Shown piece by piece: positions 1 to 64,000 of a DNA stretch of 64,000 nt. The notes under the pieces were generated by a model. That model saw nothing but the letters and a program-made list of their open reading frames with translations, was not told the DNA's origin and did not search any database. Made by a program: the position numbers and the translations under genes. Each line of letters starts with the position of its first letter. Within the stretch, counting starts at the first letter, position 1. The DNA lies in NCBI GenBank assembly GCA_010015805.1, contig ML978124.1, positions 1,178,001 to 1,242,000 of the forward strand, given 5' to 3'. The DNA comes from Rhizodiscina lignyota. Its lineage: Eukaryota.

Positions 1-2
1 GC

Positions 3-395
3 GAGAGAACAGCACAAGCGATATTGCCGTCCGACATCCGAGAGCAGGAGTACAATACATATGTACGCATCCTGAAAGCTTTGGAAGGGCTTCACGATAG
101 ACTACGTAAGGACGAGAGATTCAACATCGGAGAGATTCCCGCCGACACACTCAAGAACCTGGCGAGGTTAAAGCCGTCCACGAGCAGAGCATTGGTTTTG
201 GTACCAGGAGCTATTGAGCTCAACACGGCGGCAACTTGCCATGGTGTGGATCTTTTGGGACTCATCAGGAGACATGCCGAGGCTGCAGGAGACAAGGAGA
301 AGAGAGTGGCAGATGGTGATAGCAGTGACGATGATGCATTTCAGGTTATGGAAGTGAGTGACGATCATGTGAATAGACGAAGATGGAGAGTGTGA
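3..395 (+). CDS. Probable 3' end of an unknown protein gene entering from the window edge
   Basis: The frame is open from position 3 to TGA at 393-395. The ORF-track start at 24 is TTG. The translation is protein-like with an acidic tail (DGDSSDDDAFQVMEVSDD) and converges on the kinase-ankyrin gene. No family recognised. Confidence 0.45.
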   Translation, partial: ERTAQAILPSDIREQEYNTYVRILKALEGLHDRLRKDERFNIGEIPADTLKNLARLKPSTSRALVLVPGAIELNTAATCHGVDLLGLIRRHAEAAGDKEKRVADGDSSDDDAFQVMEVSDDHVNRRRWRV

Positions 396-490
396 GGTAT
401 ATATATGTACAAGTTACAACGTCCGTAACTCGGCGCATTTAAGATTACTATTGGATCATAGAGTATTATCCGGCTCATGTCGTCATGTTG

Positions 491-3400
491 CTAGCGTGAT
501 TCTGCTTGCGCCTTTGGACAAGCCTTTTGAGCTGAAGTAAGGAAAGCCACGCCGTCACTGTAAGAAAGTCGCTCAGCATGCGCCAGAAGCGTTTCGCCAT
601 CTTTATTTTTCGAATCAATGCTCCCTTCCGCATTGATGAGTTGCTCTAGTAATGGCAGATTTTGCGCTTCTATGGCGTGGTGCGCGAGCGGCGTGCTGTC
701 CTTGTACACAACTTCAGGCGGCATCCCCCATTTGAGCAAGTTCTCGAGCAGGAGAGTCTTACCTCGTGCTGAAAGAATCCGAGCGATCGGACAAACGTCA
801 CTGTCGATGACATCTGTCGCGTTCTTGCCGGGATCGGTGTAAAGTGTCTTCAGCAACGCCCGTCCGATAGCGCTGTGGTGTTGTGGCCAGGAGACAACTG
901 TAGACTGAGCGAGTAGCTTCAGAGCTGTATTTCCCTCTTTGTCAGCGAATTTGACGTCGGCTCCAGCATCAAGAAGCGTGCGAACGGCAGCTGTTGCCCC
1001 AGACTTGACCGCAAGGTGAAGGGCGGTCTGCTGGAAATAACCACCGCTCGCATTAACGTCAATAGATTCGCTCTGAAGCAGTATCTTCAACATCGTGTGC
1101 TGGTCCCGGGATAGAGCGCCATGCCACTGATTTGCCGCAAGCAGCAAAGGAGTGCTACCAGATGCGTTTCGAGCATTTGCGTCGGCCTTTTTGAAAAGCA
1201 GCATACCGGCCGCCAGAACATCTCGTCTTCGTACTGCGAGATGCAATGGGCTATTGAGCGTCCCTGGAGATGGATGGTTTACATTAACGCCACCGCAAGC
1301 ATTTGATTTCAGCAAACAGGCCAGGGCGTATAGCTTGTGCTTTTCAAGCGGCTCGATATCGGCGCCAACGAAGATTTTCTGTATCGGAAGCGTGCCTGTG
1401 GAGTCTGGCATATTTGGATCCGCATCCGCGTCGATAAGAAGGCGGACCATCTTGTTGTAGCCCTTAAAGTATGGTAGCTGCAAGGCCAATATGAGGGGCG
1501 TTCTCCTCTTCGTCGGATGTAGGACGTTGACATCTGCGCCATTGTCTAATAGATACTTCAGGCACTTTGTGTGTCTGTACGTGGCACCTTTGATGGTTCG
1601 GAATATTGGTCCTGTTCTGGGCCGGTCTTTGGTGCCTGGATTGCACTTTCGCTCCATCAGGAACGCTACCGCGGCGGCTTTGCCTTCCGAGCAATACTTT
1701 TCTAGCAACCCATGGTCATGATCAAACCATCGAGTTGGGAAGCTATTCAGGGTTGATCGAGTGCGTTCAGACATGGCTGAAGTAGCCATTGATGATGCCT
1801 CCCACGCGTCATCAATATATTTCTGGGGGTCTACGAGATTAAAAGAAGAGCTCTCCTCATCGTCTCTAAAATCCGAGGGCTCATCCTTTGTAGGACTTGC
1901 TGGAAACGCAAAAGACACCTTTCGCTGGACCGACGAAGCTTCTTTTAGTCGAGCAGACGTGAGCTTTGGAGCCTTGTTTGACTTTTGACTTGTTGATGCC
2001 TGTCTCTTGCCTTTCTTCGATTCTGGTCGTCTTGATGATTGCATACTCTCTGCGTCTGGTCGAAAAATGTCCGTTCCTGGCTGAGTAGCCTCTGCGTGCA
2101 GTTGGCTAGTTACGTCTTCATAAAGAGGCGGTGCGACATCGTTCGAAAGCGATACCATAGAATCGATGGGTTCTTTTAGTAGTTGAGAGTCAATGATGTC
2201 CGGAGTAGACGAATGTGAAAGTCTACGCTCTGCCTCTGATGCTCTTGTTTCTGAGCTTTGGTGCACTTCTACTTTCTCTTCTTCGGAGGCATTCTCTTTC
2301 TCAGCATTCTGACTGAATATCTCCCCCTTCTGAAAGTCAATGTCCCCTGTGCCTGGCTCTTGTCGCTCCCATTCCAAGGCATCCTCTTGCTCAACAGCAC
2401 CTTCTTGGACAACTTCCTCCAGGGAATGGTCCTTGTCAATATTGTTCTCCGCAAGTTGACAAATCGTAGTTTCATCCTCAGCGATGCTAGAGGGATTCGT
2501 GAGTGCTGGCCTGGCAGGATCTTCTATGGACGAAACCGACTGCGACTCTCCGAGAAACTGCGGTTCAGATGATGAAGAAGAAACCTGAAGGCCCAATGGT
2601 TCTGTGCCTGGTGAAGGAGTTTCCTCTGGACCAGCCTCATCGGCTTCCTCCTCCGAGAGCTCGTTAATGGTCTGGATCAAAGAAGGTGAATGCAGCAGAT
2701 AACCACCTGGTATGACATCTGGTTCTGCACTCTGCGAGGATTTTAGTTTCCCGAGTCTAGCCTCAACGGTCTGTGGGGTATCCTCTAGCGGCATAATATC
2801 ACTGTCTGAGTCGGAGCTGTCTTCTACGATCCTAAACGGAAGGCTGATTCTTGGATCAGGACCATCTCCAGATCCTTCTCGTTCTTCCATAGATCGGTTG
2901 CTCTCCGAAGAGGTGTCACTCTGAACACAGAAGCCAAGTCCGGTGTCTGTGTAACTTTCATGTCGACGCCTGAAAGCTGACGAGGTACTAGGCATGTCCA
3001 TGACGATTGGCTTCTGATACATTCTGATGTTTGAGTCAGCTGCTGGCAAGGGGACTCCACCATCTTGTGGATAGGCGCCTGGCACAGATGGGCCGCTGTC
3101 AGTGGTATTGAAAAGCCAATCTTGTATACTAATGCTCTTTCCCGGATCGATCAGATTTGTCTCTGTTCCAAGAAGCATCTCAATTCTCTCGTTCAGTACA
3201 TCCTCGTCGCCAGAGTCCACAAATTCATCATCCTCAACCTGCACGTCTTGATCGTATATTTGTGCTGCGTAATCGGGATCACAATCAAGGCAACAGAAGA
3301 TTTTAAAAGAAGGACAATCGTGAATGTCTTTCATCAGAGCCTTCGAAGTCGGCCGATTCTGGGGATAACTCTGCAGAAGGTCTTGAGTCCAGGTAAGCGG

Positions 3401-4667
3401 CTCGTTATCTGTGTCAGCTATCCGCGTGCGTAGAATCTCCATCCACTCGACAGCAGCAGGTATGTTGGCCCATACAGAACTGCTCATGTCCCTCTTAGAT
3501 CGCTTTCTCTCCATGTGGATCTTAAACTCTGTCAATGAGCGGCCGAGGAGAACTGTTGTGACTTCGAGGAACACAACCCCAAGAGACCACATATCGCTGG
3601 CTCGATTCCTCGGTTCTCGTTTTGCTACTTCTGGTGCCATGTACTCTTCGCTCACAGGTAGTCGATCGTTGGTTGTCGATCTCTTCGAACCAGTCCATAT
3701 ATATGCGTTACCGAAATCGCTGAGAAATACTCGTCCGTCCTTGACCAGGATGTTACGTGTTGCAATATCTCGATGCCGTATGCGTTGACTATGCAGGTAG
3801 TTGACTGCACCAGCCAAGCACCCATAGGAGTATCGTAAGGCGAGGAGATCAGGAACACCTGGATTGGCTATGTACTCCAGAAGATTGCAGTCGGCGACTG
3901 GCTCCATAAGATATGCAATGTATTCATCATCCGTATAAGAGCCGAGAAACTTCACTAAGTGCCTATGAGATAATTTTTTCAATGCCGTTATCTCTTTGAC
4001 AATATGGGTTTGTCGTTGTCGATTTTCTTGCGAGTCTTTTCCGCGTAAAGTTCTCTTGCGAGCATACTGCTTCAAGCTCAGTTTGCTTGACACAAGATCA
4101 ACGGCACTAGATTCGGCGATCAGCGACTGCCCAATTCTTCAGTGCTCGAGAAACTTACCTGAATCCACCTCTACCAAGCTCCTTGATAGAAGTGAAGTAT
4201 ACACGCCCTGTAGGGAAGATCTGATGAGGCCCGTCGGGTCGCTCAAGCTGACCAGCATCGGTCACAACGTACCGCTGAGTCTGAAGAAATAGGTTCCGAA
4301 GGCGATCGCCGACGACAAAATTGGGGAGAGTTCGGAAGTCGTATGGCAAGTGATAGTCCGTGAGATTGAAATTGATAAACGAGTCCATGAGATGCAAGGC
4401 ATCTATCATGCGGAGAATAGCATATGTTCGGGGGTAGCGTTGCCACGAGCTGTAGTAAGTACGGCTATTCTTCCGATCTTGCAAGGCCAGAAAAGTAGAA
4501 ACGTAAATGAAATTGACTGCTGGTATCCTTCCTTGAGCCGGTGCTTTACAAAACCACTCCAGTGATTGCTCGATGGCTTCATCAGACATGGGAATGTACT
4601 GTGACCCTTGAGGCCGCGCAGGCTTGCGCCGCACCATCCATCGAACAAACGAAGGAAGAGAATCCAT
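491..4667 (-). CDS. Protein kinase with long acidic linker and C-terminal ankyrin repeats (about 1374 aa, 2 exons)
   Basis: Exon 1 4667-4159, intron 4158-4107 (GTAAGT...GCTGAT...CTAG), exon 2 4106-491. Splicing restores the Gly-loop LGRGGFSAV. Also present: ARK (VAIK Lys), KEI (alphaC Glu), HRDIATRN, DFG, YMAPE and DMWSLG. Ankyrin motifs TPLILA, SPLHLA, TPLLLA, TALHLA lie at about 560-1700. Confidence 0.92.
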
Positions 4668-4970
4668 TTCGGGATCCTAAGGAAAGTGATGAGTGTCGTT
4701 TTGATAAGTTTGACGAAAGAATGTCAAACGAGGCTGAACACCTAAATATTGGATGACCTCGAGTCCCCGCTTGGCGTCCATCACTGCCGCCGGTGAGCTG
4801 CAGACACTTGCGATTGGTGTAGCCGCCTGCTGGTAGGTGGGTGCTGCGCCTCGCCGTGGCTGTTATTGCCCTGCGACTTACCGTCCTCTCTTTGTGATGT
4901 GAGAGAGTTGGCCATTCATTTCCCACTTTGTTTTCCTCTCTCTCCAGCACAGAAGCCATCAGAGTACACC
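4668..4970. promoter_or_regulatory. 303-bp divergent (probably bidirectional) promoter region
   Basis: Lies between the kinase ATG (4667, minus strand) and the HeLo-pseudokinase ATG (4971, plus strand). Inferred from geometry only. Confidence 0.55.
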
Positions 4971-6716
4971 ATGTCGGGTTTGGACGTGGCCGCCGGAGCC
5001 GCCGGACTTCTTGGTTTTGCATTTCAGTCCTTTAAAGGCTGCATTGAAGCTTTCGAATTCTGCCAAGATGCGCAGCGTATTGGTCGGGATGGCGACTTGC
5101 TAAGAGTGAAACTACAGTGGGAGCAGTTGCGATTGATTGAGTGGGGCGAGCGAGCAGGCATCGTGGGTGTTGAACCTTCTCCCGTGGAACGGCTCAATTG
5201 GCAGATGGCCGTGTCATGTCTGCAACAGCAAGAAGCTCTTCTCACATCTGCCGAGAAACTGAAAGACAGATACGGTTTTGATGTGGTCGAAGAAGTCAGA
5301 CCTTTCATACCTCCGAACGATGGCTCATCTCCTTCCGGCCTTCGACGGATCATACAGCGCAGGATACCAGACTACTTTAATGCGAAAGCACGATTGATAC
5401 AGGATCGCAACAGCACAGGAAGGCGGATCCGTTGGGCAGCAATTGACAAAAAGAAAATGCGAGAGATCATCGCAGATATTGCCGAAATCAATCTCCGCCT
5501 TTATCAAGTCCTTGAATCTCACGAGCGAGAGACGTTACAGAAATCCCAAGTCGCTCTGATTCGGGATTTGATATCGAGTAGCTCCAGTACCGACGAGGTA
5601 GAGGAAGCTCATCAAATACTCGATCCTCGAACATGGCAGAGTGATCAAGCTCTTGATGCTGCGACAATCTTGAAAAAGATACGCCTCGTCATTGGTTTCG
5701 ACACAAGGGAGGATGAATGCGTTCCTGAGACCGGAGAAGAGTTGACACCATTGAGAAGATTGAAGATGCGAAAGCTCTGTGCTATGAGCTCTAAGAATCT
5801 GGGCTGTACCGGAATCGAAATGGCCGAGTACAGCGGCAAAGCTGTTGTAGTCGAATGGCGGTCGGTCTCCGCCTCCCTTTGGCAGCAAATGGAGCGGCGT
5901 ATATGGCTCCTAGCAAAGCTATTGAGCGCTGTGAAAGATCCATCATTTCACACGCTGCAATGCAGAGGCTACCTGTCAGTACAGGATGAGAGCCTCTTTG
6001 CGCTTATATATGACGTCCCCGTTGGTGTCCCGAAATCCATAAGCACGCCGCTGCAAGTATACAGCCTTCAGGAGGTAATCTTGAAGCGGTCAAACTTGTC
6101 ATTACGCGAAATATTTCGTCTAGCTGAGAATCTTGCAGAGACAGTATTGTCGCTGCACACGGCAGGATGGCTCCACAAATCGATTCGGCCCGGCAATATC
6201 TTATTTGTTTCGCAGGATGAGCCTGCAACGGTTGATGTCGTCTTCAGTGGCCCATTTCTTGTTGGTTATGGGTATTCTCGTCTGAGCAGGCCCGATCAGT
6301 CGCTTGTGACGGAGCTCCCGGATACCTTCCTGCGCGCCGATCTATATCGCCACCCCTCTGCAAGGGGGCTCAACAGACTACCCTTTAGAAAAGCTTTCGA
6401 TCTTTACTCTCTTGGATGTGTTTTAGTGGAGATAGCATTTTGGAAGAGCCTTGTGGAAGTGATATCAAAATTTTCAGACAGCGACTTCCCCGCTGCGCTG
6501 CTGAAGGCAGAGCAAGAAGAGGCTAATCTCGAGCTTCCTTCGCTCCTGAGTTTCAGGTCTGATCAAGCACGATATTCGGGATTGCTCCATCATGTTGGAG
6601 TCTACTACGCCGAAGCTGTAGAGCTGTGCTTCTCACCGGAGCTTGTAGATGAAGATGAGATTTGGTTGGACGTCCATGCCAAAATTGTAGAGAAGCTGCG
6701 TCAGTGTTGCTGTTGA
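4971..6716 (+). CDS. HeLo (prion-inhibition/HET-S-like) domain plus C-terminal pseudokinase, 581 aa, intronless
   Basis: The N-terminus MSGLDVAAGAAGLLGFAFQSFKGCIEAFEF...LRVKLQWEQLRLIEWG matches the HET-S HeLo pattern, and RRIRWAAIDKKK is typical of the end of HeLo. The kinase-fold motifs are degenerate: VVVEW, HKSIRPGNILF, LVGYGYSR, YRHP, DLYSLG. Confidence 0.9.
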   Translation: MSGLDVAAGAAGLLGFAFQSFKGCIEAFEFCQDAQRIGRDGDLLRVKLQWEQLRLIEWGERAGIVGVEPSPVERLNWQMAVSCLQQQEALLTSAEKLKDRYGFDVVEEVRPFIPPNDGSSPSGLRRIIQRRIPDYFNAKARLIQDRNSTGRRIRWAAIDKKKMREIIADIAEINLRLYQVLESHERETLQKSQVALIRDLISSSSSTDEVEEAHQILDPRTWQSDQALDAATILKKIRLVIGFDTREDECVPETGEELTPLRRLKMRKLCAMSSKNLGCTGIEMAEYSGKAVVVEWRSVSASLWQQMERRIWLLAKLLSAVKDPSFHTLQCRGYLSVQDESLFALIYDVPVGVPKSISTPLQVYSLQEVILKRSNLSLREIFRLAENLAETVLSLHTAGWLHKSIRPGNILFVSQDEPATVDVVFSGPFLVGYGYSRLSRPDQSLVTELPDTFLRADLYRHPSARGLNRLPFRKAFDLYSLGCVLVEIAFWKSLVEVISKFSDSDFPAALLKAEQEEANLELPSLLSFRSDQARYSGLLHHVGVYYAEAVELCFSPELVDEDEIWLDVHAKIVEKLRQCCC

Positions 6717-8117
6717 CGATTCTCAATCCGAGAAGTATATGAATATCAAATGCTTCTTATAAAGGGATCACGAGAGATTTTAATGAGACCTTAGGAATGT
6801 ATAATGTCTGACATTCAAAGAACGTCAGGAAAAGCTCTCAAGAAACTGAGTGCCACGTGGATCCGGCGCTAGAGCGGGACTGCGGATGCCTGAGGCACAA
6901 AATAACGCCCGAGGCATTTTTCGATCACCAAAAAAAAGAAGAGGTATCTTTACAAAGTTGTAGCCATCAAATGACAATTCATCTCTCGCCAGAACGGGGT
7001 TGGGATTGGTTGTAGAGAGCTGCAAGCCCCTGTGGCTCCGTTTTCGTCATCGGTGCTGTCTCAACAGACGGCATTGTTTGAATGGATGAAATGTTTTACG
7101 TATTTGGCCAAAGGTAAGGCTCTACGATGCATAGTCCAATATATGTACCTATCCGTAGATTTTGAGATAAGACGACTTGCATGGAACGGTTTCTGGGTAC
7201 GGAGGTACTTTTGAGGAGACCAGCGCTCGCGCCATTCCTGATTTGTCCTAGTGCTAGCAAATCTTGGCACTGCCGCTCTATAAAATTTCCTCATCTCGAC
7301 AACTTCTCTTTCTTCTCCAAGTTGATACCGGTCCCATATACCCTTGGAGGATGATGTTTTCGAACAATCGCACCGTTCATTCCCCACATTCCCGAGTGAC
7401 CGAGAGGAATCACTCGCCCTTCTAATTCCGGCGCGCTTTTGCTCGTGTGGCGCGACGGATTCGCTTTTGGGCGTACATATCGAATGTAGATATGTGCCTT
7501 ACTTGTGCACGGGAGGTCCTTTGAGCTCTTTTCGTAGATTGAAGGAAATGAAGGTGTTGAGCTTTAATGATCTAAGAGCTGAGATGCATTGTGTTGATGC
7601 CTTCGTTTTTCACTGCGAAAGAAACTCGCATCACCTCATGGTCGTTATCACGGTGAAGTCGGAACAAGTTTTATCTATCATATCATTCTCGCCCCATTAT
7701 GTACGCCATATCAACCTATACACCATGCACTACTTACTCCCATTCGGACTGCAAATACGTTGATTGTTTTCATACATCCAAGCCATCACACCATTTACAG
7801 CCAATGACGGCGTCGTTTACAGAAAGTGCACCACAAGAGACAGTGAACAAAACTCAAACTTGATACCATGAGAAAAGAAAGGAGGTGCTAAGCATTCGAT
7901 ACCCTCCGGAGTTGCTCCTTGCAATATCCCAACTCCAGAGCTTCCTGACGCACAGAGACAGAGTATACATCCCAAGACGCAGCGAGGCGGCTTCCTTTTC
8001 AGTATTTCCCTTCCCTTAGAGCAGCTGTAGCGCTGCATCTGCCAAAGTCATGTGCAAAGCTACACCCCCATTCCGCACCTTACTACTCCTGCCCTCATCT
8101 GCATCAACTTCACCATA

Positions 8118-11027
<2,910 letters not shown>

Positions 11028-12096
11028 GGTGGACTCGAGGCGGCCACAAAGCCTGTCGTGAGCTCTTCAAAATATCAAAGAGGAGGCAGTAAGGGAGGAG
11101 GTCGAGGGTGGGTTCGAGGGTATCGCTGGGAGTGAGGTGACGGAGGTCTGGTAGCGTACGAAGTAGCGGGGCTGAGCTGGTCTTGGCGCTTTAACTGTCG
11201 CAGTATCGGCGCCGCTGCTTAAAGGCAGCACAAGCTCGCGCGCCTCTCTCAAAGCTGCCCTTTGCAGTTACCAGAGCGCCTAAGCACGATCGTTCCAACA
11301 ATAGAATATTCTCGAGTGTTTTACGAGCGGCTTACTTGCGTGCGGAGAGTCTCTGAGGCATCACGAGTTGATCCTTCGTGGTGCGGGACGGTGATACGAC
11401 ACAAGGCAGCATGATGTCAAAGATGGCTAAGTCAACCTTCACCTCTGCGGCACAAAGATATCTAATCTGCTCCTCCTTTTTGTCTCCGTCTTTTCGGATA
11501 CTCTTGCGACGTGCTTTCAAATTATGTGCATGCCTGGCTGTTTCATTCCATTCCCTCTTCGCCTCACACATCCATGTATGGCGTTATCTGCACCAGCCAC
11601 ACTTCCCGGCTCGGTTTTGCCAGGAGCTCGTACTCGTACAGAAGGCAAACCCTGCCAATCCGCGTATCGGATTTCAACTTTCGAGCCTTCGCCCGGCTCC
11701 TGAAGGGCTCAAATAACCTGGCAAAACGCCTCCTTTGAAGGTTGACATTTGCCCCGTTGAATGTTTTCCACCCAAGCTTTAATCTCCATGATAGAGTCCA
11801 ACATCGTTTTACCTAAACAGGTTTATTCCACATGAGAGAGCATATTTCGAACTCCTGATGCAAAGCCCTAGCTTCTCCTTTTCATTAGCAGCTTTTGCAT
11901 TTCAAGATGAGTGAGACTACGGAGGCATCTCTAAAAGCTCTATTAATCCTTCTTTAGGGTCTCTATAGCAATAGCATACCGTTGCAAGCACTATACGTCT
12001 TACGAGTAAAAGAATCTCTATAATAACTCATCGAGGCCCTGAAAGCCGTGGCTACATTTTTTGTCACCCTCGAGGCTGTGAATTTCCTGCCTGTGC

Positions 12097-14078
12097 TCAC
12101 TGATGGCTTGAAAACATCCCGCCACTACGTTCAGACCGAGGAATTGACAGGCTTTCCAGCGCTGTCGATAGATCTGTCATGCTTGGAAATGAGACTCCGG
12201 TGGCTGGTCTCCCCGTGAACACACTTGAAGGGACTTGGAGCTGGAAAACTCGATTCTCGCCACGGGCGCTCTCAGCAATGCGGTCTCGGAGACGACGCAT
12301 TGACGAGAGCTCAGAGGATCGGATTGTGGAAGCTAACGTTGGCAAGCTCGACTTTCTAGGGGGTTCGGAAGAAGCCTGCTGTGTGGGAGTAGTTGGCAAG
12401 TCGTCGATTCCATCATCGATATCTGCTGTGGTCATTTTAAACTTTGTATGAAGGGATTTTCTGATGACAGCCCAGGCATTCTTCTTGTATTCCGCGGAGT
12501 GGCTTTCGTCAAAGTACCACATTGGAGTGTACACGACCACGAGGAAGTCCCGCGCCAGTGCCACGTCGCTAAGCGCCATGAGGTCTCGAAATGCAGCTCT
12601 GAGACCAAAGCTAAGTGATCTCGATTTGGCCATTTTCACCACAGTCATAAGCAGTTCGCAAGCAGAGATACCCATTCTTTTTTCTGCGTCGACGGCCCAT
12701 CGCAGTAGATTGGTCTCTGTTGAACTCCCGCTCTGTTGTCAGATCTGCCACAATGAGTAGTACACTTCGTTGACGAGTCCTAGACCGTCCTTCTCAGATT
12801 TCGACCATCCAAGAGATTCAAAGAACTCGGCGAGCCATATGTGACTGCGCTGAAGGTAACACCATTCGACACAAGAGCGCAAGCACGGATTTCCCATTCG
12901 ACCTTTTTTGTTGATCTCAAATGGGCCAGGGTGCCTGCGCAGGAGCACTTCTCTCAGGTGGCATACCTGCAAATAACAGAACGGCCCGTGTCAGAATCGG
13001 TAGCCCAAGAAATCTAATGCTCGATGCTCGGCCGGGAGAGATATTAGGAAGAGACCACGGTCCATATCCACGTCACGGAGAGTACTCTCAAGAGACACTC
13101 CACCATTTCCCCCATTGGCTCGATGTGAGAGATCCGCACGTAACCCTCGCCAGACGAACGCCTCAGGAGAGTCTCCTCCGCTCCCGAGCCTTCGCTCGAG
13201 CAAAGCGTCGGCGATCTGTATTTGGTTCGACTTCATGGCGTTTCGAGAACAGTCTATGATCGCTCTGATCATCACGTCGTCTGGACAGTTCGGAATGGTC
13301 TGTAGGCGCTTCAAGAGCGTCACGTAAAGAAGGAAAGCTTGAGCGCGCAGGCCAATAGAGGAGAGGAAATCCGCAGCCAGCTTCGTCGTTTGCAGGTCAC
13401 GCCGCGAGAAGGTGCTCATATCTCGAGAAACGTCGATCGTGGTTTCTAAAGAGCTGGCTGGCCGTTGGAAAAATGTATTGTCCTCCATTACTGCATTAAA
13501 AGCAGCAGCTCCAGTCAGAAAAGTGTTTCCCTCCTCAATATCCTGCTCCTGCGTATCTACGACATCACAAGAGGACGACGAATAAGATGAATCTGTCGCA
13601 TCCTTGTTCATTCCCATGGACGTAGAAAATCTTTGACGTTTCGCCGAAGGAGCTTGTGAGGAGCTTGAGTCGGCCGTGGTTGGGGCTTTGCGTTTCAGCA
13701 GTGTATCTGCTGTCAGATGTTCCGAGATGATTTGTTTGCCTCTCCAATCGTCCGGCGGAACGCAATTTCGGGCTGTGCGGTACTTTCGAAAATTCCACTT
13801 GTCAAATTGGGCAACATATTGTCGACGGCTGTGTGTGTATCAGCTACCATTGTCAGGGAACGCAATATGAATTGGAAAGGACAAGTATTTAATGTCGTGG
13901 CTTACGATGGCTTAAAGTCATACGTCGTGCTCATGTGTTCCATAACTTCCTCTAACGTCAGGACTTGGTAAGCCAGATAAAGCTCGCCTTTGTATTTCGC
14001 CCATATTTCCGGCGGTATTGCTTTTGATCGGGAGGGTCGAGATCCTATCCAGCGGACGTTTCGCAAGGCTGAAGCCAT
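12097..14078 (-). pseudogene. Clr5-domain protein gene carrying two in-frame TGA codons (pseudogene or recoded gene)
   Basis: N-terminus IPPEIWAKYKGELYLAY...LEEVMEHMSTTYDFKPS, intron 13905-13829, then RRQYVAQFDKWNFRKY, the Clr5-domain pattern. ORFs 13617-12991, 12972-12739 and 12675-12097 share one frame, broken only by TGA at 12993-12991 and 12741-12739. Confidence 0.65.
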
Positions 14079-14842
14079 GCATCGAGAGGGAGTGTGTGTG
14101 TATTGTAATCGCTCTGCGTTCAAAACAAAAGAACGATCTTGCTTTCTTGGGATAATTCGTACCCCAATCTCTGATGAGATTGGCAGTGAACATCTTGGCC
14201 TACTCCGGTCTGATTATATGTTCGATCAACTGCAAGGCTGTAAAGAGGCTCAGTCTGCAGGACCAAATGGCTTTTCCTTTGACCATTTGCAGGCTAGCGC
14301 GAGGGGTGCAGATGCAGAATATGCTCCTCTCCTTGCCTTCGCCAACTTCGGTAAAGACGTGCCTGCATCCTGATCGGCTTCGATTCCAATTGGACGGGTC
14401 TCATCACTGAATATTCGCGCATTGTGTTTGATCATATCATTTACATCATTAGCTACATTAGCTACATTATCCTGCGGCCCCACGTGCAGCGCCGGTCAGT
14501 GATACCATATGTATCATCCTCGCCAACAGTTCTGAGTTTGGCTGATACAACTTGTATCGTATGTTGCCCATTACAGTGAGGACAGTATTACCCAAATGTG
14601 CAAAAGGCCGACCGTGAAAGTATCGTTACAACCGAAATCCGGCTCACACTCTGAGCCGTGAAGGTAAAAAATATACCGAAACTCCACAGCGGGAGGGTTG
14701 GGAAAAAGCAAAACGGCCGCCCCAAAACTTTTGCTACCGCATTTTAAGACTTGAGAACAAAGAGAATTTGCAATGAAATGTGAAATGGAACTGGCGAAAG
14801 CACAAAGGCCGCGCCGCCCCATCATCAATCGAGTGTCCCATA

Positions 14843-16027
14843 TCATGGCGTCTCCGGTGGTGTACTGCTGTATTCATCGTCGCTCTCCTTCGCGATTCTG
14901 ACTCGTTCTTCCAAATGAAGGTACTTCTCGCGCCAATGCTCTGCCACGCGCTCAAGACCCTCCTTCTCACTTGTTAAGGTCTGCTGGTCCTGCATCGCAT
15001 TGTTGTACTTCCGCTTCAAGGTGCCATTACTCTTCTCAAGCGTCCTAATTAGTTCCTCCTGATTGCCGAGAAGCGCTTTGATCTCCGTCACCTCATGCTT
15101 CTCTTCGACAGCAGCCTCCCGCTGCTGTGAGTTCTTCAGCGTGGTAATCTCTTGGTTCCGTTCGTCGAGCAGGTCGTCTACTTCGCGCAGTTCTTTCTTC
15201 AGAGACGTGATCTCGTAAGCCTGGTCGTCTACCAGGTCTGCGATTTTCTGATAAGTTTCCAGCTTTTTGTACTTGAGACCAGAACTGCACTGATTGTTGC
15301 TGTGGAGTTCCGTCATGTTCGTCTGGCCTCGTCGTACCAGCTGGGCCTCGAGCCGCTGGGCGGAGTGCCTCTGGTCCTGACGGGCGACGCGCTCCTTTAG
15401 TTTCTTCACAACTTTCAACTCGCTCTCTTGCTTGGACTTTTTGCCACTGCTGTGTGTGTCGATGTTCTCGGGATTGCTTGATCTCTTCTTCATGGCCCTG
15501 TTCGCAAATGCAATTGTCCTACTGGATTCTGCAAGTGGGTTGTCGCCGTCATGATATTCCTCAGATGCTGAATCGCGGCCCACTTCCGAGGTATCCAAGC
15601 CATATGTCATTGAAAAATTTCTGTGGCTCAAATCACGTGAAGACTCGCCGGACACGCTGGATTTCGCGGATCGAGGTGGAGTACATGTGAAACTGTCGGC
15701 GGCATTATGGTATGAGAACGGCCTGGTGAGGTTGTGGCAGTCTTGGAGATTGTATGTGGCTGTGAGGCTTTCCCTCTGTCGAATAGGAAGTCGTGCAGCC
15801 TGTGGGACTGCACATGGAAAGTTATTGGTCGGGGGAGAAGGAGAGGGTTCATCAAGAGGGTGAGCTGATGGCGGAAGCGATGCATGCTCGCTGCTGGCAA
15901 AGCCGGGGAGCTTGAGCTCGTACAGCGAGGGAAGCGCGCTGATGGATGTCAATGGACGGGAGGCTGCATCTCTCGACTGGATGTGTGCGAACCGTTGTCC
16001 TGCCTCGCGACCCATGTTCCGTACCAT
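14843..16027 (-). CDS. Hypothetical protein with disordered N-terminus, divergent bHLH-like segment and long coiled coil (about 394 aa)
   Basis: Single long ORF with first ATG at 16027. KKLKERVARQDQRHSAQRLEAQL...LKYKKLETYQKIADLV is followed by a heptad-rich stretch. Confidence 0.65.
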   Translation of the reverse strand: MVRNMGREAGQRFAHIQSRDAASRPLTSISALPSLYELKLPGFASSEHASLPPSAHPLDEPSPSPPTNNFPCAVPQAARLPIRQRESLTATYNLQDCHNLTRPFSYHNAADSFTCTPPRSAKSSVSGESSRDLSHRNFSMTYGLDTSEVGRDSASEEYHDGDNPLAESSRTIAFANRAMKKRSSNPENIDTHSSGKKSKQESELKVVKKLKERVARQDQRHSAQRLEAQLVRRGQTNMTELHSNNQCSSGLKYKKLETYQKIADLVDDQAYEITSLKKELREVDDLLDERNQEITTLKNSQQREAAVEEKHEVTEIKALLGNQEELIRTLEKSNGTLKRKYNNAMQDQQTLTSEKEGLERVAEHWREKYLHLEERVRIAKESDDEYSSTPPETP

Positions 16028-18170
16028 GGCCAGCACGTGAATGGGATTAGAGAAGAATAGTACAAGATTGTGTAGTCGAGCAAAAAAGCCAACAAAAGCA
16101 CAAAAGCCGCCGAACGTAGGGCAAGGGTCAATACAAGGAGGAAGCAAAGCGGAAGCAGAACGAATGATACTTAAATGGAGCGAGTTGAAGTGGATGCCAC
16201 CACGTTCATTAACTCATAAATGCATCATTGAGGTAATGAGCAAGATTTGCAAAACGGTGACAAGCATCTCATAGCGGTAGGGACGTAGCACCAACCGCTA
16301 CACCAGGCACTGGTCACAAAAGATGGAAAGTGGAGGCTGCCTGCAACTCGAGCTCGGTTCAGGCACAAGTTGGTTCGAGAACTCAGTCGTCGCCAGGAGC
16401 AGATCGCTGTACTTGCTCTACCTTTCCTTGTCTTTGACAGGGAAACTTGGACAGTGCTGTGAATGAGGCCAGCTGGCTAATTGGAAGCGTACCGTATCCA
16501 GACTTTGATGTGTAACCGAAGAAGTTAAGACGCAACCACCGCTATCGGACCGGCAGGACTAGAGTCGCATTAATCTGGCGGGGAATGCTTCCCCAGGACG
16601 CTAACATGTCTAATATGCTCTGCGCGACTCCCTTGCATGGGCTCCAGCGTACCACTTCGACTAGACGCGCGGACAGACGGGAAGACGCATGATGAAAGTA
16701 GATCCAAAGAAATGTGACATATCATGAGAGGACGATATAAAGTTTGGTAGAAAAAGCGGGTGTTCGCTGGGATAAGGCATAAACCGCTGCCTCCCCAGAT
16801 GCAAGGCGAGAGCGCTCTGGTTATTGGCTGGCTATGCAGCCCAAGGGCGGTGAAAACGAGCGAGCTCACAGCATCAGCGAAACGGTCCTGCATGGAAGAC
16901 GACTGCAGAAGCACGATAACAACGGTCGACGATCTCAACCCGTGAACGTGCGTTTTGTGAACTGTGGAGACGAAGGAGGATATTCAGCAGGAATGTGCAA
17001 CCGAAGGGCGAGTGAGACAGGCGAATCTGCCTCTAGCCAACGAGCGACTTTAGAAGCATAAGGTTGGAAGAAGGACTGGTCATGCGCAAGGAGATACAGA
17101 ACGAGTGGCAGATGATGTCGTTTGTTAGCAAGTGACATGAATTCTGGAAGCAAGAAGACCGAATGAGATAGATATCACTAAGAGGAAAGTGAGACAGCGA
17201 TTGACCCAAAATCGAAGGGTGGGGAAGCTTGTACTACCATGAGGACGCAAGTGTAGCGACCTGCAATCTCAATTCGGCAGAGGGCTTTGACGGAATATTT
17301 CTTGCTTCTGCAGAAGAGCCTGGTCGACGGTCGGTGCATATGCCGTGCAGACGCATGACGTGCATTTCGCCGTGGCGCTTTGGAGTTGTGTCCATCAGTC
17401 TAAGAAGTAATTGGAAGAGTCGATCACGAAGGCGCCATCATATGTAGCCCTAACGTGCATCTGCTAGACGTTATTGCTCAAGGAGACCCACAACTGCCGA
17501 ATGACAATGCTGAATGCAGGAGTTGAGGTGCGAGCAACCTCATTCGCGCCAAGGCGGCGGCTGCGGGAAGATCACCAGGGCTTGGAGGCAGTTCAGATCC
17601 TGGAACGTCACAACTTGGCTCGAGTAGCAGCGTAGGAGTTAGCTCCGACCGATGGTCAAGCCCATTGAGCACTTTTTAGAGAGAATGCTTGTCAATTTGG
17701 TATCTTCGTTCGTCACCAGTCGCTTGCTTCAACTAGTCAAAATCCCATCGTATTAAAGAGCATCTGCCATTTCCAACTGAGGCTGCCCTATAAGACAGCC
17801 TCAGCTCATCTCGCCAGCTTAGACACCTCCTACGTACACGCCTCGTTGCGATGCCATCCCCACGGGGGACCAGCATCGAGATTACAAGTTTGGTCGTGTC
17901 GGTAAAACAGGGGGGCGAATTGAAGTCAAAGGAAATCCTGTAGACTTTTTCCTGCCCGCCCGTGAATGTAGTCGTTGAGTGACTAGATGAAAGAGAGAGA
18001 CGTGTTTGGAGAATTAAGTCTATGCCAATCCGCATAACAACACAACAAAACTGGTTGGGAATCATTCGCAATTTTGAAAGCTCAAGCAAGCAACCATGCC
18101 CACAACCTCCAGTGGGTTATCGTACCGCAACCTCCTCATGCTCTTCGTGCTCCTCATGACTTGAACTTCT

Positions 18171-19506
18171 TTAGAGCATGCCCACCATAGCAGCGAGAAC
18201 ACCAAGAACGCCAGTCAACGCGGTAGCCGGAATCTCGATGTGGCCTGCTGCGCCGGTCTTGCCAGATGATCCTCCGGAGGACGAGGTGCCGGAAGGAGTC
18301 GTGTTGGCATCACCAGGGCGCGTCTGGCTACCAGCGCACTGGTAGTCACCCTTGATGACATCGTTCGGGCCTTGCTCGTTGGAGAAGGTGCTGCAGTCAG
18401 ACGAGATGTCCTTGGAGGATTGGATGTTGAAGGCACCACGGACATCGCTAATGGCGGGAAGAGAGACTCTGTGACGAGAGATCTTAGTATCTAGAGTGGT
18501 AATCCCGAGTTCAGAAAATGAGAAAGTCATTACTTACTTGGAGAAGTTGCCATAGGCATCAAAAGCACCGAAGATGGTCGTCAACTTCGGGAAGGAGATC
18601 GAGCCGAGAGCAGTATTGTTCTCAACGTTGACAGCACCCTTGACAGTCTGGAGCTGAGGGAATGAGAAGCTCTTGAGGGCAGAGTTGGTGTTGATGGACA
18701 GGGACTGGTCAAGACGAGTGAGGTTGGGGCAGCTGATGTTCTGGAGACCATCGTTCTCGATGAAGCTCAAAGAACCATTGACACTGGCAAGGGAGGGAAT
18801 GCTGATAGCCGGAACATTGCGGAACGTGATGTTCTGCGCAGACTTGAGGTTGGGGAAGTCAACGCTGAGGCGGTTACCGTTGGACTCGAAAGTGATAGCG
18901 CCGGTGACGTTCTGGAGCTGCAGAGTCACGTCCTGAAGCATACGGTTGTTGGCGAGGATGAAGGTGTTGCAACGCTTAAGGTTGATGCCCTGGAGCGACG
19001 ACAAGAACGTGTTCTGGATGTTGAGCGAGTCGGTGTCCTGGATCTCGGTATCCATCATCAGGGTTGCCAAGTTGGGCAGGCCCTGCCAATCGATCGAGCC
19101 GACTTGAGAGAGCTGCGGGAAGGAGAGTGTCTGGAGGGTCTGAACGTTGTTGAGAGTGAAGTCATCACCGATCTTCTGGAGGCTGTCGGCACCAATCTGA
19201 GTGATGTTTGGCGCGCCGGTGCAGTCCAGGCCACCCGTAATCTCCTCCACTCCATTGATCGCGATATTGTCGCTGGTGCTGGTAGCGATGGCGATGCTAC
19301 CCGAGAAGGTGGAGCAGGTGGTGAGAGCAGCGGCATCACCAGCGTTCTGAAGAGTGGTCGTGGCAGAAACGCTGCAAGAAGCTGTGACACGAGAGTCGTC
19401 AGCCAAGAACGCGTGCAAACTCGCGTCAATGATGAGCAAAATATGACTTACCGGAAACTGAGCCCACTGCCACAAGGGCAGGGAAAACGTACTTCAGCAT
19501 GACCAT
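18171..19506 (-). CDS. ECM33: GPI-anchored cell-wall protein of the Ecm33/Sps2 family (3 exons)
   Basis: Signal peptide MVMLKYVFPALVAVGSVS, receptor-L-like repeats (xFPxLxxVxG), Ser/Gly linker and hydrophobic GPI tail. Introns at about 19451-19382 and 18537-18468. Confidence 0.92.
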
Positions 19507-21243
19507 TGTTGTCGCTGTTGCTGAGTTGTGTGTGTGTGGAGAAAAGAGTCCTGTGTTTAAAGGAGCGTCGTCAGCAAAAGCCGCGAACCGCGGGAAAAAC
19601 ACCAAGCGTTACAGAGCAATTGCGAGGCGCGCAGGGGAGCTTACCGTGAAGAATTAATACGAGTAGTTGCTTCGCGGGCCTCACACGCAACAAGCTCGAG
19701 TGTGGTTAAGTTGAGTTGGCGAATTCAAAGATGTTGGGTGGTGAAGCGAGTGTCGAGAAAGGTAGAAGAATGCTAGCGAGTGCACGAAGGACAGCCTCTG
19801 GCGCCAAGGGCAACGGCTCGCCGAGCTTTTAGTGGCAGGTGTGGCTGTGGGTGAGGAACGAAGGTGCACGCCTGCTGGCAAGAAGTGTTTGAGAAAGACG
19901 GGAGTGGAAGGGAGAAAGGGATTCTTAGGAGTGGCAGGAGGGCAGGTTGGGCGATACGTGAAAGGAGCTTCGCACGGCCATCCCTGCACGCCGCTGGCAC
20001 GGACCCACTGAACGCACGCACTCAAGCCCAGAGCCAGCCGAGTGCGCTGCTCATTGGCAGCGGAATTGCTCGTGGCAGACTCTGCTCCACGGTGCCAGCG
20101 GTTCTCTTCAATTCAGTCTCACGATTGCCTCATTCTACGCTCCCTCAGACGCGACAGGAGTGGTGTATCATCACGCACCGCGCTGAAACGCGTCGACCTC
20201 CGAGTCTGCCAGCGTCTGGCACACGAGATTTGGATGAACGTGCAAATGATACTGATATTACCGTAGCCACTCCTTCGGCGTCGACAGCGTTGAAACCCAC
20301 GCTAACTTCCGGGAGGCTTGAGCAGCCACGCACGCCATGGCCATCGGCCGGCCTTTCGAATCCCAGCATCCCCCGATCAGCCTCCTCAGTCATTTAAGCA
20401 ATCGGTCTTGCCGCAAGCAAGCCAGGTCGAGCACGAGATAACAGCTCTCCCGAGACCTGCTTGATGGGGATGCGACATTGCTGACCCACAAACCTGCTCG
20501 CCAATCCGTCTGCCAGCTCGCGACGGCTCCTCTTCGAGACAAGACAAGCAGATCCATGCAGCATTCAATAGAGCCGATCGGCATCGAAGGGCGGCAGGGG
20601 TGCTCGACCTCTCTTTAGTGTCCCTTTTGTGCCTTGGAACCTTTTTTTCGACGCATCAAAGCTCAGCCGCCCGTCGCAGTCTTCTCCTGCTGCAATTTAC
20701 CGAGGCCGCGCGCCTCTCTTCATTTCCCGCAGTCATGAGCAAGAGCATGGAGTGTAGATAACATTTCATGAAGATATTGACGTCTAAGTGTCCAGTAGGA
20801 AAATAGAGATATCCGGACGCGAGTTTAGCCACTGGCATGCAATGAAGATTACGCGGCCCAGCCTGCATATCCACCGCGCTAGCCCAGCTAACATCGACTC
20901 TTCCGGCCTTTTTTAACATCGCGAGAGACTCACTCCATCCAGGTTAGGTAAAGAGAAATCCTGCTTGCCACTTCCAAGCTTCAAAGTTGAATTAGTCCCG
21001 GAAAAGAATTGCAAGACATCAGACCTTCTACTCATTACGTCCAAGGTTTCGTTCGTCTGCCATGCTTCTGCTGCAGAGCTTCTAGAAACCGCCGCGATTC
21101 CCCGCATCTTCCGTTTTGGTACTTTGGTCAGCGATGCAGGATGCTCTGCAGGGTGCTTTGCCAATGCAGATCAGCTGCAGGAAAGACGGCAGAAACGTGA
21201 CCGCCAATCTGGAGCGCAAAAGAAAACACAGCGAGTGTTTCGT

Positions 21244-22636
21244 CTAATCGCCCTGAATGGCATCGATATCTACATCCTCAATTCTCCACATATACCTAGA
21301 TTGCGTGAGCAAATTAGCACAGCTCTGGGATTCATCTTTACACAGGGTCACTTACCACATGAATAGAGTTCTGTACTCAAGTTAGCTAAACTTAGCGAGC
21401 GATTACTCTATATAAAGAGACGTACCTGTAAGGCGTAAATTTTTCGGATATCTCTAACATCTCCTTCTCACCCATGTACTTCCATTTCCCTCCCTTAGCT
21501 TTCAGTTTTCCGACGTCTCGACCCATATAAGCCGCCATGCCCCTCTGTACACCCAGATCACCGGTCGAGAAGACGTCCATCCTAAGCACAACTAGTCAGT
21601 ACGGAAAGCAAGACAGATGACAGGGATTCGAATCGAAAACGAACCTCTTGAGCGCGAAGCACATAAACATCTCCACACTCCATCGGCCCAGTCCTCGCAC
21701 AGCCACCAATTTCTCCATCACTTCCTCGTCGGACGCTCTCGCAAGCATCTCAGCTGAGAGTTCACCAGCCGCAAACTTCTCCGCGAGACCTTGCACATAC
21801 TCTGCCTTTCGCTGTGATAATCCCGCGGTGCGAAGGAAGGAAACATCACTAGCTGCGACTTCATGCGGGCTGGGAAAAACATTGGGATGCGTAGCATTGG
21901 TGCAAGAAGGATAGAGCGCTATGAATTTGTTCTTGATGGACTTTGCTGCCGCTCCGGAAACCTGTTGTGCCATGATCCCACTGACCAAGCTCCTGAACGG
22001 ATCAATCTCCTCTTGCAGTCCTTCTGGACTGAACAGCTTGCAGTGATGCTTCTCGATCACCGTAGTGAGCTTCGGATCAATCTTTATAAGATGTGCACAT
22101 GCTTCCTTCAGCAGTGTCTCTGTCGTGGTTGTCGGGAGCATCAGTGACGCCTTGTTTGCCGCTGCATCTATAACCCCATTCGGTGGGTATGCAACGATAC
22201 GTGATCCTTCTGGTGTATGTAATGGCGCATTTGTCGCGTGTGGCTCGGCTGGCCGTGGCTCTGTCTGGGAGGGCGTGAGAGGCTGCATCGGAGAGCTCGA
22301 TGAAATGATCTTCACGGCCGAAGGTGTCGGCGTCAATGGCGGTGGTTTGGTGGGAGTTACGGTCTCGGCCGCAGTCTTGCGGCGCTTGTTGTTCTTTGGT
22401 GTAGCTGGTGGAACCGGTGGTGGAGGCATGTCTGTGGCAGCAGCTTTCTTGCCCTTTGCGCCTTTCGCTGTACCAGCTGCGCTCGATTCGGACGAGCCAT
22501 TGGGGGCATTCTTTGCTGAATTAGCCTTGCGCTTCTTGGTAGGCGCCTTACCAGCAGTCTCGTCTGCTGGGAAAACATATTGAGGGGGGCTCGACGTTTG
22601 AGCGCTCAATCGCGAGGATCGTCTCGAGGCTGACAT
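21244..22636 (-). CDS. MAG1: DNA-3-methyladenine glycosylase (HhH-GPD family), 4 exons including a 15-nt micro-exon (21370-21356)
   Basis: IMAQQVSGAAA, GLSQRKAEY, HhH motif VRGLGRWSVEMF, DVFSTGDLGVQRG, PYRTLFMWYMW. Stop at 21244-21246. Confidence 0.92.
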
Positions 22637-23208
22637 TGTATACGCTGAATGCTTTGGAATTTTTGCGGGAAATAATGCAATCTGACGCTTGAAAATGTAT
22701 ATACTGGACTTTCTTGACAAGTTGAGCAAAACTCTACAAGCAAGAGAGCTGCTCATGAACGATGTGGGGAAAAGACGCGTGAACGGACGTTGTCGTGGAG
22801 ATGCGTCGCGATGACGAACGAGCGTGCGGAGTTTCGACTCGTGTTCAGGTGACTCACGCCAAGCTCAATTAACCCCTTTTTGGACGATTTCAGGAATCTC
22901 GCCCATGTCAAAAGCGCCGATGAGACCACTTGCATCGAAGAGCCAGTCAGATTTGTAACTCTCAGACACGCCCAGTGTTTGCGGGATTATTAAACAAAGA
23001 CTGTAGCAGAGCCAACAGTTTGCAACAATAGCTTGGGACCAACTGGAAACACTCTTTCTAGCGTAAGCTGCTCTTGGGTCTCAAAGTTTTTGAAATATTC
23101 ATCTCGAACTTCCAAGTCCTTTTATTCGAATGGAAGTATTTCATTGAGAGGATCGTGTAACTAATGGATATCTCCAAATCCGCAGAACGTCCATAACACG
23201 CCCCGTGT

Positions 23209-24477
23209 TTATGGAATCTCGTTAATTTCTTTGACATTGATTTCCTTTCTTCCATTGATCGTTCTTCGCAGCTTACTGCTCGCCGGATAGACTGTGTGGC
23301 TATTAGCAACCAACCGTTCGTTATTGGGGCAATCGATAGACTTACCGACTCTTCTCAGCCTGTTCGAGCTTCCCAGCGGCTGCAGACTCTTGAGTCCATG
23401 CCACTGGTCCACCCTCATGTGATCTTGCCAGAAAGTCACTCTTTCGTAGTTGAAGCTGTCCTGCTTCGGAATGACCAGCTTCGCCACTGTTTGATGTGGA
23501 TACCTCTCTGGATCCCACACTTTGCCAGCGTACTCGACAGGCTGGTCTTCCAGGTTCTCACAGAGCTGCACTTGGAAAAGATATTCCGCATCGTGATTCT
23601 CATGGAAGTTCTTCAGCCATCGCGAAAGGATGTCCGACCCATCTTCAGGCTTGATAGTCTCCTCATACAACTTTCTCTGGGTCTCAGAAGATGGTTCGAG
23701 GCGGTATTTGATGACGTAGTCGCCGAAGCGAATTGCCGTCTGGCTGTACTGCCTGGTTGACTCCAGGTGAGTATTCCGCACCTTGTCTCTTCCTGTCTGG
23801 AGATCAAAGTCAGGTCGCTTCCTCAGATCTTCGTAGATGGTCTTTATCCCTTCTTCACTAGGATACATGTGCTTAAGTCGCAACTCAATAATCTCCCTGG
23901 CTGTCTTTGCGTCGGCAAGGTCGAGCACTGGAGTGCTGTTGAACTCAATGTCCTGTGTTGGGAAGTCTTTTCCGTCATCAAACATGTCACCGTGGATGCC
24001 AAATATTTTCATAGCGAAACCCCTTGGTTGCGGAATGCGATCCTATAACATGTGAGACGGGAAGGTAAAGGATAGGCTACTGAACTCACGTCCAATCCGG
24101 GGTCACTGGGCTCTGTGCTGTAGCGACATACGACATCATACTCGCCGCCATGGCTGAATAGTTCGGTCTGCTTGAGGTGCGCTGGCAAGTCGTCTGAGAC
24201 GATGAACTTGCCTTTGACGATGCCCTGAGTACGAGCATGTGTAGCTGTAAATATGTTGTCAGTTGATGAAAGTTCGACGTGAAAGTGGAATGGTACCTGC
24301 AAAGCAATGACGATGGGCATTATACATGAATTTTTGGACGCCGTTGAGCATATTAGCAGACGCCTGAATGTCCTCCTCTTCATCTGGGGGAATCTTCTCC
24401 ACGCCTTCAGCATCCCAGCGAATGTAATTCCTATTCGCTAATCCTGCAGCATTGACTGAACCGTTCTGAGCCGCCAT
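23209..24477 (-). CDS. Short heme-dependent catalase-related protein, multi-exon
   Basis: THARTQGIVKGKF (distal His), RYSTEP, spliced PQPRGFAMKIFG, and PLGSSNRLRR..Y (proximal Tyr region). Confidence 0.85.
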
Positions 24478-25100
24478 GATGGAATGAATTTGATTCAATC
24501 TTTCTACGACTGGAGACATACACACATATATAAACAACTTATATAAGACGGTAAATAAGACGGTAAACAACGGAATTCCGAACTACTTCTACCTCCGGCT
24601 GATCATAATGGCCTCGATTGGGTCCTGATTAGGATTCGGTAAGATCGAAATCCAGAACTCCGCGGACTTCTTTGATCAGAAATACAGAGTAAGGTAAGGC
24701 CCCGCAGCTAGTAGACAGATACTACAGATACGGTGGGAAAGGCTGTCATGACGTTCATCGGCAGGTCTAATTTAGCTACTGGTTGTTCAATAATTGAGGA
24801 AAGGAAAGCTGGACTGTGGAAGGATAGAGCAATTCCAAATAGACCTGAGCCAGGGCATCTCGTACAGATGTCCTGCTGCTTTCAATGCATCGAATGAGCA
24901 ATATATGAACATTATTCCAGAATGAGCGAAGCAAGGGTTGGTAGGTGAACGTTCACGCACGTTGCGGGATGAGTGACAGGGATTGCGCATCATTGCCAAA
25001 TATGCCACACCGAAGCGTAAACTTACGACTGCGGCTTTCACAAGCCAGAACCATGCATCGGATCTGGTAGAGTTCGTTCTATCCTCCATTTGTCTATGCA

Positions 25101-27142
25101 ATGTCTGCGCAATCTCAGTCCCCGGTAATTCCACGCTCTGGTAAGAAAGCACTGCGAAAGCGGCATGTAATTACAGCTGAAGCGGACACGTACTGTACCT
25201 CTGGACATTTGCTGATTTGATATTATCACTGTAGCCTCGAAGTCGAAAAAGAAGTCCAAGAGAAAGAAGGGCGGAGGAGCCAAGACCGAGGCCATAGACG
25301 AGTCGCCTGCCGTAAATGGCGCTGTAGATACGGGCGACGCCGGCATTGAAGAGGACGAGGAAGATATAGAGGAGGACGCGTCACCGACGGTACGTCGTGT
25401 CAATGCAGCAACAGGGCATCAGTTAATGCGAAATAGAAAGAGCAGTCCGCTTCTACATCTGCTCCAGAATCCCAACAGGATGAGATATCCTTCCCACAAT
25501 ACCATCCTGAGCCTCCACGGCCGAGTAGTAATGGCACAAATCATCTCCCAGACACGTCGGAGGAGAATCATGAAATACCTATACGGGAAAAGGCGGACTC
25601 TGCGTCAGGGCTCACGGAAGAAAGGCTCGAGGCTTTGGCAAGGGAGCGGGATGAGCTGAGAGCTGAAGTCACACAATTGAGGCAGTCGTTGGAGTCAATA
25701 ACAGGGAAGCACGAGGAAGAGGTTAATGGCCTCCAGGATCAGCTTGAAGAGACTCGGTCAGGCAAAGAGCACGCAGAGATACAATATCAGAACCTACTTG
25801 GCAAGGTCAACCAGATCAGGTCACAATTGGGCGAACGGCTCAAGGCTGATGCGGTATGCGCCTGAGACACTGTCCCCCATCCCAGATTTCATTGAGCTGA
25901 TATTCTCTTAGGAAGAGTTATCGCAAGCACGGACGCAAATAGAGGACTTGGAAGACCAGAATCGCCAGCTCCAAAACGCTAGAGCGGAGAGCGAGGCTAA
26001 CGTAAAGCGTTTACAATCAGAGCAGGAACGACATACTCAAGAAATCGCCGAGCTTCGCGGGCGTACCAATCTGTCCCAGCAGAACTGGGTCAAGGAGCGA
26101 GACGAGCTGATCGGCCGCGAGGCTTTTGCCCGGGAAGAGTTCGAGACTGCTAAGCAAGCAATGCAGGATTGGGAGGTCCTTGCGATGGAAGAGCGTGCGC
26201 AGAGGGAGAATCTATCCGATAGGATCGCTGAATTAGAAGAGCAACTATTGGGACAAAAAGAGGCCTTCGAACGAGCAGCTTCTGAGAGGGATAGCCAATC
26301 TCAGACTGTGGACAGCTTGCAGAGGGCTCTGAGAGACATCCAAGATGGTCCGTATACTCATCATATAAACAGTCACCAAGTTATTAATATTTCCATAGCA
26401 CGAAAGAAAGAGCTACGCGAGCTGGTTGAAAATTCGCAGACTCAATTGGAAGAGCTCCGAAAGCAACTGCAGGCTGCAGAGGAATCGTCGAAAGCAGCTC
26501 AGACGGAACTAGAGAAAACACGCAAAGACCTCGAACACGCTCTGCCCTTCGAAGAACAAGTCCGAGAGAAGAATCTCCTGATCGGCAAACTGCGACACGA
26601 AGCCGTCATTCTCAACGACCACCTCACAAAAGCATTACGCTTCCTCAGACAGCGGAAGCCAGAGGACATGGTCGACCGGTATGCTCCACCTACATGACCC
26701 ACTTCATATTTACAACTATGCACTAACAACCCCCAGACAAATCGTAACCAACCACTTCATCCACTTCCTCGCCCTCGACCGTTCCGACCCCAAGAAATTC
26801 CAAGTGCTCCAGCTCATCGCCGCCCTGCTCTCCTGGACCGACGAGCAGAAAGAGCAAGCTGGTCTCGCGCGTCCGGGCTCCGTCGGCGCCATAACCGGCA
26901 GCCTACGCCTGCCACAGTCGCCGTTCAGACGCACGCCCAGCACTCCCAGCCTCGGCAGCGACCTGATGCTAGACCCACAGAGCGCGACGAGCAAGGAAAG
27001 TCTCGCGGAGCTATGGAGCGAGTTTTTGGAGCGCGAGGCGCAGGAGGGGAAGAGCGGGAGTAGAAAGAGCAGTGTGACGAGTCCGCCGTCTGTTGTGGGG
27101 GATAAAGAGAAAGGGCCTTCTGGGCTGGGGCTCCAACAATGA
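25101..27142 (+). CDS. RUD3: Golgin: coiled-coil protein with C-terminal GRAB domain (Rud3/GMAP-210-like), multi-exon
   Basis: Long coiled coil followed by DRQIVTNHFIHFLALDRSDPKKFQVLQLIAALLSWTDEQKEQAGL and SLAELWSEFL. ATG 25101 is inferred from the first intron 25141-25234. Confidence 0.82.
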
Positions 27143-27819
27143 TTCAGACCGTATGAGCAATTTCCGGAGACTTCTTATCATATTCATGATCTTATGACTT
27201 GTACAGATTACTCTGAATTTGGCCAAGCTCATATTTTGGGAGTTTTCATGTTAGGGGGCATCTGCGTGGGCGTGGCGCTGGGCTTGGAGAACACCTTCGA
27301 ATAAACGATTCTAATCGAATGATTGAAACATGCAGCATGCAGTACCATTGAAGCAGTTTCACCAATATTGCATGTTCAATATCTGGTCGTTAAGCTCGTG
27401 CAGGGTCAGTCTAAACTTGATGTGAAGGAACCTATGATTCGTTGCTACGATAACATTACAATGACTGCCCTGGTCGATGCCTATGATGATCCCATCGCTA
27501 GAAAACGGTTCCCATTCACAGCTGCAGTCCAGCTGTGTCTGCCTCCCATTTCACCCAATTCCCAAGTTTCGAGTTTGCACCTGCGCCTTGCAAGGCCAAG
27601 GTAGAGAGAGTCGATATAGAGTATGCCCACCTGTGTACATGAATGGACGGCGTGCATTTCGTCGTCGTAATCGTTGTAGCAAAAATAAAATCTCCGTCCA
27701 GAATAAGCATCGGCCGTGTTCGCCGTGGTCCCACGAAGTTGCGGGAATCTTAGATCGGACGGAGGAGCTTTTGTAGCATAAAGAGCGACGAGATAAATGA
27801 TGTAAGAAGCCCTGGAGCT

Positions 27820-29321
27820 TCAGAATTCGGTGAACATGCGGGCGTATCTAATCGTAGTCAAATCCATGAATTGCATATTTTCGAGTTGACTTACGGGTCC
27901 TCGCCCATTTGCCCATACGCCTCCGTCTCTTCGGGATACTTGTCAAACTGACTCGCATCACCAACTCCGGCGCGGACAGGCGGTACATATGGCGCATCAA
28001 TGTCCTTCTTCTGTAAACGGTCCCATGTCACCTCTGCGAACCACGGGTGGTTCATAACGTCCTTAGAGCCGCCGTGGAGGTTACCCAAACGCTTCGTAAG
28101 ATCGGATGTGATGAGTTTCTGGAGCAAGTCTTGCGCGTCAGGGTGGATATATGGCGGATACTTGACCTTTCCTTTGAGAATATTCTCATAGATCTTCATT
28201 GGTGAGCCGCCGTCCCAGAATGGAGTAAAGCCGCAGAGCATCTCGAAGATCAGGATACCTAGAGACCACCTGGTCCATTATCAGCCTTCACGCAACAGCA
28301 CTAGGTTGCTGCAAACGTACCAATCAACCGACTTGTTGTATCCTTTCGACGCTACAACTTCTGGAGCGAGGTAGTCCGGGGTTCCGCAAAGTGTCCAGGT
28401 GATATCGGGCACTTCCTTCGCGAATCCGAAATCGGTAATCTTGAGATGTCCGTGTCGGTCTAGAAGCAAATTCTCTGGCTTCAAATCGCGGTAGATGATG
28501 TTCATACTGTGGAGATAGTCCAGCGCGAGTGTGACTTCGGCGGCGTAGAACTTTGCGACTGGGTTGGGGAATCGCTAGATCGATCAATTCCACCGCCATA
28601 GTTAAGACGTACTTTCACGTACCTGAGATTTTCTCAAGAGGCTAAATAGCTCGCCGCCTTCCACGAAATCCATGACCATGTATAAATTCTTGGAATCTTG
28701 AAATGTTCCCCATAGTGTGATGAGGAAGGGGTGCTTCACGCTCTGAAGCATTTTCCGCTCGTCATTGGTGTGCTCGACCTGCTTCATCTTCACCACCTGC
28801 GCCTTTTTGAGCACCTTGACGGCATAGTAGCGCTGGTTGTGCTTCGACTGCACCAGGTGCACGCGACCAAAGCTGCCGGTACCAAGGGTACGCTGAATGT
28901 CGAAGTCGTTGAGGTTGTATTTGCCCTTTGTCGTGCGCAGCTGCGGCTGCGCTTGCGCCTGCGTCATCTTGTCGCCGCTGCTGGGAGTCACTGCGCCGCC
29001 ATTGGCATTCTGCGCGCCTGCGGCGGCATTGTTGGGTGGTGATTGATCGTCAGGTTTGTTGAGAAGGTTCGCTATGCTTGGCACATTCTTCGAAGTGTCT
29101 GTCCCGCGTGCCACGTTCCCTTGCTGCGTGGCGGACATGGGGTCGGCCGGTTTCGCGGCGGAATTGCTATCTTGCAGCGGAGAGCCCTGTGTGGGCGTGG
29201 AGGTGGTGGCGGAGGTGGGTGTCGAGGAGCTCTCTTTGATGGGTGACGTCGGAGAGTCCAGGTCCTTCGAACCTGACGAGTCCTTCGTCCGCTTTTTCTT
29301 GAGGAATCCGAGAGTCGGCAT
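27820..29321 (-). CDS. pkaC1: cAMP-dependent protein kinase catalytic subunit, multi-exon
   Basis: [55 protein letters not shown]-terminal FTEF*. Confidence 0.97.
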
Positions 29322-30337
29322 AGACGCGGGAGTGAGTCGTGTGTGTCAATCCCAGCACTGGTGAGAGCTGGGTCTAGTTCTGTGGCTGCCACTTCTCTAC
29401 GGGCCGTAATTGAGCTGCGGAGAGACGCTTCGCACCTGCGGGACGAGCGCTGAGTGGTCGGGGGGCGTTTGTCGCTGTTTGTTGCCGGCGGGAGCGGGAG
29501 AGAGGTAGCGCGGCGGCTTAGGCGAAGTGATATCCACAGATCGATATGCGTATGAGCTGCGATGAGGTACGGAGCAGTGTCTGAAGCGGAGCGTAGCGGG
29601 TGCTGTCGGTGGTGGGCGCTGGCCGGAGGTTCGCTATCGCTCAATCACGCAGCGCTGGAATGTGGCTTGGCAGGCACGGGGCGTGGAGCTGAAGCAGGAG
29701 CAATTGGTATGAATGTTTAGCAGTGCTCGGAGTGAGGTTGGAGAGTGGGAGGAGTGACGCAGAGTAGCAGAGTCCCTGCCGACTAGCGGGCAGCAGGAGG
29801 GCGGCCGGCGAGTCGAGCAACTCTCATGAGAAGAGGCTTGAGAGCTTCCTCTGCGGGGTTGGCGGCGGGCAACTCGAGGCACAGACTCTGGGCTAGTGCC
29901 TTCTCACCACCGCTCAGCTTCAATTCGACAGAAGGTGACGGCGCGGGAAGCCGCCTTGAGTGAAGGAGTGAAGTGCCAGGATTGCGCGGGCGCTGATCTC
30001 AGGAGCTGACAGGATTGGTGTGTTCCTCAACACATACATCGCCATCCCGCCCCAGCCACATGCGGAGAAGCAGCTGCAAAAAGCAGCTGGAAGAAGCAAG
30101 CGCACGTTCGCCGAGGGCCGTTCAAGAGCTATATTAGAATATTCTATGCCAACGTGCAGAAGTACCTGTGATGCCAAATCCCAATCCTCGCGAACACCCA
30201 GCCCAGCCCAACGTACACACCAACGCCCCTCTGTTTGCCAGGACCTGTCAAATTTGATATACATGAGAATGCCGCCTAAAGAAAGTGGTATCTACAGAAG
30301 AAAATATGACCCAATAGAACCTTTGGACAGATGAAGG

Positions 30338-32166
30338 TTATCTTCGCCGGCGTCGCATGTCCCAGTGAATGACGCCAATTTCACTCTCGTCGTTCTCGCT
30401 ATTGAGCGGCGCCGCGTCCTCCTGCTCAATGGGAGTGTCCTCTCTTTGCTCAAGAACCTCCTGCTCGCTCGTAGGCATAGAGAGACCACTAACTTTCTCA
30501 AGTTGAGTGTTGTCTGCCTCGAAGCCGACCTGGTCCATCATGTATCTGCCAAGATAGTAAATGGCATCAACGACCTCCTTGCCAGTTGGCACAATATTCT
30601 CCTTCGGCAGTAGGAATCCATAGCTGCCAGTGTCCCGCAGTTTGATCTGATATGCGTATTTGACGCGTAGCTCATGGTAGAACCAATCGATGGCACTGCC
30701 GCCACCCGTCTCCATACGCGGCAGAAATGTCTTTCTCGCCTTTGCAGTCTTGTCATTTGCGGCAGCCACATTCCCCTCGCATGCGGAATTTGCCTGATAA
30801 AACCGTCCTCCTGGCGCCAGGCGCATTGCTTTTGCCAATCCAAGTGCAAGCTCTTCGAGATTTTCCAAGGTTGGAGGTGCGGTTGCGCACGAGAAGGAAT
30901 ACGGATACAGCACTTGCTGCGAGTACGAGTGCAGGTCCAAGAACCCAACAATTTCGACGTCATTATTCTCGGTCTCGTTCTTGGCCCAGGCCGCCAGACG
31001 TTTAGCCTCTACACCTTCAAACGGTTCCTCCCCAGCATAACTCTCGGAGCAGGGATTCTCCCTGGTCGCATTTCCGTCCCACTGGAAACCCCAAGATCTG
31101 TCGAGGTCTAATCCACGACAGAAGCGGAGTGGCGTAGTTTGGCGGTTCTTACGCCAAAGCCTGTCCGTTTCCCAGGAGTATACATAGCCGTCCGGATTGA
31201 CCGTCGGTATGAAGACCCAGTCAAACGCCTGCAGAAGAGAAGTGGCAGAGGCCGATTTGCCATAGGACGTGATAAAATTGTATGCCAGATAATTGACACT
31301 GGTAGTGCTAATCCATTCTCGAGCGTGCGATCCCCCTGCGATAATGATAGTCTTTCGAGGACCTGATGGCTCATCGCGGTTCGTTGGGTGAACACCCACT
31401 CGCAACGCCGGTATATCTCTTCCCTCAAAAGTTATGCCGATATTGATCATGCGAACGTGAGTTGGGAACATAGATGCAAGGAGACGCATCCATGGAACGA
31501 TGACAGAAAAGGGTTGGTAGTCGGTGAAGAAGATGTTCTCCGTTTGAGTGGAGGTACGTAACGACGGCGAGAATGTGGAGTGAGAGTGAGAGTGGCCCGC
31601 ACCAGGGAGTGTGGATTGCTTCGGCGTTTCGGGAAAGGGATAAGAGTCTGCAATTGCTTGAGCGAGTGCTCTCTCGTGCATCAACGGTGCATGTGCATGT
31701 TGCAGGCTATCAGGCAGTAGGCCGAGAAGAGACGGAACCTAGATCGCAAGTGTTACTATTTAGCATTTATTATATGCAGAAACTGAGGGCTCCGTACTAC
31801 GTCTTTTGCTAGCCTTATGTCTACCCAGTCTTCGGTAAATTCCCACACATCTAGAAACAACACGTCGGCAGCTTCGGATAGAGAGGTGGCCTCCTCGGCG
31901 GTGCTGATATTGAATCTGAGGACCACATCATGGCCGTATCTTGCCAGGAAATCGCCAGGTATTTTGCGCCCTGCTCTTGATCTGTTTGTATCATCCGCAG
32001 ATAATTGCGAAGCCTTCGGCGAAAGCCCCCATATCTTCTCGATGATCAGATTTGAGAGTCGCCTCCATGGAGCGGGTGGGGCGCAGTGAGAATCATAGGG
32101 TATGGCTAGAGTGTGCGAGGCGAGGGTGGAGAGAAGTGCGATAGGGAGAGCGGAGAGCAGTCGCAT
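30338..32166 (-). CDS. ECM14: M14 metallocarboxypeptidase-like protein Ecm14 (secreted, catalytically inactive type), 2 exons
   Basis: Signal peptide, prodomain, HAREW, DLHSY and [16 protein letters not shown], where Lys replaces the catalytic Glu as is characteristic of Ecm14. Confidence 0.93.
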
Positions 32167-32605
32167 GATGCCAATTCCACTGGAACTGATATCATCAGCA
32201 CAAGGGACGGTTGCCTCTCATTTCAGAGATGGAGGGGATGTTTATTATGCTGTTTGGGAGGATGCCTGAAGGTGCAGGGGAGGTGTAATATCTCAGCCTT
32301 AGGGAAGCTTGGCTCAGCCGGGCCAACCTCGTCAAAACCGCGACGACTGCTCAGCATCAAGTTCGTCGTCAGTTGGTACACTCCTCAATTCCCAGGAAGG
32401 CCCGCCGTCACCGTTATCTGCGCCTTCAAATCAGAGTGCAGTTGCGTCGCGCGACATTGTCGTGGCGCCACTATCGACAGCCCACCTGCAGGTACTACCT
32501 GTTTGCATGGAACCGATAGAGGGCTGTCCAACTTCGAAGATGACACTCTCTGCACGACGGAACGCCGAGATGTACGGATGATAACGATCGCTTGTGTTAT
32601 CCACG

Positions 32606-35600
32606 ATGCCTCTTACCAAAGGCCTGCGTATGAGTCGGAGTGAGAGGGAAATGCGGGAGCTTCGTCGCAGCAGCACTCTCGAACCGTACAACCTCGCCCC
32701 TCCAGATCAGGATGGGATTCCATTACGCGGCACCGTCAGTGCGGAATACCATCCACGCGAAAGGCCGACAACCGCTAGCGATGAACTGTACTCTGGCAAC
32801 GTGCACAGGATGTCGACCTTGGAATCGCCCACAACTCCAGTTGCAACAGATCGGCCGTCTCAAGAGTCCACTTGGACTCCGCGGGGCGTGTTCTACAAAT
32901 GGCGACACGCTTCTGATTCGCAGTTGGCTGCCAAGGCAAAGAATCAGAGACAGCAGAATGCACCACCGGTTCCTTCAGTCCCCAAAGTCTCGCAAGATCG
33001 TAAGTTCCTCGCGGGTGTGGTAGAAAGTTGTGTGGTTATAGTTAACGTTGGCGTGATCCAGCTCCATCTATCGTCATGACTGCACCAACGGCAGACGAAG
33101 TAACCTTAGCGCAACAAGAAAAGCGAAAATCCAAGTTCCCCGTATTTGCGCGTCCCAAATCTCCTCTGCCCTTCATATCCGAGCCGAAAGAGAAACGGAA
33201 GCCTGCGGAGAAGAGACCTTTGGGAGACCGCAGGAAGACTGTTTTTGGAAGTTTGCGCACGATGAAAAACTCTTCAGAGATTCCCGATCGCAGTGCACAA
33301 AGTTTGGACTTGAATGGGCTATTAGAGCAAGTAGAGGAAACAGGCGCGACCCTAGCGCCTCCCATGACAAACGGCCGCGAGCCCATAGAAACAACAGACC
33401 ACGCGGAACGTATACAAGACAACAACAAAGCGCGTAGGCCCCCAGCCCCTCATTCGAAGTCTTGGATACCGCGTCGCAATAAACATAGGACGTCATTATT
33501 CCCTCTACCAGTCAAAATACCTCCCCCACAGTTCCCCAATACTGCACCCGCCACACCTCGTGCATCCACCAGTGGCATAAGCTCCGGCTCACCAAATCGT
33601 TCTCCTGGAGAATATAGTCCCCCACTGACATCAATTCGACGAACCTCTACCGCGGATGGTGCTGACGCGGACCATCCTCCACTCCCTTCTCCACACAACG
33701 CGACGCTCGCTGCTGCATCAATTCAATTTGCTGCTCCTGGTGGGGCGTTACTAAGGAACGATTCAACCTCTGGTCGCTCGGATCGATCCACGCCAGCACT
33801 TGCTCCACCTTTACCTTTCAAGGTTCGAAATCGGTCCGGTACTTTAGGCTCTGCGGGTGCACGATCTGAAGACGGTCCAATGCCGCCACCCACGCCTCCG
33901 AATGTTGGAGGCGGAAGTGGTAGGAATTCCACTTCGACCGGTGGAAGAAGTAGTTTCAGCAACCTTTTGACCCTTGGTCCCCTTGGCCATCGCCTGCGTC
34001 AGGATCCATACTCATCTGGAAGGCAGGGTTCGCCAGCTTTAGGAGCTAATGGCGGAGCTTCGGGGCTCGCGTCACATTCTAATTCGTTCCAGATTAGCCG
34101 CGAAGCTATCAAGATCACTCTCCCTGAACGACTTGAAGGAGAAACCGCGGGCAAATATCTTGCAAGAGTCGAGGAGTGTGTGGACAAGAGTCAAATAGCA
34201 AGTGTCCTGTCAAAGGAGCAAGATGACTTCTTCCCTACGGTGATGCGTAGCTTCATGCGCAAGTTCCTGTTCTTTGGAGATCCCTTGGACATGGCCATTC
34301 GCAAGTTACTCATGGAGGTAGACTTACCAAAGGAGACTCAGCAAATCGACCGAGTCCTTCAGAGCTTTGCCGATCGCTATCATGAGTGTAACCCGGGTAT
34401 TTTCGTCGATTCTGGTGAGTAGGCCTTGGTATCCGCGCATTGAAGAGAGCTAACTTCAGGCAGACAAAGCTTACTTCATCGCCTTCTCGATCCTGATCCT
34501 GCAGACCGATGCGTTCAACAAGAACAACAAGAGAAAAATGTCCAAACCTGACTATCTGAAGAATTCCTCTGTCGAAGGTGTTTCTGACGACGTGCTTGGC
34601 TGCTTCTACGACAACATCGTATACACCCCTTTTATTAGAGTGGAGGACGAAATAGACGCGAAAAATTCAGTGCGAAAGCACAAGAAGACCCTCGTAAGAC
34701 ACGGCACAGTTGAGCAATTGAAAAAGGCTGCGAAGGAGCCGATAGATCCATACGCTCTGATCCTGGAGGGAAGGCTGGACGTTTTACGGCCACCGCTCAG
34801 GGAAGTCATGAACCTAGACGACCCGTATACATATCTAGGCACCGCCCCAACTCTAGATGTCAGAGATCTGAACAAGAATTCGAAATGCGGCGTTCTTCAG
34901 ATAGAGTCTCTGCGGTCTCGCCCTGACGCCTTTCTTTCACCATCGACGATCGACAACCCAGAGGGAGCGAGATCTGGGCTTGTTGACTTGCCAGTGGACA
35001 AGGTGGGCGTGCTTTGGCGCAAGGATCCCAAGAAGAAGACTGCACGATCTCCGTGGCAAGAATGGGGGGCGATATTGACTGGGTCTGGACTATCTTTCTT
35101 CAGAAATGCAGGCTGGGTGAAGAACCTCATGCATCAGCATGATACGCATGTCAAGCATGGCCACGGCGGTGGATCAGTCATCTTCCGTCCGCCTATACAG
35201 ATGTTCAAGCCAGACTACTTTTTGCCCACCGAAAACGGAGTGGCGCTTTACGACAATAGCTACAGACGGCACAAGAACGGGTTCGTTTTCTTTACGCACA
35301 GTGGAACCGAGGAAGTTTTCTTGGCGGACAATGAGCCCGAATTGAACGACTGGCTTGCCAAACTGAATCATCAGGCTTCGTACAGGACTGCAGGCATTAG
35401 ACCGCGAGGCTTGGTGGGCGGCAATTACGAGGGACAGCGTCAGAGAGCCCTTCGGCGCTTACAATCATCGAATTCTACTCGAACAATTCAGACTCCAACC
35501 GGAGAGGTCACAATCCAGAGCGGCAATATCGATTTCCTCCTAGCCCAACAGATCAGTGCCGCCCGCCGAGAGAACATGCAGAAGAAGATCGAAGAGTTTG

Positions 35601-37123
35601 AAGAGCGCCTCAGTGCTGCGATAAGACAGCTGGACGGTCAATTGAGAGATGCCAGACATTTGTTGGTACTCGCTCCAATCCAGCAAAAGACACGAGAGCA
35701 GCTTGTCCACTGCGCCGGCCGCATAGCTGCCCAACTAAAATGGATTCGGATCGATATATGGCGGATGAAATGCCATCGCGACATTCTCGCTCTCGATCTA
35801 GAAGAGGAGAACAAACTGGCGGGAAATACTCCCACCAGGTCACCGCGGTTACAGCCGCAAGCGACATCTCCAGTGCCATCATCGACTCATTCGACCGAGA
35901 GACTTGCCCACTTAAACGATCTTCTCAGGCTTGGTACCTCCGCTAGCGGAGATGCGGAGGACGTTCCTGAACTCCCTGAGCTTCCTGAACCAAGATCACC
36001 TACGACCTCCGCCAGACCGGACACGAAGGGCACTACACAGTCATCTCAAAGTACATCGGAAGATGAGGTCTACAAAACGCCGCCTGAGAACACACCACAG
36101 CCGAGTCCAGCCTTCCCCCCAGCAGTGTGGGGACCTGTGACTCCTAGGACTCCCCTACCCAGAGAGCCCTCGACTACAAGCCAAATCAGTCAATCACCGA
36201 AATTAGATGTTGGAGCGTTTCCGTCGTCGATGGCCAGCGCTACAGCCTCCGAAGCACCTCCAGACTCTCCCAATATCTCCGAGTACAACTCCCCCATCTC
36301 TGAGAACACTGCCACAGAATCAAAGCCTAGACCTCTTCCATCTCCATTTGACGGACGTCCTGGCACGGCAAGCGACTCTGAGCTTGAACAGCAAACTCCT
36401 GCATCTGGTGGCAGTCCTGAGTCCAAGACAAAGACTCGAAGAAGCCTAAAGGGAACTTTGAGAGAGGTCCGAGAATCCCCCATGGGACATCACCGAAGCA
36501 GAAAGGGCAAGGATTCGAATTCAAGCGGTATCCTTTCGATGTCGGACATCGGAATTCCAGAGGCGGAGTCTGAGGGCCTGTCAAGAACAAAGGGTAGCTT
36601 CACGGTCCATGGCAAGAAAGCTTCCGTCGTCACTTTCGGCTCTGAGTGGCAAGATATGTCTCCGGAGGAGAAGTTGAAGCTGCGAAAGCAGGCTCAAGCA
36701 CAGAGCAACGAGCTCGCAATCATACCTACCGTCGCTGAACCCGCAGAGCTTAATGATGCAGACGTTGTTCCTACGAAGAAGTCAACACGTACAGCATCTT
36801 CCTCTAGCGTGCAGAGCGCGCCTGTTGTGGACTTGCGACGAGGTTCCAGCACAACCGCCCAGAGTGATGGAAATGCCCGTATCGCTCCGGCGCAATCAAT
36901 CAGAGAGAGGATGGCGGCGCGGAAGCAGTCATATCAGAGCACGCGCGGCATTTCGAGAACCACAAGCGAAGAGGCATCGCTGTCGAAGAAGTCCTCTGTG
37001 GCAGAGGAGACGGAGGAGGACGAGGTGAATGAGAACGAGCAAGCTCCTCAATTAGAGGGAGCTGACGGCAACAGCGGCTTGAAGAAGATACCCAGCGCTC
37101 AGCCTCAGCCCGTGGAGGCATGA
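32606..37123 (+). CDS. SYT1: Arf guanine-nucleotide exchange factor, Sec7 plus PH domain (Syt1-like), 3 exons
   Basis: Sec7 motif LPKETQQIDRVLQSFADRYHECNP and spliced AFSILILQTDAFNKNNK. PH end EVFLADNEPELNDWLAKLN. Introns at 33000-33061 and about 34415-34463. Confidence 0.85.
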
Positions 37124-37893
37124 GGTGATGTCCTTTCTGCTTTATGTAACAATTCGTGCGTTTTGTGCTATAGTCAGCTCCTTCTCCACCTTCCTTTTGT
37201 GCACCAGTCACTTCGCTTTGCTGCTTCTTCGATAGAGGCAGATCCAACATAAGCGTCACCTTTCCTTTTTTTGACTCGCTTTTTCTTCAATTTCTGAAGC
37301 TGGCGTTTCTGAGCGAGGCATGGAATCAAAAAGTGGTTATGTGCGTTCCCAGCACCATTGTCTCGGCGCACGGAGGACTTCTTTTTTACCTGGATTGGCA
37401 GCACGGTTTTTGGGCGTGGTTGCAGTGCTTTGCAGATGCAAATGGAATGAAATGGGATATCCGGGCACACGGCATTTTCACTTTTAACGGAGCCCCGCAT
37501 GCTGGAACTTTTTGACGTTTGATGTACGGTCGACTTTCATGGTGTACAAGATAAACCGAAATGTGGAAAACTTTGTAAAACTTCATGTGTCATTCGTGAA
37601 GTGCCGAGCGTATTCGATATAGCGTTGAAGTTTACGCTAACATTTGAAGCAGCGATCGGGTCAACTCCGACAAAGGTACTCCGAGAATGGTTAAAACTTC
37701 CTGGACAAGAGCGGTCCCATTTTTCTGCCTCCATATGGTTCCGTTTGGCCGCGTTCGTCTCCACCAATCAACCCTGTCAACGAAGCATTGCACCATCAGC
37801 TTTATCAGAGCGATGTAATGTCGATGCTGGCCTTCAATTCTTTTCGATATCATCACCGAGCGACAGAATCATCTTTGATCAGCACTACATACG

Positions 37894-39230
37894 ATGAGTT
37901 CTTCTGGACTTCAGGAGTTAGGCATTCGGACCTCTAATACTTCAGCTATTTCACGGAATGCCGTTCAGCCTGTCGAGCCACAAAATGGTGGCACAGCAGC
38001 ATGGCTGAAAGTCTTGGGGTGTTTTTTCGTCTTCGTGAATACCTGGGGCACGGCATCAAGTTTTGGTGTATATCAAGCCTTCTACGAGACAAATTCACTA
38101 TCTTCTTACTCACCATCGGCTATTTCATGGATTGGAACAGTGCAAGTTTTCTTGCTAGGTTTCACTGGCGTCTTCGCAGGCCCATTATACGATCGAGGCT
38201 ACGTCCAAAGCTTGCTCGGAGCGGGATGCTTCCTCATGGTATTTGGACTTTTCATGCTCAGTCTGTCGACTGAATACTATCAAATCGTACTTTCACAGGG
38301 CGTTTGCATCGGGATTGGTTTGCTATCCCTTTCTCCACCCGCAGATGTTCATTGACCAGCTTTTCAGGAAACGGTCTGACCTACGTCCCTGCCGTGTCGA
38401 TTGTTTCCAACACCTTCACCACCAAACGGCCAATGGCCATTGGTCTTGCAGCAAGCGGTTCGGCATTCGGCAGTACAATCCTCCCCATCATGTTCAGGCA
38501 GCTCATCCCGATAATGGGATTCGGATGGGTCAATCGTATATTCGGCTTTCTCGCCCTTGCAATCTCCCTGCTGGCCATTGTCTTCCTCAGACGAGATACT
38601 CGACAAGCAGCACCACCCAGCAATACTTTCTTCGATGTACGAGCATTCAAAGAACCCGCATATGTTCTCCTCTGCGCCGGGCTCTTCTTCGTTGAACTCG
38701 GTTACTGGATCCCGCCTTTCTCGTTGCCTCCCTACGCACAGTTCTCGCTCCAGACAAGCGCTAACTTCGCCTCCTACCTTCTCGCCATCATGAACGCCGG
38801 CGGCTTAGCTGGACGCGTCCTTCCCGCTCTCGTCGCTCAGATCTTCGGCCCAGCCTGGGTCCTCGTCGCCGGGTGTTTGAGCTTAGGCGTACTCGTACTC
38901 TCCTGGCTAGGCATTCACAATATACCTGGAATCACTGTCTGGAGCGTGCTGGTGGGATTCATGTCTGGAATTGCGGTTTCCTTGCCCAACGCGGTAGTAC
39001 CCAGACTTTTTCCGCTGAAGTCTGTCGTGGGCGCCAGGACGGGTATGATGTGGAGTTTTGTCGCGTTCGCTGCGTTGATCGGGTCGCCGATTGCTGGGTT
39101 GTTGATCGATACGAAGAGGAATGATTACAAGCCCGGAGAGATATTCAGTGGAGTTAGTATCTGTTTAGGTGCGGCATTGTTATGTGGGCCGGCGGTGTAT
39201 GTTACTAAGGATGAGAGGAAAGAGCAGTGA
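37894..39230 (+). CDS. MFS transporter, monocarboxylate porter (MCH-like) family, 2 exons
   Basis: GGTAAWLKVLGCFF, SFGVYQAFY, ISWIGTVQ, GPLYDRG and about 12 hydrophobic segments. Intron at about 38318-38367. Confidence 0.9.
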
Positions 39231-39998
39231 ACGGATATCAATCAGTTTGATACGTCAAGAAAGGACTTATGGGATCATGTGCAATATGAATGTCCCGATG
39301 TAAAAAAGGAGAGGAAATAGGAGTTATTGATCTGCCGATATTTCGATCATATATGTAAGGCAATTTGCTTTGCCTACCAGATGTTACGAGAGACTCGTGA
39401 TACATAATAAGAAACTGGAAAGTAAGAGGCATTGGAAACGCAGGCTCAGAGGATGCTGATATTGTTGGATGCCTGGACGTCTCAGCCTGACTGATATCGC
39501 ACCACTGGAGTAGGCTCAACGATAAGGCATCCGGCCTGCATATATATGCACTTGTAGCTAACGAATGTCAAAAGCAAGCTTTCTAAATCCGCCTCGGGAA
39601 CTTGTGCAACCTGGCCGCTCCTGCAGGCACCATCAGCGAATGAAGTTGCCAGAGTGGAACGCGCAAACCTTGCCAGATGCAGGGGGGCGCATGGCGCAGG
39701 CAGGGCGAACCACGCCCGGCATCCTGCGACCGTGCCGATCGGAAGGCTTCGAAGGTGGGCGTTTATAAGTGTCTCGAATGAGCCTCACTTCGTTTGTTTC
39801 AATGTTTGCTGCTGCGTCATAAGCCTCGATCGCTCCGCGTAAAAGACTTTCGTTCCTGTCCATCGTTCGTTCACTGACGCCGATCCGGTGAAGTAATTTG
39901 ATCTGGGCCAATCCTGGAGGACTTGACGCTGCAAACGACAACTAAAGAGATGTGAAATTGAGCGTATTGCATCCAGATGTAACAAAAATACAGAAGCG

Positions 39999-41856
39999 AT
40001 GGTTTTCAACCTGGGGAATACTTCGAACCGTCTGCGGAGGCCGGGAGGCCAGCCGCCATCTCAACAGCCTGGTGTGAACAATGCCGCCTACCAGTCGAGC
40101 ATGAACCTTCAACCTACCCTTCCTGCTGTGTCTACACCTCCTCCAAACTACCAATTGGCATATCGCCCTGCACCAATAGCCCCTCCTCCGCCGGCAAACC
40201 CAGGATGGACTGCCTATGCTCAACATCCACCACCTCCCAACAAGCCTGGCCACGGCATCAATATGATGTGGGCTTCTACAACCAACTTACCAACTACGGC
40301 GCCCCACAACGCGAAATGGAAATCGTCTGTCAGCCTTCCAGCAGTTGGGCCGAGCGCTGGTAACAGGATGGCGTCGGCATCACCTGCCAATCTGAATGCC
40401 CAATATGCTACTCCTCCTGCATATGGACAGCAAGATATGGGCCTCTGCGAGCTGATCTCAAGCAAGTTTGATTCAGTGATCAGTCGCATAGACGAGGAAA
40501 TCTTCGGTGAAGACGATCTTAGTATGCACGACATAGGCGGAGCGCGGAGCTGGAATTAACAAGCTGACCCTCTCCTAGTTATATACACGTACCCACCTCT
40601 GCACGGCCCAGCTGCTTCATTACAACTGCAGCGATCCCTGAGTCCAAGTCGGGCTAATGCTTCCCCTGAGTCGAGCTCGAATTATTTCTCCAAGGTGTGG
40701 CTATATAGCAACTCTCGTCTGCCGCCGTACCTGCCGCCCATTAAACTGTAAGCTCTCTTCCAAATTTCACTTCAGTCCATGTTTCTCATAAAGCTGCAGT
40801 TACATGTCTACGTATCCGCTGATATGTCTTGCTGCTCAATACTCCGAGAGAGTATACGTCAAACCGAAAGGAGGAGAACGAGAAAATCACATCAGCGCCG
40901 AGTGGAGACGTGGAACGAAAGCCATGGTGCTCAAGTCTCTTCCAATAGATGACATGAACACAATAGTCTTCGCTATCCGCGGCTCGCAAAGCATTATGGA
41001 CTGGTGTGTCAACTACCGCACAGCCCCGACTCCACCGGACGGCTTTCTAGACGACCCGGGTAATTTCTGTCACGCAGGATTCCTAGGTGTGGCGAAAAAG
41101 ACTGCTTCGATCATTGCGGAGCGACTCCGCGCGCTTCTGCAAGAGGATCCTGGGCGTAGCACTGCAAGCCTCCTGATTTGCGGTCACAGCGCTGGAGGTG
41201 CTGTAGCGCAGCTGCTATACGCTCACATGATGAGCCAATCCAACGAAGTCAACAGCGATCTGAAGTACCTGACGGGCTTTTTTAAGCGGGTTCACTGTGT
41301 CACCTTTGGAGCGCCTCCGGTCAGCTTATTGCCGCTGCAACAACCTGGCGGAAGCAAGAACAGAAAGAGCCTCTTCTTTTCGTTCGTAAACGAAGGCGAC
41401 CCGGTCGTGCGAGCTGATAAAGCAGTGGTTGCAAGCCTACTGAAGCTCTACTCTCGTCCTGCGCCAACCATCAACAGCGAACCTGGACGCAATGCTGCCT
41501 GTATGGCGGATTTGAAGAGCTCTGCAGTGTTAGCGGCCGCAGCCGTTGGGATTACGTCCAAAGAAAAGGCGAATGGAAAGGTCAAGCCGCCCAAGGGTGC
41601 CAGCTGGCCCGTCCCAACTACGAATCTACCAGAATGGAATATCCCGCCTGGGACCTTGAGTCTTGGTGGTAGACTGGTGCTCCTACGCGACACTCCTGGA
41701 GCCCAATCGAACGAGGAAGTTGGCGCCTTTGGCGTTACGGACGAGCAGATGCGGTCGGTCGTTTTCGGCGATCCTGTGAAGCATATGATGAGGCTATACG
41801 CTCGCCGAGTGGAGTTCCTGGCTACAAGAGCGGTGACAGGACAGGGTTTTGGATGA
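39999..41856 (+). CDS. Class-3 lipase-like alpha/beta hydrolase with Pro-rich N-terminus, 3 exons
   Basis: IVFAIRGS, HAGFL, nucleophile elbow GHSAGG, TFGAPP, NEGDPV and terminal H (KHMM). Introns at 40522-40578 and about 40748-40799. Confidence 0.88.
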
Positions 41857-42723
41857 AGAGACGGAATCGCAATATGAATTAGGAATATGCCTGCAAAGAG
41901 ATGATAACGACTATGCATACAATACAACCGGCGTCAGCTGCTTCTTCAGTGGATCACCGGATGATCATGCGGCGAGATCAATCATCGGAAAGGACACTTA
42001 GGCTTTTGTGGGGATTATGGGGCCTTGATGAGCTGCGTCTATTTAGGCGGTTGCGCTACTGCAAGAGTGCAGGGGATTGTTCTGTTACAATTCAGACAGG
42101 TCACATTTTGTTGCTAGGACGAGGTACCCGACTACAGAGAGCGCTCGGAAGAGCCCCTGATCATGTTCAGGCAACAGGCAATAAGCGACAATGGTGTCGT
42201 CCGGGCTGTATATAATAGCATTTGAGGACACGAATGGTCCAGCAATTCAATTGCCGCTTCCTCCTCTGGACTTTGGGAAGGCGTAGAGCAGTGTGGCTTG
42301 TCACAAGATATGCAATATGCACATAATATGCACGTATCCGTCCAGCAGGAAGGGCGAGGCAGAACCGTGAGTGCGGCGTATTAACATAAATAAGACGGGC
42401 CCCAGTACGAAGGCAAACACTCATTGCTGCTTCCAGTGTACACTTGAACGAATTTTAACTGCGTGTTTGAAGAAATGTTGGTGTCTTCGGGTGAATGTTT
42501 TGGGCAGTGCACGATGTTGGCGTTTAAGTGGTTCGCGTGGCCCTACCCGTCACGTCAACGCGTATTACCTCCCCTCATCGACAACGCCAGCTCAACGCGC
42601 CAATTCTCTTCCACCGCGACCTTAAACTCGACAGTCCAATTGTTCCTACTTCATCTTCTTATCCACTGGCCGGCTTTAAATCGATCGCGATTCTTTCCAG
42701 GCGGCCCATCACCGCACGCGACC

Positions 42724-45700
42724 ATGCCCAGAACGCGCACAAGAACAACCGCCCCCGTCGCGCAGACCACTACTGAAGAGGAGGAGGAAGAAGTGCAACC
42801 GGAACAAGGTGGCTTACAGTTCAAGGAAGCTCTCACATGGCGCGCAGGCAAGCCAATTCCGGTCGCTGACCTTTTGCGTCGACTACAAGCATTGTCGAAA
42901 GAGCTTCAAGAGCTTGAGCAGGAAGAGGTCGAAAGGGAATCATTGATCCCCCCAGCAAAAGAGCTAGCGACGCATAACCTACTCGACCATAAGGACCGAG
43001 GAGTGCGAGCATGGACAGCATGTTGCCTAGTGGACATGTTCCGCCTTTGTGCGCCGGACGCGCCGTACACCGCGACGCAGCTCAAGGTAAAACTGCTGCG
43101 CGCAAACATGTCATATATGCATGTACTAACGATTGTAGGACATCTTTACTCTCATAGTCAAGACTATAATACCCTCACTTGCCGATCCTTCTAGTCCCTA
43201 CAATGCACAACATCTCTTCGTCCTCAAATCACTCACCGAAGTCAGAAGCATCGTCCTCCTTACCGATATACCCTCTTCGCAGAACTTGATTCACCACCTA
43301 TTTGAATCATGTTTTGATGTGCTGTCCGGCCCTTCAAAAGCTGAATCTGGAGAAGAGCTTACCAAGAATGTCGAGCACCACATGACAACGCTCCTCGGAG
43401 TGCTACTGGATGAGTCTCAGACCTTACCTACTGAGGTGATCGACATTGTTCTCGCTCAATTCCTTCGTGCAGATCCACGCTCAGTTGCGAGTGCTAGCTC
43501 GAAGGGCAAGAAGGGACAGAATCCAGTCAGTGACAAGCAAATGACGTTGCTCCTGAAAGAGGCCCCGCCCGCGTACAACATGGCCAAGAACATTTGTAAC
43601 GCTGCGCACGAGAAAATGACACGATATATAAGCCAGTACTTTAGTCAGGTGCTCCTCCAGGCAACCACTGGAAATATGACAAACGGTGCGAAGCATGGAG
43701 ACGATTCGGACGACGAAGACTTTGGCAAAGGACCATCAGAAGCGGATTTGCTGGAGAGCAAAAAGGCCCACAATATGATCCGCGAGCTCTGGCGGTCATG
43801 TCCTTCTGTCCTCCAGGACACTGTACCACAACTAGAGATGGAGTTAGGAGCGGAAGACATCCAGCTACGCTTATTGGCCACAGAAACCTTTGGGGACATG
43901 ATCTCTGGTATCGGTGCTGCTGGGCCTCCTGCGGCTGCTGTCCTCAATGCTTCCGCATATCCATCGCAGAGTCTAGCGCCACCATCCGATCGTACCCAAG
44001 TTTACAACTTTCTCACTACGCCCAATTCTCCGCTCTCCTTTACCGCCCGACATCAACAACCGTACCAGAGCTTCATCAGCCGAAGAAAGGACAAGTCCCC
44101 CGTTGTCCGCGCAGCATGGACGACAGGCATAGGCCGCATCCTCATGACCTCAGCTGGTGGTGTTGGCCTTGATCATGAAAATGAGGACCAGTTACTACAA
44201 TATCTGTCTGAAATGCTTGTGGATGGTGACGAACGCGTCCGACTGAGCGCTGTCAAGGCGATTGAGTCGTTCTCGTTCGATGATATCATCCAGAAGCTCG
44301 GCAGTAAGGGTGGTGCTATTGACGCTGGATCTGTGCTCGCAAATCTTACGGACCGCGTGAAGGACAAGAAGAGCCTTGTTCGCAATGAAGCGATGAGGCT
44401 CCTTGGGAAGATCTGGGGTGTTGCGGCTGGCGCCATTGCGGAAGGAAGCGAGAGAGTCAGCACTCTGCTTGGCCCAGTGCCGTCCAAGATCCTGGAGACC
44501 TACTTCATCAATGACCTGGAGCTATCTGCGCTCGCTGATCGTGTTCTCTTCGAATCGTTGTTGCCTCTGGACTATCCTCCTCTGAAAGCGAAGGCCGCGC
44601 AACTCGCAAACGGTGCTTCCCAAAAGGCAAAGGACAGTCAAACGAATGGATCTCAGGAAGATCAGGCTTTTACCGAAGCAGATATCGACAAGATTCGTGC
44701 CGAACGAGAATTAGTCCTTATTCGTGATCTAGAGGAGAAGGCTAAGACTGTCTTCTTCGTCAAAGGCGACACCCGTCGAAACGCCAAGTTCATGGAGGCA
44801 TTCCTTTTGCAGTGCGAGGCTTACAACGGCGGCGTTGTCGAGAAGGATGAGAAGAAGGTCAAAGACCAACTTGGAAAGCTTATCGATGCCTATGCGAAGA
44901 TGTTACCAGAGCCGTCTCGAGTCTCGGACGACCTCTGGAAATTCGCGAAGATGCACGATCGCCGTTCATATACTCTGATTAGATTTTGCATTAACCCGGA
45001 GAGTGACTACAGGAAAATCCAAAAGGCGATCAAAGAGTTCACCAAGCGCATGGAGGGTGCATCAGGCTCGACTGCCACGATGGTCGACACACTGACAATC
45101 CTCATTTACCGCGTCAGCGTGCTCTTATTCAACAGGAGTCATGTTCCTGCTATCATCGAGTATTCACGCACCGATGAGAGTGGTCTCGGTTCGATAGCAC
45201 ATGATGTTCTTAAGGAGATCTCAACACGGAATCCTGAAGTCTTTAAAGCACATACGCAAGAGCTTTGCCGTGCTCTTGAGACTGAAGCACCTTCGAACAA
45301 GAAGACCAACAGTGCTGGAACAGTCGCAGATCTGCGAGCATGTTCAGGCTTCGCCAAGCGCTTCCCTAATGAGCTGCCGAAAGATCGAAAGTTTGCAGAG
45401 GCCATGAAGGCATACGCGCTCTATGGCAGCCCCCCGGAGTCTGCGAAGTATGCGGTCTCGATTCTGCTAACAAACGAGGAGAGGAAGGAACTGAACACGA
45501 AAGAGCTACTTGCGCAGTGTTTGAAGGGGTTCACGTATGGCAGCAATCATTTTCTCGCCAGGCTTGCTGCCATGAGCCAGCTGATGCTCGTGGGCACAAA
45601 GGACGAGGTGGACGAAACCTACGATACTGTTAGCGAGATTGCAATCAGTCAAGTCCTCCTGCACACTGCCGATGCTGATGAAACTACCGATGAGTCAAAC

Positions 45701-47317
45701 ATGGACGTTGACTGGACCGACACACCCGACGAAAACTGTATCGCGAAGACTTGGGCACTCAGGCTTCTGGTAAACCGCTTGTGGTCATACGGCCCAGAGG
45801 AAGCCATTAACGAAGTGGCGATGCCTATTTACAAGTTCTTGAACAACTTGATTAGGAGCGATGGTCAGCTTCCTGGTTCCACCCCGACACCCGAGGCGCA
45901 TCGATCTCGGCTTAAGCTATTGGCTGCACAATTGATGCTCAAGCTATGCAGCTCAAAGCGGCTAGATGCACTTCTGACACCGGATGCATTCAACCATCTC
46001 GCAACAGTCGCACAAAGTCCCATCGAGCAAGTCCGTTCTGGGTTTGTCCGCAAGGTCATGAAGTATCTCGGCCAGGACAAGCTTCCTCGACGCTTCTACA
46101 CCATCCTATTTCTCCTGGCTTTCGAGCCTACAAGATCAACCAAAGACGAAGTTGTTACTTTCATACGCGCTCGTACGTCTGCCTTTGCTCGGCAGAAGGA
46201 CACAGCCATGGAAGCCCTGTTCGCGAGGTTCCTCAGCTTATTGGCCCATCATCCGGACTTCGACAAGGATCCAGAGTACATCAAAGACTTTGCGCAATAT
46301 ATCCTCTTCTACCTCAAGGGCGTTGCTAACGCCGATAACCTTTCCCTCATCTACCATGTTGCGCAGCGCGTCAAGAGCGTGCGCGATGGGATCGATCCTC
46401 TGCCGAAGGATCCTGCAGAGATGTCGCCGCACTCTGAGGCTCTATATATTCTCAGCGACTTAGCTCAAACGATCATCAGGCGCTATGAGGAGCAGCATGG
46501 CTGGAACTTGCAGAGCTATCCTGCGAAGTTGAAGCTTCCCGCTGGGCTTTTTGCTGCTCTACCCAATCATGAGATCGCGCAGGAGATTGCGATGAAGCAG
46601 TTCCTCCCCGAGGAGGTTGCAGATGCCATGGAAGATGTAGTGAAGGCGTCCCTGCGGGCCAAAAAGGTATACTTATATCCCTAGTCATAGCTTAGAGCTT
46701 TCCACCTTCGTCTCCAGAGAATATGCTGACATGTAAACCAGCGTAAGCACGACTCCGCCGACAAGGCTTCCAAGAAGCGTGCCAGGACATCGGCAGAGAC
46801 CTCGACCACCAAAGCTAAAGGTCCACCAACAAAAAAGGCCAAGGTCGCTAAGGTCGCTAAAACTCCAAAGAAGAAGAAGGCTCAGGAGGACGATGTCCCA
46901 TCTAGCGACCGTAGACGCAGCGGTCGTACGATGAAGCAAAAAAACTACGCCGAGTCATCTGATGAGGATAAGGATGACGAAGACGTGGAGATGGAAGATG
47001 AAGTGGAAGAGGAGGAGTCAGAGGCCGAGAAGGAGGAAGAAGAACCCGAACCCGTCGATGAGCCTGAAGAGCTCGAAGAGTCTGAACCTGAGCCCGAGCC
47101 CGAGCCCGAACCCGTGAAAGCAAAGCCGAAAGCAGGAAAGGGGAAGGCTACGGCCAAGGCCAATGGCATGAAGAAGGTGGGGACTCCACGCTCGACAAGA
47201 ACGAACGGAGTGAAGAAGAATGAGTCGCCGCGTAGCAACCGGAGCAGTGCCAGAGCTACGAGGTCAAAGAAGAAGGAACGAGACGTGATGAGCATTCCCT
47301 CTGATGATTCTGATTGA
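42724..47317 (+). CDS. PDS5: Sister chromatid cohesion protein Pds5 (Spo76/BimD), HEAT repeats with acidic/basic tail, multi-exon
   Basis: LLDHKDRGVRAWTACCLVDMFRLCAPDAPY, long HEAT region, FARFLSLLAHHPDF and a low-complexity charged C-terminus. Confidence 0.95.
47044..47112 (+). repeat. Coding (EP)n low-complexity microrepeat in the Pds5 tail
   Basis: GAGCCC/GAACCC hexamer units encode EPEP...EPEPEPEPEP. Confidence 0.6.
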
Positions 47318-47931
47318 ACGGTCGATTTCAAGTTTATATGCATTTCCACTGTTTGTATGCTCTAGCAATGGTGGCAAGCCATGTGCTCCCTTTTCTCCGA
47401 GACGTATCTGGTACTTTTGTTGCAGACAACGTTCAAGCATCATGGCGTTCAAGCATCGTGGCGCAAGGAGTAGCGTCGTCCATTCATCAATTTATGCATA
47501 TGTATCAATCGGGTTCAGAGCGACGGCGCAACACTGTCCATCGGGTGCGCCTGTATATTAGCTCGCGGATCCATGTGTCTATTAACAAACAACAGTGTAC
47601 ACACAGTCAAATAGCAGATTATTTCAGAAATTCGAAGTCCTCGGTACTTTACGTTTCTTCCATCTTTACTTGCGCCCGCCTGTATGGCCCCGATTTCGGG
47701 CGGAGATGTACCTAAGCCTAGGTGCATGCAGCCTCCGAAGACGCTAGTTTTAGGGCTTCTCCGGTACCAATTGGAACCCCCCAAAAGGCACATGACTCCG
47801 TGACATCACTAATCGTCCTGCTTGAGCTCCACTCAATCCTGACTTCACATTGCACTATGGAAATGAGGCATCTCTCCTCTCTGAGCTTGTTCTATTGTTG
47901 AAAAACTCTTGATTCGAGGCTGGCCGACATC

Positions 47932-48744
47932 ATGGCCTCAACTTCAACTTCCGCTCCAGCACTTCTTTCTCAGCACGTCCATGATGGGAAGTCACACCTC
48001 CTTCTTTGTGCCTCGGGTTCAGTCGCTACGATCAAGATCCCGAACATCATCACAGCTCTCTCACATCACCCTCGCCTCTCCATCCGCCTGATCCTCACCG
48101 CCCCGGCCGCTCACTTTCTGGCTGGCCAAGCAGCCGAGCAACCCACGCTCTCTTCGATCCGTGACTTGCCAAACGTCGACGGCGTGTATTTGGATGAAGA
48201 TGAGTGGGCCGAGCCGTGGAAAAGAGGTGGGAAGATCCTACACATTGAGCTGAGGCGGTGGGCGGATGTCATGGTCGTCGCGCCTCTGAGCGCAAATACT
48301 CTTGCCAAAATGGCAGGCGGGCTATGTGACAATCTGCTCCTGAGCACGATGAGGGCGTGGGATACCACGGGCTTGATTGACGGGCTACGCGTCACGCGAG
48401 AAGAGATGGATGGGAGTGGCAGTGTAGATGGGGAAGAAGAGGCTACACCAGATGCAGCGGCAGAGCAGGCGGATGGCAGGGCTGTTAGTGTGACTGCGAG
48501 GAAGGTGATTGTCGTCGCGCCTGCGATGAATACGGCTATGTGGAGCCACCCGGTCACAAAGCAGCATATGAAACTTCTTGAAGGGGAGTGGAATGTCGAG
48601 AATGGCGGGTGGATACAAATCCTCCGGCCAGTGGAGAAAGAGCTGGCTTGTGGCGATACGGGTAGTGGTGCTATGGCGGATTGGAAGAGCATTGTGAAGG
48701 TTATTGAGGAGGGGCTTGGCTTGAAGAGCAGTGGCTCAACCTGA
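47932..48744 (+). CDS. Phosphopantothenoylcysteine decarboxylase (HFCD flavoprotein)
   Basis: SGSVATIK, LHIELRRWAD (catalytic His), APLSANTLAK, PAMNTAMW and LACGD (catalytic Cys). Confidence 0.93.
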   Translation: MASTSTSAPALLSQHVHDGKSHLLLCASGSVATIKIPNIITALSHHPRLSIRLILTAPAAHFLAGQAAEQPTLSSIRDLPNVDGVYLDEDEWAEPWKRGGKILHIELRRWADVMVVAPLSANTLAKMAGGLCDNLLLSTMRAWDTTGLIDGLRVTREEMDGSGSVDGEEEATPDAAAEQADGRAVSVTARKVIVVAPAMNTAMWSHPVTKQHMKLLEGEWNVENGGWIQILRPVEKELACGDTGSGAMADWKSIVKVIEEGLGLKSSGST

Positions 48745-48899
48745 GTGGCCTCGTGAAGGAGATTTCGAGTCTGATCAACTCTTCTACTACTAGTACGACC
48801 TGCACCATGTGGCATAAGGAATCCCTCATCCGTCGGTTTTCGGTGCTCCGTGTATCCAGTTACGCTCCTCAACCACGGTATTGGAGCAACGCTGATCCG

Positions 48900-49409
48900 C
48901 CAACAACAGTCGTTCCCATCTGTCTCTCCACCAGTAGTTCAAGATATATCGATCTTGCAAACATCTTGGCTATTGGACGAAAACCTCCGATACCGAAGGA
49001 AAAGAGCCGACTCAACGGTCAGCGGCCCATATATCTGCAGTCAGCCGGGCAGCCATGGTCGTGAAGATTCGATGTGCCAATGGAACCCGACAATATAAGA
49101 GCGAAGAAGCGAGCGACGCGCAGAGGTACGAGCAAAATTGGATCAATGAGTGGGACATGCGGTTCAAATTCTGCGGGGATTCCTCCTCCTGGCGAGCAGC
49201 CTGGGTTTCGAAAGTTCGATACGACTTCGTCGGGCGCCTCCTCAACGGTTCCTCTCGAACTTGGAAATCGTAGCATCTATCGCCATCTGTGTTTCGAAGA
49301 CGACCTGCCACTCAGTGTTGCAATTTATCCTCGATGTCGCTGCTTGGCCTTTGGGTCCTTCGCAGGCATTAAATTACGCTGGGTAGATGCATTATCCGGG
49401 CAGTCGCTT
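48900..49409 (+). pseudogene. Degraded fragment resembling a conserved fungal F-box-associated protein region
   Basis: RSIYRHLCFEDDLPLSVAIYPRCRCLAFGSFAGIKLRWVDALSGQSL (49269-49409) resembles a motif I recall from ascomycete F-box proteins (RSxYRxLCSxDDPPRSVAICPQRRCVAFGCxxGIELHWVDALTGQ). There is no coherent gene structure, and similarity stops abruptly. Confidence 0.45.
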
Positions 49410-49443
49410 GATTGCCCAAAAAAGGAGAGAAAAAGAGAAAAAG

Positions 49444-49453
49444 AAAAAAAAAA
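49444..49453 (-). terminator. Oligo-dT Pol III terminator
   Basis: Ten consecutive T on the minus strand 16 nt after the B-box, followed by further T-rich tracts to about 49418. Confidence 0.6.
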
Positions 49454-49596
49454 GTGTTTGTCCATTACCGGGTTTGAACCCTAGACCTCCGGATTACCCG
49501 CGTTGCTCAAGCGCTACTAGAAGAGGTTAACGTGTAGATGTTCTTTTCAGATTAATTTTGAAACGCACAAGACAGACCAGAATGCCCGAAGGCATT
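49444..49596 (-). ncRNA. Candidate RNA polymerase III small RNA gene with apparent spliceosomal intron (49568-49517)
   Basis: 5' hairpin AATGCC-TTCG-GGCATT (49596-49581), intron-like GTGCGT...GTTAAC...TTCTAG, B-box GGTTCAAACCC (49480-49470), T10 run (49453-49444) and an upstream TATA. Confidence 0.65.
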
Positions 49597-49611
49597 AGCT
49601 AGTAAAACTTA

Positions 49612-49624
49612 TTTTATATATATA
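49612..49624 (-). promoter_or_regulatory. TATA box of the candidate Pol III gene
   Basis: TATATATATAAAA on the minus strand, starting 28 nt upstream of the 5' hairpin. Confidence 0.55.
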
Positions 49625-51268
49625 CACTGTAACACTTATCGAGACGTTAGTTCTGCAGTTGATTATGTTTGGAATTGGATACTAACGGACCTGCTATTCA
49701 CTTACTCAGCCCTCGGGCAAGACCTGGACTTTAGAGACCAGTATGTCTTCCAAGAGATATCTTGTACGCGGTCAAGGACATGGTCTCTATCCTGAAAGTC
49801 CTGCGCTAGGCCTGATTTGGACCATTGACATAAGAAAGGGCGTACGGGCTTCAATCGGCTGTCGTCGGCTCTTGAAGCTTTATACTCCGCGGAAACCCAT
49901 TATTTAATAATCTACAATAATATTGATGACTGCGCTCGCTCATTTTCACCTCATATCGCCTCTTTATCGCAACCTCTTGAAGCGTTATGTCGCGCAAGAC
50001 GTGTTCTTCGACACTTCCTTGTAAATACATACTCATCAGCATCCCTAAATTTTCCAACCGTCGAATCGGAGTCAACCATAAGATCCCCGACAATATTCAT
50101 GAGTTAAGGCTGTAAGACTAGATATAATGTCCTTTACCAGAAATCTTATCGAAGTATAACTACACCTACCTCTGCTTCTAATATAGCCCTTTCTTGCTAT
50201 TTCCTCATGCGACCTTTGTGGTTCGTGTTCGTAAATTTCTCCCCGCCTATTATGCAAGGACTTGGAACGAATTAAGCAGCTTCATCTCGGAGATCTGATC
50301 CTTTTATATCATTATTTCATGTGATGTACTTCATCAACAGTCGGAAGATTTCTACGCTCAGAAGGTTTCATCAAGCTGTTTCGGATATATCCTCTCACAC
50401 CGTTGCCGTAGAGTATCTTGCATAGTTTCCATGCTGATGCCAACATAGTCAATCGGGACGCATTGAAAGAGAAGGCAACTACGGGATATCGGCAGTCATT
50501 TGAAATTAGTTTGCTCCGACTTTAAGCTGCAACACCATGCAGCATGATTGTAAGCATCGTGACACTCATTGTGGAGTGCTCGTCTGGACAGGGTTTGGCG
50601 ATTCCACATGGAAAACAGTTTTGTGACGCCCCGCAAAAGAGCTGTCCTGCACCCCATCTCTCACCCGCCACCTGTCAGGCCACTCGCTGCTCAGAATTTT
50701 TTCGGCACTAAAAAAAGGCGGAACTTAATCCGCATTTGCACCACCATCCGGCCTCGGATTTGATGTCGGCTGGTCAATTCGGGAAGAATACTGCGAGGAT
50801 TTTGCTCACAGCGACCTGGTGTATGGCGAAAGGAATCAACGAGGCTCGGTCACAGCCCTTAATGTACAGATTCATCATCCTGTATACAGATCCAGGACTC
50901 CGCTGGAAGGACGAGTAAGCTTATTGCTAGGGACCGATGAAGATCGCCGGCGGAAATCGACCGAAGGAGCACTACCCCGGTGGGGAATGCTAGCTTGGCG
51001 CTGTCCACATGCAGCAAAACGTCGTTGCTCGTCGCCGTGCTCGGCTTGTCGGCCAGGTGGAACAGCGCGCTGGGAGGGTCACATTGTGCACCTGCAGGTC
51101 GTCTTAAAAGGCTCACTCGCACCCACTTCGTAAATGCCGTCGCTTCGCTTTCTGTCAGCGGGAGAAGGTGGATGCTTAATATTTAAGCCGCCGTAGCACT
51201 CGGGGCGTTGATTTGGGGTCTGAACACATCCTTGTTCATGATGCAGTTCTTCAAAGAAAGTGGGTAGA

Positions 51269-53036
51269 ATGGCAAGGCCTGTAAATCGTAATTTTGACAA
51301 TTTTGCAGAGCAGAACGGCGACGCCGAAATAGAGGACCAGCAGCCTCCAAGACAGAATGGCGAATATGGGGATGGTACGCCCATCTACGACGACGATCTC
51401 CATGTTCAGTGCCCTCCACATACCACCGAGCGAAAGCTAGTGAACAAGATTGATTTCCGAGTACGATTTGCGAATACTGCTATCCCATAATAAATGAGTT
51501 GACAATGACTAGGTGATCCCATGTCTCTGCATCATGTATCTTTTGGCCTTCTTGGACAGGTATGGCAAAGATATTTTTACTGTGCGGAGAGCTAAGCTCA
51601 TTTATATCTCGCAGAGTGAATATCGCGAACGCCAATGTCTTCCGCATGTCGAATCCGGATCAGCTCAATTTGACTGGCGTCAAGTACAATAATGCGCTAG
51701 TCATCTTTTTTGTCCCATATGTTTTATTCGAGATCCCGTCCAACATCCTTCTTAAGAAGCTTAAACCGAATTGGTGGCTTTCGGGATGTATGTTCATGTT
51801 TGGTCTCACCACCATCTGCCAAGGACTAGTATCAAACTACAGCGGTCTCCTAACCACGCGCTTCTTCCTGGGTCTGTTTGAGACTGGGATGTTTCCGGGC
51901 TGTGAGTAGAATTGATTTCATCTGTGGCTTGTATACGAAGTCACGGTCCGGGCCGCATGCTGACACGAAATGCCCCCACACAGGCTTCTATCTTATTGGC
52001 ATGTGGTATCGCCGTCATGAGGCTCAGCGTCGTTATACCTTCTTCTTCAGCAGCACGACGCTCGCTGGTGCGTTTGGTGGCCTGCTTGCCAGCGCCATCG
52101 GCAAGATGGACGGCATGCGTGGCTATGCGGGCTGGCGCTGGATCTTCATCCTCGAGGGCACTCTAACCTGCGTAGTCAGCTTCTTTTTCTTCTTCTTGCT
52201 GCCCGTCTTCCCCGAAGATGCGAAGTGGCTCACGCCGGAAGAGAAGCAGTACGTTAAGGCGCGTCTGTATGCGGACCAGGGCAGGAGTGCGGCGGAAAGG
52301 GCGATCACAGCGAGTGATGTACGGAACGTCTTCAAGGATGCAAAGGTCTTTGTCGGCGGCTTCATGTACTTTGGGCTCATTGTCACTGCCTATGGGTATG
52401 CGTACTTCTCACCAGGCATCATTCAAGGGTACGGCTACAGCCCGATCCAAACGCAGTTGCATAGTGTGCCACCTTGGGCTGCAGCTTTCGGATTTGCGAT
52501 GGTCGTCGCATACGTTTCGGATAAGTTTCGCCACCGCTTCGCATTCGTCGTACTCTGTCTTTCCGTGTGCATTGTGGGCCTTGGGATGCTACTCGGTATC
52601 ACTAAAAACACGCATACGGAGTATGGCGCGCTGTTCTTGGTGGCCAGTGGTGCCTACTCTGCTATGCCAGTTGTCGTGTGCTGGTTCAACATGAACCTTG
52701 GTAAGCTATCAACGGCCTCACTCTCGTACCGCTTCGCTGACAAGGACTACAGGCGGCCATCACCGACGCAGCATAGGCAGTGCCTGGCAGATCGGATTCG
52801 GCAACATCGGCGGAATTATTGCTGTCTATGCCTTCCTAAAGAAAGATGCACCGAAATATGTGCCAGGATACAGCATTGGCATCGCGTTTTGTTGCATGAG
52901 TCTGCTGACGTCTGCGCTGTACTTTGCCATGTGCGCCTATCAGAACAGGAAGAGACAGAAGACCGTCAGTCATCTGACAGACTATGAAAAGACGGAATTG
53001 GGCGATCTGAGTCCGGATTATCGCTATCTGCTGTAG
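51269..53036 (+). CDS. MFS transporter, anion:cation symporter (Dal5/Tna1-like) family, multi-exon
   Basis: ERKLVNKIDFRV, LAFLDR.NIANA, FEIPSNILLKK, RFFLGLFETGMFPG, GWRWIFILEG and the terminal LGDLSPDYRYLL*. Confidence 0.92.
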
Positions 53037-53249
53037 ATGATTAAAGAGGGGCACTAGGAGTTACGCATGAACAACACGGTCGTTTTTGGGTTGCATAGCT
53101 TGCGCTGGATATCGTAATACCAGGAAATGAGAACAGAAGTTTGGACTTTGATTGCATTTCAATATTGACTTCGAAGCCAAGTGGTCCTCCAGTCGATGTG
53201 GTAACTCCGGCTATGTGATGCAAACAGTAGAGACCCGAAACCCATCCGT

Positions 53250-53773
53250 TTAGTCGAACAGACCGAAGCCCATGTCCTCGTCTGACTCCTCCTTCTCTGT
53301 GAGAGAGGTTCGTTAGCAAAAAGTTCTGTCCTGCCAATGGTCGAGATGAACATACCCTCTTCCTTCTTCTCTTCTTCCTTCTCCTCTGCTGCGGCGTCGG
53401 CACCACCTGCAGCGGCTGCACCACCAGCTGCTGGAGCAGAAGCAGCTCCACCTCCAGAACCAACGTTCAGAAGCAGATCCTTCACGTCCTTGCCCTCGAG
53501 AGCCTATGTAACCGCATGTCAGACTTTGTTTGCCAACGACTTTCCAACTTGTCGCAGTGTCGTTACGCACCTTAGCGAAAAGGGTCGCCCAGATAGGCTC
53601 GACTTCCTCGAGTTTTGCGGCCTTGATGAGGGTTTGGAGCTTGTCGGCCTGTGGTAAATTAGTTAGAGATAAATTTCAAGTCGAGATGCGCAGTTGAAGC
53701 GTACAGTGATATCAACACCGTCATCTGCCAGGATGAGGGCGGCGTAGGAAGTGGCAAGCTCGGAGGTAGACAT
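53250..53773 (-). CDS. RPP1: 60S acidic ribosomal protein P1, 4 exons
   Basis: [34 protein letters not shown]...[22 protein letters not shown]...[13 protein letters not shown]. Confidence 0.97.
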
Positions 53774-54203
53774 TTTTGTTGATCGCAATCAGTTTAAACC
53801 GTTACGGTGGAAAGCGATTCTGTTGATTGATGTTGAAGTTGACTCGGCCTTGCGCTTTTTCGTAGTGTGCGGTGGGGCCTGAGCGCAGAGTCGTCCGAAG
53901 TTCAGCCGCACCCGGAAACGGCTAAACGAGCTTCCGAGAGGCAGTGCGGGGCAAACTCGCGTGTCCGCATTCGCTCATTAGCAAGAGCGAGGCAAAGAGC
54001 CCAGTGATTGGGATTTACTAATACCAGCTCCATATCTCCGCGTTTCCACCCACTTTCTATGCCGCAGATCAAACGTCAGCTCTGTGCCACTCGACCTGAT
54101 CATCTTGAACACCTGCATATCCACACTTTCACGAGCCTGACGACATCCCGCGCCGCCTCACGACTCGATCATCCCTTGGAGTTTATCAACCTCCACAACC
54201 AGA

Positions 54204-55733
54204 ATGGCAGACTCCCCTGCTGTGCGGGTCCCGCTGGATCCTAAAGAGCAGCCCATCCTCGATAAGCTACTCCAAATACGTACGCACCTCGAATTGCTGA
54301 AGCAGGACAAGTCCACATACGTCAAGTCGCAAGACGTGCTGGAACTATACGGGAGGGTGATCGACGAGGTTAACAGACTCAATGACGTGCGGATAGAGAA
54401 ACGCGACGAGCAGAATCGCGTGGATACCGTCTTGGATGATTGCTTTCAGCTCATATCGCTGAGCTTCCTCACAATCGGCAAGAAGAATGAAGCGCCCGCA
54501 GTGTACTCGGCTATCTCCACGGTGAAGAGGCTCTTGGACCATTTGAAAGAGGCGGCTTTCTTTTCCGCAAAGGACTTGGAGGGTATTGATCACAGATTAC
54601 ACGACTACCGGGAGTGTGTGGAGAGAGGGCAGGATTCCTACGACCCGAGTCTCCTTACGCTGCTGGAGGCGAGATTAGACCTATGCGAGCAGACACTCGC
54701 GGAGTGCAAGTCGATGCTCTCACATCTCACGCCAGAATGGGCACCGACATATGAGAAGCTCGTCTCTATCCTGCGGTCGTTGTCTGCTTGCAATACAAGA
54801 TCAAAGGTACGTTGCAGTCTTCGAGAGAGACTTCCGCGCCACTAACGCTTCATACAGTTCCCATCATCAGAAGTCAAGGACTATCAGAACCAATTGAAAG
54901 AAATCGAAAAGTCTCTCGGCGAGAAGCATCTCGATTCTTCGGAGATCAGCGACTTGACAGAAAAGTACGCGGAGAAGTTACGGCAGACCAGCATAACTGG
55001 TCCTGGGCCTATGGAAATCCCATCGGAGCGAAGTCTCCTCGTCGATCTGCTGCACCGTTGCATCATCTGGTCCAAGATTATAACAGAGAAGCAAGGCAAG
55101 ATCAACGAGGACTTCAAGGACATCTTCGACAGGCTGCTCGGCATCAAGACTTCCTTGGATAAGCTGCAATTGACATATACCTGGTCCATGCGTGAAACAG
55201 ATCTGTACAACTACCAGCGCCAGCTCGACCGTATCGACGAGGCAAGGATCGAAGGAAATTGGGTCGATGCAAAAGGCCAGCCTGCGGATTTGCATTCGCA
55301 GAGAACCTTGCTATATCTACTCCGCAAGAGCTACGCACTGGTCTATCATCTTCTCATTTCGTCGGAGCCGGTATCGGAAGCACTACAACCGATATACAAC
55401 CAGCTCAGCACACTGAAGAGATGCTTGCTGGAGGTGCAAAAGGCCGGAGGCGTCAGCTCACCGAGGGAACTGTATCCGTATAGCATGAAGGTAAGTTTCG
55501 TGCATTCTAATATTTGCCATCTTCCCGTAGAGCTAACAATATGACAGCTGAACTCAATCGACAACATGCGCGTAGACGGAAAGTTCATGGTCGGCGATGA
55601 TATTCCTGACGGCCAAGCTGCCGTGAATCAGTTGCTCGCGGAATGCTTCGATATCGCTTACGACCTGAGAGCAGAGGCAGAGAACGAGAAGGAAGATGAG
55701 GATGGCGATGAGGCAATCGAATTGAAGTCGTAA
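54204..55733 (+). CDS. Conserved fungal protein of the YPL260W/UPF0662 (DUF2408) type, 3 exons
   Basis: PILDKLLQIR..L.LLKQDKSTYVKSQDV, DDCFQLISLSFLTIG, WSMRETDLYNYQ and SSEPVSEALQPIYNQLST. Family recognised from memory. Confidence 0.8.
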
Positions 55734-55938
55734 GAAGCGACCTGGGTTGCAATTTTGCATACAGTTGATTTAATCATGGACATCTGTCGAGGGGTGGGAG
55801 GCCGGAGTTTTTCCAAAACTTATCGCTTTGGCGGTTTACTCCTTCGGCGTACATCTTTCCTCTGGATGCATGTACGATGATACGGCGTTACGTATGCACG
55901 TCTTACGAACATTGATGCATGCAAAATGGGTTTTGCAG

Positions 55939-56563
55939 TTAAACCTGTATATTACTCAAAGTCATTATGCCATCTTCGGCCACGTCTTTGTCCTGAGTGT
56001 GTGCGTCGGCATCTACGAAAGTGAGATGATCTCCATAGGAAATACCTGCACGCGGTTGTCAAACGCTGACTCACGGAGCTAAGCAATCGGACAGGGAAAC
56101 CTCATCACTTACATAGCTCTTCGCCGACTTCTATGTCCCTAAGCGCCCGATATGTGATTATCAGGTGATCTATGTCGCGGGTCCAGGCCACATTCTGCTC
56201 ACGGGAGTGATTGAACATGCTTCCTAATCCAAATATCACAGCTTGCAACTTTTCGGTCTTGCCATCTCGTGTCTTGATAGGCCAATTACTAGAAAGCATT
56301 AGCTATTATCTGATAATACTCTGTAATTGCAAACGAAAATGTACAGGAAAAGGGACGACAGACTACGTATAATGATACAGCGAAGTCTTTTCTATATGCT
56401 CCCTATTCTCTTCTACGCCGAGGACTAGCACAGGACATACGTCTATGACCGTTCCCGCGGGAATACGAGCTGTTGCAAATATCCCTCTACCTTTTGGTGT
56501 CTCTGGAATCAGGGTAATGTTTGGACATCGAATGAGGGTGATATGCTCTGGAGAAGTGACCAT
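55939..56563 (-). CDS. Small stand-alone SET-domain lysine methyltransferase (S. pombe Set7-like), 3 exons
   Basis: KGRGIFAT, LGSMFNHS, RALRDIEVGEEL/CISYG. Stop at 55939-55941. Confidence 0.88.
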
Positions 56564-57625
56564 GGTGCTGATTTGATGAAGTGGCCGCTAACGGCCTTAA
56601 GAACGGTGAAGATGCTGTGATCCAAACACCTATAAATTTGCAATAAGGGGCTCTAACGTATAAAATTACTCTGAAGTGCTGTTGAATGTAAATGAGTTAA
56701 GTCGCTCCCTTAAAATCGAGAGCAACGTTAGGAGGTTGTCTTGAAAGATTTTCCGGCAGAGAAAGGCACCCGGACACTAGCCGATAGGGTGACTTGAGCA
56801 CCCAAATTTAGGTGCGGCCCCACTTAGAATTAGCTGGGCCGAGCGAGCCGCCTCCCAACCATACTCCTTACATATCGCAACGGCTGCATTGTCTCTCACA
56901 TTGTTGGCAAGTTTACAAACGAGTTTAAACAGCCAGCCCACAATTGCCTTACGCCCCTCTAGTATATATACCTCCTGAAACGAACACAATATTCCATCCG
57001 GAACCGTGGGCCTGCGGCCGCTGCGTCAAGAAATGCCTACGAAAACCACCGAGCTCAATGAAGATGTATTGCACTAAAATCTTCTCACATTTCTGCAACT
57101 CCAAGTCCACGCTTCGAAATATCGCTTCGACATGTCGGCACTTTGCTTGGCTCACTCGAGGGGTACATCTTCCGCGAGGTAGAAGCTGACACAGGCAGCT
57201 CAAAATCAGCACTGTTGCTTCGATCTCTGGAGAATAATTCTGGACTGAGCCGATTTGTCCGAAAAGCCAAAAATCAAACGTAAGAGTATTGGGAGATAGC
57301 ACAGTTAGTCCATCTGCAGTGTTATAATGTAATTGTCTGGATTTTCGAGAAGAAAAAGGTGGCCGGGTGAAGATTCACCATGAATAAGATCTCACCCTAT
57401 TTTGAACCGGCATGCCCAAGGAAGATTCCCAATTGTCGAACTGAACGCCGGAACTCCTCAATGCAAGCCGCACCACCAATCCAAGAAAGCAAAAGCCACG
57501 AAATCAACCGATCGATCCAAATCCATATTGTGTATCCACAGCTCGCAGCATCGTCGCCACTGAGGAGTACCTAGAATAAGAGTCTCTCTTGGACTCCGCT
57601 GTACATCAGCCCGTAGCCTGCCAGC

Positions 57626-58825
57626 TCAGTCGCTCAAGTCGACAATTTCGACCTGCTTGTCAACGTCATAGGACGTCCTCGCCCGTTTGCAGCGCTGTGC
57701 GCTCGTTATGACCACGCCCTCTTCGTCCCCGTCGAGTTCGATCTCACAGTTGACCTTCTCACGCTTGATATTCTCACTCTTAATCTTCTCCCTCTTGATT
57801 TGCTCAACCTTAATCTGCAAGCTCGTACCCTGCGTAAGTATCCGTGAGTAAAGTAACATTAGCTTGAAGTGTGAGAGTTGTCTTACCCTCTGGCGCCGAA
57901 GAAGCTCTCGCATCTCTTCCGGGCTTAAATCGTCGACTTCTCGCTCTTCGAGGGGGACTGGGGAGGGTGTTCGTGGCACAATTCCTTGGATCTTCAGGGC
58001 TTCTTTAAGGAATTCTCATCAGCAAATGACTATTCTGGACTGAAGAAGAGTACAACTTGCCGAGAGAGCGATAGCGAAAGCCGAATTCAGCAAGAGGAGC
58101 ATCTTCAGGATCGATACTTCCCGTCTTGAAGGTTTTCCACATGCCGTGTCTGTACGGAATAGGTTGATCAAGCCTGACTTCGTGTCAGTTCTGCTATTAG
58201 TGAAGACTAACACAAGCAACGTACTTGACTGTTTGCGAGATAGCGCGTCCCTTCAGAGCCTTTTCCGGGATGGGCTCGACGCCCAGCGCCGGGTCCTTCG
58301 CTGTCAGTGGAATCTCAGTCCCTTGAAGGATATTTTCGCGCCAGAGCCGGACTGAGATTGTCCCCAAAGACTGCATTTTCCTCTGAAGGCCTGCCGAGAC
58401 AGCCTCGGTGCTCTCCTCACCTACGACAATTAGTTTAGTTTCAGCATTTCGTCGTACGGACTGAACATACTGAACGAAATGTCAGCGAACAAAAACTTCT
58501 TCGAAGAGCACGAGCCATCTTCCGAACGACAATTCACTCCCTCAACCGTTAATTTATAACCATTTTGAAGATGAGAAGGCCCGAGAAGAACGCTTGTCGC
58601 ATGATCTCCGTCCAAGTAGATGCGCGAGGTGAGGCCAGTAGACTTGTGAGGGAAATCTTTTCCGATAATCCAGCGTAGTTCGAAATTCTCTCCTGATTTT
58701 GCCTCAACGTACTTCGTGATAGTGTTTGGATTCACTTCATCATTGTCATTATCATATCCAATGAGTTTCGAACCATTTGACCAGATCTCGACGGTAAGCT
58801 CTGGGATGCTTGGGAGGATCGCCAT
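57626..58825 (-). CDS. DUF7918-like uncharacterised protein, tandem paralog A (5 exons, apparently intact)
   Basis: MAILPSIPEL...TITKYVEAKSGENF, LGTISV, IPEKALKGRAIS, FGFRYRSL, IVPRTPSP.LEER, ending EIVDLSD*. Confidence 0.8.
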
Positions 58826-59573
58826 GCTTGTCGTGTCTTGAACGTGAAAGCCAGGATATACGCTTCCGAGAGAAGCAAATAGAGAAAGTGAGAGAGACAG
58901 AGTGTGCTGTAAGAAAGTAAGGTAATAAGGAGCTCGTTGAAGTTGATGGAGAGAAGTGGGGAGCAAAGCGAGTTGAGGTTATCATGTATCGCATGAGGAA
59001 GGAACCACCCTTATTGAGTGAATATAGATCACTGAAAGGAAGGAAAGTAGAGAAGACTCAAGAGGAAAACAGTGCCAAGAGGCAGTGCAGTCAGACAAGC
59101 TTATAAACAGCTGCTTGTGTGATTCGAAAGTCAATTCGAGTCTAGAATGCTCAAGGAGCTACAAGCTACACTTCGAAAGCTAGAATGTCCCGCGTCATGC
59201 GAATACAGTTCAAGTCTCCTGATGTCCAGGACAACTTTGGATTTAACTGGTCTAATGGACATGACAATATAAGCTGAAGTCTCCGTATACTCAGGAAACA
59301 CCAGACTTCCCGAAGATACTTTGGACGAAAGCTAGCATATGAAGCGACAAATTGCAATATGATGCAGATACATAGAATGCAGACTGCTACCGTCCAGCAC
59401 CATGTGCCTCCCCTCAGAACTCCGATTTTGTAGACTTGAATAAGACCACCCTAATGATGTAGAGCAACTATATGTTATGTGCGAGCAAGATGATGCAACG
59501 AAATTCCGAATCGTTGTGATCTCTACTTACTGAGGTGTGAGAGAGGTTGAAGATCAGGAAAGGAGACAGTGGG

Positions 59574-60738
59574 TCAGAGAGTCAAATCGATCACGGGGAG
59601 CTCATTGTCCTTTGCAGATGATCTTGTCCTCTTCGCGGGGCGTTCGTGGATGACCCGGATCTCGTCGTCCGTAGTCGTTTCGCTATCATCGTCGATGCGT
59701 TCTCGTTTGGCCTCCCTCTTCACCTTCTTTAGCGCGCCATTGCTCTCCTTAAACGGAGTCAGCTGTTTCCCAAAAACCAATGGTAAGTAGTAATATCCAA
59801 CTTACTCTTTCGCGCCGAAGGAGCTCTCGTGCTTCTTCCAAGCTTAGATCGTCGATATCGCGTTCCTCTAAACGTTCGGGAGATTCGCTCCGTGGAACAA
59901 TACACATGGCTTTCAGCGCTTCTGTAGGATGTTTAGCAAAAAGATACCTGTGCCCTGTGCCGAGCAGACTGTAAAATAGGAAGTTCACACTGACCCAGCG
60001 AGCGATAGCGAAAATTGAAGGTTGCTAAAGGTTTATCTTCGGGATCTTTCAAATCTGCTCTCAATGTGTTTACTGAGGGGAGATTACGGGCTGTGCCAAA
60101 TCCAATAGAGATGATTAGCAAGGCATTGGCATGGAGTGTTATGAGTCCTCACTGGACCTTGTGTGAGACAGCCATTCCTTTGAGTGCCTTCTCTGGGATG
60201 GTACCGACATCCTGGAGCTTTGAGTCGTCGGGAGGGGAAGTTACTTTCTTAACGCTGTAACAACGATGCACACGAATGGAAATCTCGCCAATCCTTTGAA
60301 TACTCTTTCGCAATTCTTCCTGCCGGCCTCTAATGTCGTCCTCGCCTGCAAACGCTGGTTAGAAGAGTATGATGCTAGAGACCAGAGGCAGCTCACTGGT
60401 AGTGAGTTCCGAGAAGCGCAGAGCTCGCTCCACCCATGAGCCCTTCTCACGTCGCATAACTCCAGGGAGGTAATTTTGGCTACCAGTTCTCCCAAGCTGT
60501 CCTTCGCGGAAGCCGATGCCATCGACCCACTTCCCGTCGATGCGGAATTCCACATTGATCATCTCATGTATATGCTGGAAGCGTTTATCAACGGCCCAAT
60601 GTATTTCGAATTCTTTGCCGGAAACTGCTTCAATGTATTTCGTCACAGTTTGTCTTCGTCGAAGTCATGTTCGGGTAGTCTTTCACCAGAAACATGGATT
60701 TCAAACTCCAGTCCGGGAATGCTAGTGAGAATCGCCAT
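59574..60738 (-). pseudogene. DUF7918-like tandem paralog B, frameshifted
   Basis: Same motifs and intron positions as A and C. The frame from ATG 60738 hits TGA after 31 codons, while TVTKYIEA continues in another frame. Confidence 0.7.
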
Positions 60739-61693
60739 ATTCGTGCCAGGGTCTGATGGTAGCGAGCAGGAATGAAGGATGAATGAGTTGGCGACGAACG
60801 AACTCTAAGCAGAGGAGACCTGGAAGATGAGCCCTCCAAGTCTGAGAATCGGACTGGCGCGTGGCCAACTGCTATATTAAGTGTCAGATGAAAAAAAGCA
60901 AACAAAGCAGTATTGTCTAACACTCACATTGATGGAAATGCACGCGTCAGAGTGGTCAATTGATGGGAGGGGTTCGCGCCTGATGTCAGAGTGGTTGAGA
61001 CGGAGTTCGAGACTGAGCTCCAGCCGCGCCGCGTCGCGCCTGAAACGCGTTTTCACGTGCGTGGCTGCAAGCCATTCGCGAGCCAAGCTCCGGCACCCCG
61101 ACCTGAAAATTGAAATGGATCAAAGTGGAAGTCTTTGGAAACTCTTCCATAATGAAATTAAAGAAGTTAGAATACGAAGGAGCTAGTTTCCCGTGAGGGA
61201 ACAATCTACAGAGCCGCTCTATTAAAGTCGACTTCCGGACTTCCAAGAGGTTTCCACATATTGATGAGATATTAGAGGTTATCAGGGTGTAGCTTGCCAG
61301 ACTTGCCTTTTAGAAGATTTGCTTCTCATTGTTTTGTCGTCCAGAACAGAAACTGTTGCAGGTCTCATACGCCCACGAGAAATCAGCTCTTTCGTATTGA
61401 ACGTGCACATATGATTGTCTAAAGACATTCCCCATTAATCTGAACTCATGATGCCCTAACTAACAAACATCCCGCTGCAAATGAAGCAAATACACATCTG
61501 ATAAGAGCATCCGGAAGGAGGATACGTGTGTGAGTACTGTACAACACCTGTGTGTGCCTGGACAAATGCGTAATTGTGATGAAACTCCGAAGATCCCCTC
61601 TCACACAGAATCGTTGAAGAGAAAACAGAATGCAAAGAAACAATGGGCACCACCACGCTCCTGTGCTCCTCATTCTGGTGCTTCTGGGCCATT

Positions 61694-62861
61694 TCACTCA
61701 GTGAGGTCAATGATCTCTGCGGTACTGTCTGGACGCGCGCGTTTATGTGGTCTAGCATCGGTTACGACAGGCACATCCTCGTCGTCGGAAGCATCGTCAT
61801 CGTCATTTGGTCGTTCTCTCTTTAGCGACTCCAATTTGACTCGCTTATGGAATTCATCGGTTGTCTGAAGTATGTAAGTAAAAGCTGGTGAGGTGATGTT
61901 GTGTATCATACGGTGTGTCGACGGGCAAACTCAAGAAGCTCCTCTCGAGTGAGGGATTCCGGATTCTTCTTCATGCGAACTTCGAAGGGTTCCGGCGACG
62001 GACTGCGAGGGATGATATGGAGATCTTTTAAAGCAGCTATGTAATACAGAATAAGTCAGTTCCGTAGCTGACAGAAGTGACGTTTTATGGGTAGGGATGC
62101 GTACCTAGAGACCGAAATCTAAAGTTGAAGGTGGCGAAGGGCTTCTCCCATGGATCGATCTGTTGAGAATTCCAGACAGTGCAAGGGTTGGTGGGCATCT
62201 TTTCTTCGAAGCTAAGGATCTGTAAGCAATTTCGAAACGCCTTTAAACGGGCCAATCTTACGTGGCGCGATGGGAGATCGCGCTCCCTTTTAACGCTTTC
62301 TCTGGGACGACTCCCACATCGTTGAGATATCCACTTGGTATTCCAGGCATGACCTTCTTGACCTTCTTCACTCGCCAGAAGCGGACAGAGATAACACCCA
62401 GTGATTGGATTTTAACCTTCTCGCGCTCGGTGATTTTGCGGACATCCCCGTCGTCTGTATATGTCAGAAAAAACACAATGGAAGTGACTCTGGATAATTA
62501 ACTCACCTATTTCGAGCTTGGAGAAGAGGTATTTCCTCAGGACCCATTCCCCTTTCTCGTAACGGTGGGCGCCATTCTGGATGATGTCCTTACCGCTGGT
62601 AAGATCGTCTTCTGACCAGAGAATACTATCGACCTCTTCTCCGTCAATATAGATATGTACAGCGATGGCATATTGTGCGTATGGGAACCAGCGTGAGATA
62701 TTCAAGTGAATTTGAAACCGTTCACCGGATTTTGACTCGATGTATTTGGTTATCGTGTTAGGCTGCTCAGCTTCATCGTCATCGATGTTATACTCCTTGA
62801 GAATGCGCCCTCCAGACATAATGTCCACGCGCACGCCAGTCATGGTGGGGAATATCGCCAT
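61694..62861 (-). CDS. DUF7918-like uncharacterised protein, tandem paralog C (5 exons, intact)
   Basis: MAIFPTMTGV...TITKYIESKSGERF, LGVISV, VPEKALKGSAISH, FNFRFRSL, IIPRSPSP, ending EIIDLTE*. Confidence 0.82.
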
Positions 62862-63401
62862 GCTGCGAGCTTCATACGGCGTAGAGGTAACTTGTTGAGG
62901 TGAGAGGGGAAGCCCGCACTCGAAAGTAGAGTAAGGCTTTGAAGTTGATGAAAGATAGAGTCAAGAGTTTTTTTTGATGCGAGGTACGCAAAAGAGTAAA
63001 GAGAGCCGTCAAAATAAGTGAAGAAGTTGGTCCCCCGATGCTAAGCCGTGTTTGGCACCGTGCGCCTTCCTCTCCTGCCCAGCCCAGTGCAAAGAACAAG
63101 TTAGAATTATGCTGAAGAGTCATGTAATTAACAAAATAGAGCCGTTAAGGGCCACTATGAGGCGACTCTCAATTCTGGTAATGAGCATCTCAAGCTCGAT
63201 GCAAGCGGCCATGGCTAAGCATAAGGAAACATCGTCATACGTTACTGTGTACGCCGAAAAAGTCATGCGCCCAATTCCTGGTATCGCAGCCAACCTGAAT
63301 GCAATTCGCCGTCCATTCTATGCAGATGCTTCCCATCAGAAACAATAGAAACCTTTGACGTGTTCTTCTTCCTCCGTGTTCTCTCTTTTCCCTTACTTCT
63401 A

Positions 63402-64000
63402 TTACCATGGTCCGACGCGCACAGGCGAGGAGCCTAGACCATACGTTCCGTTCAGCAACTGTTGTCGTATGGACATGCCATCTCCTTGACCCGCGCCAAG
63501 CTGTCCTGGGAAGCCACCTCCGCTCATCCATCCCAGGCTGCTCTTCAGCTCGTTCACCGCGTCCTCCATCTTGCCACCGCTCATTTCATTGTGCCTCGCA
63601 ATCTTCTGGTCCCATCCACCGTTCAGCAGCTGGATGCCGCCTCCTCGCTTCGCGGCCTCTCGAACAACCACTGCCCATGCCTTGGCCACCTCCTCGTAAG
63701 CCTCAGCCTTGTGCCGGCTGTGTGCGAAGCTGTCCCACTCTGGTAGTCGATGAATGACCTCTGTAGCGTGGTCAAGGTAGTTCAGACTCGTGCTTGTCTG
63801 CGGCTCATTCGGGGGAAGGAAGTGTGGTGTGTAGTCTTTTAGCGCATCGAGTAGCTGCATCAGAGGCTGCCGCACACGGTTGTAAGCATAATCGGATGAC
63901 TGAGAGCCACCGAACGGAAACGCCTTGCGTAGCTCTGCCTCGTAGTTGTGAAGGATCGAGACAACAGAAGATACCGAAGGGCGAGGAGCGAGAGACACAA
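63402..64000 (-). CDS. STS1: Nuclear proteasome tether Sts1/Cut8 (3' portion, 5' end outside window)
   Basis: APRPSV...[30 protein letters not shown] and GWDQKI..HNEMSGG. Confidence 0.85.

What the first reader, a model, noticed from the sequence alone, without database searches (positions are those of the whole stretch)
491..6716. Head-to-head kinase-ankyrin and HeLo-pseudokinase pair: candidate fungal RIPK-MLKL-like (necroptosis-type) module
Seen: two divergent genes whose ATGs are only 303 bp apart. One encodes a kinase with all catalytic motifs intact plus C-terminal ankyrin repeats. The other encodes an N-terminal HeLo domain fused to a dead kinase fold. Established: HeLo of Podospora HET-S is a membrane-disrupting cell-death domain related to the MLKL four-helix bundle. 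MLKL is 4HB plus pseudokinase and is activated when RIPK3 phosphorylates the pseudokinase activation loop. Ankyrin repeats serve as sensors in fungal NLRs, and fungal death effectors are often encoded beside their activators (nwd2/het-S, gasdermin/protease). Inference: this is an amyloid-independent sensor-kinase to executioner immune or allorecognition circuit. HeLo-kinase fusions as an architecture are already known, but I know of no characterised linked activating kinase.
Basis: partly seen in the sequence, partly recalled or inferred. Interest (0 to 1): 0.88.

Follow-up and report, generated by a model that had tools for sequence, protein, structure and literature searches.

The report
Linked kinase and HeLo-pseudokinase gene pair
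Two back-to-back fungal genes, an intact protein kinase and a membrane-killing HeLo domain fused to a dead kinase, stay together across distant fungi, which makes them a testable candidate for a phosphorylation-triggered cell-death switch like the animal RIPK3-MLKL pair.

Summary
Gene KA (minus strand, 491-4667, one 52-nt intron) encodes a SAM-like N-terminal bundle, a kinase with every catalytic residue, a long acidic linker and ankyrin repeats. Gene HeLo-PK (plus strand, 4971-6716) encodes a HeLo domain (Pfam 4.9e-31) fused to a kinase fold that lacks the HRD and DFG aspartates. Their ATGs are 303 bp apart.

The two genes carry adjacent locus tags or accessions in Macrophomina phaseolina (two strains), Cercospora zeina, Colletotrichum cereale and Cirrosporium novae-zelandiae, which span three classes. 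They lie head to head on five metagenome contigs. They share a contig in 16 cases against about 0.18 expected by chance. The two trees mirror each other (Mantel r 0.87), while the flanking genes are not conserved. An activation-loop Thr/Ser is kept in 128 of 130 family representatives.

Not supported: KA is not RIPK-like by sequence and has no RHIM, and its ankyrin repeats are conserved rather than hypervariable. Binding and phosphorylation remain untested, because the complex prediction was not run by the tool. Six searches of the held papers found no description of this linkage. Verdict: a real conserved two-gene module, a new variant of fungal cell-death gene clusters, with an inferred mechanism.

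The parts
491..4667 (-). KA gene: SAM-like N-terminal domain, active kinase, linker and ankyrin repeats (1374 aa). Exon 1 is 4159-4667, the intron 4107-4158 and exon 2 491-4106 including the stop.
   Evidence: ORFs and sequence. Pfam Pkinase 3.4e-34 and Ank families. 229 homologs of the same layout.
4257..4580 (-). KA N-terminal helical domain (about aa 30-137). Residues 75-137 form a SAM-like five-helix bundle.
   Evidence: No Pfam hit. AF2 model pLDDT 85.8. VIA-align against 48,161 chains: nearly all of the top 50 rows are SAM domains, the best being Tric1 SAM with Z 6.1, rmsd 1.8 A over 61 aa. Foldseek found nothing significant. An HMM of this domain marks the linked kinases in other loci.
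4107..4158 (-). 52-nt intron that splits the glycine loop of the kinase.
   Evidence: GTAAGT 5' site, CTGAT branch point and TAG 3' site are seen in the sequence. The spliced junction matches the family consensus.
3281..4190 (-). KA catalytic domain (spans the intron): G-loop, Lys17, Glu38, HRD at 111-113, Asn118, DFG at 130-132, Thr145 and APE at 157-159 (exon-2 numbering).
   Evidence: These residues are invariant or at least 90% conserved in 28 homologs.
1766..3115 (-). Ser/Glu/Asp-rich linker, poorly conserved.
   Evidence: Composition S 15.6%, E 11.6%, D 8%. Mean pairwise identity 19%.
776..1615 (-). Ankyrin-repeat region.
   Evidence: Pfam Ank_2, Ank, Ank_4 and Ank_5. 44% mean pairwise identity in 28 homologs. 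No tandem DNA repeats.
4668..4970 (.). 303-bp shared intergenic region between the two divergent start codons (presumed bidirectional promoter).
   Evidence: Coordinates. The promoter role is inferred. Divergent spacing of about 0.3-1.1 kb recurs in L002, L004, L012, L016 and L025.
4971..6716 (+). HeLo-PK gene, single exon, 581 aa.
   Evidence: AF2 model pLDDT 80.3, pTM 0.82.
4971..5585 (+). HeLo domain with an N-terminal Gly/Ala-rich hydrophobic helix.
   Evidence: Pfam PF14479, 108.6 bits against a cut-off of 23.2. The family profile hits HET-s/HET-S N-terminal domain structures 2wvo, 2wvq and 2wvn at E 5e-18 to 1.5e-17.
5586..5741 (+). Connecting helices between the HeLo domain and the kinase fold (brace-like by position).
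   Evidence: Helices at 207-216 and 224-241 in the model. The role is inferred.
5742..6713 (+). Pseudokinase domain: VVVEWR at 292, HKS at 402-404, GYG at 432-434, YRHP at 459-462.
   Evidence: Kinase fold with Z 19-20 to BRAF, MerTK, CRAF, MLK1 and IRAK1. Motifs. In 130 representatives the DFG-Asp position is Gly in 126 and the HRD-Asp position is Asp in only 17.
6309..6311 (+). Codon of Thr447, the conserved activation-loop Thr/Ser and candidate phospho-acceptor.
   Evidence: Thr or Ser in 128 of 130 representatives, followed by Glu/Gln/Asp in 122 of 130. It lies in a low-pLDDT loop at 444-447. It aligns with the invariant activation-loop Thr145 of KA.

Best explanation
This is a conserved two-gene module of filamentous ascomycetes, transcribed divergently from a short shared intergenic region.

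HeLo-PK is the executioner. It has a HET-S-type HeLo membrane-targeting domain that is held inactive by its own C-terminal pseudokinase domain, as the 4HB of MLKL is.

KA is its dedicated upstream kinase. KA is an RD-type active kinase that probably self-associates through its SAM-like N-terminal bundle and binds a conserved partner through its ankyrin repeats.

Proposed mechanism: when triggered, KA phosphorylates the conserved Thr/Ser in the exposed activation loop of the pseudokinase (Thr447 here). The HeLo domain is then released, oligomerises and permeabilises the membrane, killing the cell as an immune or allorecognition response.

Shown here: the two architectures, the catalytic competence of one by sequence and the incompetence of the other, ancient co-inheritance of the pair, and the conserved phosphorylatable residue.

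Inferred: physical interaction, the direction of regulation (activation), the trigger and the lethal outcome.
For: 1. Architecture. HeLo scores 4.9e-31 and Pkinase falls below its cut-off in one protein. The other has Pkinase 3.4e-34 plus Ank.

2. The pseudokinase state is a family trait, seen in 130 full-length representatives:
- Gly at the DFG-Asp position in 126.
- Asp at the HRD position in only 17.
- The beta3 Lys/Arg kept in 128.

3. KA is under selection as an enzyme. Glu38, His111, Asp113, Asn118, DFG and the Pro-Glu of APE are invariant and Lys17 is at least 90% conserved in 28 homologs. 94 of 120 listed homologs show HRD..N plus DFG by pattern.

4. Linkage.
- Adjacent tags or accessions: M. 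phaseolina MS6 MPH_12758/12759, a second strain KAH7053274.1/KAH7053275.1, C. cereale KAK1980206.1/KAK1980207.1, C. zeina BST61_g6846/g6847, and C. novae-zelandiae M1834_009738/9739.
- Divergent adjacent KA in metagenome loci L002, L004, L012, L016 and L025. A KA-family kinase in another arrangement in L005 and L008.
- 16 exact contig-length equalities in 117 x 120 comparisons, against about 0.18 expected.
- At least 17 of the 120 listed KA homologs share a contig with a HeLo-PK (plus L004/P0115).

5. The linkage is clade-specific and old. All linked rows fall in one 80-row clade with support 96. None of the 7 assessable rows outside that clade is linked.

6. Co-inheritance. Mantel r is 0.873 for 15 pairs, and 0 of 5000 permutations reached it.

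7. Only the pair is conserved. The window's flanking genes occur in none of the 80 loci.

8. Phospho-acceptor. Thr/Ser in 128 of 130 representatives, in a flexible loop, at the canonical activation-loop position.

9. MLKL-likeness.
- Full-length mouse MLKL (4btf) has by far the longest alignment among the listed Foldseek rows (568 columns; the next longest is 429), rank 6.
- MLKL pseudokinase chains tie for best kinase hit of the family profile at E 2.9e-5.
- A chordate MLKL cluster is the only non-fungal cluster listed in the ESM Atlas search.
Against: - No test of binding or phosphorylation exists.
- No expression data.
- The conserved Thr/Ser is also present in HeLo-PK clades that have no linked kinase. 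If it is a phosphosite, unlinked kinases can serve it, or it may be structural.
- Two in-clade loci (L011, L032) have no kinase within 4-10 kb.
- Many KA homologs come from taxa (Xylariales, lichen-forming fungi) for which no HeLo-PK partner was seen. The searches were too incomplete to decide.
- KA is not specifically RIPK-like.
- The ankyrin repeats are conserved and not sensor-like, so the input signal is unknown.
- Mirror trees show co-inheritance, not co-evolution, because both genes follow the species tree.
- In Cercospora berteroae the listed KA homolog and the HeLo-PK fragment lie on different contigs.
Confidence: 0.45

Rival explanations
1. Brake or guard model. KA keeps HeLo-PK off, by inhibitory phosphorylation or by stoichiometric binding through its ankyrin repeats or kinase domain. 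Death follows when KA is lost, inhibited or mismatched, for example by a pathogen effector that targets kinases or by an incompatible allele after hyphal fusion.
For: A shared 303-bp divergent promoter and strict co-inheritance are what a toxin-antidote-like pair needs. The ankyrin repeats are conserved, as expected for a fixed partner. Pseudokinases serving as guarded decoys are known in plant immunity (recalled).
Against: HeLo-PK genes exist without a nearby KA, both inside the linked clade (L011, L032) and in whole outer clades. That would be lethal if KA were an obligatory antidote, unless the pseudokinase itself suffices for auto-inhibition. Some linked kinases lack ankyrin repeats.
Confidence: 0.15
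2. Non-lethal signalling pair. The pseudokinase is an allosteric activator or scaffold of KA, as STRAD is for LKB1 or HER3 for EGFR. The HeLo domain only brings the complex to a membrane. The output is a stress or immune kinase cascade rather than lysis.
For: KA joins a SAM-like bundle to a kinase, as Ste11-type MAP3Ks do (Ste11 and ASK3 SAM domains are among the rows). Its PDB sequence hits include MAP3K12 and MAP3K5. Plant MLKLs confer immunity separable from cell death (abstract of 10.1101/681015, seen).
Against: The HeLo domain matches the HET-S killing domain at E 5e-18 and keeps its N-terminal hydrophobic helix. No downstream cascade component is linked. SAM-likeness rests on a modest Z of 6.1.
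Confidence: 0.15
3. The pair is primarily a heterokaryon-incompatibility (allorecognition) locus. Allelic variants of the two tightly linked genes are incompatible in trans.
For: Known fungal het systems are often two linked genes with a death effector, such as het-S/nwd2 and gasdermin/protease (passages of PMC12881547). Divergence is fast: the closest HeLo-PK relative found is only 41% identical.
Against: No population data. The locus sits among housekeeping genes. The ankyrin repeats are not hypervariable. The phylogenies of the two genes are congruent across classes, with no sign of patchy trans-specific alleles. This reading is not exclusive of the main explanation.
Confidence: 0.1
4. The two genes are only co-regulated or hitch-hiking neighbours with no direct biochemical link.
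For: No interaction evidence was obtained. Both belong to large fungal families: 2175 HeLo-PK representatives at E <= 1e-30 and 229 KA hits.
Against: Adjacency persists in three classes while the flanking genes change. The chance expectation for same-contig coincidences is about 0.18 against 16 seen. The trees mirror each other.
Confidence: 0.08

Closest known systems
Vertebrate MLKL and its activating kinase RIPK3 (necroptosis)
   Same: An N-terminal helical membrane-permeabilising bundle is fused through connecting helices to a pseudokinase that has lost the HRD and DFG aspartates. There is a phosphorylatable activation loop and a separate active kinase as the proposed activator. Full-length MLKL (4btf) has by far the longest alignment among the listed Foldseek rows. 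MLKL ties for best kinase hit of the family profile.
   Different: The N-terminal domain is Pfam HeLo (HET-S type); no MLKL_N match was reported in the Pfam scan. The kinase partner is not a RIP kinase by sequence and has no RHIM. The two genes are physically linked and divergently transcribed, whereas to my knowledge (recalled) RIPK3 and MLKL are not. Activation by phosphorylation is unproven here.
Plant MLKLs (AtMLKL1-3, wheat Pm13)
   Same: HeLo-type N-terminal bundle plus brace plus pseudokinase, with an immune function (abstracts of 10.1101/681015 and PMC10951266, seen).
   Different: No upstream kinase gene is linked in plants, as far as the abstract and passages I read say. Plant MLKL immunity can be separated from cell death. 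Kinship to the fungal family was not tested here.
Fungal amyloid-controlled two-gene clusters (nwd2/het-S, PNT1/HELLP)
   Same: A HeLo or HeLo-like executioner is encoded next to its activator. The gene pair is conserved in filamentous ascomycetes (passages of PMC12881547).
   Different: There is no NLR, no prion-forming C-terminal motif and no RHIM/PP-like sequence. The proposed signal is phosphorylation of a fused pseudokinase rather than amyloid templating.
Fungal gasdermin/protease clusters (rcd-1, het-Q type)
   Same: A pore-forming executioner is encoded beside the enzyme that activates it by post-translational modification. The activating enzyme is often fused to ANK, TPR or WD40 repeats (passage of PMC12881547).
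   Different: The enzyme is a kinase, not a protease. The executioner is HeLo, not gasdermin. The modification would be reversible.
RIPK4 / ANKK1 (kinase followed by ankyrin repeats; architecture recalled, not fetched)
   Same: Domain order: N-terminal kinase, intermediate region, C-terminal ankyrin repeats.
   Different: No RIP kinase is among the 60 best of 678 PDB sequence matches. KA has an extra SAM-like N-terminal domain. The likeness is of layout only.
HeLo/HELL-(pseudo)kinase and HeLo-DUF7580 proteins of Ascomycota
   Same: The window protein is a member. Homologs carry PF14479 plus PF24476 or PF00069. [quoted passage not shown]
   Different: Nothing different in the protein itself. 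What is added here is the conserved partner kinase gene, which the passages I read do not mention.

Membership tests
HeLo domain (Pfam PF14479, HET-S N-terminal type) | Match to the family model above the curated cut-off | tested here: met
   108.6 bits against a cut-off of 23.2, aa 10-192.
HeLo domain (Pfam PF14479, HET-S N-terminal type) | Sequence kinship to the solved HET-s/HET-S HeLo domain | tested here: met
   The family profile hits 2wvo, 2wvq and 2wvn at E 4.9e-18 to 1.5e-17.
HeLo domain (Pfam PF14479, HET-S N-terminal type) | Membrane targeting and toxicity that depend on the N-terminal helix | not testable with these tools
   A Gly/Ala-rich hydrophobic N-terminal helix is present and conserved. 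Its activity needs an experiment.
MLKL-like executioners (helical bundle + brace + pseudokinase) | Helical bundle and kinase-like domain in one chain, with connecting helices | tested here: met
   Model with helices at 3-241 and a kinase fold at 258-581, pTM 0.82. 4btf aligns over 568 columns.
MLKL-like executioners (helical bundle + brace + pseudokinase) | Loss of the catalytic aspartates (pseudokinase) | tested here: met
   HKS replaces HRD and GYG replaces DFG. Family-wide, Gly is at the DFG-Asp position in 126 of 130.
MLKL-like executioners (helical bundle + brace + pseudokinase) | Common descent with animal MLKL (MLKL_N domain, closest kinase relative) | tested here: inconclusive
   No MLKL_N hit was reported in the Pfam scan at E <= 0.01. 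MLKL ties with DYRK1B as best kinase hit at E about 3e-5. By fold the domain ties with many TK and TKL kinases. The Atlas MLKL cluster scores 0.83 by features and TM 0.45/0.52 by structure.
MLKL-like executioners (helical bundle + brace + pseudokinase) | Activation by phosphorylation of the activation loop by an upstream kinase | not testable with these tools
   A conserved Thr/Ser (128 of 130) in a flexible loop and a linked active kinase exist. No biochemical test was possible.
RIP kinases (RIPK1/RIPK3) | RHIM core tetrad C-terminal to the kinase domain | tested here: not met
   No [IVL]Q[IVLFT]G in KA or HeLo-PK.
RIP kinases (RIPK1/RIPK3) | Kinase domain closest to RIP kinases | tested here: inconclusive
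   The 60 best of 678 PDB matches are EGFR, PDK1, MAP3K12, FGFR2, MAP3K5, CHK1 and STK24. No RIPK is listed. The full-length profile search was swamped by ankyrin hits.
RIPK4/ANKK1-type layout | Kinase domain followed by C-terminal ankyrin repeats | tested here: met
   Pkinase at aa 8-259 and ankyrin families with best stretches at aa 995-1068 of exon 2. This is a likeness of layout only.
NLR/amyloid two-gene death clusters (nwd2/het-S type) | NB-ARC or NACHT receptor and a shared amyloid motif on both partners | tested here: not met
   No NLR domain in either protein or elsewhere among the window's large ORFs. No PP- or RHIM-like motif. HeLo-PK ends in the pseudokinase domain.
SAM domain (for the KA N-terminus) | Five-helix SAM fold | tested here: inconclusive
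   Nearly all of the top 50 VIA rows are SAM domains, the best with Z 6.1, rmsd 1.8 A and 61 of 65 residues aligned. Z is below 8, Foldseek E is above 2 and no Pfam SAM hit was found.
DUF7580 (PF24476) | Match above the curated cut-off | tested here: not met
   17 bits against a cut-off of 27 for the window protein. Many homologs carry the precomputed PF24476 label, so the domain is a divergent relative.

The most novel reading that the evidence does not exclude
Filamentous ascomycetes carry an ancient, genomically hard-wired counterpart of the RIPK3-to-MLKL step. A dedicated kinase oligomerises through a SAM-like bundle, as RIPK3 does through its RHIM, and phosphorylates the activation loop of a HeLo-pseudokinase to unleash membrane rupture. 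On this reading, phosphorylation-gated 4HB/HeLo executioners are either older than animals or arose twice. The fungal pair would then be a simple two-gene system for dissecting how a pseudokinase cages a killing domain.
Probability: 0.35. Interest if true: 0.9.

Novelty: new variant of a known kind. Interest (0 to 1): 0.72.

Why it matters
[quoted passage not shown] It calls for work to clarify how far necroptosis is conserved in fungi (passages of PMC12881547).

The two kinds of fungal executioner cluster described in the passages I read work by amyloid templating (NLR to HeLo) or by proteolysis (protease to gasdermin). A conserved kinase-HeLo-pseudokinase gene pair would add a third, phosphorylation-based logic, and the one closest to animal necroptosis.

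It names the candidate upstream kinase, the candidate phosphosite (Thr447) and the residues to mutate. The question therefore becomes directly testable with two genes in yeast or Podospora. It could also explain how the very large HeLo-pseudokinase family (2175 representatives at E <= 1e-30) is controlled.

Tried and rejected
- Complex prediction of the KA N-terminal piece, the kinase piece and the pseudokinase domain. The tool answered NOT FOLDED for reasons of its own rule and the job was counted.
- The window's own genome is not held. No within-genome paralog survey was possible.
- Sequencing runs: one holder, probably the source assembly, and no RNA holder listed.
- A second word-index search with the A1 profile returned the same 69 proteins. 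The exhaustive profile search showed that the index searches were very incomplete.
- The full-length KA profile against PDB was dominated by ankyrin proteins and says nothing about the kinase class.
- Foldseek on the KA N-terminal model gave no match at E <= 0.001.
- Motif and repeat checks were negative. RHIM/PP-like motifs: none. Tandem DNA repeats in the ankyrin region: none.
- Earlier findings of this scan: nothing related.
- Locus tags of the homologs appear in no held paper.
- One Pfam call failed on a mis-framed coordinate range and was resent without it.
- The idea that the neighbouring Rsp5-like HECT/WW ligase belongs to the module was rejected. ITCH ubiquitinates MLKL (abstract of PMC8816944), but the ligase gene is in none of the 80 related loci.
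- Chance adjacency was rejected.

Full report
WHAT IS THERE

The window is fungal DNA, and no whole genome is held for it.

On the minus strand, an ORF at 4155..4667 and a long ORF at 491..4138 are joined by a 52-nt intron at 4158..4107. The intron has a GTAAGT donor, a CTGAT branch point and a TAG acceptor. Splicing gives LGRGGF-S-AVDLV, which reproduces the family consensus LGxGGFGxVDxV. The product, called KA here, is 1374 aa. In exon-2 numbering it has:
- Lys17 in YARK.
- Glu38.
- HRDIATRN at 111.
- DFG at 130.
- Thr145.
- APE at 157.

Pfam finds Pkinase (3.4e-34) and several ankyrin families (Ank_2 1.4e-29). It finds nothing in the first 170 residues.

On the plus strand, 303 bp from the KA start codon, a single ORF at 4971..6716 encodes 581 aa, called HeLo-PK here. 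Pfam gives:
- HeLo: 4.9e-31, 108.6 bits against a cut-off of 23.2.
- Pkinase: 29.1 bits, below the cut-off of 31.7.
- DUF7580: a weak match.

The kinase motifs of HeLo-PK are degenerate: VVVEWR, HKSIRPGN and GYGYSR.

THE TWO PROTEINS

An AlphaFold2 model of HeLo-PK built on 26 homologs has pLDDT 80.3 and pTM 0.82. It shows a helical N-terminal half (helices 3-241) and a canonical kinase fold (258-581). Its activation-loop stretch at 444-447 has low confidence.

Comparison of HeLo-PK with solved structures:
- The family profile matches the solved HET-s/HET-S HeLo domain at E 5e-18.
- Among kinases, MLKL pseudokinase chains tie with DYRK1B for first place at E about 3e-5.
- By fold, the C-terminal domain ties with many TK and TKL kinases: BRAF, MerTK, CRAF, MLK1 and IRAK1, all at Z 19-20.
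- Full-length mouse MLKL (4btf) is rank 6 in Foldseek and has by far the longest alignment among the listed rows: 568 columns, with 429 for the next longest.
- In the ESM Atlas the nearest clusters are Ascomycota HeLo/DUF7580 proteins.
- The only non-fungal cluster listed there is chordate MLKL, at feature score 0.83 and TM 0.45/0.52. This is a lead only.

An exhaustive profile search shows that the HeLo-pseudokinase family is large: 2175 representatives at E <= 1e-30. In 130 full-length representatives:
- The DFG-Asp position is Gly in 126.
- The HRD-Asp position is Asp in only 17.
- The beta3 Lys/Arg is kept in 128.
- An activation-loop residue is Thr (80) or Ser (48) in 128, followed by Glu/Gln/Asp in 122.

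In the window protein this last residue is Thr447. In a profile-profile alignment it lines up with the invariant activation-loop Thr145 of KA. It is about 12 residues before the APE-equivalent YRHP, which is the canonical site of activation-loop phosphorylation (general kinase knowledge).

KA is a conserved enzyme. In 28 homologs Glu38, His111, Asp113, Asn118, DFG, Thr145 and the Pro-Glu of APE are invariant, and Lys17 is at least 90% conserved. By pattern, 94 of 120 listed homologs show HRD..N plus DFG.

Its kinase domain has no special likeness to RIP kinases. The 60 best of 678 PDB hits are EGFR, PDK1, MAP3K12, FGFR2, MAP3K5, CHK1 and STK24. Neither protein has a RHIM-like or PP-like motif.

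The N-terminal 169 residues fold confidently (pLDDT 85.8). Foldseek finds nothing significant. An aligner run against 48,161 chains returns SAM domains in nearly all of its top 50 rows. The best is Tric1 SAM at Z 6.1, rmsd 1.8 A, with 61 residues aligned at model residues 75-136. I read this as a SAM-like bundle, with reserve because Z is modest.

The ankyrin region is nearly as conserved as the kinase domain. Mean pairwise identities are 44% for the ankyrin region, 49% for the kinase domain and 19% for the linker. The ankyrin region has no tandem DNA repeats. This is unlike the diversifying repeats of fungal NLR sensors (recalled).

IS THE PAIR CONSERVED?

Protein searches gave 71 HeLo-PK relatives (best 41% identity) and 229 KA relatives (120 listed).

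Adjacent locus tags or consecutive accessions link the two genes in four species (five assemblies):
- Cercospora zeina: BST61_g6846/g6847.
- Macrophomina phaseolina MS6: MPH_12758/MPH_12759.
- A second M. phaseolina strain: KAH7053274.1/KAH7053275.1.
- Colletotrichum cereale: KAK1980206.1/KAK1980207.1.
- Cirrosporium novae-zelandiae: M1834_009738/M1834_009739.

These belong to Dothideomycetes (two orders), Sordariomycetes and Xylobotryomycetes.

A scan of metagenome contigs with the HeLo-PK alignment found 173 matching stretches. Of these, 95 encode a relative and 80 were kept as loci. I counted a locus as assessable if the HeLo-PK N-terminus is present and at least 2.5 kb lies upstream. Of the 16 assessable loci:
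- Three have a KA homolog as divergent immediate neighbour (L002, L004, L025).
- Two have a KA-family kinase in another arrangement. In L005 it is divergent but about 3.6 kb away, with a sugar-transporter fragment in between. In L008 it lies upstream on the same strand.
- One has an unrelated-looking kinase (L037).
- Ten have none (L011, L018, L020, L021, L024, L029, L030, L032, L033, L038). L029 and L030 gave identical matches.

Two further loci with short flanks still show the start of KA, divergent and 0.3-0.5 kb away (L012, L016). The intergenic spacing in the divergent cases is about 0.3-1.1 kb.

Same-contig evidence comes from exact contig lengths. There are 16 equalities in 117 x 120 comparisons, against about 0.18 expected from the density of near misses. 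Six of the 20 additional representatives that I looked up share a contig with a listed KA. At least 17 of the 120 listed KA homologs thus share a contig with a HeLo-PK.

WHERE ON THE TREE

I built a tree of 89 HeLo-PK rows (quick IQ-TREE). Proteins under 480 aa were left out, and the locus rows were built from tblastn pieces.
- All linked rows fall in one clade of 80 rows (SH-aLRT 96), scattered over its sub-clades.
- None of the 7 assessable rows in the outer clades is linked.
- Inside the clade two loci lack a kinase (L011, L032).

The linkage is therefore old, clade-specific and occasionally lost.

Distance matrices of the two genes over 15 pairs correlate with Mantel r 0.873, and 0 of 5000 permutations reached that value. 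Even L005 and L008, whose arrangement differs, group together in both matrices. This shows co-inheritance. It does not by itself show co-evolution.

The window's flanking genes are a Rsp5-like HECT/WW ligase and an upstream ORF. They occur in none of the 80 loci, and L002 has a rhodopsin-domain gene instead. Only the pair is kept together. The rest of the window holds ordinary genes (PDS5, Sec7, M14 peptidase, Cut8 and others) and no NLR or HET gene.

HOW IT MOST LIKELY WORKS

Shown here:
- One partner is a competent kinase.
- The other is a killing-type HeLo domain caged with a pseudokinase.
- The two have travelled together since before the split of several ascomycete classes, and fungal gene order rarely survives that long (recalled).
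- The pseudokinase keeps a phosphorylatable residue at the canonical regulatory position.

Inferred: KA phosphorylates that residue and so frees the HeLo domain, as RIPK3 does with MLKL. In this reading the SAM-like bundle gives KA a way to oligomerise, and the conserved ankyrin repeats bind a fixed partner or trigger.

I put this at 0.45. The rivals are a brake or guard role for KA (0.15), a non-lethal signalling pair (0.15), a primary role in allorecognition (0.10, not exclusive) and mere co-regulation (0.08).

Points against the main reading:
- The Thr/Ser is also conserved in clades without a linked kinase.
- Two in-clade loci have lost the kinase.
- Many KA homologs come from taxa where I saw no partner, though the searches were too incomplete to judge.
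- There are no binding, phosphorylation or expression data. The complex job was not run by the tool, and no RNA holder was listed.

COMPARISON AND NOVELTY

By layout HeLo-PK works like MLKL, and KA resembles RIPK4/ANKK1 (kinase plus ankyrin; recalled). Neither can be filed as a family member. The N-terminal domain is HeLo with no MLKL_N match reported, common descent of the pseudokinase with MLKL is inconclusive, and KA fails the RHIM test.

The fusion architecture is known and catalogued (DUF7580; review PMC12881547, passages seen).

I found no paper that describes a linked kinase. The searches covered:
- HeLo / pseudokinase / fungal / MLKL.
- MLKL-like / ankyrin / kinase / HeLo.
- HeLo domain / kinase / phosphorylation / gene cluster.
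- 'fungal MLKL', 'HeLo-kinase', 'HeLo-pseudokinase', 'RIPK-like'.
- Locus tags of the homologs.
- HeLo / pseudokinase / neighboring gene.

In PMC9815663 the word kinase occurs only in the reference list. In PMC10197012 and 10.1101/681015 the passages I read do not mention such a pair. Subscription journals and supplements were not searched.

I rate the finding a new variant of a known kind: fungal two-gene cell-death clusters, with a kinase in place of an NLR or a protease. Interest 0.72.

Noticed in passing
window 8458-10702 (-): A Rsp5/NEDD4-like E3 ligase gene (three WW domains plus HECT, in at least two exons) lies about 1.7 kb downstream of HeLo-PK, convergent with it. A NEDD4-family ligase, ITCH, ubiquitinates the MLKL HeLo domain in mammals (abstract of PMC8816944). 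Here it is probably a coincidence, because the ligase gene is in none of the 80 related loci.
   Followed up: partly
window 6705-6713 (+); HeLo-PK C-terminus: The protein ends in QCCC. A Cys at position -3 from the C-terminus is present in 69 of 130 family representatives. This may be a lipidation or membrane-anchoring site. It is not a canonical CaaX box.
   Followed up: partly
window 3281-3298 (-); KA exon-2 residues 270-275: A conserved Cys cluster, FCCxxC (FCCLDC here), follows the kinase domain in most KA homologs (consensus). Its role is unknown; it might be a palmitoylation or metal site.
   Followed up: no
L008 6146-11758; L005 5378-11740: These are variant arrangements of the module. 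In L008 a kinase with the same N-terminal domain (HMM E 1.7e-9) lies upstream on the same strand, followed by a 462-aa ORF with no Pfam match and no ankyrin repeats. In L005 the kinase is divergent but separated from HeLo-PK by a sugar-transporter fragment.
   Followed up: partly
P0189 (Annulohypoxylon truncatum): A relative of the KA kinase domain is fused to TPR repeats instead of ankyrin repeats. Other relatives (P0167-P0186) have no repeats. Repeat swapping of this kind recalls fungal NLR and protease sensors.
   Followed up: no
window 58430-58978 and 62412-62960 (-): Two paralogous ORFs with DUF7918, about 3.4 kb apart.
   Followed up: no
window 28602-29345 (-): Another protein-kinase gene fragment (Pkinase 5.6e-22), unrelated to the pair by position.
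   Followed up: no
The word-index protein search returned about 70 relatives of HeLo-PK. The exhaustive profile search found 2175 representatives at E <= 1e-30. Absence from the index search is therefore weak evidence for this family.
   Followed up: yes

Follow-up and report, generated by a model that had tools for sequence, protein, structure and literature searches.

The question raised by this locus is what kind of unit occupies about 180 bp on the minus strand of the Rhizodiscina lignyota genome, where a TATA-like element, a small hairpin, an intron-like segment, a B-box-like sequence and a long T run follow one another. The analysis covered a stretch of 64 kb, referred to as the window throughout. 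In the initial annotation the element had been described as a single, distinct RNA polymerase III (Pol III) gene with a U6-like 5' end, a spliceosomal intron and a tRNA-like 3' end. About 2.5 kb separate its two neighbours, a gene for phosphopantothenoylcysteine decarboxylase (PPCDC) and a transporter gene. Of 26 ORFs over 48708-51487 that were searched against Pfam, 25 gave no match and one gave a match below threshold.

By direct reading and motif scan, all motifs listed in the annotation were found on the minus strand of 49624-49444, in the order and spacing described (Table 1). The hairpin starts 28 nt past the first T of the TATA element, and cUUCGg, an exceptionally stable loop, is read on the minus strand, which is also where the T run and the better B-box match are found. 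The element thus carries a TATA at -25 to -30, a B box and a terminator of at least 5 T's. The predicted sizes, about 143 nt unspliced and about 91-97 nt spliced, agree with the measured segment lengths. For an A box, expected 30-60 nt ahead of the B box, the best candidates were TAGCGCTTGAG (49517-49507) and TAGCTAATGCC (49603-49593), each of which agrees, in a match made by eye, with 5 of the 9 specified positions of the consensus TRGCNNAGTGG.

Table 1. Features of the element and of the repeat to which it belongs (positions in the window).
Feature	Position	Strand	Basis or remark
TATA-like element (TA)5AAA, TATATATATAAAA	49612..49624	-	motif scan; doubles as 5' edge of repeat
Hairpin AATGCC-TTCG-GGCATT, 6 bp, UUCG loop closed by C-G	49581..49596	-	direct reading
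CTGGTC	49575..49580	-	motif scan; within variable linker
GTGCGT, candidate 5' splice signal	49563..49568	-	motif scan
GTTAAC	49526..49531	-	motif scan
TAGTAG, tandem AG	49514..49519	-	motif scan
B-box-like GGTTCAAACCC, candidate TFIIIC site	49470..49480	-	consensus GGTTCRANNCC; 16 nt before T run
T10, Pol III-type terminator	49444..49453	-	at least 8-9 T's inside repeat
Variable linker including CTGGTC	49569..49582	-	5 of 7 substitution sites among copies
Intron-like segment GTGCGT/GTTAAC/TAG-TAG	49514..49568	-	52 nt (first AG) or 55 nt (second AG)
Repeated unit, TATA into T run	49445..49626	-	contig breaks, depth, loose ends
Upstream extension, common to one other copy only	49627..49686	-	substitutions at 49636, 49641, 49646

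The rarity of the individual motifs was estimated by counting them on both strands of the window (128 kb). T runs of at least 10 occur once, as the T10 of the element, and runs of at least 6 occur 24 times; GGTTCRANNCC is matched twice, by the B box of the element and at 5176; and the hairpin of the element is the sole perfect one that has a TTCG loop and 5 or 6 bp in its stem. The loose intron pattern GTNNGT...[CTG]TRAY...YAG with a length of 45-75 nt has 58 candidates and is present in 3-4% of 143-nt windows. The combination of motifs is far in excess of chance. No second copy of the element was found within the window, where it is single copy.

For comparison with known RNA families, Rfam covariance models were searched against the genomic, i.e. 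unspliced, sequence. At gathering score there was no match in the window, and at E values up to 10 neither U6, nor tRNA, nor any plausible family was found on 49350-49720. The two halves were also searched alone, again up to an E value of 10: the 5' 76 nt (49555-49630) gave no match to U6 (RF00026) and the 3' 81 nt (49440-49520) none to the tRNA model, nor did either half match any other plausible family. Neither the ACAGAGA box, nor the AGC triad, nor the internal stem-loop of U6 is present in 49444-49624 by direct reading. ARAGORN reported 0 tRNA genes in the window and nothing in intron mode on 49300-49800, and a tRNA with an intron was rejected on these results. Direct reading places GGTTCAAACCC outside any T arm, with 2-3 bp possible and a 5-bp T stem impossible, and leaves too little sequence after GGGTTCAAACCC for a selenocysteine-type or other anticodon arm. 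A box C/D or H/ACA snoRNA was likewise rejected, as there is no C box and no two-hairpin fold. Covariance models, ARAGORN and direct reading therefore agree with the earlier statement that the element is neither U6 nor tRNA. With each half failing to match its model, the terms 'U6-like 5' end' and 'tRNA-like 3' end' find no support as statements of homology; in the absence of a model match these labels describe gene anatomy. Folding energies, compared with those of dinucleotide shuffles, gave z scores of +0.55 and +0.50 for the unspliced sequence and of -0.14 and -0.10 for the two spliced forms, so that none of these forms, unspliced or spliced, folds more stably than its shuffles.

In anatomy the element resembles fungal U6 genes (RF00026): both have a TATA some 30 nt ahead of the start, an RNA that begins with a 5' stem-loop, a B block, and oligo-T as terminator. 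In fungi the use of TATA, A and B blocks by U6 genes is flexible, the B block of S. pombe U6 is contained in its intron, and U6 is the Pol III transcript known to carry an mRNA-type intron (PMC5855946). U6 can also be multicopy in fungi, with up to 20 copies per genome in some species (PMC5855946). Unlike U6, the element is devoid of the ACAGAGA box, AGC triad and internal stem-loop, does not match RF00026, and has its B box in the 3' part rather than past the terminator or inside the intron. Rodents have genes for small Pol III RNAs in which A and B boxes are combined with a TATA-like box at -31/-24 (PMC10137851, PMC7279448), and Aspergillus fumigatus has low-copy SINEs of 140-493 bp that are related to tRNA and 5S (PMC5063351). 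The element resembles rodent 4.5SH and 4.5SI and AfuSINE2/3 in being short, low-copy, lineage-restricted and dispersed (PMC10137851, PMC7279448, PMC5063351), and in having a B box, a TATA-like box at about -30 and a T-run terminator. It differs from them in that no tRNA-, 7SL- or 5S-related head is detectable, neither a clear A box nor a target-site duplication was found, its B box sits towards the 3' end, and an intron-like segment is present.

Copies elsewhere in the genome were surveyed at 80% likeness with the contigs of one public DNA run (X1), quite possibly the source of the assembly. These are 31-mer contigs with an expected overlap of 30 nt and a single-copy depth of about 150-160. 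The element breaks the short-read assembly graph at its locus: of the contigs carrying the element's flanks in the window, one stops at 49474 and the other begins at 49589. A 105-nt contig has a depth of 686, equivalent to about 4.4 copies; it shows no difference from the window over 49460-49550 and, given a 30-nt overlap with the flank contig, would extend to about 49446. Per-position depths of 839 at 49516, 853 at 49557, 1129 at 49608 and 931 at 49624, compared with the single-copy depth, correspond to about 5-7 copies in the genome. A peak in bin depth of 2623 over 49523-49543 (within an elevated region at 49523-49564) is most simply attributed to double counting of overlapping contigs at a branch.

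On the TATA side, likeness to the window ends at 49624 in three other contigs and at 49626 in a fourth; the loose-end consensus of the former three agrees at 0.62, about the level of unrelated sequences, and at least 5 other contigs bear flanks different from those in the window. One copy extends further, to 49686; its alignment spans 49539-49686 and contains 10 mismatches and an 8-nt gap, the latter reflecting a shorter TA repeat at the TATA element. Another copy is unlike the window below 49500 and hence is without B box and T run. Beyond the T run the sequence of the other copies is masked as low complexity, which makes the 3' limit less firm than the 5' limit. Overall, the copies in the X1 contigs are 90-100% identical. 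The limits of the repeat, 49624/49626 and about 49445, coincide within about 2 nt with the promoter-to-terminator span that had been predicted from motifs, and since they were obtained independently of the motifs they define a discrete unit bounded by the TATA element and the T run. The notion of a single distinct gene has to be given up in favour of a family of about 5-7 copies that are dispersed in the genome, with flanks unrelated to one another in the X1 contigs, which reopens the reading as a SINE or mobile element. A SINE had been dismissed on the grounds of the retained TATA and intron; as this TATA lies inside the repeated unit, it is no argument against mobility at the DNA level.

Some features of the surroundings are recorded here in their own right. 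A second, separate repeat is located at 49250-49370 (with likeness perhaps to about 49400), about 75 nt from the T run; two X1 contigs match it at about 81-89% (13 mismatches over 121 nt and 14 over 73 nt), and one loose end is still window-like for about 12 nt more. Following T10, positions 49402-49443 form a long minus-strand pyrimidine tract (purine on the plus strand). In filamentous fungi, CT-rich tracts often precede Pol II start sites, and this tract may be part of a neighbouring promoter and not of the element. On the other side, 49627-49712 is intron-like on both strands (GTAAGT...ACTAAC...CAG on the minus strand, GTTAGT...TACTAAC...CAG on the plus strand), and further upstream of the element, where genes are sparse, an imperfect inverted repeat is formed by 49706-49740 and 49781-49815, with 35-nt arms that are 71% complementary and 40 nt apart. 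As to the neighbouring PPCDC gene (47932-48741, plus strand), one JGI relative exceeds 80% identity, on a 1192-nt contig. The public Rhizodiscina lignyota protein is identical to the product encoded in the window apart from 17 missing residues (48391-48441), which makes the host this Dothideomycete or a fungus that cannot be told from it. The gap implies an annotated in-frame intron of 51 nt, GTCACG...GAAGAG, with no obvious branch site; an error of annotation could account for it, as could an intron that is retained or optional.

Hallmarks of known classes of mobile elements were sought in the repeated unit. The best terminal inverted repeat has 7 nt, a score reached by 237 of 500 shuffles, and the best direct repeat between the flanks of this copy, as a candidate target-site duplication, has 4 nt; a MITE was rejected for want of both features. 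On the plus strand the unit has the look of a solo LTR, with TG...CA ends at 49455-49626 and a preceding purine tract. Judged from contig overlaps, the A run at this end is common to all of the approximately 4.4 identical copies, and the sequence further upstream is here single copy; a solo LTR was rejected on this basis, and also because the window holds no second copy. The combination of a plus-strand hairpin and CTAG suggested a Helitron end, a candidate discarded because the repeat runs 22 nt past it. The dispersed multicopy state would suit a tRNA-derived SINE, but no recognisable tRNA head and, at this copy, no target-site duplication was found. Introner-like elements of Dothideomycetes share with the element the fungal class, the multicopy state, full splice signals and short-intron size, but they are introns in unrelated protein genes with hundreds of copies (PMC4457414). 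Here, the unit of about 180 bp overruns the GT-AG segment on both sides and has about 5-7 copies; an introner-like element was thus discarded, with the repeat at 49445-49626 extending far past 49514-49568.

Relatives outside the genome were sought in metagenome contigs. An exact 23-mer from the invariant 3' part had 0 matches. A two-block pattern, consisting of the hairpin core and the B box separated by a gap of 87-117 nt, was found at 4 metagenome loci (L001-L004); these show no likeness outside the two blocks and no Rfam match, and were treated as chance. The hairpin-core string was found in the literature in unrelated constructs only, and in the literature surveyed on Pol III RNAs and SINEs of filamentous fungi, on introner-like elements and on U6 introns no such element is described.

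The differences between copies come from a small sample of related copies and are to be taken as a hint only. Substitutions were observed at 7 sites (49569, 49573, 49578, 49579, 49582, 49557 and 49608). Five of them fall into the 14-nt linker, one into the intron-like part (49557) and one into the spacer (49608); this clustering has p = 0.002 over 179 nt and p = 0.015 over 98 nt. The region 49446-49526 has 0 substitutions, its sole change being a 1-nt deletion at 49516 in one copy. Half of the differences between copies are transversions. The hairpin core GCC-UUCG-GGC is constant, while a change at 49582 disrupts the outer A-U pair in 2 copies. UGGUC, which had been listed as a U6-type feature, is restricted to this copy, or to this copy and one identical copy, as 49579 is a C (CCGGUC) in all three other contigs that cover it. 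The proposed closing stem of UGUCUU with AAUGGACA is broken in two copies (49573, 49569), with no compensating change seen.

Exon 1 (28 nt) has 5 variable sites, compared with 1 substitution, besides the 1-nt deletion, in the 55-nt intron-like part (Fisher p 0.015-0.03), and exon 2 has 0. The expectation of conserved exons around a variable intron was accordingly not borne out, the intron-like segment being as conserved as the rest, which leaves the exon/intron reading without support from the copies. The pattern fits poorly with a neutral intron between constrained exons, and also with a neutrally decaying repeat. A minus-strand ATG at 49595 in the hairpin opens a short frame (49595-49484) with 9 codons in exon 1, which comprises 19 codons if spliced at the second AG and 21 if unspliced; most differences between copies alter its amino acids (L>P, I>N, C>Y), which makes a coding role improbable. 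By its signals, the 52- or 55-nt segment has the order GT, branch site and AG and an intron size suited to the host, the inferred introns of neighbouring genes having 51 and about 76 nt. Even granted that the unit is transcribed, removal of this segment by the spliceosome, as suggested by these signals, is doubtful.

We tentatively prefer, at somewhat less than an even chance, the reading that the repeats constitute a lineage-specific dispersed family of putative Pol III-type transcription units on the minus strand, which are neither U6 nor tRNA. Each unit of about 180 bp would be a self-contained Pol III transcription unit reaching from TATA to oligo-T on the minus strand. TBP/TFIIIB would bind the TATA at about -28, initiation would take place near 49595-49593, on a purine at the base of the cUUCGg hairpin, the B-box-like GGTTCAAACCC may be recognised by TFIIIC, and Pol III would stop in T10, releasing a U-terminated RNA about 145 nt long. 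By analogy with the rodent 4.5S RNAs and similar Pol III RNAs, the family may sit between a gene family and a SINE. The Pol III reading is suggested by the order and spacing of the motifs, which are those expected of a TATA-dependent Pol III gene, and by T10, UUCG hairpin and B box each being unique or nearly so in 128 kb. The coincidence of the repeat limits with the promoter-to-terminator span, together with unrelated flanks on the TATA side, points in the same direction, as do the lack of inverted ends and of a target-site duplication and the uneven substitutions (p 0.002-0.015), unlike neutral decay. What counts against it is that no relative outside this genome was found in the metagenome contigs searched, that no Rfam family matches, that fold stability is ordinary and no A box is convincing, and that one copy, cut at 49500, has no B box and no T run. 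Near-identity that includes the TATA-to-start spacer and the intron-like part, along with sharp ends and unrelated flanks, also counts against it, as this is the pattern that a recently mobile element gives. From the 60 nt of additional upstream sequence in one copy it follows that some of the spread took place by segmental duplication. A far more specific version, in which a Pol III small RNA family with a spliceosomal intron has members differing in a 14-nt single-stranded, candidate guide stretch after a constant capped-type 5' hairpin, is distinctly improbable.

The foremost rival, rather unlikely in our estimate, treats the unit as a non-autonomous mobile element of small size, SINE-like or of unspecified class, whose Pol III-like signals serve propagation or are incidental and which makes no stable functional RNA. 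Under this explanation the TA repeat and the T run as ends are happenstance. About 5-7 copies with 90-100% identity, sharp ends and unrelated flanks are what it would produce; it also accommodates identity across spacer and intron-like part, and the lack of a structural signal and of an Rfam match. Sequences of about 180 bp are small enough to escape repeat-induced point mutation, which suits this explanation, as does the share of transversions among the differences. A precedent is given by the low-copy tRNA- and 5S-related SINEs of 140-493 bp in another ascomycete (PMC5063351). Nevertheless, this copy has neither target-site duplication nor inverted ends, a tRNA- or 5S-like head is missing, the B box is at the 3' end and not in a 5' head, and the strand of the B box has no A-rich or simple-repeat tail; moreover, a copy made via RNA would lack a promoter upstream of the start, and the substitutions are clustered rather than even. 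Functionless intergenic DNA that was segmentally duplicated, with the motifs a chance assembly found by a motif-seeking reader, is a still less probable explanation. It is in line with the 60 nt of upstream flank shared by one copy and with the lack of structure and of homologues, but it has to account for several individually rare elements co-occurring in the right order, and for repeat limits that equal the outermost motifs in at least 4 copies with unrelated flanks.

Two further explanations are very improbable. The 3' signature of 'stringent' LINEs is a stem-loop plus a short tandem-repeat tail, and the plus strand of the unit resembles such an end, its stem-loop (49581-49596) preceding a (TA)n tail (49615-24) by about 25 nt; the unit might represent the 3' terminus of a non-LTR retrotransposon or of a partner SINE, with copies 5'-truncated at different points. 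The (TA)n end is common to all copies, the number of TA units varies (the 8-nt gap in one copy), and the cuts at 49500 and about 49445 have the pattern of 5' truncation. However, at least 4 identical copies share the A run at the supposedly truncated end, a target-site duplication is missing, the 26 ORFs scanned nearby (48708-51487) yielded no reverse-transcriptase or other domain, and on this strand the loop is CGAA instead of UUCG. T10, B box and UUCG loop, each rare in the window, would then be three coincidences. Least probable of all is that the unit is part of a Pol II transcript that was duplicated along with it, namely a last exon or 3' UTR, a 19-codon mini-gene or a long non-coding RNA. 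An intron-like GTAAGT...ACTAAC...CAG does end at 49627, directly upstream on the minus strand, although this 'intron' is ambiguous, being equally intron-like in reverse complement, and the loose ends of other copies are unlike the upstream exon candidate. Similarly, the TATA at -28 equally suits Pol II, the GT-AG pattern is uncommon by chance (3-4% of windows) and the frame from the ATG at 49595 is extended to 19 codons by splicing at the second AG, yet the changes in this frame are mostly non-synonymous and no ORF over 48708-51487 has a Pfam match above threshold.

If the preferred Pol III units are transcribed, they would constitute a new, lineage-specific entry among the few Pol III products of filamentous fungi that are neither tRNA nor 5S, and might join U6 as a second Pol III transcript on which the spliceosome acts, which, if true, bears on how introns enter non-coding RNAs. 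If the family is instead mobile, it would represent an unusual element of about 180 bp with its own TATA, no inverted ends and no tRNA or 5S head, and would merit a place in the repeat libraries of Dothideomycetes. Under either reading, it is an element that Rfam and tRNA finders miss.
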